Shown piece by piece: positions 1 through 64,000 of a stretch of DNA of 64,000 nt (positions within the stretch are counted from its first letter, which is position 1; each line of letters starts with the position of its first letter). The stretch is from NCBI GenBank assembly GCA_951406725.2, contig OX597823.1, positions 88,412,001 to 88,476,000 of the forward strand, given 5' to 3'. The position numbers and the translations under genes are program-made. The DNA is from Octopus vulgaris. Its lineage: Eukaryota. Under the pieces are notes generated by a model, which was not told the origin of the DNA, ran no database searches, and saw only the letters and a program-made list of their open reading frames with translations.

Positions 1-155
1 GGTGTGCTTAAGTCCCCCGTGACTTAGCGGTTCGAAAACAGGGTACGATATAATAACTAAGAAGCCGAAAAATATAAATCGTTTGATTAACTTATTCAAG
101 GTGCTGCTCCAGCATGGCCGCAGTCTAGTGACTGAAACAAGTAAGAGAGAAAGAA
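1..155 (+). mobile_element. 3' end of tRNA-derived CORE-like SINE (family B)
   Basis: ggtgtg..gtccccgtgacttagcggttcg...ggtgctgctccagcatggccgcagtc..gactgaaacaagtaa matches the 3' ends at 7720-7885 and (reverse) 63175-63330. Confidence 0.75.
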
Positions 156-1929
156 AGTAACTGTCTCCAATTTGAAGACAATGTAACAAAGGGAGACACA
201 CGTTGATACTATTAATCCCATTTAGAATGTACTCAAACTTAAAATGGGGGAGAATTCTGCAAAATGTTACAACTAAAGTAGTGAAGTTTTCCCCAAGTTA
301 CAGATCGACGAGTTAGACATATTACACATGCACAAAATGAAAGTGAAAACTCAAAAGTTTGTAGCACTAAGTCATTTTTCTATACATGGAATGCTCTTTA
401 GGATTTAGGTGCGATGATTGAATAGTATAAAGAGCTAAGGAATAAATTCGTTTGTACATTATACTTGTGTAGCAGATGAAACTACAATCGCCAGTTATAT
501 TGAGTTTGAATAAGAATTGATGTAAAGTATACTTGCAGATAATGCACTTCCAATACGCAACAAGCCAACACCTCTATTCGTCATTAGGTGCGTATACTTT
601 GTGAAAACTATGGGGAAATAAATTAATACAAATAGTAAAACGTTCTCAAAACTAAAGAATCGTGAATTTCAGAGTAGCCATACACACCACTGACCTCAAT
701 CGAGATGTTTTAGATATCAAAGTTGGGATTCTAACATTGACAGACAACCAAGAATTTAGGATTTGACCTAGGTTTTGACTGACAATTAATCATCGTAACT
801 CTAGAAGTTTGGAAAGCGAAATCGTCTTTGGCGGCATGCAAATTCAGAAGGTATTGTGAAAGTGATTAAGCGACGTAATTTTTTATAAGTACAAACCCCA
901 CGCGGAGAGCAACTATACTTATATTGTTCGGGAAAATGCTAAAGAGGAAAATAATACCTTCGAATTAATTTGTTACCATGCATTTTTTTTCTATGTCGTT
1001 CTCCTAACTGGTTACAACTGAATGTCTTTAGCATCCATGCGACGACACTCTTTTGAAAAGTTTTCACCATCAATTCATTCATTTGTCCCAAGATAATTTG
1101 AAGGTAACAATCCATTGAAGCACTCGTTAATACTACATTCTTCCTACTGTTATCAGCGACGAAAGCACTGGTCTTATGAATATTTGTGTTAACTACAGCT
1201 TATTAAATAACACAATACAGAAAACGCTGTCTTGTTTAGCGCAGGCTTCTCTAATCATTCATTGTGTGTAGATATCTGCAAATTACTTTGGATAAATTTT
1301 TTCTGTATTTTGTCGCAACAGAAACCAAACATAATCATGATGGGAGTTATTGCTATGCATCATTATGCTTTGCTAAAGAAGATGATATCATACAAGTTAT
1401 TTGACTTCAATTAGGGAGAGAAACAGCCTCGGCAATCGGCTTGGAACGCAATTATAACAATCTTTTATAATGCTTACAATGGTTTCCATAATGGCATAGA
1501 TACTGGTGCAAATGCACTGCGGAATTCTATTCGGCTTATTTCCAAATCTTGTGCCAACAAGAGCCATTTAAATTTTATGGAAAAATGCAGTTAGTGTAAA
1601 TGCAATTAACATAGAAAAACTATTATGAATTTCAAACTATATGCTCCGTCAAAGACAGAGATATAGACGTGATTTTATGAAAATTTAATGGTCATGTATA
1701 TGTATCTATATACAAAGTTATATATCTGATGTTTGCTAGCAATTTCGTTTCCGTTCGATTTTCATTTTCTAAAAAGAACAATAATTACTGTATTTTCATC
1801 AGGCCTCAAGTAATTATAGTTGTCACCACCACAGGATAACTGCGAGGAATTTTATCAGATTAAAGCGGTAGAATATATATTTTACTAAAAAGGAAAAGGT
1901 TATACACCCACGCACACAAACTTATATGA

Positions 1930-2108
1930 GATGTTGTCATTTTAACGAACTCTGAAATTACGGGGTCGTAAATACACTAAAACCGACTGTCAGTTGGTAG
2001 TGGGTCACAAACACGGATGCAAAGGCACAACCACAAACACACACACGCACGGCGCATACAAACGCATACTCACACATATGTATTTATGCTTCGCTGTCTG
2101 TATGCTTA

Positions 2109-2188
<80 letters not shown>

Positions 2189-2365
2189 CACATCACTGTT
2201 TTTGTGCAATTTCCTTCTACAGCATACATCCGCTCGCAAGCTTTTTGTTGACCGAGACTATATAACAATACACTTGCCCAGAGTGCAACACTGTGTACTG
2301 TGTGGGTACCCAAGACCAATTCTGCTATAGAACCGGAACCATATAGCTCGGAAGTATACTTTTTT
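1930..2365 (-). mobile_element. Decayed SINE family B with internal (CT)n(TA)n
   Basis: cacttgccca..gtgc and gaaccggaaccat head/core remnants; ttacggggtcgtaaatacac tail remnant; same layout as 63175-63556. Confidence 0.55.
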
Positions 2366-3442
2366 CAATGCTTTACGTATGATTTCGTTGTCACATCCTT
2401 TGGGATGTGACATCCAAATCACGCGTAAACGGCTCCTTTCCCCAGAAAAGGAAAGATTTGGCTGCTATTTCATGCACTCCCTGCTACCATGCAACAGGTA
2501 TTTCTGGTCCTTTATCGCAAATAGTTGTTACGTGGTTGCAGGGCGTGCTAGAAATAGCATCCAAATATTTGGAGGTGAGATACCTTGAATGTACTCGAAT
2601 AATACCTATGGAAAAAAATCATTTCACACCGAGGTTACGAACGGGTATTTTACGAAATATTCACCGTATTTTTAATGTCATTTTCACTTTAAAATATTTT
2701 TTAAATATGCCAAAACATTCTTCTATAGTATTCACTTGAAAATAATTTTAAAAACATTAAAATATTGTCTTGTTAAAGAAAGCTAAAATATAAATACTTA
2801 CTGTACAAACAACTTACATTTTTGAAATCACATTCCCTTAAAGATATTTCTAGATGATTAAAATATTGAGTTTAACAAAAGAGAAAATAGAAACATTTAC
2901 TGTAAAATGCAAATCGTATTTGTTCGTTGTCAAATCACTGTGTCTAATCGAAAGGTAAGAATTTCCCTATCAGGATTAAGTTTAAGTTCAGAAGATTTTC
3001 CTGTTATGCACCGTTTCGGGTATTTATATCTTGAACATCCCTGATATCTCCACAACCACTCGTCCGATCTACGCGAAATTTATTTTATTCCGTTCGTATT
3101 TACATTTCATATATACCTATATATGTTGTTTACGACGACATATCATTTGTAGTCTGAAATAAGCTACTGTTACAGAGATATTCAAATTCGATAAGCCTAC
3201 GAATGACAGCGTTTAAATACTTGGTTCCATTCTTCCATGTACAGAGATTTTTAACTCAACATTGAAATGCTAATACATCTATCTATATATCTATCTATTT
3301 AGCTATCTGTCTATTTATCTATCTCTTTATCTGTTTGCCTTGGCGTATGTAGACATGAAGACATATAAATGTGTATGCATGCACCTGCGTATTACAAGCC
3401 ATAATGTTTGAATGAGCAAAGAGTTTCATTTATATATATATA

Positions 3443-3837
3443 CTAGCAGTATCGCCCGACGTTGCTCGGGTTTGTAAGGGAAATAACTATATAAGCATTT
3501 TTAGAGATGTAAAGTATAATAGCCATCTCAATATGGCTAACCACAAAGGGGGGGGGGTACTGTAGCTTTTTACGTTCTGAGATATAATAATAATTTTTTA
3601 GAGAGTTACTTCCCTTATATATGCCAAAAATGCATTAAAAATGGGGAAAATTGATGGTAATTTTTTTTTTAATCGTAGACTCATCGTAGACGCGCGCTAA
3701 TACCCAGACGGGCTCGATATGAATCACGACTATAAGATACCCGGTTTTGGTTAAACTGCACCGCAAAATGTGGGAGTAGTTAGGAATCTAAATCGTAGGA
3801 GACAGACAGCACACAACCTCACTATTATATATAAAGA
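3443..3837 (-). mobile_element. Non-autonomous Helitron
   Basis: Minus strand starts TC (tctttatatat), ends with hairpin cccgagcaacgtcggg then CTAG; sits between A and T with no TSD. Confidence 0.75.
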
Positions 3838-3846
3838 TATATATAT

Positions 3847-3877
<31 letters not shown>

Positions 3878-4570
3878 GTGTGTGTATGTATGTATGTATG
3901 TATGTATGCATGTGTGTATGTATGTATGTATGTATGTATGTATGTATGCATGCATGTATATAGGTATTATCGTTGCTTTTGTTTCAACAAATTTCGAGCT
4001 CAAATCCTATTAAACGAGACAGTTGTCAAAGACCAACTATAATACTGTAATATCCATTAGCACCGTACTGATATTGAAGACGTTCCCTTCATTTATAGGA
4101 ATTAATATTTCTTACCGGTAAGGTATTTTACATTTTTGTATGTTTTACTTATTATATTATATTATATCCATTCGTCGTCATCTTGATTGCTGTCACTTTT
4201 GCTTAACGGTTCTTAAAGCTGCTAGAAATATCTTTTGCCAAGGCTTTCCAAATGGAAACCACCAGCCTTATCTAATGGAACTGTTGTTTTAAGTATTCTT
4301 TGGCTTCTATTTCTAGGAAGTTAAAAATAACAAGGTGGCTACGTATTCGCTTAGTAGTTATCGTTTCATCTCACTAATAAAATTCACATTTACTATCAGA
4401 GTATGAGATCTAATACTAATCTAGTTTAGGTTACCGTTATATTAATATGAAATTATCTTATTGAAAATGTCAGTCTCAGATTAGAAACATTTAATTAAGC
4501 CATTATTACTAGGAATATTGGAATAAAATATATTCCATAAGGCATTTTTCTGCAACAGGATCAGTTAACT

Positions 4571-4900
<330 letters not shown>

Positions 4901-5489
4901 ACATACACACGTTGCGCCTGTATCTGGGGAGAAGCGTAAATTTAAACTATAATTCACTGGCTGAGCTGCCTGCTGTTAGGACAATAACTTTTTTATTATG
5001 CTTCGAAATGGGTTTCGTATCTATTGTCTGACCTGTCAAATTGGAAAATGTCGCAGACGGCTTCTATACTATCTGTTTAAAAGATATGAAGTTAATACAT
5101 GAATCTATTGAAAAGTTATACCAGGGAATATATTGTAGAAATGTGAATTCGTAAACAATATCAAAATAACATTTCATAGTCGAAATTGCATTGAATTTCT
5201 TATGAAATAATAATTAATATACAGATTGGCTTAATCGTTACAGCGTCACAGAAAATACCTTGCAGTGTTTCTCCCGTTTTGAGATTATATACTGCCTGTA
5301 GATAAAGTTGCACATCTTTCTTTCAAGTTGAAATGTAAATTTAGCCACAGGTAGATAATGGAAAGAACCCTTCAGGTACTGAAGTCGATGGTATTACGAC
5401 CTCCCCAAACAATTACTGGCCTTGTACTGAAATTTTAAACTGTTCTCAAATAATTGTGCAGATACTGAGTAGCACGATCGTAATAGCAT

Positions 5490-5720
5490 CGGAGAAAATA
5501 CCTTGCGGACAAAATGCCGAACAAAACACTTGATAAAATGCCTTGCAGAATCTCTTCTGCCTGTATATTTTGATTTCAAATCTCGCCGAGTTCCATCCTT
5601 TCGGGGTCGATTAAATAAGTACCAGTAACGCACTGGGGTCGATATAATCAACTTAATCCGTTTGGCTGTCCTTGTTTGTCCCCTCTATGCTTAGCCCCTT
5701 GTGAGTAATAAAGAAATAGA
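5490..5720 (+). mobile_element. tRNA-derived SINE family A, decayed
   Basis: catcctttcggggtcgattaaataagtaccag..gcactggggtcgat..tgtccttgtttgtcccctct..taataaagaaata shared with 28671, 44532 and 57657. Confidence 0.75.
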
Positions 5721-7282
5721 TATTTAGAAGTTAATATGAGTAGAATCTTAACATAGAAAAAATCAGAATGAGATTAATATTTTATAGCCAAAATTGCTTT
5801 GCTTATACTGATAACAACATTAAAGAACGTATTAATAATGTAACGTCTGACAGTAGCTTAATTCTGTAGACAAAAACTTAATTGATATTAAAATACATTA
5901 TAAATACTTACTCTGGTAAATACATACTCTGCAATAAGAAGCCAAATAATTTCTTCTTCAGAATCTCCTCAGCAATATCCTTGTTATTGCTTAAATTCGG
6001 TGACTTAAAAATCTGGTATTTACTATGTAATGTGAGCGTAACCTTAACATAGGAAAATTCACGTGTTGCATATTTCTCTTTTGAGGTCGATATCAGCACA
6101 TTCCAAACATGTAGCTACATAGTTGCAGTAAGTACATCGCAATCAGAAACACTTCTGACAAGTTTTGTACATCGCAAAATAATTGCCTCTGAGAATATCA
6201 CAATGTTCTGATGCACTCAGAACCTGCATTCCATTCTCGTCACGTTTTCGTCGGTTGTTGAAGCTTTAAGTAATGTTTCGATTGTGTAATGTAATTTTCT
6301 GTGGTTTTCTCATTGAGATAACTGTATACATACACACATTTTCGTCTAACGAAGTCATGTAGAGAATACATAATGGTTATCTGCATTCCGAAAGATATGA
6401 TTTCTAGGATTATTAAAACGGAAATTTAAGTGATTGCGAGATATAATGTGAGGAAACTTTGATTCCTAACGCGATAAACATTGACTTAATTATAATGGTG
6501 AAATTACATATTGTGCAGCTTGAGTTGTGATAAGTTTAGCTTGAATATTCATCAACTATCATTTCAATATGCTTTCCTTTTATTGCAACGGCAAATGGAA
6601 TTCTAACCTTGCAGATTAGTATTTCCTATGACAATGTTTACGGATAATCCCGACACAGCATTGCCGTATGGCCTCTCGACAGCGTAAACTTAAAATACAC
6701 CGACGTTACCTTTGACTCTCGCTCATATTGTATGGACGGCTTATTGACTGATATTATAATGGGCACGATTCATAAGCGCGTATTATTTCATACAAATGTG
6801 ATTTTCCTTTTTTTTTTTTTGTTCACTTCAAACATCTCGAAATTACATTTTTTTCTACCGAGAGACCAGAATTAACTTGATCGGTCATACACTAGGTGCC
6901 TTTCTGTCGACTACTGTACTATACGCGATGAACTGCTGATGTGTGGAATAATTATTGATTTTTACCTTGTCACAGCACATGGCATAAAGTTTTAATCGAT
7001 AACATAATCAATTAAATCGATACAGTTTATAGCAGGCAGCTAATTACATAAACGGAACATAACCAATATCAGCGCGATTTTCAAAATTCTTAATTAGTGA
7101 TAATACAAAAGACATCATGTAAATAATATATTGTGCTGATAAATATAAATAAGATAAAAGTTTGAGATAGGTTTCTATAAGAATTTCGATTTTCCAACAG
7201 AAAACATGTCAGAGGAAAGACACGAAGTGTATAAAAGAGAAAAATCCAAACTGTAGATGAATTAATATGTCAAATCAAGATA

Positions 7283-7465
7283 GCGAGGTGGCAGGATCAT
7301 CATAACGCCGGACAAAATGCTTAGCAATATTCCAATCACTTTTACGTTCTGAGTTCAAATAGCATCAAGGTCGACTTTGCCTTTCATCCCTTCAAGTTCT
7401 GGGGTCGATAAAAGAGACTTAGCTCTTGCCTCGAAACTGCTAGCCTTGTGACAAAATTTGAAACC
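7283..7465 (+). mobile_element. SINE family A variant
   Basis: gagttcaaat B-box and ggtcgactttgcctttcatcc core. Confidence 0.65.
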
Positions 7466-7489
7466 TCTGTATACTAAAAGATCATATGG

Positions 7490-7885
7490 TAATAATGCAA
7501 TTCAGGACTTACTGTGAGGTATCTTGGGCAAGTGAATTCTAGTGTAGCCTCGGGCCTACCAAAGCCACATGAGGCTATTTGGTGAGAGGAAACTGAATAA
7601 ATCCCGTCGCATGTATATATGCTTATGCGTGTGCGCGTGTGTGTATGTGTGCTTGTGTGTGTGCATGCATCTATCTCTTTGTATCTACGACTGCTTCCCA
7701 CCTCCACTTGGCATTCGGCTTTGGTGTGTTAACGTCCCCTTAATCTAGCGGTTCGGGAAAAGTTCCTTGCAGAATAATTACTAAGCTTAAAACGAAAAGC
7801 AATGAGGTCAATTCGTTCGAATCAAAATCCCCGAAGGCGGTGCCCCAGTATAGCAGCGGTTTAACGATCAAAACAAGTAAAAGAC
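7490..7885 (+). mobile_element. SINE family B (CORE-like)
   Basis: cttgggcaagtg core, gcctcgggcctaccaaagcc, internal TG repeat, ggcggtgccccag...aaacaagtaaaaga tail. Confidence 0.7.
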
Positions 7886-8349
7886 CGATATTTAATTCTA
7901 TTTCGCCTTTGTTTTTCTTTCGTTTATCGTTCTTTTTAATTTTTCTTGTTTAGTTATTACAAAATTCTCAAAATTTGCAGACAGGGTTAATTATGTGCAG
8001 CGCTAAATCACGTTCATACATTTTCTTCGCAGACTGAGCTTTCACAGTAGAGCCATACGCAAAATTGCTTTACGGTCGTATTCCTTAGAAGAGGTTATAA
8101 ATTCATTATAAAATATCGATAAGTTATTGATTTACTGCGGGATATAATTGATCTTATGAAAATGTTAAACTTCTTAATGGAAATGAGGTGTGTCAAATAC
8201 TTAATTTATTTATATATTTCAATATTTTAATGACTGTAAACTCGGTCCATTGGATTCTTTAATACCTTCCAACAATAAACAGCATCAACAACTATACATA
8301 TTAAACTTAAATAAATAGGTACATAGGTGTGTGTGCGTACATGTATTTA

Positions 8350-8449
8350 TATGTAGATATATAGACATACACATACATATATATCTACATACATGTGAGC
8401 ATATACATATATACATACACAAATATATATATATATATATATTTGTATA

Positions 8450-8544
<95 letters not shown>

Positions 8545-8660
8545 CAAATATATACATATATATATATATACACATATATATACATATATGCATATATATA
8601 CATATATATAGTTATCTATATATATATATATGCACACACACATACACATATGCATATTTA
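8350..8660. repeat. (TA)n-rich low-complexity tract
   Basis: Directly visible; source of the spurious YI-repeat ORFs. Confidence 0.95.
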
Positions 8661-8694
8661 TACATAATTTAACTGTTAACTTCGAAAAAACAGA

Positions 8695-9092
8695 GGTTTC
8701 AGTCTCATTAGACTGCTGCCCTGTTGTAGTACCGGCTTCAATTTTTGGTAGAATGAATCAATCCCCAAACCTATTTTTAAAACCTAGTACTTATTCTATC
8801 GGTCACATTTGTCGAATCGCTACGTTATAAAGACGTAAACACACCAACACAACCTACTCAAGTCATCAACCGGTAGCGTGGGGCACAAACATAGACACAA
8901 ACACACACACACACACATAAATATCAATACGACTTCCCTCTTTCACTTTCCATCTAACAAACACACTCACGAGGCATTGAACAACTCGTAACTCGTAGCT
9001 ATAGTAGAAAACAGTTGCCCAATGTTTCACTCAGTGAGATTGAACATGGTACCATGTGGTAGAGAAACAGGTTAATACTTCACAGCCACGCC
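8695..9092 (-). mobile_element. SINE family B, decayed
   Basis: cctagtacttattctatcggtc..cgtaaacacaccaac..ttgcccaa..accatgtgg..cacagccacgcct is the reverse complement of family B. Confidence 0.65.
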
Positions 9093-9171
9093 TACATATA
9101 TGTGTATATATATATAAACATATTGATATAGATATATATTTACATATATATATATACAAACACAGACCCAC

Positions 9172-9284
<113 letters not shown>

Positions 9285-10379
9285 AAACCAAGTGTCATAC
9301 CTCCACCTCATCAATATTACAATTTAATGGGCTAGGCTTCTTAAAGTTGTTTTCAGTCACGATGCATTCCTGGAGTCTCTACATTTCGGCAATACGCGAC
9401 AAGTATATTTCGACAATACACAAGTATATGGTTGCTGGTTATCATCAGCTGATTATCTAGGATTTGCTCGTCATGGAACTTAAAGTAACGATATATTATC
9501 ATTGACGGTTTGTATCATATTTCGGTTTAGTATTGTATTGAATACTGTGCTATTTTGTTCATGTCAAAATATATTATTATTATAAATGAGTGTGTAGACG
9601 AGTTTATGTGACTATAAGTATGTTTATTTCTTCCTTTACATAAAATAACCATTATATATTTACATAATTTCATGGGTCTGGCTGTGTAAATGTCGAATAT
9701 TTCAGTCACTAGACATAATACACTAAATGGAAAAGTGAAATAAAGATAGAAATATTTTCATACACATAGAAGAGTATTCTTGATAAAATATTTATGAATG
9801 AAACATCGTTCTGTATGTTTGCTTCATACTAAAACCAATTACATATTTACACGTCTCCATACAATATTCACTATTCATAAATCTCTTTTACAGATCATAA
9901 GAATATTTTGAAAGATACATATATTTTTAATTTAATATATATCTACAATAGAACTTATTCTGCATTTGTAATATATATCTCTTTGATATTTATATGTTTG
10001 TGCATGCGTGTGTGTGTCTGCGTGTGTGTGTGTGCATGCGTGTGTGAGTCCCTGTGTGTGTGCGTGTGTATCTGTGTACATTGAGATGTATTTCTTATTT
10101 ATTGTATATTCTTCCAGAAGTTTCTAACAAGTTTTATCATTATCATGGTCGTCACGAATATAATTGTGCTTCTTTAGAATAAATACCAACAGTAACATCA
10201 TAATCAACAAAACCCTCAAAAGATGTACCATTCATAATCAACAATAACAACAACACAAACAACAAAATAAATGCTAGCAGCACCAGCGGTACCAAGTGCA
10301 GAAGCAATCAATCAATTTCATATTTTTGTTTTACTTGTCATACCGAGTTTGATATTAAACATAAATATACATAATAAAC

Positions 10380-10648
10380 ACATACATATATACATATATA
10401 TATACATATATACATATATGTACATATATATATATACATATATACATATATGTACATATATATATACATATATACATATATATATATACATATATATATA
10501 TATACATATATACATATATATATATACATATATATATATACATATATACATATATATATATACATATATACATACATATATACATATATACATATATATA
10601 CATATATACATATATACATATATATATTTATATATATATATATATATA
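10380..10648. repeat. (TA)n/(TACA) microsatellite
   Basis: Directly visible. Confidence 0.95.
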
Positions 10649-10985
10649 ATAATACATTTTGGTTTTAAATATTTTGAGTTAGTTATCTAACTAATATCAT
10701 TGTGTGAACTATAGAATATTTTACATTCATGGCTGCTAAAACAAAATTGAAAAGTGTTTGGAATATCTGTGACATATCCACCTGTGTTTGGCAAAACGAA
10801 ATTGGATTTTGTAAACATTCATTTCCAAAATTAGAAACAACGAATATATATTTCCCTTGTGACATTTTCGAAATTTGCATAATGTTTGCTCTTTTGTAAT
10901 TGGTTTTGGTTTTATTTGGGTATGATGCAAGCAAATATACATTTTACTTACCATACTTGTCGGAAGAAGAACCCTTACATGCATG

Positions 10986-11037
<52 letters not shown>

Positions 11038-11346
11038 GTAGGGTGCATATTTGAATGCTACTGGGCTATTCATGCTTAAAGATACCGTAAACATTTCTAA
11101 CACGACCACCAAATCCTTAAACTGATTTCCACCTATAATCATAACCACTGTCACATGACCGTCCTAAACCAATCAATTCTCATATACATAGTAAGGAATT
11201 TATTCTATCCCACATTCGCCAATATCGCAGATTCGGGCGACATTTTGTGCAGATTTTTATCATAGGATGTAACAAATTTTGAGTGTGTGTATGTATATTA
11301 ATATATATACACATATTTAATGACCGTTAGAATATTCCTTTTTGGT

Positions 11347-12426
<1,080 letters not shown>

Positions 12427-15400
12427 AATTGAAACAGAATTAATACAATTTTCAGACAAATACTGATTATCATAACTTAATACGAATAGTAGCATTTAAA
12501 ATACAATTTATGAGAATTTACTACTAACCATTATTCTTTAATATTCGTTACTTATTGGCCAATCACCGTTAAACAGAAAAGATGTACACAAACGACCGTA
12601 AACAATCTTAAATCCTTGAAACATAATTGTTATCTAGTTTTATGTTATATCACTTTATGCACCATCATATAAGAGTCTATTAAATTTGCCGTTTACAAAA
12701 CGCCTCAGGCAATATAACAGCAAATCTACGTCAAACATGCAGCGTTAATGTGTAAAATATTCCAATTAATACGAAATCACATGCTGTCCGTTGTTGGATT
12801 AGAATATTTCAAGATATATTGCTTAAGTTTGCTCGTTAATACCATATTCCTTTCATGGGTAATTGCTCCAGCACCACAATTTTAACTTGAAATCTCTCGC
12901 TTGTGAGAAAGCATTTTATGCTCCAAGCATCAATTAAAACACTCCCTCTTCATAGGAAATAAAAGTAATCTCTTCTATCCCCGTCGTTTTCATTACCATC
13001 TTCACTCTAACAGAAATATCAAAGCAGTATATACGTAAATACCGACTGCGTATATTCTGAAACTGCTAACGAAATAACTATGGTCATTATATTTGCTATT
13101 CACGAATGGAATGTTTCAATAAAGAATCTAGCAAGCGACATTAAATGAAGTCTTTCTTATAAAACATAGCAATTGTCTCCATAGTAAAAGCAACTTAACA
13201 TAAAATAAAAGAATAAACTATTTTAATTAAAAGCCAAAGACTTTCTCAACACAGAATTCCTTTGGTATTATTATCAATGACTTGATAAGACTTTGCTTAA
13301 CAAACAAAATAATTGCATTGTATATGCTTGATGGGAAAACTGAGGCAATTCTCAAATGTTTCTTACATGAATGCACCACTCATAATAATATAGGGTGAAA
13401 GTGCTGACATATTACATAATTCAATCAGTCCATATATTGTTCAATTTACACAAGAGCTGTAAGTAAATGTGACTACTTGACGTATTTTATCGAGAGATAC
13501 AAATAAATAGGTTTTTATGACCTTGTAACTTTCAGAAAAGATTAAATATGTGATGTATAATTCTGTCTTCATATATAACTTTTTTAAGCAAATATAAATG
13601 CTAATCAGATAAGAATGACAGTCTATGTACAGTTAAAATTTATTTTGCAGCAAATATGGTTCATAATGAATTTGGTTTTGAGTAGTCTCGTATACCCTTC
13701 AAAGAAATACTCAAAATTTTAACGCAGAGGGTGAGCGTTACAATCTCTCAAAGACCATGAGCATACGTCAAATGATATGAGATTTGATTTCTTGCAGAGC
13801 TTTCGAAACGATAAGCGGTATTTGTAGGAAATTTTGTTAAAAATATTCATTTTTCTGGATGTTATGAGGCAACAAATTCGGGAGTGTGTACATATGTATT
13901 AATGCACTTTTATTTATAGGATATTTTTCATTTCATGTTTATTTCATTCATTGTTTGCAATGTTCTCTTTCGCCCTCTCTCGCTCACACGCACACATACC
14001 GCAAAGCTTAGAGATGTGCTGCTGAATTGTAATCTCTATGTCGCTTTGATGGGAAGGTAAAACGTGACAAATTGCATCTCCTCTGTTGTTGGACTACCGT
14101 GATGTTTGTTTAAAAGAGAGTGAGATTATGGCTGATAAAATAATGAAAGTAATATTTGCTAAGCAAGCTATTATACAAAGAAACAATTAGACGTGAAATA
14201 TAAAAATCATTAGAATTGGGAATCAAATCTCAGAATATTATCAAGGGCCCATTTCTTCTCGTATTTACTATAATGGAGAAAGTTGCTTATTACTTAGGTA
14301 TGTAACATTTACTACAAGTACTAAAAGAAAGTAATTAATTCTAATCTAATGTTTTACCCCCACCTCAATCAAGCACGTGTGTGTGTAAGAAAAAACACTT
14401 TCTAACAGAAACGAAATATGCGATTAAAATGAATTATCGTTTACGTAACTTGTTTTTAAATTACTGTTGATAAATGGCAACAATGACCTCATGGAGGGAC
14501 TGTCTAACAGTATCTTGTTGCGGCTATTACATTCGAAATTCATACATCTTTAATCAATAAGTTAAGTACCAAATATTAACGACAGTAAATATAACCGCCT
14601 GTATACTTTACCTTAAATATTTTCATTAGCATCAGCATACAGGTATTGAGTGACTGGACAGAACACTTGGGTAAGTGAATGGAAGCATTCAACCACTTAC
14701 AATTGTAATTCATTTCTTGTTACTCATAATATATCTGATATATGTTAGATATTTTAGGACATATGATTTCCTGTTTGGAATTTCTTGAAACGTATTATCA
14801 ACAGAATACGTCTGAATTTACCTGGCGAACATATTATACGTGTGTTCCCTCAATTATCACAATTATCATTATGTTCAATATGCATTTAATTTCTGAGAGT
14901 GTTATCTATATCAATGCATGAGCGGTTGAATAGCATCGGAAAACTACTCAATTACTTATTCTCAAGAGAAACATATGCATACAATTGCAATTTCGCGAAT
15001 CTCCGGTAACATCTACATAATATGCAATTTAAATTGTGATTCAATGATTAGGATATATGCATTAATAACCACTTCTACTTGCGTTCACAAAATTAAATCT
15101 GCGAAAATCTTTTTAAGGATATTTATTGGCAATATCACATTAATATATGCAATTATGCAAATGGTATACCAATAATTATCTGAAATTTAATTGCTGATAT
15201 GCATATATTAATTATCACCCAAGACTTCGTTAGTAATTTTGCATACTCGTATTTTAACCTGGGTTCGAATTTCAAGGTCACAGCCTGATTTACTCTTGGT
15301 TTAATATATTTGTCTCAAATAATATTTTGTAGAACTTTCTGTCATAGATTATAATCTATAGGGTTTTTATAATGAGATGAGTGAGAAAAGTGAGAGATTT

Positions 15401-16454
15401 ATGTCTCTGCAGCTAATGTCAATGTTGTGGTGATAGTAAAAAAATATACATATTTCAGTTTTGCTTCTTCCGGGAATAACCAATTGCTTGCTTCGCCTCC
15501 ACTTTCAATATATAGATGTTTGTTTAATCTAATTTTCGTTTTGGCTTTCAAGAAATTATATCCGTCTAGAACATTAAATATATTTATTAATAATATATTA
15601 AACTCATCTATATTCTATTCATGTGTTACAGTATGTATAGAACAAATATATGATAGAAATAAATAAATAGTTTTATAAATATAAAATATAATCATGCAAT
15701 GAAAGACGTTAATAACAAAATTAAAATTAATGTATTCAGTGTCATTACGTAACAGATAATTTGTATTCCAATGTTATGATAGATATCATGTGTCAAGGGA
15801 ACATGTTTCAGTGTAATGTCTGGCAACATTTTTTAACAGTCATTAATTCAAGTCATGCACGAATATCATATCATTAACTGTATGATTTGTACAATAAGGC
15901 ATCTCAAATTTATGTTTTCCAGAAAATTAAGAGCAGCCTGCTACTTCTTTAACGCTTGTAACATGATGATGTCGTGTTAAAAATAAATTATGTCTAAGCA
16001 CTGCTTAACAGTTTTGCTTGAATACACAATCATATCTTATAAAGAACTATTTTATGCCAATGTTACTCACGTTTTTTTTTTCTTTTAGCCATTGTTTAAT
16101 GACATATACCTTATTTACACTGGAGACAACCTTCGTCTTGTGGCGTAGACATAAACAGGATTTTCAGTCAAATAATTTCTTAGAAAACACAGTATGTACA
16201 GACGTCCCTGAAATCTAAATTTTGATTGCATAGCAATGACAATATTTTACACAAAATATTGCTTTGAATTTATTGTCTTTTATTCCACTCCCGGGACTAT
16301 TCATAAAGTATTCTAAATTGATAACACATTTACATTCTAGATAAGAATTTTAATACGTGTAACGATGACTATATAAGAATATTATATAACTAAACTAAAA
16401 TTGCTTCCTCTTAATATATATAGAGAATACCAAACGAGTTCCCTATGGATACCG

Positions 16455-16745
16455 TATTTATTACAACGAGTGACTTGTAAACGTATCTAACGAGCGAAAG
16501 CGAGTTAGATACGTTTACACGCGAATACGTTTACACACGAATAAACGACCATATTTTATTAACCCAATAACTAAATTCTTTACGTTTAGTTGTAACTTAT
16601 GAATGACAAAAGTGGTGTCGTCACCGTGACCTCAGGTCATCACCATGGATTGACCAATCAGAAGTAGCGCTGTCACCGTGACCTCGGGTCATCACCATGG
16701 ATTGACCAATCAGAAGCAGCGCTCGCAGTATCTGACATATGTTAG
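16455..16745. mobile_element. Unclassified non-autonomous DNA element (hairpin plus 52 bp tandem duplication; possibly Crypton-like)
   Basis: 16 bp perfect stem 16476-16491/16504-16519 around gagcgaaagcga; 52 bp unit at 16620-16671 and 16672-16723 containing tgaccaatcagaa. Confidence 0.4.
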
Positions 16746-16792
16746 ATACCAAAAATATCTCAAAGTGTTCTCACTCACATGTATATAATAAA

Positions 16793-17186
16793 TTAGCAGT
16801 ATCGCTCGGCGTTGCTCTGGTTTTTTTCAACCCTTTAGAATTGGAATTTTTGAAAAGTAAAACTTTTTCATTATGTAGCTTGTTAATCTCTTTAAGTGAA
16901 CATTTTTCTGGTTGAAATACACTGAAAAATGGCGACACAGCAGTAAAAAAGACGTACAAAATAAGGATTTTCATAGAAAAAATGCACCTTTTTGATGTAA
17001 ATAATTTTTGGTCTTAATATGGTCTGATTTCAATTTATTCTTCTACGGAAGGAATAGCAAACCTTCTTCTATTATACTCCCAATTTCGGTCAACTTGCGC
17101 CGCAGGGCCTCGGAGGAGCTAGTGTTAGTTGAAGGCTACCAAACCTGCCATACACAGACAACTTCAGCTTTATATGTATATAGAGA
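16793..17186 (-). mobile_element. Non-autonomous Helitron sharing termini with 3443-3837
   Basis: tagcagtatcgctcggcgttgctc end nearly identical to 3444-3467 (CTAG decayed); TC start at tctctatatac; interior differs. Confidence 0.65.
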
Positions 17187-18192
17187 TGTGCAAACATTTA
17201 TTCATGTGTGTGTTAGTCACCTAATGTAAATCTGTATTGCAAGTCTGAATATAACAGGCTATTTAGATATGGTTTTCTGATGCAAGAAAAACTGATACAA
17301 GATAAACTTACTCATCTGATGCAAGAAAAGCTTTCATACACTGTCTACTATGAATGTTTACATGATTGGAGTATTAAAATGTTTATAGTGAATATCTATC
17401 ATCCAATGCAATAGGAAGGCACATTTATGAAATAGAAATCAAAGACACTGGTATGTGAATAGAAACTATTTTTTCATCAGCTGTCTATAAAGTAATGGTT
17501 TTGTATAATAACCCTTAGTCAGTAAGCTTACAAAGAAATATAAGGAATAATGTTAAAGGAATAGAGGGGTGAATTATTTTATCTAAGTGCACGAATTGCA
17601 TTTGCAGCAAAACTTTTTCATTTGAAAGATACGACTATAATTCAGTTTATAGCTGTAATCAACAAATAGCAAAAATAACGTGAAAGAGTTCAGATATTGT
17701 ATAGACGAGTATTTATGTTTCATAAACGCTAATAATATGTGAACACTAAGTGACATATACATGTCTAACTCAACGATTCCGTGAGCTTGTTCTTGTTTAG
17801 AGTAACGAAAGCTTAAACTTACAAAACATTAAACTAGGTTCCGTCTCGCCACATATCTGAAAGAGCTCTCTGACATAACCGTAATTGCTAACAGCGTATA
17901 TCTTTAATACATGACAATATTTATTAGTCAGAAATACTCAAGTTGCAGAAGCAACAGGAATTATGATTTAAATCATTTCGAACAAATAGATTTGTGTATT
18001 GCTCACAGCAATATACAAATGGCTTTGATGAAATCAAACAGTTAGCTTCGCATAGAAAGCCTATCGTTTCTTTACCTCTGAAATACGTTGTGAGTTTATA
18101 CGTTTTTATAACTCTATTGCACAGTGCAAACATAGGCACTATCCTCTCATACCCAGCCTCTTTCATCTCTATTTGATGCACGTTCTATCAAA

Positions 18193-18520
18193 TACAGGGC
18201 TGTATGATATAAACGTGCTTAATTGCAGATATTTTATACAGATATAATTATACAACATTAATTATACTTCTGTAATTTTTATTGATAAAGCTTTGGAAAT
18301 TGTGCCATAATCAAAATTCTTTTGGTCTCAACAGACACACTTCCGTTTCCCAGCAAATGTTGTTCCTTTTCATTATCCTCTCCACTTCATTCGGTGGGTT
18401 TTTTTCCATGCAGAAGGTACGAAACATTGTTGCAACACATTCTGTAGTTCCATTCTTACCTGTCACTAAATTTGAATCTTTTAGTTTATACATGTTTATG
18501 ATGCCAATCTTCTTGGTCCC
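18193..18520 (-). pseudogene. Possible Tc1/mariner-superfamily transposase N-terminal relic
   Basis: TA-cagggc TIR-like end; peptide KNGTTECVATMFRTFCMEKNPPNEVERIMKR loosely resembles DUF4817-type HTH; weak. Confidence 0.3.
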
Positions 18521-18534
18521 AGTTGCCTCTCTCT

Positions 18535-18650
<116 letters not shown>

Positions 18651-18768
18651 CAGCGATTGTTATATAAAATAGATAGATGAATAGAGAGGTAGTTACGTCG
18701 ACAGACAGACAGACAGGCAGACAGATAGATAGATAAATAGATAGATATATAAATAGATAGATATATAA

Positions 18769-18853
<85 letters not shown>

Positions 18854-19580
18854 AAGATAGATATAGTTCTACCGTGGAAGTTTTATAATAATTTTCTAGT
18901 AACACTTTCTTTCCCACCCTTTGGACGTGTTAATTATAACAATGCGTTGTCGGCATTTGTACATTCTACTCTAAATACAGTTATTATCTTCGTTATTTAC
19001 CAATCTAATCTTGATAAATCAATTAAGTTAATGCAGAGAACTGTATATTCGTAACTTATTACAGAAATAGCTAGAATGTTAATAACATTTACATTAGAAG
19101 AATAAACAATAGGTTTCGCGTAAATTAATGGTGGACTGTGTCTGCAATTAGTGCTTATAAACTGTTCACAAGAGCAATATACTGGCTTGACGTGACCAGG
19201 TAAAACAGTCCCACCTTACTTTGACGTTTATCGAAATTATATTTATTAATCTAAAACTTCTACGATATCCTTTCCTAACTAATTTCCCATTAATATACGT
19301 TGTGCCTTGTTTACTTCATTGGTTCTGAGCAGTTTGTTTGTCTTTGGTGGTTCCTTTGTAGTGTGGCTTTATGTAATTTACCATTCTATTTCGGTTTCAT
19401 TTTTCCACATAGCCTTACCGTATGTTTCTAAATAGAATTTCATTATCCTAAGTGTTCTAATAAATCCGTGATAACACGATTGTTAATACATTTATCAAAA
19501 GATTACCTATATATCTAGGTGCAGGCTTGACTGTGTGGTTAAGAAGTTCGCTTTGAAAACACTTCGTTTCGACTTCAGTT

Positions 19581-20175
<595 letters not shown>

Positions 20176-20241
20176 CTGTACACGTGTGTATGCGTGTGTC
20201 CGTACATGTGTGTGTATGTGGATATAGAGACACAGACAGAC

Positions 20242-20316
<75 letters not shown>

Positions 20317-20810
20317 CAGATGGGTGGATGGATGGATAGATAGACAGACAGGTAGTTAGCTAGCTAACTATAAAGACAGACAGACAGACAGACCGGCAGG
20401 CAGGCAGTCAGGCAGGCAGCCAGGCAGGCAGGCAGGCAGGCAGACAGGCAGACAGACATACAGACAGACAGACAGACAAACATACAGACAGATTGATTGA
20501 TTGATTGATTGATTGATAGACAGACATACAGACATATTGATTGAACCCAAGGAATATTGTTTATGAATCTGCCACTACTTTAATTTGCCACTTTTTTATG
20601 AATTTGCCATTACTTCAAGGGGCTGTTTCTGCTTTCATTTCCAACCATTTTTGCCGTTAGCTTTGTTGATACTACGATTAGGAAGCACCACTTCCTTTCC
20701 TTCACATATTTATCTGGTCTATTGAGCACTAACTGTCTTTGTGTGCCCGATACATTAGTGTATTTCTTTTATCCGTCTCTGATAACGGTTTCGGTATATG
20801 TTAATCACAT

Positions 20811-22856
20811 ATGCTTAGGTTGGTGTTTCCATTACCTGAGCAATTACTAATGTATAATATTCACAAATATCTCATAGCGGTACACACAAACACATACCTG
20901 TGTGTGTATACGAAGATCTATAAGTATATGCATGAAATCCCACCCCTATATGGCCTTCGCAAAGATCACAAGAGCCACACGGACAATATACTTGGGCCAC
21001 CCACCCGACCCGTTTGTGGTGCCAACAATGCAAACAACCACAAAATATCATACTTTCTCTCACAATTCCTACGACCGTTAATAGAACTATCTGCAGATGT
21101 ATGTGACAGTACTGAGGACCTCCTTAGCAGGATCCGCGAATGCAACAACACGTGTGACCTCAAGAACCACATCGTGGGTAGCATGGATGTGGTATCACTA
21201 TACCCCTCCATCGATATAGACTTTGCTGTCGATAAATGTATAGAAATAGTTAGTGAGAGTGGTATGATATTTAAGAATGTGGATGTATATGAACTAGGGC
21301 TCTTCCTGGCCCTGACGTGTACCAATGAATACCTGTCGCGCAATAACCTTCTATATGCTTGTCCCACCCGTAACAAACGCGGTAGACCACCTACCATTAC
21401 CTCGGCTTACAGGAAGACTCACTGTGAGCGTTGGCAGGGATGGACAAAGCCGGACTACCCACCCTCAAGTGCACACGATATTAGAACCACCATCGCACAT
21501 GCCATCGGTGTCAGCCTGAGATTTACGCTAAAAACACATATTTTTAAATTTGACAACAAACTGTATAAGCAAACGAAAGGCGGTGCTATTGGAGTGGGGA
21601 TCGCCGGTGACGTTGCTAACCTCTTCATGGTATGGTGGGACAAGCGTCTTAAACAGTGCCTAGCAAACCGTAACATCCACTTGGCTATGTACTCTCGTTA
21701 CGTCGACGACATTAACCTTGTTGTGAAATGTAATACAGACACAGTTATGGGCCCTCTACCAAGTGAAGAACAGGTGATGACATCTATACAACACATAGCT
21801 GACTCTATCCACAGCAGTATAAAACTTACCATAGACTACCCCTCTAGACACCCCAGTAAACGATTACCCGTCCTAGATACTGAGCTATGGATGGAAGACG
21901 CTATAGTTAATGGTACCATTAAACCATGTATACTCCACTCACACTATCAGAAACCGATGGCTAATCCACTAGTAATCCGTAGTGACTCAGCTGTGTCGGA
22001 TACTGCCAAACTCAACATCCTAGTGGCAGACTTAGTTAGAGTAATGAGGAATGTATCACCACTATGCCAACCACAAGAACGACAACAACACATCCAGCAC
22101 TACATATTCCGAATGCAACGTTCCGGATACACACAAGACGATAGAGTCAGGGTGTACAAAGGAGCGAAAGCTAGATTCGAACGCATTCTAGGGAACGACG
22201 AAAACGGTATATGCCCCCTGTACCGCAACAAGTTCTGGAATAGGTTAGAGAGGGACACCAACAAAAAGATGAGAAACGTTACTTGGTACGATAACAGGAG
22301 ATTTCACGGAGTGATGTTCGTTGACGCCACACCTATGAACGAGCTAAGTAAGGCATTCAAGAAAGTCCTGCGCACTACGGGCCTAAAAGTTAAAGTTGTA
22401 GAAAAGACAGGTAGGACTATCAAATCGGCATTATGCAGATCATATCCATTTGATAGAATCACCTGTCAGAGTAATTGTGCAGTGTGTTCGACAAATCCAC
22501 ACGTAAATTGTAATACCAAGGGCACTGTATACCAGATTAAGTGCCAGGAGGGAGCTTGCGCGGCTAACCCGGAGTCATACATAGGTGAGACCTCTAGAAG
22601 CATCAATGATAGGTTCAAAGAACACCTGGACAACTACATTGAAAGGAAGCCAAACTCCATCTTCTACCAACATGCTGTAGACTGCCACAAGGGATCCTTA
22701 GGGGAGCTTAAGTTGAACATCCTATCTACACATCCCACCGATGCAATGTTGAGACAGGTCACAGAAGCTGTTTGTATACAAGAATACAAACCTACTCTCA
22801 ACCGAAAGTCCGAATGGAATAACATCCAGATCCCATTCAGAAGGACTATTCTATAA
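20811..22856 (+). CDS. Penelope-like retroelement ORF: reverse transcriptase plus GIY-YIG endonuclease, 5'-truncated (homology starts ~20928); Naiad-like
   Basis: LYGLRKDHK, PTRPV, SMDVVSLYPSI, QTKGGAIG, RYVDD, LPVLD, Cys linker CQSNCAVC..C, TVYQIKC..YIGETSRS..RFKEH, EAVCI..LNRK; no internal stops. Confidence 0.92.
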   Translation: MLRLVFPLPEQLLMYNIHKYLIAVHTNTYLCVYTKIYKYMHEIPPLYGLRKDHKSHTDNILGPPTRPVCGANNANNHKISYFLSQFLRPLIELSADVCDSTEDLLSRIRECNNTCDLKNHIVGSMDVVSLYPSIDIDFAVDKCIEIVSESGMIFKNVDVYELGLFLALTCTNEYLSRNNLLYACPTRNKRGRPPTITSAYRKTHCERWQGWTKPDYPPSSAHDIRTTIAHAIGVSLRFTLKTHIFKFDNKLYKQTKGGAIGVGIAGDVANLFMVWWDKRLKQCLANRNIHLAMYSRYVDDINLVVKCNTDTVMGPLPSEEQVMTSIQHIADSIHSSIKLTIDYPSRHPSKRLPVLDTELWMEDAIVNGTIKPCILHSHYQKPMANPLVIRSDSAVSDTAKLNILVADLVRVMRNVSPLCQPQERQQHIQHYIFRMQRSGYTQDDRVRVYKGAKARFERILGNDENGICPLYRNKFWNRLERDTNKKMRNVTWYDNRRFHGVMFVDATPMNELSKAFKKVLRTTGLKVKVVEKTGRTIKSALCRSYPFDRITCQSNCAVCSTNPHVNCNTKGTVYQIKCQEGACAANPESYIGETSRSINDRFKEHLDNYIERKPNSIFYQHAVDCHKGSLGELKLNILSTHPTDAMLRQVTEAVCIQEYKPTLNRKSEWNNIQIPFRRTIL

Positions 22857-23029
22857 CCACCCCTCTCTCTCTCTCCCTTTCACCTGTAGTCCTTACATAC
22901 AGGTTGCAATGCGTATGTGCAGTTATATACAACGGTATGAGCAGACGTTGTTTGATACGAACAGTCGCACCTAGGCGTTGTACCCATTCACGGTTAGACG
23001 ACGATGAGAGGAACAAACACACACCCACA

Positions 23030-23785
23030 CACATATATATATATGTGTGTGCGTCTATACAAACATATATGTAAATATGTATACAACCTTCAGCTAAGTA
23101 ACAGTCATGTACACAACTTGGACGGACACATGCCAGTACACGGACATACGTTCACATACACATACACATGTACACACTCTCACGGACACATCTGCCCATT
23201 CTCCTAGACACTCACATACATACGTAGCACATGAATACAAACATACATACATACCTACGTATGGGCATACACACGTACATACGCACGTACATGTACACAC
23301 ACACATACATGGGCACATGCATACGGGCGCGTATACATACATACGCACATGCGTACGTATGTACATACATACATACATACATACATACATACATACATAC
23401 ATACATACATACATACATACATACGCACATACATACATACGAACAATAGTAAAACATTAGTTCTGTGATATAGAGATAAAAATCTGATAATAGATTTTAA
23501 GGTATAGTTCTTGTGAGCAAGCGTCATAAATTCACTTTCTAGCCTCGGCCGTAGGGAGTTGAAATTTGATAGCGTTGTGATGAGTGGTCACTCTACATCC
23601 ATCCATCGCTACAGGTTTATAACTTTATGTTTTATAGAGTGTATGTGCGTGCTTATACACACACATACATATATACATACATACATACATACATGCATAC
23701 ACAGGCGTATGTGCGGACATGAATACGTACATACATACACACATATATGCATACATACACACATACATACGTACATACATATATA
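23030..23785. repeat. CA/TACA-rich low-complexity region, probably 3' UTR or flank of the PLE
   Basis: Directly visible, downstream of the PLE stop codon. Confidence 0.7.
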
Positions 23786-24012
23786 TGACGAACTAACTGT
23801 TACTTTCTTAGATGCAGCACGGACTTTGTCAGTGAACAGGTCGCGGATTTTAGCGACGAAAATATTTTGACAAATTAAACTTAAATGTTGGAGTGAATCG
23901 AACGGCTTTTGTGTGTTTCTTAAATGGCTTATAAACACCTCCCACGCTGCAATTGTTTTCGTTTCAGCACACGATCTCAGATCAAATTACTTGCTACGCG
24001 AGTACATCTCCG

Positions 24013-24044
<32 letters not shown>

Positions 24045-24563
24045 CACATCCTTCGTAACAAAGAGATTGTTCGGTTACTTAATGTAATCTACTCAATTGC
24101 ATACGATTTAGGGGAAAATGTTCCAGCCTGCTCTGTAATCAAAATACAATTGGCTCAGTTTAGGGTGTTATTTATTTCTACTAGTAGTGGCACTTTGCTC
24201 TGTATCATAGACGAGTTCAATGCTTCACTGTTTGAACAAATAGTGTTTTTCCTTGCCATGATTTTAACATGACAATTTTACATTTGCTTTTGTTGTCTTT
24301 TATTTTTAATTCACTGTTGTCGTATAGTATAAACTTTGTTATTTAAAAAAAGGAATAAAGATCATAATCAATAGCTATTTCTCTTCGGGTTCAGTTGCTA
24401 TTTACTTGATGTGTGTGCAATATTTTGCAGAGCTGAATATGCGGTGTTGTAAATTATCTTATATATGACCAGATACGTTCCTTGTATCAGATTGATAACA
24501 TCATCTATATTTCATATAGTTATGTACATTAGAAATAATTCATGACAGGTTGATTCACGGTGA

Positions 24564-24565
<2 letters not shown>

Positions 24566-24632
<67 letters not shown>
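24566..24632. repeat. (AAT)n microsatellite
   Basis: Directly visible. Confidence 0.95.
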
Positions 24633-24636
<4 letters not shown>

Positions 24637-24641
24637 CCTAA

Positions 24642-24853
24642 GAAATTATATGCTTTGAATATATAATTCAACTCCTATCATTGAGCATGAATGGATTTCA
24701 TATCTATGAACATATATCCTTGAAATGTACATGGTAAAGTTCAGTTTGACATTATTCCATTTAGCAGAATATTCCATTTTGATATAATAAATGTATGTTA
24801 TATGATATACAAACATATCATATAACATACGATAAACGGTGAAATTCATATAA
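24642..24853 (+). repeat. Dispersed direct repeat, copy 1 (copy 2 at 29698-29928)
   Basis: atatgctttgaatatataattcaactcctatcattgagcatgaatggatt...acgataaacggtgaaattcatataaa occurs in both. Confidence 0.85.
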
Positions 24854-27800
24854 ATCATATATATAACACAAGGTCTTCACATAAATGCATTTTTGTATTT
24901 TTTGATGGAGTATAGTAAAAAATGAAATCTCATAGTAAAGAGTATGAGTGAGGAGTTTGTTTTTAATCCTACTCAGAATTTTACTCGTGGAAGAACTGGT
25001 GGGTTCGTTTGCTCTGGATGATAACATATGTTCCATGGAGCCGCAGCAAGTTCGTGGTTTGAGTGAATTCCTACCACATGCGTTCATATCATAGACATGC
25101 TAAGGCGACCGTTGTGTATGCACTTTAGACCTGACAAAGCTTGTACTTCTCCGTGTCTAATCATATTCTTTCAGAATGGAAGAAAGAGAACGAGGGAGAG
25201 AGAGAGGGAAAGAGAGAGAAAGGGGGGATAGGACAGACGGACGAGCGAACGGACAGGTGGACGGACAGCCAAACGGACAGACAGAGAAATAGACGGATGG
25301 ACGGACGGACGGAAATAAGTGTTTAAAAAAAGAGAATTGACGCCAATACGCAATTAGAGTTCAGTTACCGACCTCGAAATGATAATCGATTAAGACAGCC
25401 TGGATAGGTTTGGAACTAAGTTTGCAGAGAGCCAGGTCAATTACTGCAAAGCAATATACCCTGCTCTAAGGACTCAACCAAGTAGTCGCCTCTGCTCTTT
25501 ATAAGCCATTCAATCAATAGAATATTTTACCATTCTATGAAATAAACAAACATGAGTTTCTATCAGAAAATATTTAACATTTTAATTTTCTAAAAGTGAG
25601 ATTATGTGACAATCATCATTGCACGAACAATATTATCGTTAATTAAATAAGATACACTTTACTAAGTTTTCGAATTAAGTTGCTGGAGTTTTCCTCAGGA
25701 GATATTATATTGCTTAAAGATGCCACATAATCAATAAACCTCAAAATACAGATTACATTTTTGGATGCAAGATATTGTATCCTAGTAAGGACATTTATAG
25801 TTGATTATAATTCTATCATATGATGGACTCTAGAGTTTAAATTGAAAACTTTTGGATTTGAAAAATCAGAATCCAGCTGTAGAAACTTTCTGGGAATATT
25901 GTTAAATATTAATTTCACAAATGGATTGCAATTCATAACTCACCGAGTTAAGCGCTCTCCACTTAAATTCCACAAGAAATATCCAATATGCAGTAGATAA
26001 TTAAATCTAACATCAAATGTGTTTACTTATATATTGAATCTTTTATATAAGCGTTGCCCCTTCGTTCCTAAATATATTTCGCGCGTGAATTGGTATGTTT
26101 TAAAATGTCTCCGTTTGCAACAACTAATGGAATCCACTTGAATGTAAAATTCATAATTCCGTAAACCTTCTGCATCCCATCATTAAACACATAATATGAA
26201 ACATTATTAGGAAGTTAGTCAACAGACTCCAAGGTTTTACGATTTTAGAAAGCATCGAAACGGTCATTACTCCCCAGGGATGAAAAATATTCTGACATAT
26301 TAATAAACATTTGTTTTTATTCATTTACTCTTCGCAGCCATTTTACTATGTTCAACAGAAACACTATAATGGGTATCAAGTGTAGTTTCCTGAGTACAAC
26401 ATGTTGATATCAAAATTGCTTCGGTCTGTCGAAAGGCTAACAATAGATATTTTCAATACAATATAAACGTGTTGGTTATTCATAGATTTTCTGTCATCAT
26501 TTACACATTTCCATTTAGATTCTTACTGCAGGAATATCAATATAGTTGTACAATACTTTGCGTCATAAATATAACAGATTACTATTTCTAAATATTAAAT
26601 CTAGTTTATGTGATTTATAACTTCTGTATCTTTTTCGGGCTCTCTTGTTAGCCCTTTCATTCATATGGTATTCAGACGATGCCGTCCGTTGTAAATTAAA
26701 ATGTTCTAGGGAAGTGCATTTAGCCGTTAGCATTTTTAGCGATGTAAATAACTATCAATGAATATTTATCGATATATGAGTAAATATAACCCATTTTTAT
26801 TAGATACTAAACAAGTGCTTGCGAAAACACTTCACTAGGAATTTTTCATTGCATCCTCTATGCTATTTACTGTTTAGCAACACATCAACCTAATGCCGTT
26901 ATCGGCTAATTCCGGTTGAAAATCACCAAGTGATATTTTAACGTTTTCATGTGTACTGAAACGGAATGGATTTTATACTTCACCGATTCTCTCTAAATTT
27001 TGATAATATTGATAATTTCCGTGGAGATTTTTCTATTTAGATTCTACAAAGAAAAGCTATTATGCTAAAGCTACTTGAATGTGACTTCAAAATGCGTTTA
27101 TTTATATACTGATGCTTTATATATCCACGGTCCGTGAGTCTCTAAACATATTTCGTGCATGATTTGGTAAATGTTGTAAAAACGTTTCAAGTGCATCATA
27201 ATGAGGTGACCCCTAAACATATATTATACTCTAGAAGTAATTATTCAACAACCAAGTATTAGTTTCTCACATTCCCCGCTTAGTTGGAGGTTGGACTATT
27301 TCATTTTCGTATAGGTTTTTCAATACTTCCAGGCCAGCTTTCACTGCGTCTTACAAGTGACCCTTTGCCAAGTTGCTGGTCAAACTGTTTATATCTATTT
27401 ATTGGATTAGAGACAATAGCCACAATTTATGTATATTTTGAGACATGAATTGAAATATCTACTGAACAGGAGAAAGATCACAGCCCTTGATGTGTAACCT
27501 TTCTCTAGTTACGTCGATTTCAATTAACATCTGCGTTAATATAACTTCCAACTTTTCCCGATATCTCTTGACATGAGCGCATCTTGTTACTGCAAGAATG
27601 ACATGAAATTAACCCTTAGAAGCCAATCCTACTCAACACAGAAATATAATAACTTACGACAAAAACAATTCATAAGCAGTTGTTGTTGTTCTCAAGCATA
27701 GTTTTAATATAACTAAGGTAAGTTACCCACAATTTTAACTACTTCTCTCTGGCATCCAGCCAACAACTGATCAAAACGATAACGTGATGTTAACATTCTC

Positions 27801-28670
27801 ACAACCTTTAGCTTACCAATACTATATTTATTAACATGATATCTGAGACATTTGATATATATAGCTCATCAAATGTGCACAGTATGGATGTATTCATTTA
27901 GTTAGAGCATGCACTGAATTGTAAATAGAAAAAGTATCTTCTAAATCCAGTTATTTCTCCCTTTCGGATGCAAACACGTCTAAGAGAGATTTTTTTTCTC
28001 CCTTTTTGTGATTGGAAGATATTCCATGATCCTTGTTATTTCAATGGGTTTTCTTGTTGTTTATTTTTCATTGATTATGCTTATTTGCAAATTTACCAGT
28101 TACATTATATTGACAATTTTATTTAGATTTATTTCACACAGTCATCATTTAACATCGGCCTAACCTTCTTCTTTTATAAGAATTTGTTTGGACAATATTT
28201 GAATTTTAGCTAATTTTGTGTCCTTTGTGGGGCCATTTCCTCCTCAGGAGGAGATCTTCAACTACTTATTTGTTATGATTTTTTCTCTATGGGTCTTTGA
28301 CCTTTTACAGATCATGTCATTGTTCGGACATCAGGGCTTCTGTATACATTTAACATAAAATGCGTATTTGAGATCCTAAGGCCAACGATAGGATGAACGA
28401 CAGTAGAGAAATCGACGACCTTGTGAAGTGAGCCTTAATAGAGGTGTTGCGTAACTGTCTAGTCCACGAAAGTGTTTGAATCTGTGATAGAACATCATTA
28501 AGAGTGAGGAGGTTGAATGTCTGTTGGTTAGGTAGACGTTATTGGTAAATCAGTAAATGAGGATCCATCAGATAGCTCTCGGTTGCAAGAGGTCTAAAAC
28601 ATTTTCATGTGCAGCTGCAGAAGCGGCTGCAGTAGTTAAGTACTTCACGACGATTAAGGTAGTTGTTAAT

Positions 28671-29083
28671 GTGGCGAGCTAGCAGAATCGTTAACACATC
28701 GGTCGAAATGCTTAGCGGTATTTCGGCTGCCTTACGTTGTGAGTTCAAATTCCGCCGAGGTCGACTTTGCCTTTCATCCTTTCGGGGTCGATAAATTAAG
28801 TACCAGTTACGCACTGGAGTCGATGTAATCGACTTAATACCTATGTATGTCCTTGTTTGTCCCCTCTCTGTTTAGCACCTTGTGGGTAATAAAGAAATAG
28901 GTATTTCGGCTGCCGTTACGTTGTGAGTTCAAATTCCGCCGAGGTCGACTTTGCCTTTCATCCTTTCGGGGTCGATAAATTAAGGACCAGTTACGCACTG
29001 GGGTCGATGTAATCGACTTAATACCTATGTCTGTCCATGTTTGTCCCCTTTATGATTAGCCCCTTCTGGGTAGTAAAGAAATA
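28671..29083 (+). mobile_element. SINE family A, full copy plus tandem 5'-truncated second copy
   Basis: ggcgagctagcagaa A-box region, gagttcaaattcc B-box; body repeated from 28900. Confidence 0.85.
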
Positions 29084-29697
29084 GGTAGTTGTTAACGCTG
29101 ATGGTGTTCAATGTTGATAAACATTTATGTTATAGTGATATTTGATAAGTTTAAAATATTACGTATTAGCTATCACCATCGCTATCTCTGGGTGTACCGT
29201 ACTATTCTAAAGCCAAACACATCGAGATCAAGGATGAGAAACAGGCATTCTCTGCTTATTAAGCCGAATCCGCGTCGCTAAATTTAAATGGGTAAGCTTT
29301 ATTTTTGGAAGAAAATCACCTATTCAAATTTAGTTTATATCTACCGGAAGAAAATTAATGTTACTCTAATTTGTTTATCGTGTTCTGTAAATAACTATGT
29401 AAACATTATTTACAAATGAAGTGTATTTCAAAAGAAATGGAGCGGTATAAATGACCAAGGCATAGATGCAAATTAAATTGTGTTGTTGCAGCTCTAAGTA
29501 TTGTTAGTTTATAAACAGAATCCAGTTAACGAAATATACGTATTTTAAATGGCTTCCATGATCTGCTTCGGTATACATTCTTAGTACACACATCCATATA
29601 TCATATTCCACACTTTAATTATTGAACAGTATCTGCTTGAGCTCGTTCTTAAGAAAACTAAAATTCATGTAGCAGCTATCATCTATGTTACTTATAG

Positions 29698-29928
29698 GAA
29701 ATCATATGCTTTGAATATATAATTCAACTCCTATCATTGAGCATGAATGGATTACATATCTATGAACATATATTTTCATATGAACATATAAGTTCAGTTT
29801 GACATTGTTCCATTTAGCAGAATATTCCATTTTAATATAATATATATATGAAGAATATCGATAGAGGTTTAGTACAACATATGCAAACATATCATATAAC
29901 ATACGATAAACGGTGAAATTCATATAAA
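29698..29928 (+). repeat. Dispersed direct repeat, copy 2
   Basis: Homologous to 24642-24853 with a small insertion. Confidence 0.85.
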
Positions 29929-30714
29929 AAATCTCTCGTAGATGTGCTTGCATCCGAAAGGGAGAAATAGTTGGATTTAGAAGATACTTTATGTTTCTTA
30001 CTCCAGTTTGATTATTGTAGAATGATTACGAGTGTATTTTGGGGAACCCAAAAATGAGACACCAAAGATTGAAACGAAAACTGTTTTGAGTTTTGTCCCT
30101 GTGGGTTTATGTTGAATGTCACTACCCATAACCAAATAAATCATGCATAAGGGCCATTCTTATTTAATATGACTATCGACCCAGGTGATAGACACCTATC
30201 CAGGATGACTCACCCAAGTTAACACGCTGTTATGCTTGGATATCTGCAAAAGGTGTGGCAATATTTCAAAAAGTTGGTTCCTGGCAGTTAAGTTACCATA
30301 TTTAAGTTACACTTAAGTTACCATATTTCTATTAAAACATTCTGCTTTTGTCTCAACAAATTTCATAAAATAAAGAAGAATTTGCTGAAATAACATTTTC
30401 AATAATGTGATCATCTTGTGCCATTGCAACGCGCACGTGATACGTTAACGTTGTCCAATAACTTTGTACGTTAACGAATAGCGTTTTCAGCTACGTTCCT
30501 GCTTTATGAACAATCTTTTGTAAAACGGCCAAAACAGATATAATTCTTGACACAACACCTTACACTACACACTTTTGGAAATCTATTGTCAAAACGCTCA
30601 AGTATATTCCTATATTTTGAAATACAATTAAATTCTAATATATTCTAATTTATTCTATGTGCATGTTCAACTTCCTTCTTTCATTCACTCCTTCACATAT
30701 TTCGATTAATAACA

Positions 30715-30781
<67 letters not shown>

Positions 30782-30819
30782 GTGTGTGTGTGTGTGTGTG
30801 TGTATATACACAATAACAG

Positions 30820-30871
<52 letters not shown>

Positions 30872-30891
30872 GTATATATACACAATAACAG

Positions 30892-30922
<31 letters not shown>

Positions 30923-30950
30923 CTATATATGTTACATTACTCGGTAGTCA

Positions 30951-31013
30951 AGATAAAACTCTGAGTTTCAGATGCCGAAGTGGAAATCCACAACACCATC
31001 TCTTCGGTTATCT
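30951..31013 (-). ncRNA. Type I hammerhead ribozyme variant (family b), mirror copy
   Basis: Reverse complement of 31073-31135. Confidence 0.6.
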
Positions 31014-31072
31014 GGCTATTTGAAAACGTTATGAAAAAATACCGTATTTTTTCATAACGTTTTCAAATAGCC

Positions 31073-31135
31073 AGATAACCGAAGAGATGGTGTTGTGGAT
31101 TTCCACTTCGGCATCTGAAACTCAGAGTTTTATCT
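31073..31135 (+). ncRNA. Type I hammerhead ribozyme variant (family b)
   Basis: agataa-CCGAAGA-gatg...catc-t-GAAA-ctc-a-gag-TT-ttatct: stems I-III present, U4C core variant, GUU cleavage triplet. Confidence 0.6.
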
Positions 31136-31231
31136 TGACTACCGAGTAATGTAACATATTGTATAGATAAATTTCCTCTATTTACATAATATTGAGGTCT
31201 CTTTCTTTCTTTTGTTATCTTACCGTTTTAT

Positions 31232-31272
<41 letters not shown>

Positions 31273-31355
31273 GGTCCCGGGTTGATTCGGGGCTAACCAC
31301 AGTAAATAAGGTACTCAATACATAGTAGAGTAAAATTAATTTATTATATAGAAGG

Positions 31356-31406
31356 AGCTTCTACAGGACTAGAACTGTTTCATTCAAGAGAAATCTTCAG
31401 GAAGCT
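31356..31406 (-). ncRNA. Type I hammerhead ribozyme (family a)
   Basis: Reverse complement of 38401-38451. Confidence 0.88.
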
Positions 31407-32001
31407 AGTTAACAAGAATTGTATTGGCATTTATACATTTAGGCAGGTTTAAAGGGGTGTTGGTGGGGGACTTTTTGGGGGTAGGCATAGCGCAAAATAT
31501 CATACTTGGGGGAGTGGTCAAGGAGTCAGTGTTAAATTAGATAGAAGAATAAATAAAAAATTTAAAAATATATAAAAAAATATATAAAAATATATATAAA
31601 AAAAGGGAATAGAGTTTTAGGTAAATAAGGAGATTCTCACTTATACCTATGCACATATGTATACATATATACACACACATACAAACATATATACATATAC
31701 ATACACACATACGTACACACACACATATACATATATATACACTTACACATACATATACATATCTACACATACACATATATGTATACATACACACACTCAC
31801 ATGCATACACGTATACACACATGTATATATACACACACGACCACACATACATATACACACAGAAAAGTATATATACACATACACACACATACTCACATAC
31901 ACGCATACACACACATATCCACACACACATATGCACACACAGCACACTAGTCCCTATATACACATATATACACATACACACACATATACACACACATACA
32001 T

Positions 32002-32049
<48 letters not shown>

Positions 32050-32513
32050 GTGTACCTATGCATACCTACACATACACACATATATATACACATACAAATA
32101 CAGACCCATTCCCTAATTTTAATTTTATTATCTTCATTTATTACTTTTGTTATCTTTGATCGCTGGTCACAAACATCTTGGCTATGACAGCCAGTCCATT
32201 TATCTGTCTACTGGAAAACAAGCACTCATTTACTCACGCACACTCTTTAGCACGTACACTCACTCATTCGTACACTCATACACATACACGCACGCACGCG
32301 TTATATTCATACATACATACATCTACATACATTCACGTATATACACATACGTACGCGTACCTACAGATTCATGTCTACACTCTTAGAAGGCTAGTCTATA
32401 CATATACACCAATGAATATAAATACACACACATACATATACACCTACATACAAATACATACATGTATATATATATATATACATATACATACATATTCACA
32501 TATATATACACAC

Positions 32514-32550
<37 letters not shown>

Positions 32551-32900
32551 CATACATATACACATTTACATATATATATATACATATACACACACATACA
32601 CATACATACATATACACACATACACATACATACGTATACATACATACATACATCCATACATACATACATTTATACACATACACACACCCACACGTATACA
32701 TATACGTACATATATATACGCACATGCATACACATACAAATACATACACATACGCATATACATATACATACATACACATACACACACACGTGCCTCCTTA
32801 TATTCATACTTACATGCATACTCAAAAAATAAATAATAAATATTAAGTATATGTACGTGCAGTTACCTATTATATAGCCGGATACATACAATATAAACTT

Positions 32901-32957
<57 letters not shown>

Positions 32958-33180
32958 TATACATATACATATATACACATATATATACACACACATATAC
33001 ACATATATATATATATATACATACTTACACACATGTACAAATACATACACACATAGATAACTCTACGTACCTACATATACATAAACACACGAGCGTACAC
33101 GTATATGTACATATACACATACACATACACACGCATATATATACATACATACATACACATACACACATATATACACACAC

Positions 33181-33233
<53 letters not shown>

Positions 33234-33480
33234 TACATATACACACACATATACATGTGTGCAAACATACATACATACTCATACACGCACACACACTTAC
33301 ATATACATATATACACACACTTACACACATATATATACATACACATATACATACATACATACATACATATATGCATACATACACACACACATATATATAT
33401 ATACATACATACACATACACATACCTATACATATATATACACACATATATACACATGCACATACTTATATCTCTACATAC

Positions 33481-35154
33481 TCGCATATTGCCACCTCCCT
33501 TAAAATCGATGACCGAACTGAACCCCTGAGGGTGAAGTCCCCACACTTCACCCTGAAAGACCACAAAGACCATTTCGAAAATAAACCGTCGGTCCGTTTG
33601 ATTAACCCAACCAAGTCTGACATCGGATCCGTCAGCAAGAAGATCCTGGACAGGATTTTACCAAAAATGCGTGAAGCTTCACCCCTTCCACTCTGGAATA
33701 GGACCTCCGAGGCAATAACCTGGTTCCCGGATTTACCTGACAAAAGCAACACCCGATTCCTACAACTGGATATCGAGGATTACTACGCCTCCATATCGGA
33801 GAGCTTGCTGATCGACGCGATTAACTTCGCCAGGAGGTCCTCCACCATCACCGAGGCCGAGCAAGAAGTGATCCTCCACGCACGTAAGACTTTTCTTTTC
33901 TATGACGGATCCCACTGGATCAACAAAAAATCTGTGACCCCCTTCGACGTCAGCATGGGTGCTAACGACTCTGCTGAAATAAGTGACCTAGTGGGCCTTT
34001 TCATCCTCCATAGGCTGAAAACCCTATTCACAGGCCTCTCCGGTGGTCTTTACCGCGATGACGGCCTTTTCGCCCTCCACAAAATAAACCCCAGGACCAC
34101 GGATGGGTTCCGGAAAAATCTTTACACCTTCTTTAAAAACTTAGGCCTTAGGATTACCTTAGAACCCAACTTAACAAAAGCTAACTTCCTTGATATCACC
34201 CTCGACTTAAAAACCTCACTTTATTACCCGTACGACAAACCAAATGAATCCCTTAGATATATAGATATTAATTCAAACCACCCCAAAAATATATTAGATA
34301 ACCTAATAAAAAGTGTCTCAATTAGAATTTCTAGCCTGTCCGCCACGGAAGATATCTTTAAGGCCGCAGCCCCCTATTACAACGAGGCCCTGGCCCGCAG
34401 TGGCTTTAAAGATAAGATTACCTATACTAGTATAGCCCCACGCCAACCCAGGAAAAATAGACGAAGACACATTAGCTGGTACACCCCCCCCTTCAACCGT
34501 GAGGTCGCTACACCTGTAGCTAAAATCTTCTTCACTCTCCTACAGAAACACTTCCCCACCCAACATAAGTACTACACTATCCTAAATAAGAACACTATTA
34601 GACTCTCCTACTCTACCACGCCCAATCTAGCCAGGAACCTAGCCAACAACAATGTGAAAAAACTTAACATATCTACTTTTTCCGAGGCCCATCCAACGTC
34701 CGATAGCAATTGCAACTGCCCTGATAAAACCACCTGCCCCCTCAACAACAACTGCCTACAGAGGGACCTAGTATATACATGCGAGGTAAGATCAGGCCCT
34801 GACGATAAAAGAAAATCCTACATCGGAATGACGTCAAACAGCTTTAAGACCCGTTGGTACGCACACACACACTCGTTCCGGCGACAGGATAAATCCAACC
34901 AAACTACCCTCGCCGCCCACATCTGGTACCTTAAAAGGAACTCCATCCCCTTCAAGACCAAGTGGAAACTACTACGGAAGGCGCGCTCGTACACAGGAGG
35001 CCATACCTGCTGTGACCTCTGCATATCGGAGAGCCTAGAGATCTTGTTCGCCAAAGGCCCTCTCCTTAACAAAATCTCAGAACACTCCCCAAATTGCATG
35101 CATAAGAAGTATGCGAACTACAAGAACTATAGACCTACCCGGCAACCAGATTGA
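33481..35154 (+). CDS. Penelope-like retroelement RT plus GIY-YIG ORF, 5'-truncated (ORF-track start 33259 is inverted microsatellite)
   Basis: TLKDHK..RLINPTKS, LDIEDYYASI, FDVSMGANDSAE, LYRDDG, NFLDITLDL, CNC..CPLNNNCL, LVYTC..YIGMT..FKTRW..H, CDLCISE..LLNK; no internal stops. Confidence 0.92.
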   Translation, partial: SHIATSLKIDDRTEPLRVKSPHFTLKDHKDHFENKPSVRLINPTKSDIGSVSKKILDRILPKMREASPLPLWNRTSEAITWFPDLPDKSNTRFLQLDIEDYYASISESLLIDAINFARRSSTITEAEQEVILHARKTFLFYDGSHWINKKSVTPFDVSMGANDSAEISDLVGLFILHRLKTLFTGLSGGLYRDDGLFALHKINPRTTDGFRKNLYTFFKNLGLRITLEPNLTKANFLDITLDLKTSLYYPYDKPNESLRYIDINSNHPKNILDNLIKSVSIRISSLSATEDIFKAAAPYYNEALARSGFKDKITYTSIAPRQPRKNRRRHISWYTPPFNREVATPVAKIFFTLLQKHFPTQHKYYTILNKNTIRLSYSTTPNLARNLANNNVKKLNISTFSEAHPTSDSNCNCPDKTTCPLNNNCLQRDLVYTCEVRSGPDDKRKSYIGMTSNSFKTRWYAHTHSFRRQDKSNQTTLAAHIWYLKRNSIPFKTKWKLLRKARSYTGGHTCCDLCISESLEILFAKGPLLNKISEHSPNCMHKKYANYKNYRPTRQPD

Positions 35155-35343
35155 TGACACCCCACCCACAAACCCCCCCCAATCCCACCGTTCCCCTAAC
35201 ACCCCCGATTACCTTTTCTCCTAAGACCTTTCAAATCTTGTATGTGCACGCTTGTATATGTGTATCGTATATATGTATAGAAATGTATGGGTATAGTAGG
35301 AATAGACGCATGTATTATGTGTGTGTGTGTGTATGTATGTAAA

Positions 35344-35374
<31 letters not shown>

Positions 35375-35771
35375 GCGTGTGTGTGTGTGTGTATATATGT
35401 ATATATGTATATATGTATATGTGTATATATGTGTGTATGCATATGTATGTGTATATGTATGTGTGTATGTATGTGTATGTATGTATAAAATATTATATAA
35501 TTAGGGCTTAGTAAAATAAATTACTTTGCCACACACTGAACTTTCTAGAAATAGCAGCCAAAACAGTTTTTTAGCCTCTTCCACTACTTAGAGAATATTT
35601 TCCCTCAGACATTATTTACTCAAAAAAATAATGGTCCTTTTACATACTGAATACTTGGTGAAATTGATTAATAACTAATTAACTTTACCCTCAATTGTTG
35701 ATATATGTATGTGTGTGTAAATATGTGTATGTATATGTATATGTACATGTATGTGTGTATGTATGTATATG

Positions 35772-35808
<37 letters not shown>

Positions 35809-36059
35809 GTATACATATATATATATGTATGTGTGTGTATATGTGTATTATGTATATATTTATAAATATATATATATATATGTATATGTATGTGTGTGTG
35901 TATATGTATATATGTGTATATATATGAGTGTACGCGAGTATGTCGATGTATATGTAGGTATGTAGAGTTATGTGTATGTGCATGTATGTGAGTGTAGATA
36001 CAAATTGTAGATGCGTATATATATGTGTGTGTATATATACATGTATATAGGTATATGTA

Positions 36060-36116
<57 letters not shown>

Positions 36117-36357
36117 GCGAGTATGTAGAGATATAAGTATGTGCATGTGTATATATGTGTGTATATATATGTATAGGTATGTGTATGTGTATGTATGTAT
36201 ATATATATATGTGTGTGTGTATGTATGCATATATGTATGTATGTATGTATGTATGTATATGTGTATGTATATATATATGTGTGTAAGTGTGTGTATATAT
36301 GTATATGTAAGTGTGTGTGCGTGTATGAGTATGTATGTATGTTTGCACACATGTATA

Positions 36358-36440
<83 letters not shown>

Positions 36441-36661
36441 GTGTGTATGTGTATGTATGTATGTATATATATGCGTGTGTATGTGTATGTGTATATGTAC
36501 ATATACGTGTACGCTCGTGTGTTTATGTATATGTAGGTACGTAGAGTTATCTATGTGTGTATGTGTTTGTACATGTGTGTAAGTATGTATATATATATAT
36601 ATATGTGTATATGTGTGTGTATATATATGTGTATATATGTATATGTATATATATGTGTGTA

Positions 36662-36714
<53 letters not shown>

Positions 36715-36965
36715 AAGTTTATATGTATGTATCCGTCTATATAATAGGTAACTGCACGTACATATACTTAATATTTATTATTATGTTTTGAGTATGCATG
36801 TATGAATAACTGCGCGTATATATATTTTATTATTTACTTATTTTTTGAGTATGCATGTAAGTATGAATATAAGGAGGCACGTGTGTGTGTGTGTATGTGT
36901 ATATGAGTATGTATGTATGTGTGTGCGTATATTTGTATATGTATGTATGTATATGTATGTGTGTG

Positions 36966-37016
<51 letters not shown>

Positions 37017-37755
37017 ATGTGTATGTATGTATATGTATATGCGTATGTGTATGTATTTGTATGTGTATGCATGCGCGTATATATATGTACGTATATGTAT
37101 ACGTGTGGGTGTGTGTATGTGTATAAATGTATGTATGTATGGATGTATGTATGTATGTATGTATGTATACGTATGTATGTGTATGTGTGTATATGTATGT
37201 ATGTGTATGTGTGTGTATATGTATATATATATATATATGTATATGTGTATATGTATGTATGTGTATATATATATATATATGTATATATATATGTATGTAT
37301 ATATATGTGAATATGTATGTACATGTATATATATATATATACATGTATGTATTTGTATGTAGGTGTATATGTATGTGTGTGTATTTATATTTATTGGTGT
37401 ATATGTATAGACTAGCCTTCTAAGAGTGTAGACATGAATCTGTAGGTACGCGTACGTATGTGTATATACGTGAATGTATGTAGATGTATGTATGTATGAA
37501 TATAACGCGTGCGTGCGTGTATGTGTATGAGTGTACGAATGAGTGAGTGTACGTGCTAAAGAGTGTGCGTGAGTAAATGAGTGCTTGTTTTCCAGTAGAC
37601 AGATAAATGGACTGGCTGTCATAGCCAAGATTTTTGTGACCAGCGATCAAAGATAACAAAAGTAATAAATGAAGATAATAAAATTAAAATTAGGGAATGG
37701 GTCTGTATTTTATGTGTATATATATGTGTGTATGTGTAGGTATGCATAGGTACAC

Positions 37756-37799
<44 letters not shown>

Positions 37800-38400
37800 A
37801 TGTATGTGTGTGTATATGTGTGTGTATGTGTATATATGTGTATATAGGGACTAGTGTGCTGTGTGTGCATATGTGTGTGTGGATATGTGTGTGTATGCGT
37901 GTATGTGAGTATGTGTGTGTATGTGTATATATATTTTTCTGTGTGTATATGTATGTGTGGTCGTGTGTGTATATATACATGTGTGTATACGTGTATGCAT
38001 GTGAGTGTGTGTATGTATACATATATGTGTATGTGTAGATGTGTATATGTATGTGTAAGTGTATATATATGTATATATATGTGTGTGTACGTATGTGTGT
38101 ATGTATATGTATATATGTTTGTATGTGTGTGTATATATGTATACATATGTGCATAGGTATAAGTGAGAATCTCCTTATTTACCTAAAACTCTATTCCCTT
38201 TTTTTATATATATTTTTATATATTTTTTTATATATATATTTTTTTTTTTTTTTTTTTTTTTTCTATCTAATTTAACACTGACTCCTTGACCACTCCCCCA
38301 AGTATGATATTTTGCGCTATGCCTACCCCCAAAAAGTCCCCCACCAACACCCCATTAAACCTGCCTAAATGTATAAATGCCAATACAATTCTTGTTAACT

Positions 38401-38451
38401 AGCTTCCTGAAGATTTCTCTTGAATGAAACAGTTCTAGTCCTGTAGAAGCT
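38401..38451 (+). ncRNA. Type I hammerhead ribozyme (family a) at the PLE 3' end
   Basis: agcttc-CTGAAGA-t-ttc-tctt-gaa-t-GAAA-cag-ttctagtc-ctg-TA-gaagct; GUA triplet, predicted cut after 38445. Confidence 0.9.
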
Positions 38452-39367
38452 CCTTCTATATAATAAATATATATATATATATATATATGCAGGTATGTAC
38501 ATGCATAATATAGATGCAGATATGTACATGTATATATATATATGCAGGTGTGTGCATGTAGAAACTCCTTACTAAATATAAAGATGTCTGTGTGTGTGTG
38601 TGTGTATTATATATGTATACCAATTCTTAGATATATGTACGTACATTACTTAAAGCAACGCATTTTACTTCACAGGAAAGATAGCTTCTTTCTAAATTTT
38701 GCTACAAGGTACTGTTATATGATTTTCTACGATAAAATGGTGAATAACTATTTTCAACTATCATGAAAATATATGTTCTTTGAACTAGAAATAGTTTTAA
38801 CATAAGAAGAATCGGAAGCCATATGCTTCACAGAAACACTTTGATACTACAGATGCATGATAAAAATCAATTCATGGGTACGAGGTTAATTCCGATACAA
38901 CTGATGTCCCTTGTACGATCCTACCAAATCCTTAGTCCCTTGTGACTTCTACCATTTACAGATCATTTTGTGAATATTATCTAGTCTTTACAATATAAGA
39001 TGAATAGGTTGTAGAGTTGAAATAAACGTAAAGGAAATGGAAAGCCTAAATCCGTAGAGGAGAGACTTATCTTGCCAAACGAAAGGTGACATACAGAAAA
39101 ATGTGCAGCACGTTTATTGTGATCCACTGTTGTGGAAATCGTAAACGTTTCGAATAGAATTTCATATCACAAATATATGGGAGACTAAGCATGGGTGCTT
39201 ATGTTTGTGTGAATGTATATATGAATAAGGAAGCATAAATGTGTTTATGTATTTTTGTCTGTGTGTCTGCATGTCACCGCATGTGCATGTATAGATTATT
39301 ATATACATATAAGAATATATAAGCATATGTCTATGTTTGCGTGCGTCTAAGCGTGTGTTTGTGTATG

Positions 39368-39398
<31 letters not shown>

Positions 39399-39403
39399 AC
39401 ATC

Positions 39404-39508
39404 TGTAGTAGTAGTAGTAGTAGTAGTAGTAATATCATCAGCAGAGGCAGTAGTAGTAGTAGTAGTAGTAGTAGCAGCAGCAGCAGCAGCAGAGGCAGTA
39501 GTAGTAGT
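39404..39508. repeat. (TAG)n/(CAG)n trinucleotide repeat
   Basis: Directly visible. Confidence 0.9.
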
Positions 39509-39532
39509 ATACACACGGAGGCATACACACAC

Positions 39533-39563
<31 letters not shown>

Positions 39564-40986
39564 TCATGTATAACATTATGCGTATATATATGTGTGTATG
39601 CTATGCGTGTATACTATGTGTGTATATGTATGTATACATGTATGTATGTGTGTGTGTGTACGTGTGTACTTATATGTGTGTGTTTGTATAATAAGACACT
39701 GTGTTGTTTTCTTCTACTTTCTTCTATTACCAAGTGTCTCGTTCCCACTATTCAGTAAACATTGTCTCCTCCACATTGAGTATGCAGTTGAAATAAGACA
39801 GCAGAACGCAAGACTGCTGGAAACATGCATGACATCACGTAGGAGATTTATAACTTCATTATCAATATTGCTTGACTGCGCTGTTTAGTTTATCGGTTTC
39901 ACTAGAATACCTACGAATCGAGTGGAGACGTTGATGAAATTATGTGATTTTGTTTGCGAATTTTTTGTATGATTTAGAATTCTTAATATCAGAATGTTTT
40001 AAGGTGTGAAGTGTACATTGCTAGAAAAACATAATACAAAATATAGTTATATTTATCCTTATTTTTATGGTTTATATATTTCTCATGAAATAATTTCATC
40101 GATGGGATATGGAATTCAGCCGTGCTGACACTCTGCATTACACTTCTCTGTATTGGATTACTATGTGGACTATTAGCTGAGTCCGTTAGAAAAATTTTCT
40201 GGGATAACCCGATTCTTTGAATCCGTATCTCATACTATAAAGTTATATTTATTCACGTTGATATTATATAGAAGCTATTGTTTAAAAGAAAATCTAAATA
40301 CTGCAAATTAGTTACTCAGATGAATGCGGCTTGCTATACAATGCCTGATTAAGACATATCTTACACAAGAACATGTAGATTTCTAATGTTAATATGAAAA
40401 GCTGTTCACACTTTCAAATCTCAAATCACAGTTATGACATATTCTGAAAAATGTGTTTTCATGTAAGATACAAATACTGCTTTTAAATATTTTTTTATTA
40501 GGTCAACTTGCAAATGGTTAATCTCGTAACATTGTCATCATACGAGAGCAACAGCTTGAAGGGTTTTAATCGATCATAACATATAAAATTTCACTGTCAC
40601 CTTTGCTGCTCTAATATATGTATGAATAAGGCACATTTGTCAGTATACGAACTAAGGAGATATTTTGATCAAATAACTAAGAAATATTTTGAAGTGTTAT
40701 TTTTGCATCAAATATTATTGTTTGTTTGGAGGAACCCAATTATCTAAATTTTAATTGTTAATAAATAAGAAAATAAAGCATTCGAGGTGGAACACTTTAA
40801 CGTAAACATATTATCTGCAGTCTATTACTAAATTTATCGGCCTCTAGTTTTAAAACACAATTTTTCGGTGTATATATATCATCGTAGTTATTTTAAGAGG
40901 GCTAAGGTTAAAACGAATCAGGGAAACTAGATAAATACATACGTATATGTGTATAATTGCGTGCGACTGTGTGTCTGTGTGTGCGT

Positions 40987-41025
<39 letters not shown>

Positions 41026-42363
41026 CTATAAAGTATGACCCGGAAGATGCGATAATTTACTGAATGTTCTACATTCCACTGCCATGATCAGCGAAGTTAC
41101 AGAACACCCATCATAAATCCAACTTCTTGAAACTAATGAACTCAGGAAACGTAACCAGTGTAGTACTGATGAAGCGTGTGAACTATATTATGTATAGTAG
41201 GACTTACATAACAACAACAGTCAGCTTACTGAAGCACGTGCTCATAACATTAAACATAAAATGCTAGTTACTCATTTATGTGCTCATTGGTTTATACATA
41301 TATAATACCAAACCACAATAACATGAACATTTTATCTGCTACCACATCATAAGTACTTTAAAATATTTACATATATTTCTCTTTCTGATCTTTTTTTCCT
41401 CTAGAAACTTTAAGAAAATACATTGGAACATTTTTTGGCAATTTCAATAAAAGTCTATCAAAATTTTATTCGTTTAGTTATTTTGTTTTGCTTTCTTTTG
41501 TCAGTATGTGTTAATTTCTGAAGCAATTTCATTGACTGTCATTATAGAATAATAACTTCTAGTTAGAAATATATTAATTTGTCAACTTTGTTTAGTTACT
41601 GGCATTTTCTATCATTGAAAGAAGATCGACGCTGATGCTGACGACTAAAATTGAATTTTCTATTTATCCAATTATTTATTATTTCAAAGTAAAAGAAAGC
41701 GTGAAAACAGAAGGAACATTTTTTGACAGCGAATAGATTAATGCGTTCATATCATAAATTGCATAAACGTAACTTGTAAAATATTATATCATAAGTTTTA
41801 CAAAATATAATTAGACGCGATGTTTTGTTAATTTAATTATCTGCAAATGAAACAGCTATACATTTTGAAGAATGATTAAACAACTAACAAATATTTTAGA
41901 AAACAGTTTCGTATTTTCTCAACGACTTTACATTTTCCTCCTTGGAAGATTCTGATAACAATAAACATTTACTTTTAGTAAATAAGCAAAACAAAGCCGA
42001 TTATTATATACAGTAGTTCTTCAAATGCTTCTATTAGAAGAGTTTTCTGAAATTAGTCATACTTTATAGTGCACACGCAGACACACAGACACAAACACAT
42101 ACAAACACACTCAAACAACCACATATATATAGAGAGGGAGAGAAATAGATAGATAGATAGATATATTTCACTATATAATAAGAGCTTGACAAAGCGCTTC
42201 CTTACTCTGAACATTTGATGAAATAGACATGTCCTACCTATCCGCCTGGTGGGCATGGACCTAACGCAGACTGTTATAAAATACATGAAACTCCAAGAAA
42301 TTGTACATTTTGAGTGTTATTTTCTATCCTTAGTTTACTAATGTGTATACATACATATGTATG

Positions 42364-42413
<50 letters not shown>

Positions 42414-43940
42414 CTTTTAGTTAGCACTAAATGCATCCTTTTCAATGTGAAATATTTGGTGTTTACATGGTGCGATATTTCGTACCCTGTACACGTCAAC
42501 AATTTCCTTCCAGCTTAAATAAATATATGTTATATACTATACATTCATGCATTGCTAGGTGGCCTGCTCGGTACTACTAGACGTAAAGTATCATTTATAT
42601 ATTTCAAATGACATTAAAAAGGCAAAACGATTAGAATATATGTCCATAGAAACAATGGGACTGTCACACCCAGAACTTTTTTGATGATAGAACCAGTCGA
42701 ACTTTGTTGATCTGTGTCCATATATTATCAGTAACACCCTACACCACAAGAATTCCACTGCAATTAATTGGAACAATGCGGATATCCCTGATAGGCACTT
42801 CGCATATACACTCATATTTTTATGTTATTATATTCATCATGATGTATTACACTTGATATCCGTATAAGTTCTCCATCGACAGAGAGGATTTTTTTTTATT
42901 ATTATCATTAGAAACTTATTGATTTTAGTGATTATAAATATCGAGCATTTTCTGCAAATTTAGCTGATTTTATAACGAGACCACCCAACAATGAGGAATG
43001 TTATCCAATAAGTAGGTATAATAATATTACTAAATCTAAAACAATACTGAAAATACAGAGAATAAAAGTTAACCTCGTTTACAGTAATTGTAGATAGATG
43101 TCTTTGTTTATCGTTTCCTAATGTGGATCTCTAGAATTATATCATTCAGTAAGAAAAGTAAGGATAATATGTGTCCCTGATATTCGAATAAACCACGTCT
43201 GAAGACTAAACTATTAAGATTCGAGTGTGCCATATACTGTGCCACATTTATAATGTTTTCCTCTCACGTCATCCTATTACTTGGGTTAATTTTATAGATT
43301 AAAATAAAATTTTCTTTCTTGCGCAGTATGAAAGAGAATTTTCGAATGAGATATGTCAATCACCTGAAGCAATTCCACGCATATAGTTATATGAAATATT
43401 CGATATATAACAGCCTTAAGCTAATTTTCTTCAAATTTCGTGCATTTTAATATAATTTCATGAATATTTCCAATACAATTCTTCTGAAACCAATGATTTT
43501 TGCCCCAAGATGATATTCTCTAAAAATAGCCCAACGCAAGCATTTCTATTGCAAGACGTTTTAGTGTTTCGATTGGTAACGTAACACTACAGGGAGATTT
43601 TAAGAAATTACATGGTTTTATTATGGCAGCTATGGTCAATTAATCGTTACAAAATATTTTAGATATCTAATATAACACACAACAGTGTTGAGTAATATAT
43701 GTTTTAAATTATGATGCAATATTGAACGACTTCGCCATTTCATAAACGGCAGCATATGCGCGTAAGGAAGTATAGCCTGGCATTAGCGTCTGAATTATTA
43801 TGCCACATTATATTATGTTACTGAAATTATCCTAATATTGTCATTCTCAGACAGACACGGATACACATGTATACATACAACTCTCTCTGAGTGCTTGCGC
43901 CCCCGCATGTGTGTATGATTTTGCACGTGTCCCTGCGTGT

Positions 43941-44004
<64 letters not shown>

Positions 44005-44531
44005 TTTGCGGGTATTTTTTCTCATTATATGTAGGAGCTTGATGTAAGTGATTTATCTGAGTATGTCTCAAATACTCTTATTCGCTTCGGCTTTAAAAGC
44101 TGAAACTATTAAACCTGGTTAACGTATTTATAGCGCATCTCTCCTTTATGTAGATTGACTATTAATGCAATTATTATTCCTATCAAGCTAACATACTATT
44201 GTCTTCATCGCAGCATTCTACTACAGATAATTTATTCCCTTAAATCTCTTTCTTCTCTATGTATTTGGTTCAAGTTTATGTTCCAGACACTGAGCCGGAA
44301 ATCGCTGTCAGTATCTACCAATTCTTCCCAAGAGGATGACTATGATAGTCTGGCGATAAGAATTAATCAATACACTTAGTCAGTACAGTTTTTATAGTGT
44401 AGTCCGTATGACTTGTAGTTACACAAAGATTAAGAAACTTAGATTTCATAGCAGAAATCCACTATTCGTTTCTCTTTTTGAAAATAATGACGAATTTAAT
44501 AAAATAACTGTTTATATTAGACTGGTGCTTA

Positions 44532-44965
44532 GGGCAGCGAGCTAGCAGAAATGTTGACACGCCGGGTGAAATGATTAGCAGTATTTCGTCTGTCTTTACG
44601 TTCTGAGTTCAAATACCGCTGACATCGCCTTTGCCTTTCATCCTATCGCGGTCGATAAATTTAGTACCAGTTACGCACTGGGGTAGATGTGATCAACTTA
44701 ATCCAATTTATCTGTCTTTGTTTGTCCCCTCTATGTTTAGCTCCTTGTGGACAATAACGAAATAAGAAATGTTGCCATGCCGGACGAAATGCTTAGCGGC
44801 ATTCTGTGCGTCTTTACATTCTGACTTCAAATTTAAACCATATCCGACGTTGTCTTTCTTCCTTACGGGAACTATAAAATAAGATCAACGCGAGCACCGG
44901 GATCGAGAAAATCAACTGAACCCCTCCCCAAAATTTCAAGTCTTACCGCTATAGTAGAAAGGATT
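44532..44965 (+). mobile_element. SINE family A followed by a decayed related copy
   Basis: ggcagcgagctagcagaa..gagttcaaatacc..gtaccagttacgcactgggg; second copy from ~44766. Confidence 0.8.
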
Positions 44966-45512
44966 TTAAACTATTCAGAAAAGAAATTAACAGGAATTAT
45001 AATAGAAAGTTTGGTTTAATCCCGTTAAAACAAAACGTTTGTATACTAGTAGCAGGGGAGGTCACTGGTGATATCAAAATATTGCTGAGATTGTTTTATG
45101 AACACAGCTAAAAGACACAGAATGTTTGCAAGACACAGAATGTTATTTTCTTCTATTCTTGTCCCCTTTATACAGTATGCATACATGATATTCTTCAAAT
45201 AGATCCAGTAATATATTTTAATAATGTAGCTTCTAGAAATGTCAGTCAAATATTTCATAAGTCGTAATTCTTACCTTCTTACAAAGGACAACATTCTTTG
45301 TATGATGTCCTCTTAATGCTCTAATCAACATGAGATGCTCAGCTCTATCGAGTGTGTGACCAAAGGTCTGTCTCTTAAACGTGGGGATACAAAAACAACA
45401 ATAATCAGTATAGGGACGGAACAACTGTTGGTTTTACTAAGTGGTCGCTGCAACTCTTAGTTATGACAGACAAATCGCACTCACATCACGCATACTATCC
45501 TCTTAATAATCC

Positions 45513-45720
45513 TTTCTAAATTTTGGCACAGGGTCATCAAATTTAAAGGGTGGAGAAATCGATATTTTTTCAAATGGTATTTATTTTGATTACCCCGAAA
45601 ATGATAAAATAGAAAGTCAACCTCAGCAGCATTCGAACTCAGAACGTAGTGTTGAAAGAATTGTTATTAAACATTTTGTTCGCCAGAGTAACCACAAATT
45701 TGCAAGCTGTCCGTCTTGGC
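45513..45720 (-). mobile_element. Decayed SINE family A variant
   Basis: ttttggcaca..ccccgaaa..aaagtcaacctc..gaactcagaacgta. Confidence 0.55.
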
Positions 45721-48514
45721 TATTTTATTAATAGTTAAAAATAGTATTGGGAAATAGATTATCAGTGAAGGAAAGTATGATTTAAATGACGGAAAGAACC
45801 ATAAACTTGGGTTTACTCGATCCCTACTGTCCTGCAGTACGATAATAAAATCAATAACCAGTATAGAGAGAAACATCTCGCAGTAATAGAATATGTGTAG
45901 AATGCTTTTGGCAATATAAAAATCGGAGCATTTCGTTGCGCTTAATCTCACTGTGTGTCTTACATTAGTTTACTTTGTATGACAGTATATATTAATATAA
46001 AGTAAAATTTAGGAACCGGATTTGATATGCCTCTACAGTTAGTTTGTAAGCACGAGCAATAAATAACACTCAAAACATACATGATTGATCCTTAGGTGAT
46101 AATAGGCGAAGGAAGTAACGAAAACGGCTTTAAGCATGAATTGCATATTTGGCATCCAAGGGACATCTGTCCACTGTGTCCTTATCTTTAAATGTTTATG
46201 TCTTCTAAACTGGAATAGTTATTCAAACATTAACACTTTATGAGAGGTGAAATATAAAAAAAAATAACCCATGAATATCATTCTAGAGGGCCACAACTGT
46301 ATAAAATCTCCCATATTGAAATACAAAATTTAATAATAAATACGTAAACGAATTTATTGTGGAAAATTTGGAATGCATAGCAATCCATTTTTCTCTTATT
46401 TGCCAGCAGGGGATTGAAGAGGATTCAACCAGAAATGGAAGCATCAACTCATTGGTTGCTTCACAAAATTCACCGTGTTTTGTTGAATTCAATCGTCATG
46501 CTCATAATAGATACTCTCACAGCTTCAAATCCATCTGCCAGACTTGAAGCAGATATAGAGTAAAGTAGGTTTCTCATGAACGAGGCGACGAAAGGACTTC
46601 GAGAAACCTAGCAGTTTGATTGACTGGCCGAAGGAGAAATTAAACATTCGATTATTTAATTGCTTGCAAATTGACAAAAGATAATAAAAGGAATAACATG
46701 CTTTTATTATCTTTTGTGTGTTTATTACTATTTTAATGACCAGTAATAAACAACACAATTTCTCTCAACACACGAGTTCACATTCAGAATCTTGTAAACT
46801 AAATACAAAACCAAAATTATCGTGAAGATATAGATAGAATGGCAGAGAACGACGATGTCGGTCAAACATTAAATCAGATCCTACAACGATTGTTATTGAA
46901 CCATGTAAAATATTTAATATATTTCGAACGTGTCGACAAGAACTTTGGAATTATGTTAATTCATATCCAAAATGAATACTGTATATTTCATCTTCGTATG
47001 TAGATTACGAAGATCAAAGAGGAAATAGTGCTCATATTAATTAGCCTAACGAAATGATGTGATAACACATCCAAGAAGATGCAACTGGTTATTCACTGGC
47101 CATTTATATGTTACATAACCAGTCTCATTACCGAGTGTATGGTTATGAAATATTCCGTTCAGATATAGATTGAGTTAAACGAGTTACCAGACTAGAGAAT
47201 AAATATTAGTCTTATTCGAGTTTAATGATTGTAGCTAACAAATCAAGAATTTAATAAATACACCACTAATTACAAGACAGGAGTGATTTCGTATTTAGAG
47301 ACATTTAGATATGTACGATATATAGTATATTCGATTGTGTTCCACTAATAATACACCTACGTTTATTTTATACATAGAGGCATTTATAGAGGATGTTCAT
47401 TACACAAAATAGTGAACAGAATGCTTCTACATCATTGATATATAATTCACTGCAAAGGGAGGTAACTAATTGATGCAAGCATCATTAGGCCGTCTCTACC
47501 ATTCTACTGCGTTTAAATACGCAATATTATTGATTGCCAACTGTAGCACAGTTCCTTAAAAATATACAATAACTATTAATGATTATATTAATTTTTATAA
47601 CAACAATCTAGTACATTCTAGATAAGTATCAATGCGAAATGTTCAGTTTTCTTTTGAAAATACGCCCCCACCACTGAATAGTGGGGTAGTTGGTTGGTCA
47701 GTTTTTAGATCTTATATTGCCTAATTGAATCTAAATAAGGGAATATTAGAATCAGTTATTCGTGTTAGAAGAATTTTCATATCAAATGTTCCGCTGAATA
47801 CATAACGATACTTCAACAAATCTACATCTATAATATGATTGAATTAGCGTTGCATGACGGTGCATAGCTCTAATTAGCACAATCTTTATACGCTTTCCAG
47901 CTATAGAATAATCGATATTATTTCGATGATTTTGTAATATATGAATAAATTCAAAATGCGCCAATATAATAGTTTTTCAGTTGAAGGGGTTTTTGTTAGA
48001 AATACTTTCTTTTATATAATATCTACATTATGTCAATATTTTCTTGTATTGGGTATTATTTTTTTTAATCGACAGGCCTATCATTTATATGTCTATAATT
48101 CTCCTTCGTTCTATTATATTCGATAATTCAAATATCATATCTTCATTTATCACATGCAGATTATATATTTTTATATAGCAAAACTGGAAAGCAAAATCGT
48201 TCGCACCAGCTCGTCTCGTATCATCATCAAATATATTCGTGCTAATAACTCCGGTCTTTGAACTGCTTTTACGTTTGCTTTTAATTGCAGTTAGACATTG
48301 CAGTATTAGAAACGAATATATTGCTGTATATTTTATTACTTTGGTTCTAATGAAATATGAACCCACAGAAATTTGGGGTTTTAATTATTTTATATAACTT
48401 AACATGGGCATGGCTATATAGATACGAAATGCACTTCGAAAATGTGTGGTTTCGTGTCCAGTTCTTCTGTACACTACCTCGGGCAAATGTCTTCTACTGG
48501 AGATGAAAAATAGG

Positions 48515-49082
48515 TAATAGGTTGTCGAGAAAGTTCTTACGGTTTTTAACATTTCAATTCAGATGCACATATCTTCGCTCAAACAAAATTTTATTAATCG
48601 AAATAAGCACCGCCAGAATCAACACACTTTTGCCAACGCGAAACAAGTTGATTTATGTCAATAGTGTAAAAATCCTGCGTTCTGGTGGCGATGAAGTCGT
48701 TGAAGGCGTGTTTGGCATTGGTAGGCGAAAGGTCAGGTGAGTATGGCGGATGAGGCAGTTTCGTAGTGCAATTCGTTCAACTTCTGCAGGGTCAGTTGTG
48801 TGACGTGCGGCCGAGCGTTATCGTGGAGAAGAATTGGTCCTTGTCTATTGACCAATGCTGGATGTTGTTGTCGAAGTTTCATATGCATTTCATCCACTTG
48901 CTGACATTACTTCTCCCCTGTAATGGTTTCGACTGGATGCAAAAAGCTGTAATGGATAAGACCGGCCGCAGACCACCAAACAGTCATAATGACCTTCTTT
49001 TGGTGCAGGTTTGGCTTCAGGAAGTTCCGTGGGCCTTCGTCGGCGTCCAACCACTGAGCTGAGCATCGCCAGTTGTCGTACT
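48515..49082 (-). pseudogene. Mariner (DD34D-type) transposase 3' fragment with TIR
   Basis: YDN..SAQWLD, KKVIMTVWWS, PILLHDNARPH, PHPPYSPDLSPT, LVSRWQKCVDSGGAYFD; one stop, a frameshift and a deletion; TIR taataggttgtcgagaaagt. Confidence 0.9.
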
Positions 49083-49244
49083 ATGTTTAAATATTTTTTG
49101 ATAGATTTGTTCGAAATTTTACCGGCATCCTCTCTGTTGCCGGAAATGAACTGCATCGAGGCAGTTGTTTTGAAAAATTAGGATATACAGGCAACTAGTT
49201 TACATGCGAATCTAGTTGTGTGTATATTTGAAATCTAAAGGCTC

Positions 49245-49311
49245 CCTACTGACGAAAACTAGCCTCAGTAAATATTTTTTTACTGGAATGAGTTAGAAAC
49301 TATGGTCTAGG
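49245..49311 (+). ncRNA. Minimal type I hammerhead ribozyme (family c)
   Basis: ccta-CTGACGA-aaact...agtta-GAAA-ctatgg-TC-tagg; GUC triplet; near-palindromic minimal stem III; ~230 nt later the sequence runs into (TA)n. Confidence 0.78.
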
Positions 49312-49537
49312 AACTAAATTAGATGGTAAACGTTTTTAATTTTCAATCCTTTCGAGAATTTATCCATAATTAGTGGATTGAGTGTTCTACTGCTCTTTCT
49401 AGCACAAGGCTTTCCTACTTGGAAGCCTCTTAATGTGTTCTAATGTACACGATATTTTTATGTGAATGATATATAGTCTATTGACTTTTTTTGTGCTAGG
49501 CCACTGGTAATAATAATTTCTATAATTCTTATTACCC

Positions 49538-49586
<49 letters not shown>

Positions 49587-49949
49587 CATATACATACACA
49601 CACATTCACATGCATATCCCGACATGTGGGAGGGGGTGGATTTTGTTATATACTGAAAATCATGATGAGTTTATATGCAGAATGAAAGGAATATATAGAA
49701 CAGATTTTTGAGTTTTGAGGGTTTCAGGCAGGCATAAGGTTGTTTGAAAAGTTAAAGTAAATGTCAGCTTTCTGTAACCTTAATATAACTGCACGAATAG
49801 CTACAGAAAAAAAACTCCAAAAAGATTTATTCAAACTTTTGCGGATATTCTAGAAAAGTTCAGTTTTATTACACAAGAGAAAGGAGGTGACGACACTAGT
49901 GCTCTGGGAAAAATTTGCCAAAAAGAACATGTCATTTCGGTATAACATT

Positions 49950-50900
49950 TTTTTTTTGGCATAATACATCTGAGTACGGAGTAACATTAGTTGTTGGTAG
50001 TAACATAGGCATTTACCTGGTGGCTGTGAAAGGAAAAACCCTGCTAGTCAATCACAGAGGACAAATTAGACTGTACGAAAGAGTTTGAAATATTATCAGA
50101 ATTTTAAAAGTGAAATCCATAATATTTGTGTTACTGCAGCTACGATTCAAGGTTGCTTAATTTTGACGTTGATTCTTCAGTTAAATGTTATTTTGCCTGC
50201 AGTAATTTATCATTTAAGACATTGTGACTATGCGATGTTGCTTGTAGACATTCGAAAGTATTGTACGTCTTTGTTCTGAAATTAAAGTTATATCTTTCTT
50301 ACTTCTAAATAAAAAAAAGGAAAATATTTCCAAAGTACCAAGCAGTAATATCAAACTTGAAATGGTATCACACGATGATATCTGTTAACCATGGGTATCA
50401 ATGCAGTTGATAAAGAAGTGTTTAAAACAAAATGAGTTGTGTAACGCTATAGAATCCGTAATGCTATCAATCATACGGGAGTCTGCTGGGACGAGATAAA
50501 AATGTCAGCGAAACAAAGCTGCTAGAGAAAATAATACCCAGATATAATACCGTTTCTAAACTGCGTACAGGATAGCTTCTCAAGCTGTCACAACAGAACT
50601 TGCTTCGCTTAAGAGCCAACTTCACTTGTAAATCCCCACTGAATAGCTGAATGAACTAACAATGTCTCTTTCAAGGCCTCTGACCAGTGGGGCTGATTGA
50701 CATGCAAGAGGAAATTAAAGATGTCGATAATGATAATGAAGAGGAAATAACTCTTAAAAGTGTTGGCACAATGGAAAATTTAATAACCAGATTTCATTAC
50801 AAAATGTGTTTCAAAAATATTAAATGAAATAACTCCGAAAGAATTTTATTGGTTCACAGAGTTATTAATAATGATGCGGCTTACTATAACCTCCATTATA
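49950..50900 (+). pseudogene. Possible heavily decayed pogo/Tigger transposase
   Basis: Scattered peptides MLLVD, AVISNLK, WDEIK, LIDMQEEIKDVDNDNEEE in Tigger-like order; many frameshifts. Confidence 0.3.
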
Positions 50901-51252
50901 GGGATAAGAGGCGCAGTGTTAAGCAAACGCTTGGCCATTTGCAAGAGAATTGCAGAATTGATCATTAATCTATATCATAGATTAATTATCTATAATAATT
51001 ATGATTAATGAAAATTATCTACATTTGGTGTGTCTTTATGGTAATAAATATGTTTATTAATTAAAATTTATTGTCGGTATTTTCATCTCTATTTTATGAT
51101 TGGATTTGGTTTCGATAAAACTTCAGAGGAATAAAATTGCTGCCAATATTTAGTCACTTTTTGTCTCCTGTTAAATCTTCTAGCGAACAAAAGAAGAAAT
51201 TCCTAACTTATGTATTCAATGTGGTAAAATTGGGAAATTCGCTATACTTCAG

Positions 51253-51339
<87 letters not shown>

Positions 51340-51485
51340 TGTGTGTGTGTAGAGAGAGAGAGACTGACAGACAGACATGCAGTATGTTTGTATGTATGTA
51401 TATACATATTCACATATTTATACATGTATATACGCACATACACACAAATACATATACATACACATATTTACATGCGTATATATAC

Positions 51486-51806
51486 TTGGCTACGAATCGC
51501 TTCCCCACCAAGCTTATTCTCCAAACCTTTCTCCTACCGACTACCACTTTTTCAAGCAGCTTGATGATTTTCTGCGAGACAAGGAGTTCAAAAATCAAAC
51601 CGATGCTGAAAGTACATTGAAAGAGTTCATCAGCTCAAAAACTCCAGATTTTTATGCTATCAGAATAAACAAAATTGTAACTTGTTGGCAAAAACGTGTT
51701 GAATTTAATGGTACTTATTTAGATGAATAAAATTTCCGCATTATTTTAATGTATTGTGATGAATTTCATGTTTCAAAACGTTGCTTACTTTTTTCTTAGC
51801 CTGATA
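51486..51806 (+). pseudogene. Mariner transposase C-terminal fragment with 3' TIR
   Basis: LGYESLPHQAYSPNLSPTDYHFFKQLDDFL...INKIVTCWQKRVEFNGTYLD; TIR-like ttacttttttcttagcctgata then TA. Confidence 0.88.
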
Positions 51807-51849
51807 TACATATACACACACTATATATACACTATAAATAAATAAATAA

Positions 51850-51974
<125 letters not shown>

Positions 51975-52240
51975 TATTAGCCAGTGTTTTCAAAGCGATG
52001 AATAGTTTTTGCTGAAATCATGGTTCGCTTTGTTCTCTTACTTTATTATCATCTTATAATCATCTCATAATAATGACTTTTTTTACTTTTATTACTACCT
52101 CAGTTCATCTAAATGCATCTATTTGTCGTCACCTGTCATAAAAAGCCTTTTTTTTATTTGCAATGTGCATTTTCGTTGATGTTTCATATTTTACCCATAC
52201 ATTTCCACGTGTATTTTATTTTTTTTTTGTAACATATTTC

Positions 52241-52297
<57 letters not shown>

Positions 52298-52801
52298 AGA
52301 TAAATAAGAATGAATCACACAATTTTGTAAACTTGATAAAAACCTTGAGAGCTTCGACGTGTCTGAGCGTAAATTTGTTCCGAGGGTATAAATATACTCA
52401 GTATTTCAGCTGAGACGGCTATAAAAATTAGTGCCACAACAAAGGCTAAGACGACCAGAAACGAAATTGCTTTTCATGGACATTTTTCTGTTTGTTTCTA
52501 TTTCTTTTATACAAGATTACCTTCACGTAGAAGGAATGCCAAATGCGAAACGGGGAAGGGGCCCTTCTCATTCTAATGAACCCATTGCTAGAAACCTAAC
52601 AAGAGCTACCACTCCGAGTCAGAGTAGATCTGTAGACGTATATGCACATATACATATATATATACATATGCATATAAAGGGATAAGAAGAGAAATCTAAA
52701 TAAGCAAATATATAAATAAACACACAGATGACAAGGTAAATAGGTAGGTGAATATTTAAATATATGTAGAATGGAAGGTGGACAAACAGACAGCCAGCCA
52801 C

Positions 52802-52804
<3 letters not shown>

Positions 52805-52900
<96 letters not shown>

Positions 52901-53031
52901 TATAGATAGATAGATATATAAATATATAACTTTCTTTATTGGCCACACAGGGCTGGACACAGAGGGGACAAATACAAATGTAAAGTTATATAGATAGATA
53001 GATAGATATATAGATAGATAGATAGATAGAC

Positions 53032-53080
<49 letters not shown>

Positions 53081-53098
53081 TGTAGATATATAGATATG

Positions 53099-53172
<74 letters not shown>

Positions 53173-53230
53173 TGTAGATATATAGATATGTAGATAGATA
53201 GATAGATCGATATGTAGATATATAGATATG

Positions 53231-53322
<92 letters not shown>
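52805..53322. repeat. (TA)n/(GATA)n microsatellite block
   Basis: Directly visible. Confidence 0.95.
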
Positions 53323-53797
53323 GTGACTCAGCCTGAAGGGGCTTAATTGTTTACCCAGAAATAATTCTCAACAATGAAATTACAATCAATTCATTTTACG
53401 AATTTACTATACATTGACAAATAGTGAGAAAAGAATTTCGTCAATTAATAGTGAAGTCATATAATAGATGAGATTGTTGTCGTTCAATTATCCTAACTTA
53501 TTTTTTAATGATAGCGGATTTTTAAATAAAACATTCTAAGTCCGTTCATAACCGATGAACAAAAGCGAAAGATTCTTTGCGTGTAAGTCTTATATTAAGA
53601 TTGCATATGACAAATGTTATATGCAAATTGGAATGCAAATATATTCTGACGGGCTAAGAATATTTCGACCACGAATAGCCAATTTGATACATTAAACATC
53701 ATGACCAAACTTATTTCCAGATACATTTCTATACCACATTAGTTTTAAATGAAATATAATTACTATCTGTTAGACAGAGGATATATATATATATATA

Positions 53798-54078
53798 TCA
53801 CGTGATCACGTGACCGACCAGCCCATCAGATGTTGCTACACATCGCTGATCACAATGCGTTCGCATTGTTTTAGCCTTCGTATGACGCCACCCCGCTGGC
53901 CAAGCGAGCAGGCCAACAGACGAAAGAGTGAGAGAAAGAGTGGTGAAAGAGAACAGCAGGGATCACCACCCCCTGCCGGAGCGTCATGGAGCTATTAGGT
54001 GCTTTCGCTCAATAAATATACACAACGACCGGTCTGGAAATCGAAACCGCGAGTCCGCTGCCCTAACCACTGGGCCAT

Positions 54079-54079
<1 letters not shown>
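53798..54079 (-). mobile_element. tRNA-derived SINE (family C) between (TA)n tracts
   Basis: Minus-strand head tggcccagtggttagggcagcggactcgcggtttcgatttcc (A and B boxes). Confidence 0.7.
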
Positions 54080-54110
<31 letters not shown>

Positions 54111-54462
54111 CGAATACCACACTTATATACGCATAAAACACATAAAATCGAAAATATTCTTTTAATTGTTTGCACCATTGGATTTCGGCAATGTCAGAGC
54201 AACGACTTCATGTGTTTTGGTCAGAGTCAAAATATTAGTCATCACTACTTATTTCAAGACGAGAACATATTTTGTCATCTAATTTTGGCATACCAATACG
54301 TGCGCGTGTGTATGTTAGTCTGTGTATTCATATAAATTCGATTAAAATTCGCAAGTCTCAATCTACGACATTCACTCAAAAGCCATCGGGCCGCTCGAGC
54401 GTATCGCCGAAGAGAGTTAACCAAGACTGACCCAGGTTATCTGAAATTGAAGCCACATATTC

Positions 54463-54602
54463 TGTTCTACTCTAGGCACAAGGCCCGAAATTTTGGGGGA
54501 AGGGGCCAGTTGATAAGATCGATGCCCATTACACAACGGCTACTTAATTTATCTACTCCGAAAGGAAGAAAGGCAAAGCCGACCGCGACGGAATTTGAAC
54601 TC
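54463..54602 (-). mobile_element. SINE family A variant fragment
   Basis: ggcacaaggcccgaaattttgggg..gaaaggcaaagccgacc..ggaatttgaactc. Confidence 0.65.
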
Positions 54603-54608
54603 TTCTTC

Positions 54609-54667
<59 letters not shown>

Positions 54668-55450
54668 TATAGATGTACATATATATTTGTGAGAGCATAT
54701 ATGTGAGTATACTGTTGCATGGCTGCATGCATGGACGGATAGGTACAGTCCACACTCATTATGCTATCGATTTTCAAGATGCGAACGAATGCGAAGTCAA
54801 CTGCACACACACAGTTTCCCCACGAGTTTCATACACGCGTAACGTATCCCCGCAAATCCGATTAACTTTCAGATATCTCTTTATTTCCCTCGCTACGAAA
54901 ACACACAGGCTTAGGAATAAATAAATACATAATCATTTACTTACAGGAAGTCTAACATAGAGCGTAAGTGTAGCTACACTATTGCTACAGGTCTTTGAAC
55001 CGCTTTTCAATAGCTGTTTGAACCAGGGTAACGCATGGGACTTCATGTTGTATATTACAGCAGAACTGACTTACATACTTGAAGGAAAATCTGATTTGGT
55101 ATTTCTTCATAACTTTCACGAGAGCAAGCATGAAATATAGCTGAAGTAAAGCATGGCTGAACTTGTAAGATTTGAGCCAACGATGCAATTAAATTTTAAA
55201 AGATACATTAGCATGAAATGAACTAATACGCGATTACGTATGTAACCTTCAATAAATTAATGTTGCTTTGTTGTTTATTGATTTACGTTTGCTTTTCAAG
55301 AAATCATATCCGCTCTATGGAATTCGATTTTCCTGCATAATCTATACGATATATATTTTGCTTCAATGACTTTTCTTTCCGCGTTAAATTATTAATAAGA
55401 AACTGTCAATATACATACATATATACATACATACATACATACTTACATAT

Positions 55451-55523
<73 letters not shown>

Positions 55524-55851
55524 CACACACACGTATATATAAGCGTGTATGAAACTTGCTGACTAAGCAGCGAATAACCTACATACGGTGTTAGAATTTT
55601 CCATCGTATATGCGAAAAAATTTTGCTGCGAAGAAACTTAGACATGTTCAAGAAACTAGGCAGGAGCACTGTCTTATACAATAACTATTAGCATTCGGGA
55701 ATTGTGTGCTGATGCTAACATGTTTTTGCAATGACTTTAGATATATATACTTCTTTACTACCCACAAGGGACTAAACATAGAGGAGACAAACAAGGACAG
55801 GCTTTAGATATATAACTTACACATTAACATACACGCATGAACATACATAAA

Positions 55852-56111
55852 GACCCTCTTCGGTCATGAATGACCCAGGGATTGTAAGTAGAAAGTTCCC
55901 CTGCGAGGCACAAATCCAGGCAAATTTGTTTATAGAAGTCTAGCAGTCATCCATGCATACAAGTCTCCACTCTCCACACCACCGATGTTATCCAAGGGAG
56001 AGGCAAAGGCCGATATAGTTTATCATAAGAACACAACACACATTCTGGTCCGGGAATCGAACACACGACCTCGTGATTTTTGACCCAAAGTTCTAACCAC
56101 TATGCCATACG
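55852..56111 (-). mobile_element. tRNA-derived SINE (family D)
   Basis: Minus-strand head tggcatagtggttag...gttcgattcccgg (A and B boxes). Confidence 0.6.
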
Positions 56112-57566
56112 GCTACTACTGCGTGAGTTAGAGCTCCGCGTAAAGCATCATTATCCAGTCACTTTCTAGTACAATGCTTAGACTACAACTGTGTCTTGCT
56201 GTGTTACTAGTTATGACATACAGAACCCCTCTAGTGGGCAATGAAGATAAACATCAGTATACATACTTAATCCCTACGCACATTGCGTTTATTTGGGACT
56301 GAGTATTGAATTACCATGAGGATTTAATGCCTAATTGAATTAGACCTTCAAGGATAAGTCTTTATTGTATTATGTTACAGAGATCTAAAACGAAAGATAG
56401 ATAGCTGCACAGAAAAGAAGGTTATATCAAAGACACCATGGTCTCAGCTACATATACCCTGGAGACTGAATTCGTCAGCGCAATATAGTACGTTTATGAG
56501 AAGGTAAGCGGTAAAAGAATTTAGCAGAGGACTTTTGATAACATGTATACGGATATCATGATGGCCAGATAAACGTGTCATTTTTTTTTCTTCTCTGAAT
56601 ATATTTGTTTTGGTTGAAAACAATATTAACTCGGTACACAAAATAAAATTTGAAATCGTATGATATTTCATCCTGTAACCATGGAACCATTTTTATCACA
56701 TTACGAAGCACTCGGTTAAGATCTATGTGATTGTGTCATGCGTTAGAAATAAAATCCAAATGATCTCCTTCAAAATACAATTCCGTTCGTTTACAAATAA
56801 AGGTAGAATTGATAATATAGTTATTGATATATGATGGATAGAATGGTCACATTTGGAGTATCTTCAACCACAGGTTCCTTCTATTTGATTTAACCTGGGA
56901 CTATACAAAATCAGCAACAACCACAACATGTAGAAACCAACGTAATGATGTGTGTTATGATTATATGAAGTAGAAGTAATATTTGAATCAATACGTAGAA
57001 AAAGCGTTCACAAAAAATATGTATCGCGCTTTTCCATTAATATTTGCCCTAAAGCATATCCATTATGAAACGTTATTCTGTAGGCGGTAACAAAAAAAAA
57101 GAACGCCAAAAAAATCATGTCAATACTATTGTAACGCGCGTTCTTCAGAACCACAAGGAAAATTTTTCTTCCGCTAAAATTGGTGCATGTGAGAAGTAAA
57201 TTAAATTTAGAGTTTCTACGTTTATCTTCCCAGCTACATGCGTTAACATCTAGAACTTTGATTTTTAGTTTATGTTATTGAACTATATTAAATTCCATAA
57301 AACATATCGATTTTCTTTTTAAAGAATGCCTTTTGCAGCGAGTTGTCAAAGGATAACGCGTGAAAGTGAATTTCCGATAATAAATATACGTAAGGAATTG
57401 TTCTATGGTTAATATTAAGAAAATGGAAGAAAATGGACAAATGTTCTAATATTATGTTCTTTAGTACACTCACCGACATAAATATTGCACACTGTAATAT
57501 AAATACTTGTATATTTGTGCACCTCTATAGAGGCGTAGACAAGAAACCTGACCTTTTATAGCGAAG

Positions 57567-57634
57567 CCTCAGCGGCTCAGTGTTTAGTGTAGACAAACGG
57601 TCATTGGTCTACGCTAATCATTGAGTCGCTGAGG
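57567..57634 (+). other. 68 nt hairpin, pre-miRNA-like or mini-MITE
   Basis: 28 bp stem with three G:U pairs and one U-U mismatch, 12 nt loop. Confidence 0.45.
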
Positions 57635-57656
57635 GTGGGGGTATAATTATTAGTAG

Positions 57657-57884
57657 ACGGCGGCGAGCTGCCAGAAACGTTAGCACGCCGGTCGAAATGC
57701 GTAGCCGTATTTAGTCTGTCGTTACGTTCCGAGTTCAAATTCCGCCGAGGTCGACTTTGCCTTTAATCCTTTCAGGGTCGATAAATTAAGTACCAGTTAC
57801 GCACTGGGGTCGATCTAATCGACTTTTCCCTTTGTCCTTGTTTGTCCCCTCTGTGTTTAGCCCCTAGTGGGTAGTAAAGAAATA
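57657..57884 (+). mobile_element. SINE family A, young full-length copy with TSD-like flanks
   Basis: Near-consensus body; tataattattagtaga repeated at 57642-57657 and 57885-57900. Confidence 0.9.
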
Positions 57885-58004
57885 TATAATTATTAGTAGA
57901 TGCAGAATTAAATGGGTCGTTCAGAAGTTCACTTCGCAAATACGCACTTGAGGTTCAACCCCAGAAGGCCACAAGTAAAATAGTGAATGAAAATAACGGT
58001 TCTG

Positions 58005-58205
58005 AATTAAGGCCAACAATTTTAAGGAAAGAGGGTTTAGTCATTACCAACGATCACCGTTCATGGCTGATATTTAATCTTTTTGATCCCAAAAAGATGA
58101 AAGGAAAAGCTGGTCTCGGAACAATTTAAATACAGTGTGTAAGGAGCCGGAAAAAATACGGCTAAGCAATTTTGACTGGATTGCTAACGATGCTGCCAGC
58201 AGGTT
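58005..58205 (-). mobile_element. Decayed SINE family A variant
   Basis: aaggccaacaatttt..gatgaaagg..gctaagca..gctaacgatgctgccagc. Confidence 0.55.
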
Positions 58206-58244
58206 TCTTAAAGTGTATTCATAAAATATGTTCATATTGAAACG

Positions 58245-58245
58245 G

Positions 58246-58294
<49 letters not shown>

Positions 58295-58341
58295 CAGCAG
58301 CAGCAGCAGCAGCAGCAGTAGCAGTAGTAGTAGTAGTAGTA
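58245..58341. repeat. (TAG)n(CAG)n repeat
   Basis: Directly visible; gives the spurious poly-Val/Ala ORF. Confidence 0.95.
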
Positions 58342-59921
58342 GGTGGTGATGATGGCGCTTATAGTTGCATTCCTGCTGCTGCAAGCATCAGAGGCGTTGC
58401 CGGTGCACCAAAGGTTGTAGAAGAATGTGATATTAACAACGCCGTTAGAAGTAGCTAAACAATAAAATACAGAAGTCGCTGAATGATAGTATGATAAACT
58501 TGAGGGAATTTTGAAGCGGGATTTTTGATGTATCTGCCTGTGCTATATTTGAAAGCAATACACGATACGCAAAAATTATTTCTGAATATCGCAAGTTTAT
58601 ATCTTTGTGGAAAATCACGTCTACGTTCGTTTTAAAGGGGATTTTTTATGTGTGTTGCATCAAGTTAACTTCAGGATTTTGTATCACTTGGACGGTGAAG
58701 ATCAACATGAATCTCAAATATGACTTGTGTTTACTGTTTTGTAACTAATAATGACGTTAGATATTACTTTTAAATATCACTTGTACAGATTTTAGTATAA
58801 TCTTTAAACACGGAGCCTCTCCCTTGTTGCTTTAGGAGGTTCCAGCCCTCGCAAAGGAATCCCATAGCTCTTTGAAGGTTGATAAACAAATTTCTAATGT
58901 TGTAGATGAATATGTTGAAAACATAGTAAATGAAAAAACATGTGTAAATATGATGCAAAAAGAACTTACTACCAACGTACGTTTCTCGTTTGAAAAACAT
59001 GAGATTTTTCCCCAGTATATGCTGTTTGTCTTAATAGTAATGCAATTCTTATCTAAAAATAATTAAATCTAGAGGCTAAACAAAAATTTTCTCAGCATGA
59101 AAACTATCTATCTCAGGGCAGCTATTTTTGAACATACAAGATTTTCTAAATATATATCATTTAGAGATACATATTTATAACATTTCTAGATATATATCTT
59201 TATTCTATAAATATTAGATATTTTGAAGTATAGTAAGTAATATGAATGCTTTATCTTATGATATCATACATCTGGTATCATATTTGATGTATCAAAGGAT
59301 ATAATATATAGGATATCATATATCTTTGGTGATAGAGTGCAGTAAATCACTTTGAAATGAAATGAAAAATACACATCATAATACTTGTTGATCTATTATT
59401 TTTACTGAAGGCTCAGATCCGGTAGCGTTAAAAATGAAATTCCTTCGATAACGAGAAAAGGAAATGAATATCAGAAGAGATGGTTGTATCACAAAAAAAC
59501 TAGGTTTAACATTTATCTCTATAAGCCTAAGTTTGTAAACGGCATTGATATTGCTTTGGTATTCCTTTTTTTCTTTCCAAAAACATTTGCATTAAATATC
59601 TCGTGGTATATTCAACCAAGTCATGAATACTTTTTTCATCAAATGATGTTTTATCAATCGCATTATTCATCATATATTGTTGATATTCTTCAGTTTTTAT
59701 CTTTTACTAGTTACGGTCATTGGACTGCGGCCACTCTGAATAGCTTAATCGAAAAAAATCGACCCCAGTAATTATTTTAATGTGTTATACTTATTCTGTC
59801 GAACACATTAACCGAACCGCCAGGTTACAGGGACAGCAAGAGTGTAACGCCTGTTTTCAAGCAGTTCTGAGACAAATGCAATGACACACACACAAACACA
59901 TACGTATATATATATATATAT

Positions 59922-60161
59922 ATTTTATTTTATAGAAGGAGCTTCTACAGGACTAGAACTGTTTCATTCAAAAGAAATCATCAGGAAGCTAGGTGACAAG
60001 AGTAGTTTTGGCATTTATACATTTAGGCAGGTTTAAAGGGGTGGTGGTGGGGGACTTTTTGGGGGTAGGCATGGCGCAAACTATCATTCTTAGGGGAGTG
60101 GTCAAACGCTATGTATTGAGTACCTTATTTACTGTGGTTAACCCCGACTCAACCCGGGACC

Positions 60162-60164
<3 letters not shown>
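59922..60164. mobile_element. Short remnant of the 31-38 kb PLE family: inverted pLTR piece plus 3' tail
   Basis: 59931-60105 matches 31347-31521; 60109-60164 is the reverse complement of 31270-31325. Confidence 0.88.
59940..59990 (-). ncRNA. Type I hammerhead ribozyme (family a)
   Basis: Minus strand agcttc-CTGATGA-t-ttc-tttt-gaa-t-GAAA-cag-ttctagtc-ctg-TA-gaagct. Confidence 0.9.
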
Positions 60165-60198
<34 letters not shown>

Positions 60199-62044
60199 GA
60201 CGGGCATCCACACGAATTCCGTTCACAAAATTCGTACAGAGTTCAATGGTTTTTGTGAGTCTATAATAGTAATAGAGATCAGTTGCTGAAGTTACCGACC
60301 ATCGGATTCAATCATAAACAACTTGGCTGCAAACTGGATTACTTAACCACGCACCCATATTTGTGGAGCGGACAGGTGTACTGGATATTGTTAATATAAT
60401 TGTATTTCTGAAAGTATGTCATGTAGGAAAATTTAGTTATGCATTAATTGAGAAAATAATTTGGTATATGATAAATTCGTAAATCATATTTGCGAACCGA
60501 GAGAAGATTAAAATCTATTGGTGTAAAGGAGGCACTAGAAATTAAAACTAAAAGACATTGAATGGCTCTAAACGTGCTAGGAAGTTTAAAAGCTTTGTAA
60601 TGTGAAAGCACCAAAAATATTTTGATATGCATTTTCAATGTATTTCTTCTCAATCTAACTTCTAGTACGGAATCTTAATCCCGAAAGTTAACTAAATAAC
60701 ATCTCCCTTACACTATAGGGCCACCAGGGCACACCACGTTTTTGAAACAGAGCATTGGCATGATATCTGCTTCATCTTAATAACAAATATTAAGGTGCTG
60801 AACTTAGAAAGTAATCTATGTTGCTTCAGCTGTTACTTATAATATGGTGGCATACTGAATATACTTGTTTTTTTTATTATTTTGAAGTAGTTTAAATTCT
60901 TCTCCCTACATGATCAGTGAAAAATGTAATGCAAGTTTCATCTGTTATTTAGTAATTCTTATATATGTAAAAACGCTTGCTACCCTCGGCTATTACGCAG
61001 ATAGGAAAAAATGATTTTTCAGTTTCCTTTAGTATTCTGCTTTTATATTATATTTTTTGTTTTTGTTCTTGTTGTTTTGTTTTATTTTAGTGTTAAATCC
61101 ATAATTGAGGAAGGGTGCAATGCTATAGTCACAAGGCTAAATATATATAGACACACTGATATCCAGTGAAAATGGCCGGCAGCTATCTGTACTAATTAAC
61201 ATCTACATATACATACACACACATATATTCGTGTGTGTATATATATTATATTGTGTTGTATATGTTAGAGTACATGTGTTGTGAGAATGTGTGTATGTGT
61301 GTACCTATTTATGTGTGTTTTATATTTCATTTTTGTTGACAAACACATACTGAAGACTGCATGGCGCTACCTACACACCTACACACTGCCCCTCCCCTTA
61401 GCTCGTAAAATGTAGTACATTCCGCTTGAAATGGCTAGTTAATTGTTAGTAAGATCAATATCGCCCAAACTATTTATCTCTTTTACTACGTATCAATCAC
61501 TATAGGTTATCGATCCAATGAAAATATAATCTCCTCTATTGTGATATCATAATTCATAACACGACAGAGAACACATCATATATCGTTCTACTGTGTTTGT
61601 CCTTGATTAATATTGGCACTCATATTTATCCAAAATATAATATAATTAATGGTTTTTAAATAACAGTAAAAATAGAATTAAATCTGTTGAATCATAAACA
61701 AATCCTAGTCAATTAGTTATAAATATAGACATATTTGCAAACGCTATAGTAGTTTTATTTGCACTGATTGGATATTTAATTCAACCAAGTTTTCACTAAT
61801 TGAAACTCAAAATAACTTATGAGACCTTATACAGCGAGATAAATTTGTGACTTTTGCACATATCAGCTCAAGTAATACTTGAAAATTGTATTAAACGTGC
61901 TCGAAAATATATTTGGCCTCGCCGAGATGAGTATCATTGTATCTTACTGAATATATAGCAATACAAGTGGCAATAGATTGCTGCAGGGAAATGTTTGACG
62001 AACTGATATTCACTATGTGTATATAATCCTGAAATTTGGTCAAT

Positions 62045-62082
<38 letters not shown>

Positions 62083-62084
<2 letters not shown>

Positions 62085-62275
62085 CCACGTGTGTATCGTT
62101 GGCGATTTTCTTTCTCCGTCTCCCCTTCTTTGGACTTTTCTATATTTCTGATGAAGAGCTGCGCTCGAAGCGTGACATCCTCTTTCTTTTCTTTCCTTTC
62201 CTGAGCGTCCAATAACAATGTACTTTTATCCCCCGCCCTCGCGTTGTTGTTTTTCTTGCTTGTTCATGTTTGTAT

Positions 62276-62280
<5 letters not shown>
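62083..62280 (+). mobile_element. PLE-like 3' end fragment with decayed minimal HHR (family d)
   Basis: CTGATGA-a-gagc-tgc-gctc-GAAG-cg-tg at 62148-62174; ends in (TA)n. Confidence 0.55.
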
Positions 62281-62326
<46 letters not shown>

Positions 62327-63174
62327 ATATATATATTATTTCTGTGGGGCGGGTGAGAGAGTGCCTGTGTCTCTGTATATATATATATATATACGTATGT
62401 ATGTGTGTATCGATGCGTGTATTCTGAGAACATTAGAAAAAGAAGGAAAATGCACATTATATATTTAATACATTTTAAAGGATAGAATATTATGATAGTG
62501 TACTGATTTTGCATTTCACTAATCATGACATTGAAATTTCGTGTTATGTTAAGGAGGTTTTAGTCCATGTAGCTTGTTGGAAAGTCTGTACATGAACCAG
62601 CATGTAGAAAAATCTAATGGGAGGTAATTGGTGGTTGTTATTATTCGAGACCGGTAATTGTACCATTTTGGGGCGGCATATGCTTTCTTTTATGGTACGC
62701 TTTTCATTAGAAGATAGAGTTGCCGAAAATGGCAGGCACTATAAAGCATCCCGAAATCAAAATGATGCGAAGCAAATTTCTTAGTTCCATAGAAAAATCT
62801 GTACTGCTACATATATTATATGTGAAATATTAGGAATAGAAATAGAACATGTATTTATATTGATAATTAAGTTTACGCATATATTACAGGTGTGGGTTTC
62901 TATGTGTAGGAAATCACGAACGGGGTTGCTGGTGTGGCAGGTTTTACATTTTTTCCAGGTGTTTCAATAACGCATGATTGACAAATCATGCAGCAGACTT
63001 GAATACCTGGAAGAATATAATGATGCTGCCATTTCACTAATATAATATGTATTCCATAATTCCTTGTACACGACCAACAGGTACTAAACACTGTGCGGAA
63101 AAAAATGAATATATATACATGTGTGTATGTGCCCAGAAACAGTTTATCTTTTAAGTTTTATATTCTAATATTTC

Positions 63175-63380
63175 TTTCACTAGACATGAGCCATACAGGA
63201 GCACGGCCTTTAGTCGCACAAATCATCGACCCCAGGAGTTAGTTTTTGAAACCCTAGGACTTATATTATCGGTCTCTTTTGCCGAATCGCTAAGTTAGTG
63301 GACGTAAACACACCAACATCGGTTGTCAAGCGATGTTGGGGGGGACAAACACAGACACACACACATAAACACACACATAC

Positions 63381-63432
<52 letters not shown>

Positions 63433-63556
63433 GAAGGCCTTCTTTCAGTTTCCGCTACCAAATCCACTCACAAGGCTTTGGTCGGCCCGATGCTATAGTA
63501 GAAAATACTTGCCCAAGGTGCCTCGCAGTGGAACCGAACCCGGAAGCATGTGGTTG
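63175..63556 (-). mobile_element. SINE family B with internal microsatellite
   Basis: tcggtctcttttgccgaa..gtaaacacaccaacatcggttgtcaagcgatg..cacaaggctttggtcggcccga..acttgcccaaggtgc..gaacccggaa. Confidence 0.85.
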
Positions 63557-63584
63557 ACAATTATAATAATAATAATGATAAGGC

Positions 63585-63710
63585 ACATAATTGCAAGTTC
63601 AGTCCCTCTGTGTGGAACCTCGAGCAAGTATCTTCTGCTATAGTTTCAGGCCGACCATAGACTTGTGAATGGATTTGTTTGACGCAAACCGAAAGAAAAC
63701 CATGTGTGTA
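63585..63710 (+). mobile_element. SINE family B 5' fragment, head-to-head with the previous copy
   Basis: gttcagtccctctgtgtggaacctcgagcaagtatcttctgctatag..ggccgacc. Confidence 0.65.
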
Positions 63711-64000
63711 TGTGTGCGCGCGCGCGCGCGCGCGTGTGTGTGTGTGTAGTGTGTGTGTGAAATGTCATAAAGTAAAGCAGGCTAACATTTTCGTATACTT
63801 GATCGTCTCTTCATTAGTTTATGAAACAGAACTAACAGCCGGAAACATGTCAAATAGCACACCTGCATTAGTTATAAACCTATCAACACTGTCTGCAATT
63901 TTGCAGTGGTAGCTAATGCACGGCAATCAATTGCATAATATTACATTATGATAGTTGAAATAGCGCCGTGTATTCGGACACACTTTACCAGACTAAGGTT

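Follow-up and report, generated by a model that had tools for sequence, protein, structure and literature searches.

What kind of element leaves a perfect palindrome with a hammerhead ribozyme motif on each strand in an animal genome, and does the motif act as a ribozyme there? The question is raised by a 308-bp locus in the 64,000-nt stretch of the Octopus vulgaris genome analyzed here (contig OX597823.1, positions 88,412,001 to 88,476,000; hereafter the window). A first-pass annotation had read the locus as a very young fold-back insertion, either of a second Penelope-like element (PLE) family or of a noncoding, retrozyme-like element whose ribozyme works as a dimer. We conclude that it is very probably the 3' end, cut short on its 5' side, of a longer and abundant repeat that bears a hammerhead and is likely a PLE; this end lies head-to-head with an inverted, tail-less copy of itself in (TA)n and is predicted to be inert as a ribozyme.

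Anatomy of the insertion

Positions 30927-31159 form a perfect palindrome with arms of 116 nt, no mismatches, and a 1-nt spacer, the C at 31043 (Table 1). Recomputation returned the 233-bp palindrome, the 116-bp arms and the 1-nt spacer exactly as first described, and the 75-bp tail is also present at 31160-31234, with the match to the repeat family extending to 31229. This is the sole perfect palindrome in the 64-kb window that is not a microsatellite (arms of at least 18 nt, spacers of 0-30 nt). A perfect 116-bp repeat with an AT-rich center could plausibly extrude as a cruciform. If a 3-nt gap is allowed, the inverted arm may extend to the equivalent of 31166, near a second end of the family at 31169.

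Because both flanks are (TA)n microsatellite, a target-site duplication is unreadable. Immediately left of the insertion, a motif of ~20 nt plus (TA)n forms a tandem duplicate ~70 nt apart (30803-30926); as it is found on the left side only, it is not a target-site duplication.

Table 1. Features of the palindromic insertion and of the two insertions with the same plan in the window
Feature	Position	Strand	Basis or details
Left (TA)n target tract, broken by one C	30895-30926		Sequence
Inverted arm: tail-less, 5'-truncated copy of the family 3' end	30927-31042	-	Exact reverse complement of 31044-31159
Mirror hammerhead	30951-31013	-	Pattern; core at -31007
Junction: central C plus 2-nt overlap (GT) of both arms	31043-31045		Parent flank reads ACG immediately ahead of 31044
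Direct arm: 5'-truncated 3' end (pseudo-LTR part) of the family	31044-31159	+	X7 contig match
Predicted type I hammerhead	31073-31135	+	Pattern and folding
One-sided tail; family end at about 31229-31234, then (TA)n	31160-31234	+	Contig ends
Right (TA)n target tract, common to the left end of the neighboring element	31234-31269		Sequence
Neighboring element: 5'-truncated, Hydra-clade-like PLE	31270-38468		Frame 33505-35151; C-terminal GIY-YIG-like motif; CxCx5C linker
Third insertion: neighbor's family, short head-to-head in (TA)n	59921-60164		Inverted hammerhead part plus the tail's last 56 nt

A longer and abundant repeat family

The family was traced in public sequencing runs by 18 sampled 31-letter words of the locus. 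Among the 24 runs listed, 18 contain 0.83 of the words, under 13 coded organism labels; 20 contain half or more, and none contains all. No RNA runs occur among these 24 word holders. Exact 31-letter words of 31044-31229 were recorded under 13-14 coded organism labels, which may be synonyms. Such a wide spread of labels points to transfer or to several related species in which the family was recently active. Exact-pattern scans of metagenome contigs, viral contigs, and prokaryote genomes gave no match, as expected for an animal repeat.

Four of the 24 runs (X2, X3, X7, and X10) were aligned to 31020-31240 at a likeness of 88 and a share of 5; X21-X24, with a small share or none, were left out. 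All aligned data are contigs, so depth does not represent copy number. The aligned stretch attracted 1731 contigs in X2 (513 of them at 99% or above), 1805 in X3 (641 at 99% or above), 31 in X10, and 1 in X7. The X7 contig, 1296 nt in length, matches 31044-31229 at its own positions 1071-1256 with one mismatch and extends further upstream. Loose ends that run upstream from 31044 are concordant in X2, X7, and X10 (three of the four runs) and end in ACG. The longer contig and these concordant ends show that the window copy retains only the 3' end of a longer element and lacks the 5' part. The window contains none of three short motifs taken from the family's loose ends.

At the other side, (TA)n follows 31229 in at least 26 X2 contigs, at least 25 X3 contigs, and the single X7 contig. 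The second family end is marked by (TA)n behind 31169 in at least six contigs of X3. The only variants that reach 5% in the four runs are T>C at 31107, in an internal loop, and T>C at 31116. No core variant reaches 5% in any of the four runs, all of which cover the core; to judge from these contigs, CCGAAGA (U4C), singled out in the first-pass annotation, is the family norm among copies at least 88% alike, under three organism labels.

A hammerhead with an altered core

On the + strand, the predicted hammerhead comprises a 6-bp stem I (31073-78/31130-35), the core CCGAAGA (31079-85), stem II (31086-31115), an extra U at 31116 that the earlier description lacked, GAAA (31117-31120), and stem III (31120-28), which is self-complementary (ACUCAGAGU). 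The cleavage triplet is GUU and the predicted cut falls after U31129. The features of the hammerhead consensus (core CUGANGA, GAAA, A15.1-U16.1, and H17) are thus all present except that U4 is C, and one extra base precedes G12. The T>C variant at 31116 alters this extra base or, in another pairing, turns a G-U pair with G31086 into G-C. No two-sided (covarying) change was found among copies, with only two variants at 5% or more to judge by. The core lies 150 nt ahead of the family 3' end.

As a pattern, the noncanonical hammerhead reported for each strand is upheld, with cores at +31079 and -31007. A descriptor that allows one core mismatch, fixed after the motif had been seen, matched a single one of 5000 dinucleotide-shuffled versions of arm plus tail, and across the window it matches at these two sites only. 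The energy of the whole-motif fold is no better than that of shuffles (z -1.11). At gathering thresholds no Rfam model matched, and even at E values up to 10 no hammerhead family was hit; the same models also miss the canonical-core hammerheads of the neighboring element, so this negative result carries little weight. Every one of the 38 matches obtained at E values up to 10 is below gathering; most are to hairpin-shaped miRNA models, and we read these as resemblance in shape.

Folding of the isolated motif gave pair probabilities of 0.27-0.95 for stem I, 0.97-0.99 for stem II, and 0.27-0.34 for stem III as a monomer. The values for stem II bear out the extended stem first proposed. Stem III had been considered too tight for a monomer, which is correct for the form with 4 bp and a 1-nt loop, which cannot form, but not for the form with 3 bp and a 3-nt loop, which is feasible at +2.1 kcal/mol versus -7.4 kcal/mol for a two-molecule duplex. 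As a monomer, stem III is therefore predicted to be unstable rather than impossible.

Other elements in the window

The neighboring element carries a CxCx5C linker, given as a mark of the Hydra clade in the accessible text of PMC8557442, and lies near RT/GIY-YIG clusters in a protein atlas (scores up to 0.98). Its placement among Naiads was rejected, as the endonuclease motif is C-terminal. The element has inverted arms at 31339-33482 and 36327-38468 (2.1 kb, microsatellite-rich), which agree at 198 of 199 and 160 of 161 positions in two nonmicrosatellite parts. Hammerheads with the core CUGAAGA occur at -31400 and +38407, and a 69-nt tail is present on the inverted arm only. In the third insertion (59921-60164) the core is CUGAUGA, and the arms share no sequence and are joined by ~3 unmatched bases; the end of its tail-less arm falls no more than 2 nt from the corresponding end in the neighbor. 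The same insertion plan is thereby seen in three insertions within 64 kb: the palindrome, 31270-38468, and 59921-60164.

Kinship of the palindrome with the two coding elements of the window was rejected by blastn, which returned self matches only (the next best was 20 nt, E 0.055), in agreement with the original statement that it is unrelated to the adjacent PLE. The second coding element is an unrelated frame (20805-22856) with RT-like and C-terminal GIY-YIG-like motifs, behind which a relaxed scan found no hammerhead. Pfam named neither frame in the window; RVT_1 appeared only at E 0.097, for frame 20805-22856. Also present are a dispersed repeat of ~200 bp, 79-94% alike (28673-29094, 44533-44764, 57659-57895, and 5536-5726, with a tandem pair at 28717-29090), and a short frame (51368-51730) that we take to resemble the end of a mariner transposase.

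Formation of the head-to-head joint

To account for the two arms, we propose that the endonuclease of the element would cut both (TA)n strands and that each cut end would prime a cDNA, one at the tail end and one at an internal start ~60-70 nt upstream. The two cDNAs would stop no more than 3 nt apart, perhaps because an RNA 5' end was common to both, and would then be joined through the 2-nt overlap. The perfect palindrome may thus represent the symmetric extreme of an ordinary insertion outcome. A PLE protein is described as cutting and extending both strands of AT-rich DNA, with two start sites that bound the tail (PMC11167929, in the text accessible to us).

The center of the palindrome bears on the joining step. 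The C at 31043 is the complement of the parent's next base upstream of 31044. The + strand at the center reads as an antisense copy that extends into the parent by three more bases (C, G, T), of which GT is shared with the direct arm. This templated center is on the cDNA strand of the tail-less arm, and the tail is on the other arm. A tail-bearing, target-primed cDNA that folded back would give G at 31043 and therefore fits the observed C poorly. The junction base thus appears to favor, weakly, two joined cDNAs over fold-back, a step that rests on one informative base and the 2-nt overlap. Joining of two cDNAs also requires a shared cause, or luck, for two independent stops 3 nt apart.

The main alternative concerns the joining step only. 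Within the same element, a folded strand (antisense template or cDNA) would be copied by self-priming, and the endonuclease would then trim one tail. Perfect symmetry and identical arms would follow directly from such copying, and an A-T pair closing a CCG loop offers a feasible fold-back at the center. Self-priming on an antisense template was proposed for the abundant head-to-head PLE repeats with junction palindromes (PMC3846280), and the tail has been ascribed to endonuclease resolution (PMC8557442). However, only a free hairpin trimmed later would agree with the C at 31043. The arms of the neighbor and of 59921-60164 cannot be mutual copies, nor can those of a second opposite-strand joint of the family (31074/31150, 2-nt overlap), found in one X10 contig at the relaxed likeness of 88; these three joints favor two cDNAs as the general route. 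We regard self-priming as possible at this locus, though unlikely. The original fold-back reading, taken to mean that a tail-bearing cDNA copies itself, thus fits the central base poorly. The PLE papers, in their accessible parts, leave the choice between self-priming and joining of two cDNAs unsettled (PMC3846280, PMC8557442, PMC4209133, PMC11167929), and no application of twin priming to PLEs was found in the portions of the twin-priming literature available.

Identity of the element

Anatomy, family, longer parent, and family-wide CCGAAGA core are direct observations. The family itself is likely Penelope-like, an assignment made from the architecture of its end and not from RT or GIY-YIG domains, and the parent could be non-autonomous. 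PLE-type features found at the locus are a type I hammerhead near the 3' end, 5' truncation, a head-to-head inverted partner, a one-sided tail, and a (TA)n target. The tail, at about 60-75 nt, is above the published 30-40 nt; that of the neighbor is 69 nt. Of the two identities offered by the first-pass annotation, we retain the first, in the form of a short insertion from another, likely Penelope-like family, and set aside the retrozyme-like element: the parent measures at least 1.25 kb and terminates in (TA)n, and the only long contig shows no tandem arrangement.

A related alternative is a noncoding, non-autonomous element, retrozyme-like or a deleted PLE derivative, copied in trans by a PLE protein. 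We consider this improbable. It is consistent with the type I hammerhead, with the fact that no reading frame of the family was seen, and with the proposal that animal retrozymes derive from PLE pseudo-LTRs (bioRxiv 10.64898/2026.07.22.740005, as far as its accessible text goes). Non-LTR retrozymes, however, are described as tandem units of 150-450 bp (PMC7229834), whereas the stretch occurs a single time in the 1296-nt X7 contig, which ends in (TA)n, and the locus is a single unit. A longer non-autonomous derivative, which falls under the same alternative, is unaffected by the tandem-unit argument.

Reality and age of the palindrome

It is very improbable that the palindrome is an assembly or library artifact, such as a fold-back chimeric read at a real solo insertion. 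Perfectly identical arms are what such an artifact would leave, no listed run contains all 18 words, and depth to the left of 31044 is absent in X2, X7, and X10. Among the contig pieces listed, none spans the center (the aligned stretch has only 23 letters to the left, and the bridging rule is 31). Yet a fold-back read would also mirror the tail, the microsatellite, and the neighbor, whereas here the mirroring ceases close to the internal end of the family, and a different sequence occupies the left flank. The central base, moreover, agrees with parent sequence not present at the locus. X3 has a depth of 62.5-64.9 over 31028-31043 and five contigs that fit two places (X2 has none), and X3 may be the assembly's own sample. 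Anatomy is a stronger argument than contig depth for a real palindrome. One of these five X3 contigs (depth 4.8) is without 31040-31044, which would give a second perfect palindrome with no spacer; it would represent an independent junction, loss of the tip, or an artifact.

The absence of mismatches in 116 sites bounds the difference between arms at 2.5%. Between the window copy and the X7 contig, 1 of 186 positions differs, and there are further differences in the last five tail bases. The insertion is probably young, as first thought, yet no more so than the neighbor on these data: identity of the arms is not special, as those of the neighbor agree at 358 of 360 nonmicrosatellite positions.

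Predicted activity at the locus

The two hammerheads are on opposite strands, and read-through RNA is therefore predicted to bury both in a 116-bp hairpin; read-through of either strand transcribes the antisense arm first. The hairpin of the whole insertion is computed at -203.2 kcal/mol versus about -13.4 for the hammerhead fold, and the hammerhead stems have a probability of 0.000 in the whole insertion. With the right arm and tail folded alone, stem I reaches 0.001-0.003, so ready folding of the sense arm into a hammerhead is not predicted either. The locus is thus predicted to be inert as a ribozyme, and the dimer action first ascribed to it is not supported here, with the motifs on opposite strands. 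The idea suits the parent family: the preference of stem III for a duplex fits dimer action in tandem parent RNA, in which the hammerhead would work as a slow dimer via its self-complementary stem III. A functional bidirectional ribozyme cassette or a selected source of hairpin RNA is scarcely credible, for although the transcript would be a perfect 116-bp hairpin and the locus scores, below gathering, on hairpin-shaped miRNA models, the hammerhead stems are predicted to vanish in the whole insertion, the two hammerheads cannot meet within one RNA, and junction depth in one of the four aligned runs gives no sign of conservation.

Implications

The locus is ordinary retroelement debris with a mildly unusual ribozyme variant. 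Its insertion architecture is already published; what is mildly new is the variant shared across the family, C4 in the core plus an additional base ahead of GAAA. A bolder reading, which we hold to be doubtful, is a PLE family widespread under several organism labels, in which fixed C4 and the extra base would deprive the predicted hammerhead of almost all or all of its cleavage activity, including that of the dimer. On this reading the fold would be retained for its value as a structural signal, spread would not require cleavage, and the many near-symmetric stubs would record, base by base, twin priming from the two RT start sites.

A successful family with fixed U4C is a natural test case of whether PLE hammerheads must cut. 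Naiads are reported to thrive without canonical hammerheads (PMC8557442), and a PLE with a dead hammerhead to insert normally in vitro (PMC11167929), both from the accessible parts of these papers. Symmetric junctions keep a strand-specific central base and so can separate self-priming from joining of two cDNAs.

Comparison with known systems

In published descriptions of PLE insertions (PMC8557442, in its accessible text), the element is 5'-truncated and lies next to an inverted, truncated copy; one end carries a tail of 30-40 bp, and the targets are (TA)n. The locus resembles insertions of endonuclease-bearing PLEs (PMC3846280, PMC8557442) in its 5' truncation, inverted truncated partner, junction palindrome, one-end tail, and (TA)n setting. 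It differs in extent, being only 308 bp yet symmetric over 116 bp, whereas the junction palindromes given in the available part of PMC3846280 are 18 and 38 bp. The tail is about 60-75 nt rather than 30-40, and the family is known here without a linked reading frame.

Metazoan PLE hammerheads occur in pairs 100-700 bp apart on opposite strands, and are described as having short palindromic stems III, dimer action, and low activity (PMC4209133, in the text accessible). The hammerhead of the locus shares with them the type I topology, a long stem II, and a short palindromic stem III suited to a dimer (PMC4209133; PMC6765202), as well as GUU-type triplets (PMC4209133 supplement) and the arrangement in opposite-strand pairs. 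The core is CCGAAGA here and CUGANGA there. Relative to the PLE consensus CUGANGAH, the family is without an extra base after A9 but has an extra U or C before GAAA. Neither a 13-nt nor a 14-nt hammerhead motif from the window has a match in the available part of the PMC8557442 supplement. No PLE hammerhead with C4 was found in the literature searched, which does not include the likeliest source, Lunse et al. (RNA Biol).

Non-LTR retrozymes (PMC7229834; bioRxiv 10.64898/2026.07.22.740005), as far as the accessible text goes, are like the locus in being noncoding, with a type I hammerhead and low GC. Unlike them, the locus is not a head-to-tail tandem, its parent is at least 1.25 kb, and it combines a PLE-type tail with an inversion.

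Hammerheads with the same core change occur elsewhere. A U4C variant of a viroid hammerhead has lowered activity in vitro and supports viroid infectivity (PMC3088659), and a CYGANGA descriptor was used for virome hammerheads (PMC13481778), according to the parts of these sources at hand. In contrast to these natural U4C hammerheads, the change is here the norm of an abundant animal repeat, under at least three organism labels.

In LINE-1 twin priming, two cDNAs primed at target ends are joined by microhomology, which results in an inversion. Here, by comparison, the cDNAs would start at two PLE sites near the 3' end, so that the arms would overlap and yield a palindrome.

What the first reader, a model, noticed from the sequence alone, without database searches (positions are those of the whole stretch)
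38401..38451. Intact hammerhead family a, three copies, varying only at tolerant positions
Seen: copies at 31356-31406 (-), 38401-38451 (+) and 59940-59990 (-). The 60 kb copy differs only at the variable N7 of CUGANGA (A versus U) and in the stem II loop (tctt versus tttt), while its flanking pLTR has more changes. Inference: purifying selection on self-cleavage at GUA. Stem II closes with a U-U juxtaposition and the stem III loop contains CTAG, so a dimeric fold is possible.
Basis: partly seen in the sequence, partly recalled or inferred. Interest (0 to 1): 0.7.

Follow-up and report, generated by a model that had tools for sequence, protein, structure and literature searches.

The report
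Hydra-clade Penelope retroelement hammerhead
The three copies are the hammerhead RNA motif at the end of a Penelope-like jumping gene of a known group, left by only two insertions; it likely cuts the element's own RNA as its published relatives are thought to, and only its longer third stem is unusual.

Summary
The motif is there three times, as described. It is a type I hammerhead at the 3' end of a Hydra-clade Penelope-like element (PLE). A 5'-truncated ORF lies at 33490-35154. A covariance model built only from hammerheads beside related ORFs finds all three copies at E about 5e-7. The three copies are two events: the 31 kb and 38 kb copies are the inverted and direct arms of one 7.2 kb insertion, and the 60 kb copy is the same layout in miniature. 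With variants from public runs, 0 of 18 variable sites fall on 36 constrained positions (P=0.011). The U-U closing stem II is ordinary: 14 of 25 published Hydra families and 16 of 37 relatives found here have it. Unusual are helix III, 6 nt longer than in any of 37 relatives, a 3' hairpin predicted to mask the cut site, and a 3.25 kb microsatellite-rich gap between ORF and hammerhead. Cleavage was not tested. Verdict: new member of a known kind.

The parts
38401..38451 (+). Type I hammerhead motif: stem I 38401-38406 with 38446-38451; CUGANGA 38407-38413; stem II 38415-38417 with 38422-38424, U-U at 38414/38425; GAAA 38426-38429; helix III 38429-38444; predicted cut after 38445
   Evidence: 31.4 bits, E 6.7e-7
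38429..38444 (+). Enlarged helix III (4 pairs, 8-nt loop with central CUAG); 38431-38436 and 38437-38442 are two 6-nt units that differ at one base, as from a tandem duplication
   Evidence: the duplication origin is inference
38442..38460 (+). Predicted 8-pair hairpin that covers the cut site and the 3' strand of stem I; present in all three copies
   Evidence: p about 0.01-0.02 against shuffled downstream sequence, noticed after the fact
33490..35154 (+). Open 554-codon frame of a Hydra-clade PLE (RT with YRDD, CxCx5C linker, C-terminal GIY-YIG-type region), about 161 aa short at the N-terminus
   Evidence: motifs as defined in PMC8557442 section 11
35155..38262 (+). About 3.1 kb of microsatellite-rich sequence between the stop codon and the terminal module; the part from about 36113 on is mirrored in the inverted arm
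38263..38468 (+). Terminal module (pLTR end) of the direct arm; ends 23 nt after the predicted cut, at a (TA)n tract (38467-38488)
   Evidence: held by public runs of four organism labels
31270..33488 (-). Inverted arm of the same insertion, joined directly to the ORF's truncation point; holds the hammerhead copy at 31356-31406
   Evidence: 2124 matches, 74 mismatches, indels of 56 and 126 nt
31270..31338 (-). Tail of about 69 nt, present on the inverted arm only; ends 92 nt after the predicted cut, at a (TA)n tract (31234-31269)
59923..60105 (-). Direct arm of the second, small insertion; hammerhead at 59940-59990; ends at the same short end, in (TA)n 59905-59922
   Evidence: 32.4 bits, E 3.2e-7
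60109..60164 (+). Inverted arm of the small insertion: the last 56 nt of the tail only, next to (TA)n 60165-60196
   Evidence: (96% to 31270-31325)
30927..31159 (.). A second, different hammerhead-bearing palindromic insertion (116-nt perfect arms; motifs at 30951-31013 on - and 31073-31135 on +, core CCGANGA), sharing the (TA)n tract 31234-31269 with the first family
   Evidence: (17.8 bits, E 0.012)

Best explanation
The motif is a type I hammerhead sequence at the 3' end of a Hydra-clade Penelope-like retrotransposon, present here in two insertions, and it likely cuts the element's RNA after GUA (38445/38446), probably weakly alone and better as a dimer or with the element's protein. Shown: the motif, its place at the element's end, the clade motifs of the ORF, the direct-plus-inverted layout in (TA)n, two fixed 3' ends 23 and 92 nt past the predicted cut, and variants that avoid stems and core. 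Inferred: in a full-length tandem source element the upstream hammerhead would free the RNA's 5' end from a read-through transcript. The element's protein would nick (TA)n and start reverse transcription at two sites downstream of the 3' hammerhead, giving a short-ended direct arm and a tailed inverted arm. Because every copy runs through the cut site, the template must have been uncut (or rejoined) there; the 3' hairpin is a candidate for holding it off. The copies in this window are truncated products and are probably inert.
For: Descriptor and model hits. ORF: 1570 relatives at E<=0.001 among 8000 candidates scored; of the best 120, 114 have CxCx5C, 117 CxxC..E, 115 a terminal CxH, 90 RW[KR], 110 DK[TS], 9 DKG. 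Atlas neighbours at 0.94-0.96 carry RVT_1 (40-78% of members) and GIY-YIG (21-31%). Of 77 loci with related ORFs, 49 reach 150 nt or more past the ORF end and 25 of these have a hammerhead there; five loci have two, 2.4-2.8 kb apart around an ORF. Published Hydra hammerheads share the U-U (14 of 25 families, File S2 of PMC8557442). An axolotl hammerhead with the same U-U cleaves 22% in an hour as monomer and much better as dimer (PMC7229834). Two RT start sites bounding the tail, use of uncut RNA and protein-assisted cleavage were shown for an Anolis PLE (PMC11167929). Inverted arm, tail and (TA)n targets are described in PMC8557442 and PMC3846280.
Against: No cleavage or RNA end was observed. 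The hammerhead fold is a minor state in the nearest-neighbour model: P about 0.02 for the 51-mer and 0.0003 with the 3' extension. Rfam, Pfam (E<=0.001) and PDB sequence searches give no useful hit. Common variants are not rarer inside the motif than outside (2 of 51 against 7 of 154, p=0.60); only their placement is non-random. In the Anolis element, hammerhead mutants did not change insertion in vitro and no RNA reads ended at the cut site. The hammerhead is 3.25 kb from the stop codon, against 90-549 nt in 25 relatives, so its link to this ORF rests on one insertion.
Confidence: 0.72

Rival explanations
1. The hammerhead-shaped RNA is kept as a structural signal (protein binding, positioning of the RT start sites) and cleaves rarely or never in vivo.
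For: All genomic copies span the cut site and end 23 or 92 nt beyond it. The active fold is a minor predicted state. In PMC11167929 catalytic mutants did not affect insertion; PMC4209133 reports low activity of metazoan PLE motifs.
Against: The catalytic letters are what is conserved: 35 of 37 relatives have CUGANGA and one has the compensated U3-A8 form (the scan required such a core). Fungal PLE hammerheads with a large helix III cleave as monomers.
Confidence: 0.15
2. The hammerhead module belongs to a non-autonomous or different family, and this ORF was joined to it through captured host DNA (the 3.1 kb microsatellite stretch) in one chimeric template.
For: Distance of 3.25 kb against 90-549 nt; published Hydra elements are generally under 3 kb; Pen1_Av carries 0.9-1.5 kb captured spacers before its pLTR, and pLTRs can move unrelated DNA in trans (PMC3846280). 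Summed contig depth rises 7-8 fold over the hammerhead in two of three deep runs (depth is no copy number).
Against: The inverted arm abuts the ORF's truncation point, so ORF, spacer and hammerhead entered as one unit. The motif is of Hydra type, no other such motif lies between stop codon and module, and both insertions sit in (TA)n, the clade's target.
Confidence: 0.1
3. The pattern of changes is chance: young copies of a transposon end, with no selection on the motif.
For: One independent pair in the window; Fisher p=0.20; 0 of 13 changes on the 12 core positions has P=0.37; read variants alone give P=0.17.
Against: Pooled sites P=0.011; the three variable sites inside the motif all lie at N7 or in loops, P=0.022. 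Stems covary across relatives (partly circular, since the motifs were picked by pairing).
Confidence: 0.03

Closest known systems
Hammerheads of Hydra-clade PLEs (Craig et al. 2021, PMC8557442, section 11 and File S2)
   Same: Type I topology near the 3' end, CUGANGA and GAAA cores, short stem II closed by U-U (14 of 25 families), helix III starting A-C, (TA)n targets, inverted 5'-truncated arm, CxCx5C linker, CxxC and CxH around the endonuclease E and N.
   Different: Helix III spans 16 nt against 9-10 nt in the table; the ORF-to-hammerhead distance is 3.25 kb. It is not Hydra-1_Obim, whose listed motif and protein differ (compared by eye).
[quoted passage not shown]
   Same: Place in the pLTR, proposed dimer through a palindromic helix III, low expected activity.
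   Different: Those have a long stem II with G10.1-C11.1 and little or no helix III; this has a 3-pair stem II with U-U and a helix III that can close as a monomer, as in the fungal and protist PLE motifs of the same paper.
Axolotl retrozyme hammerhead HHR_Amex2 (PMC7229834)
   Same: Type I with a U-U at the base of helix II; weak as monomer, efficient as dimer.
   Different: It lies in 350-bp tandem non-coding repeats; here the copies are dispersed ends of a coding element and no tandem array is present in the window.
Poseidon element PAc of Anolis (PMC11167929)
   Same: Two RT start sites downstream of the hammerhead that bound the tail; AT-rich targets; uncut template.
   Different: Another clade; its hammerhead is of the minimal type and overlaps the start codon. 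The 5' end of the element here is missing, so that could not be compared.

Membership tests
Type I hammerhead ribozyme | Core CUGANGA, GAAA, UH with three helices, stem I open | tested here: met
Type I hammerhead ribozyme | Match to an Rfam hammerhead model | tested here: not met
   no hit at gathering score or at E<=10 on 38280-38470; a library's reach, not a defining trait of the RNA
Type I hammerhead ribozyme | Base pair at 10.1-11.1 (G-C in canonical motifs) | tested here: not met
   U-U here; tolerated in a natural active motif (PMC7229834) and usual in Hydra PLEs
Type I hammerhead ribozyme | Self-cleavage at the UH site | not testable with these tools
   no assay; no listed run is on record as RNA
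Type I hammerhead ribozyme | Loop 1 to loop 2 tertiary contact | tested here: inconclusive
   constrained folding shows no stem I extension beyond 6 pairs
Hydra-clade PLE hammerhead | Fits a model of hammerheads beside related ORFs | tested here: met
   model from 25 of 37 such motifs, none from the window: 31-32 bits, E 3e-7 to 7e-7; background from E 0.6
Hydra-clade PLE hammerhead | Short helix III with 0-3 nt loop | tested here: not met
   14 nt between GAAA and UH against 6-8 in 37 of 37 relatives; a variant feature
Hydra-clade PLE | RT followed by C-terminal GIY-YIG endonuclease in one ORF | tested here: met
   YRDD and YIG motifs, atlas neighbours with RVT_1 and GIY-YIG; no direct Pfam hit
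Hydra-clade PLE | CxCx5C linker; CxxC and CxH around E and N; no CCHH in the endonuclease | tested here: met
Hydra-clade PLE | N-terminal RWK and DKT motifs | tested here: inconclusive
   that part is missing here (about 161 aa); present in 90 and 110 of the 120 best relatives; the window's own DK[TS] match lies elsewhere in the protein and does not count
Hydra-clade PLE | Insertion in (TA)n, inverted 5'-truncated arm, optional tail | tested here: met
   both insertions
Hydra-clade PLE | Placement in the clade by RT phylogeny with reference families | not tested
   reference sequences were only read in the supplement
Non-LTR retrozyme | Head-to-tail tandem repeats of 150-450 nt, each with a hammerhead | tested here: not met
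   no tandem copies in the window; rest of the genome not available

The most novel reading that the evidence does not exclude
A 6-nt duplication turned the clade's dimer-only hammerhead into one that can cut as a monomer, and a hairpin just downstream switches it off once the 3' end is transcribed. That would be a built-in switch that keeps the reverse-transcription template uncut, in a very abundant family that also carries kilobases of microsatellite-rich DNA around the genome.
Probability: 0.15. Interest if true: 0.55.

Novelty: new member of a known kind. Interest (0 to 1): 0.25.

Why it matters
What hammerheads do for Penelope-like elements is still open: PMC8557442 calls their function unclear, and in PMC11167929 cleavage was dispensable for insertion in vitro. 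This family offers a compact test case, with a longer helix III than its relatives, a natural variant predicted to strengthen only the dimer, a predicted off-hairpin and two mapped 3' ends. The existence of the motif, its U-U and the dimer idea are already in print, so the finding adds a family rather than a new principle.

Tried and rejected
No whole genome is held, so copies could not be aligned genome-wide. Rfam: nothing at gathering score; at E<=10 the 150 rows shown of 419 were microRNA-family matches, and one RUF21 match, on simple repeats and the 31 kb palindrome (269 rows not seen); two unrelated chance rows on the narrow stretch. The repeat finder was swamped by microsatellites and was replaced by a filtered self-BLAST. 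Pfam gave no hit at 0.001 and only unrelated weak ones above; the PDB profile search gave one chance hit. No RNA holder listed; run X9, guessed to be RNA, gave 6 contigs and was not used as evidence of expression. The idea that a downstream off-hairpin is general in the clade was tested and rejected: 3 of 36 relatives at p<=0.05, combined p=0.58. The idea that U-U marks decay was rejected. A retrozyme array was rejected for this window. A hammerhead close behind the stop codon was looked for; the one-mismatch hit at 35641-35709 has no stem II and is not found by the model. Earlier notes on this place or sequence: none. A literature search for U-U variants was seen as a listing only and not followed up.

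Full report
OBSERVATION. The three motifs are at the stated coordinates. A strict type I descriptor finds these three and nothing else in the window; 1 of 30 block-shuffled windows gave one hit of the same stem quality, and 5 of 30 gave hits at the looser cut-off. The 31 kb and 38 kb motifs are identical. The 60 kb motif differs at 38411 (N7) and 38419 (loop II), with 11 more differences in the other 120 of 171 aligned bases. Rfam does not see the motif, and the 52-mer folds no better than shuffles (z=0.14).

ANATOMY. The 38 kb copy ends a unit that starts with an open 554-codon frame at 33490-35154, about 161 aa short at its N-terminus compared with 73 relatives of 690 aa or more. After the stop come about 3.1 kb of microsatellite-rich sequence and then a 200-nt terminal module, which ends 23 nt after the predicted cut in a (TA)n tract. 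Directly upstream of the truncation point, 31270-33488 is an inverted copy of about 36113-38468: 2124 matches, 74 mismatches (many in microsatellites and at the unaligned ends) and indels of 56 and 126 nt. This arm carries an extra 69-nt tail and ends 92 nt after the cut, also in (TA)n. So the 31 kb and 38 kb hammerheads are the two arms of one insertion. The 60 kb insertion repeats the plan in small: a direct arm with the same short end, joined to an inverted 56-nt piece of the tail with the same long end, between two (TA)n tracts. The window therefore holds two events and one independent comparison. The host was not determined; the AT- and microsatellite-rich DNA resembles octopus genomes (recalled, not tested). 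Of 24 runs listed, 20 hold half or more of the module's words; the holders fall under four organism labels and 11 studies.

WHAT ELEMENT. The protein has 1570 relatives at E<=0.001 among the 8000 candidates scored; the best 120 are 39-55% identical. Pfam and PDB give no direct hit, but atlas neighbours at 0.94-0.96 carry RVT_1 and GIY-YIG on part of their members. [quoted passage not shown] Of the 120 relatives, 90 have RW[KR] and 110 DK[TS]. That paper lists (TA)n targets, canonical hammerheads in the clade and an octopus family, Hydra-1_Obim, whose motif and protein differ from this one by eye. No tree was built.

THE MOTIF AMONG RELATIVES. Of these, 49 reach 150 nt or more beyond the ORF end, and 25 of the 49 have a hammerhead 90-549 nt downstream; five loci have two, 2.4-2.8 kb apart around an ORF. 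Among 37 non-redundant motifs, positions 10.1/11.1 are U-U in 16, G-C in 14, A-U in 4 and G-U in 3. In File S2 of PMC8557442 I count U-U in 14 of 25 Hydra families. A covariance model from 25 of the 37 (those with a stem II region of 10-19 nt; no window sequence) scores the three copies at 31-32 bits, E 3e-7 to 7e-7, with rough calibration; background starts at E 0.6. The stems covary in that alignment (95.6% paired, 10 of 12 pairs with two-sided changes), but the motifs were picked by pairing, so this is partly circular. The extra 6 nt look like a tandem duplication (38431-38436, 38437-38442), which would also create the central CUAG (inference).

SELECTION. Contigs of four runs laid on 38263-38467 (1958, 1654, 989 and 6 contigs) show nine substitution sites at 3% or more. 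Two lie in the motif: 38411 (17, 33 and 11% of depth in the three deep runs) and 38434 in loop III (8, 15 and 12%). Variants are not rarer inside the motif (2 of 51 against 7 of 154, p=0.60), and the nine alone avoid the constrained sites at P=0.17. Pooled with the pair, 0 of 18 sites in 171 fall on them (P=0.011), and the three variable sites inside the motif are all at N7 or in loops (P=0.022). These tests assume uniform mutability and see only contigs over 80% alike. They point to constraint on the source lineages, not on these copies.

MECHANISM. Helix III is predicted at -1.4 kcal/mol as a hairpin (six relatives: +1.3 to +2.1) and -12.8 as a duplex (relatives: -6.8 to -9.7). The 38434 variant leaves the hairpin unchanged and takes the duplex to -15.2. 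So both monomer and dimer are easier than in relatives, and the one natural change favours the dimer. A U-U-closed hammerhead of the axolotl cleaves 22% in an hour alone and much better as a dimer (PMC7229834, passages). The window's copies cannot readily dimerise in cis. The active fold is a minor predicted state (P about 0.02) and drops to 0.0003 once 38452-38462 is present, because an 8-pair hairpin at 38442-38460 covers the cut site (the model has no tertiary contacts or Mg2+). That hairpin beats shuffled downstream sequence here (p 0.01-0.02, noticed after the fact) but is not general: 3 of 36 relatives, combined p=0.58. The two fixed 3' ends match the two RT start sites that bound the tail in the Anolis element, where uncut RNA is the template, cleavage needs the protein and core mutants do not block insertion (PMC11167929). 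I infer the same scheme here, with cleavage serving to define the RNA's 5' end in tandem source copies; that step is untested. The 3.25 kb distance from the ORF is far above relatives; captured spacers of 0.9-1.5 kb are known in Pen1_Av (PMC3846280 section 6), so a chimeric template remains possible.

LITERATURE SEEN. PMC4209133: parts 1-2 of 4. PMC11167929: parts 1-2 of 4. PMC8557442: passages, section 11, two searches and part 2 of 59 of the supplement. PMC3846280: passages and section 6. PMC7229834: passages. bioRxiv 10.64898/2026.07.22.740005: part 1 of 5. Searches; I found no paper describing this family or a Hydra hammerhead with so long a helix III, but subscription journals, Repbase and Dfam were not searched, and unread supplements may list it. 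Earlier scan notes on other genomes report similar PLE ends; they are leads, not support.

VERDICT. Observation confirmed; interpretation partly supported. It is a new family member of the Hydra-clade PLE hammerheads, with a modest structural variation. Interest 0.25.

Noticed in passing
window 30927-31233: A second hammerhead-bearing insertion: perfect 116-nt palindrome arms centred 30 nt upstream of a CCGANGA-core motif with a long stem II, with a tail on one arm only; it shares a (TA)n tract with the first family. Model score 17.8 bits, E 0.012. A CCGANGA core also occurs in L056.
   Followed up: partly
window 38401, table 7: In two runs, 11 and 5 contigs go on upstream of 38401 with letters that mirror the hammerhead's 5' part, that is an inverted junction centred on the 4-base palindrome at the start of stem I; a third run has 12 loose ends at 38399 that do not mirror it. 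It may be a preferred inversion point or a library artefact.
   Followed up: no
window 20805-22856 (+): [quoted passage not shown]
   Followed up: partly
window 31270-38468: A read-through transcript of the insertion would fold into a 2.2 kb double-stranded stem, pairing the hammerhead with its own antisense copy; a possible editing or small-RNA substrate.
   Followed up: no
window 36747-36880 against 32790-32867: The direct arm has a 56-nt tandem duplication and a further 126 nt that the inverted arm lacks; either two different RNA templates or change after insertion.
   Followed up: no
window 19581-20175: Another inverted repeat, 100-nt arms at 97% identity around a (TA)n-rich core.
   Followed up: no
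window 48890-49177 (-), 51368-51730 (+): Short frames that read like mariner transposase fragments (recalled; no Pfam hit at 0.001).
   Followed up: partly
window 5536-5725, 7283-7412, 28673-29094, 44533-44764, 54500-54602, 55740-55800, 57659-57895: A dispersed SINE-like repeat of about 230 nt at 73-94% identity, with a tandem pair at 28.7-29.1 kb.
   Followed up: no
L032:2095-2146: A relative with the compensated U3-A8 hammerhead core, 217 nt behind its ORF match.
   Followed up: no
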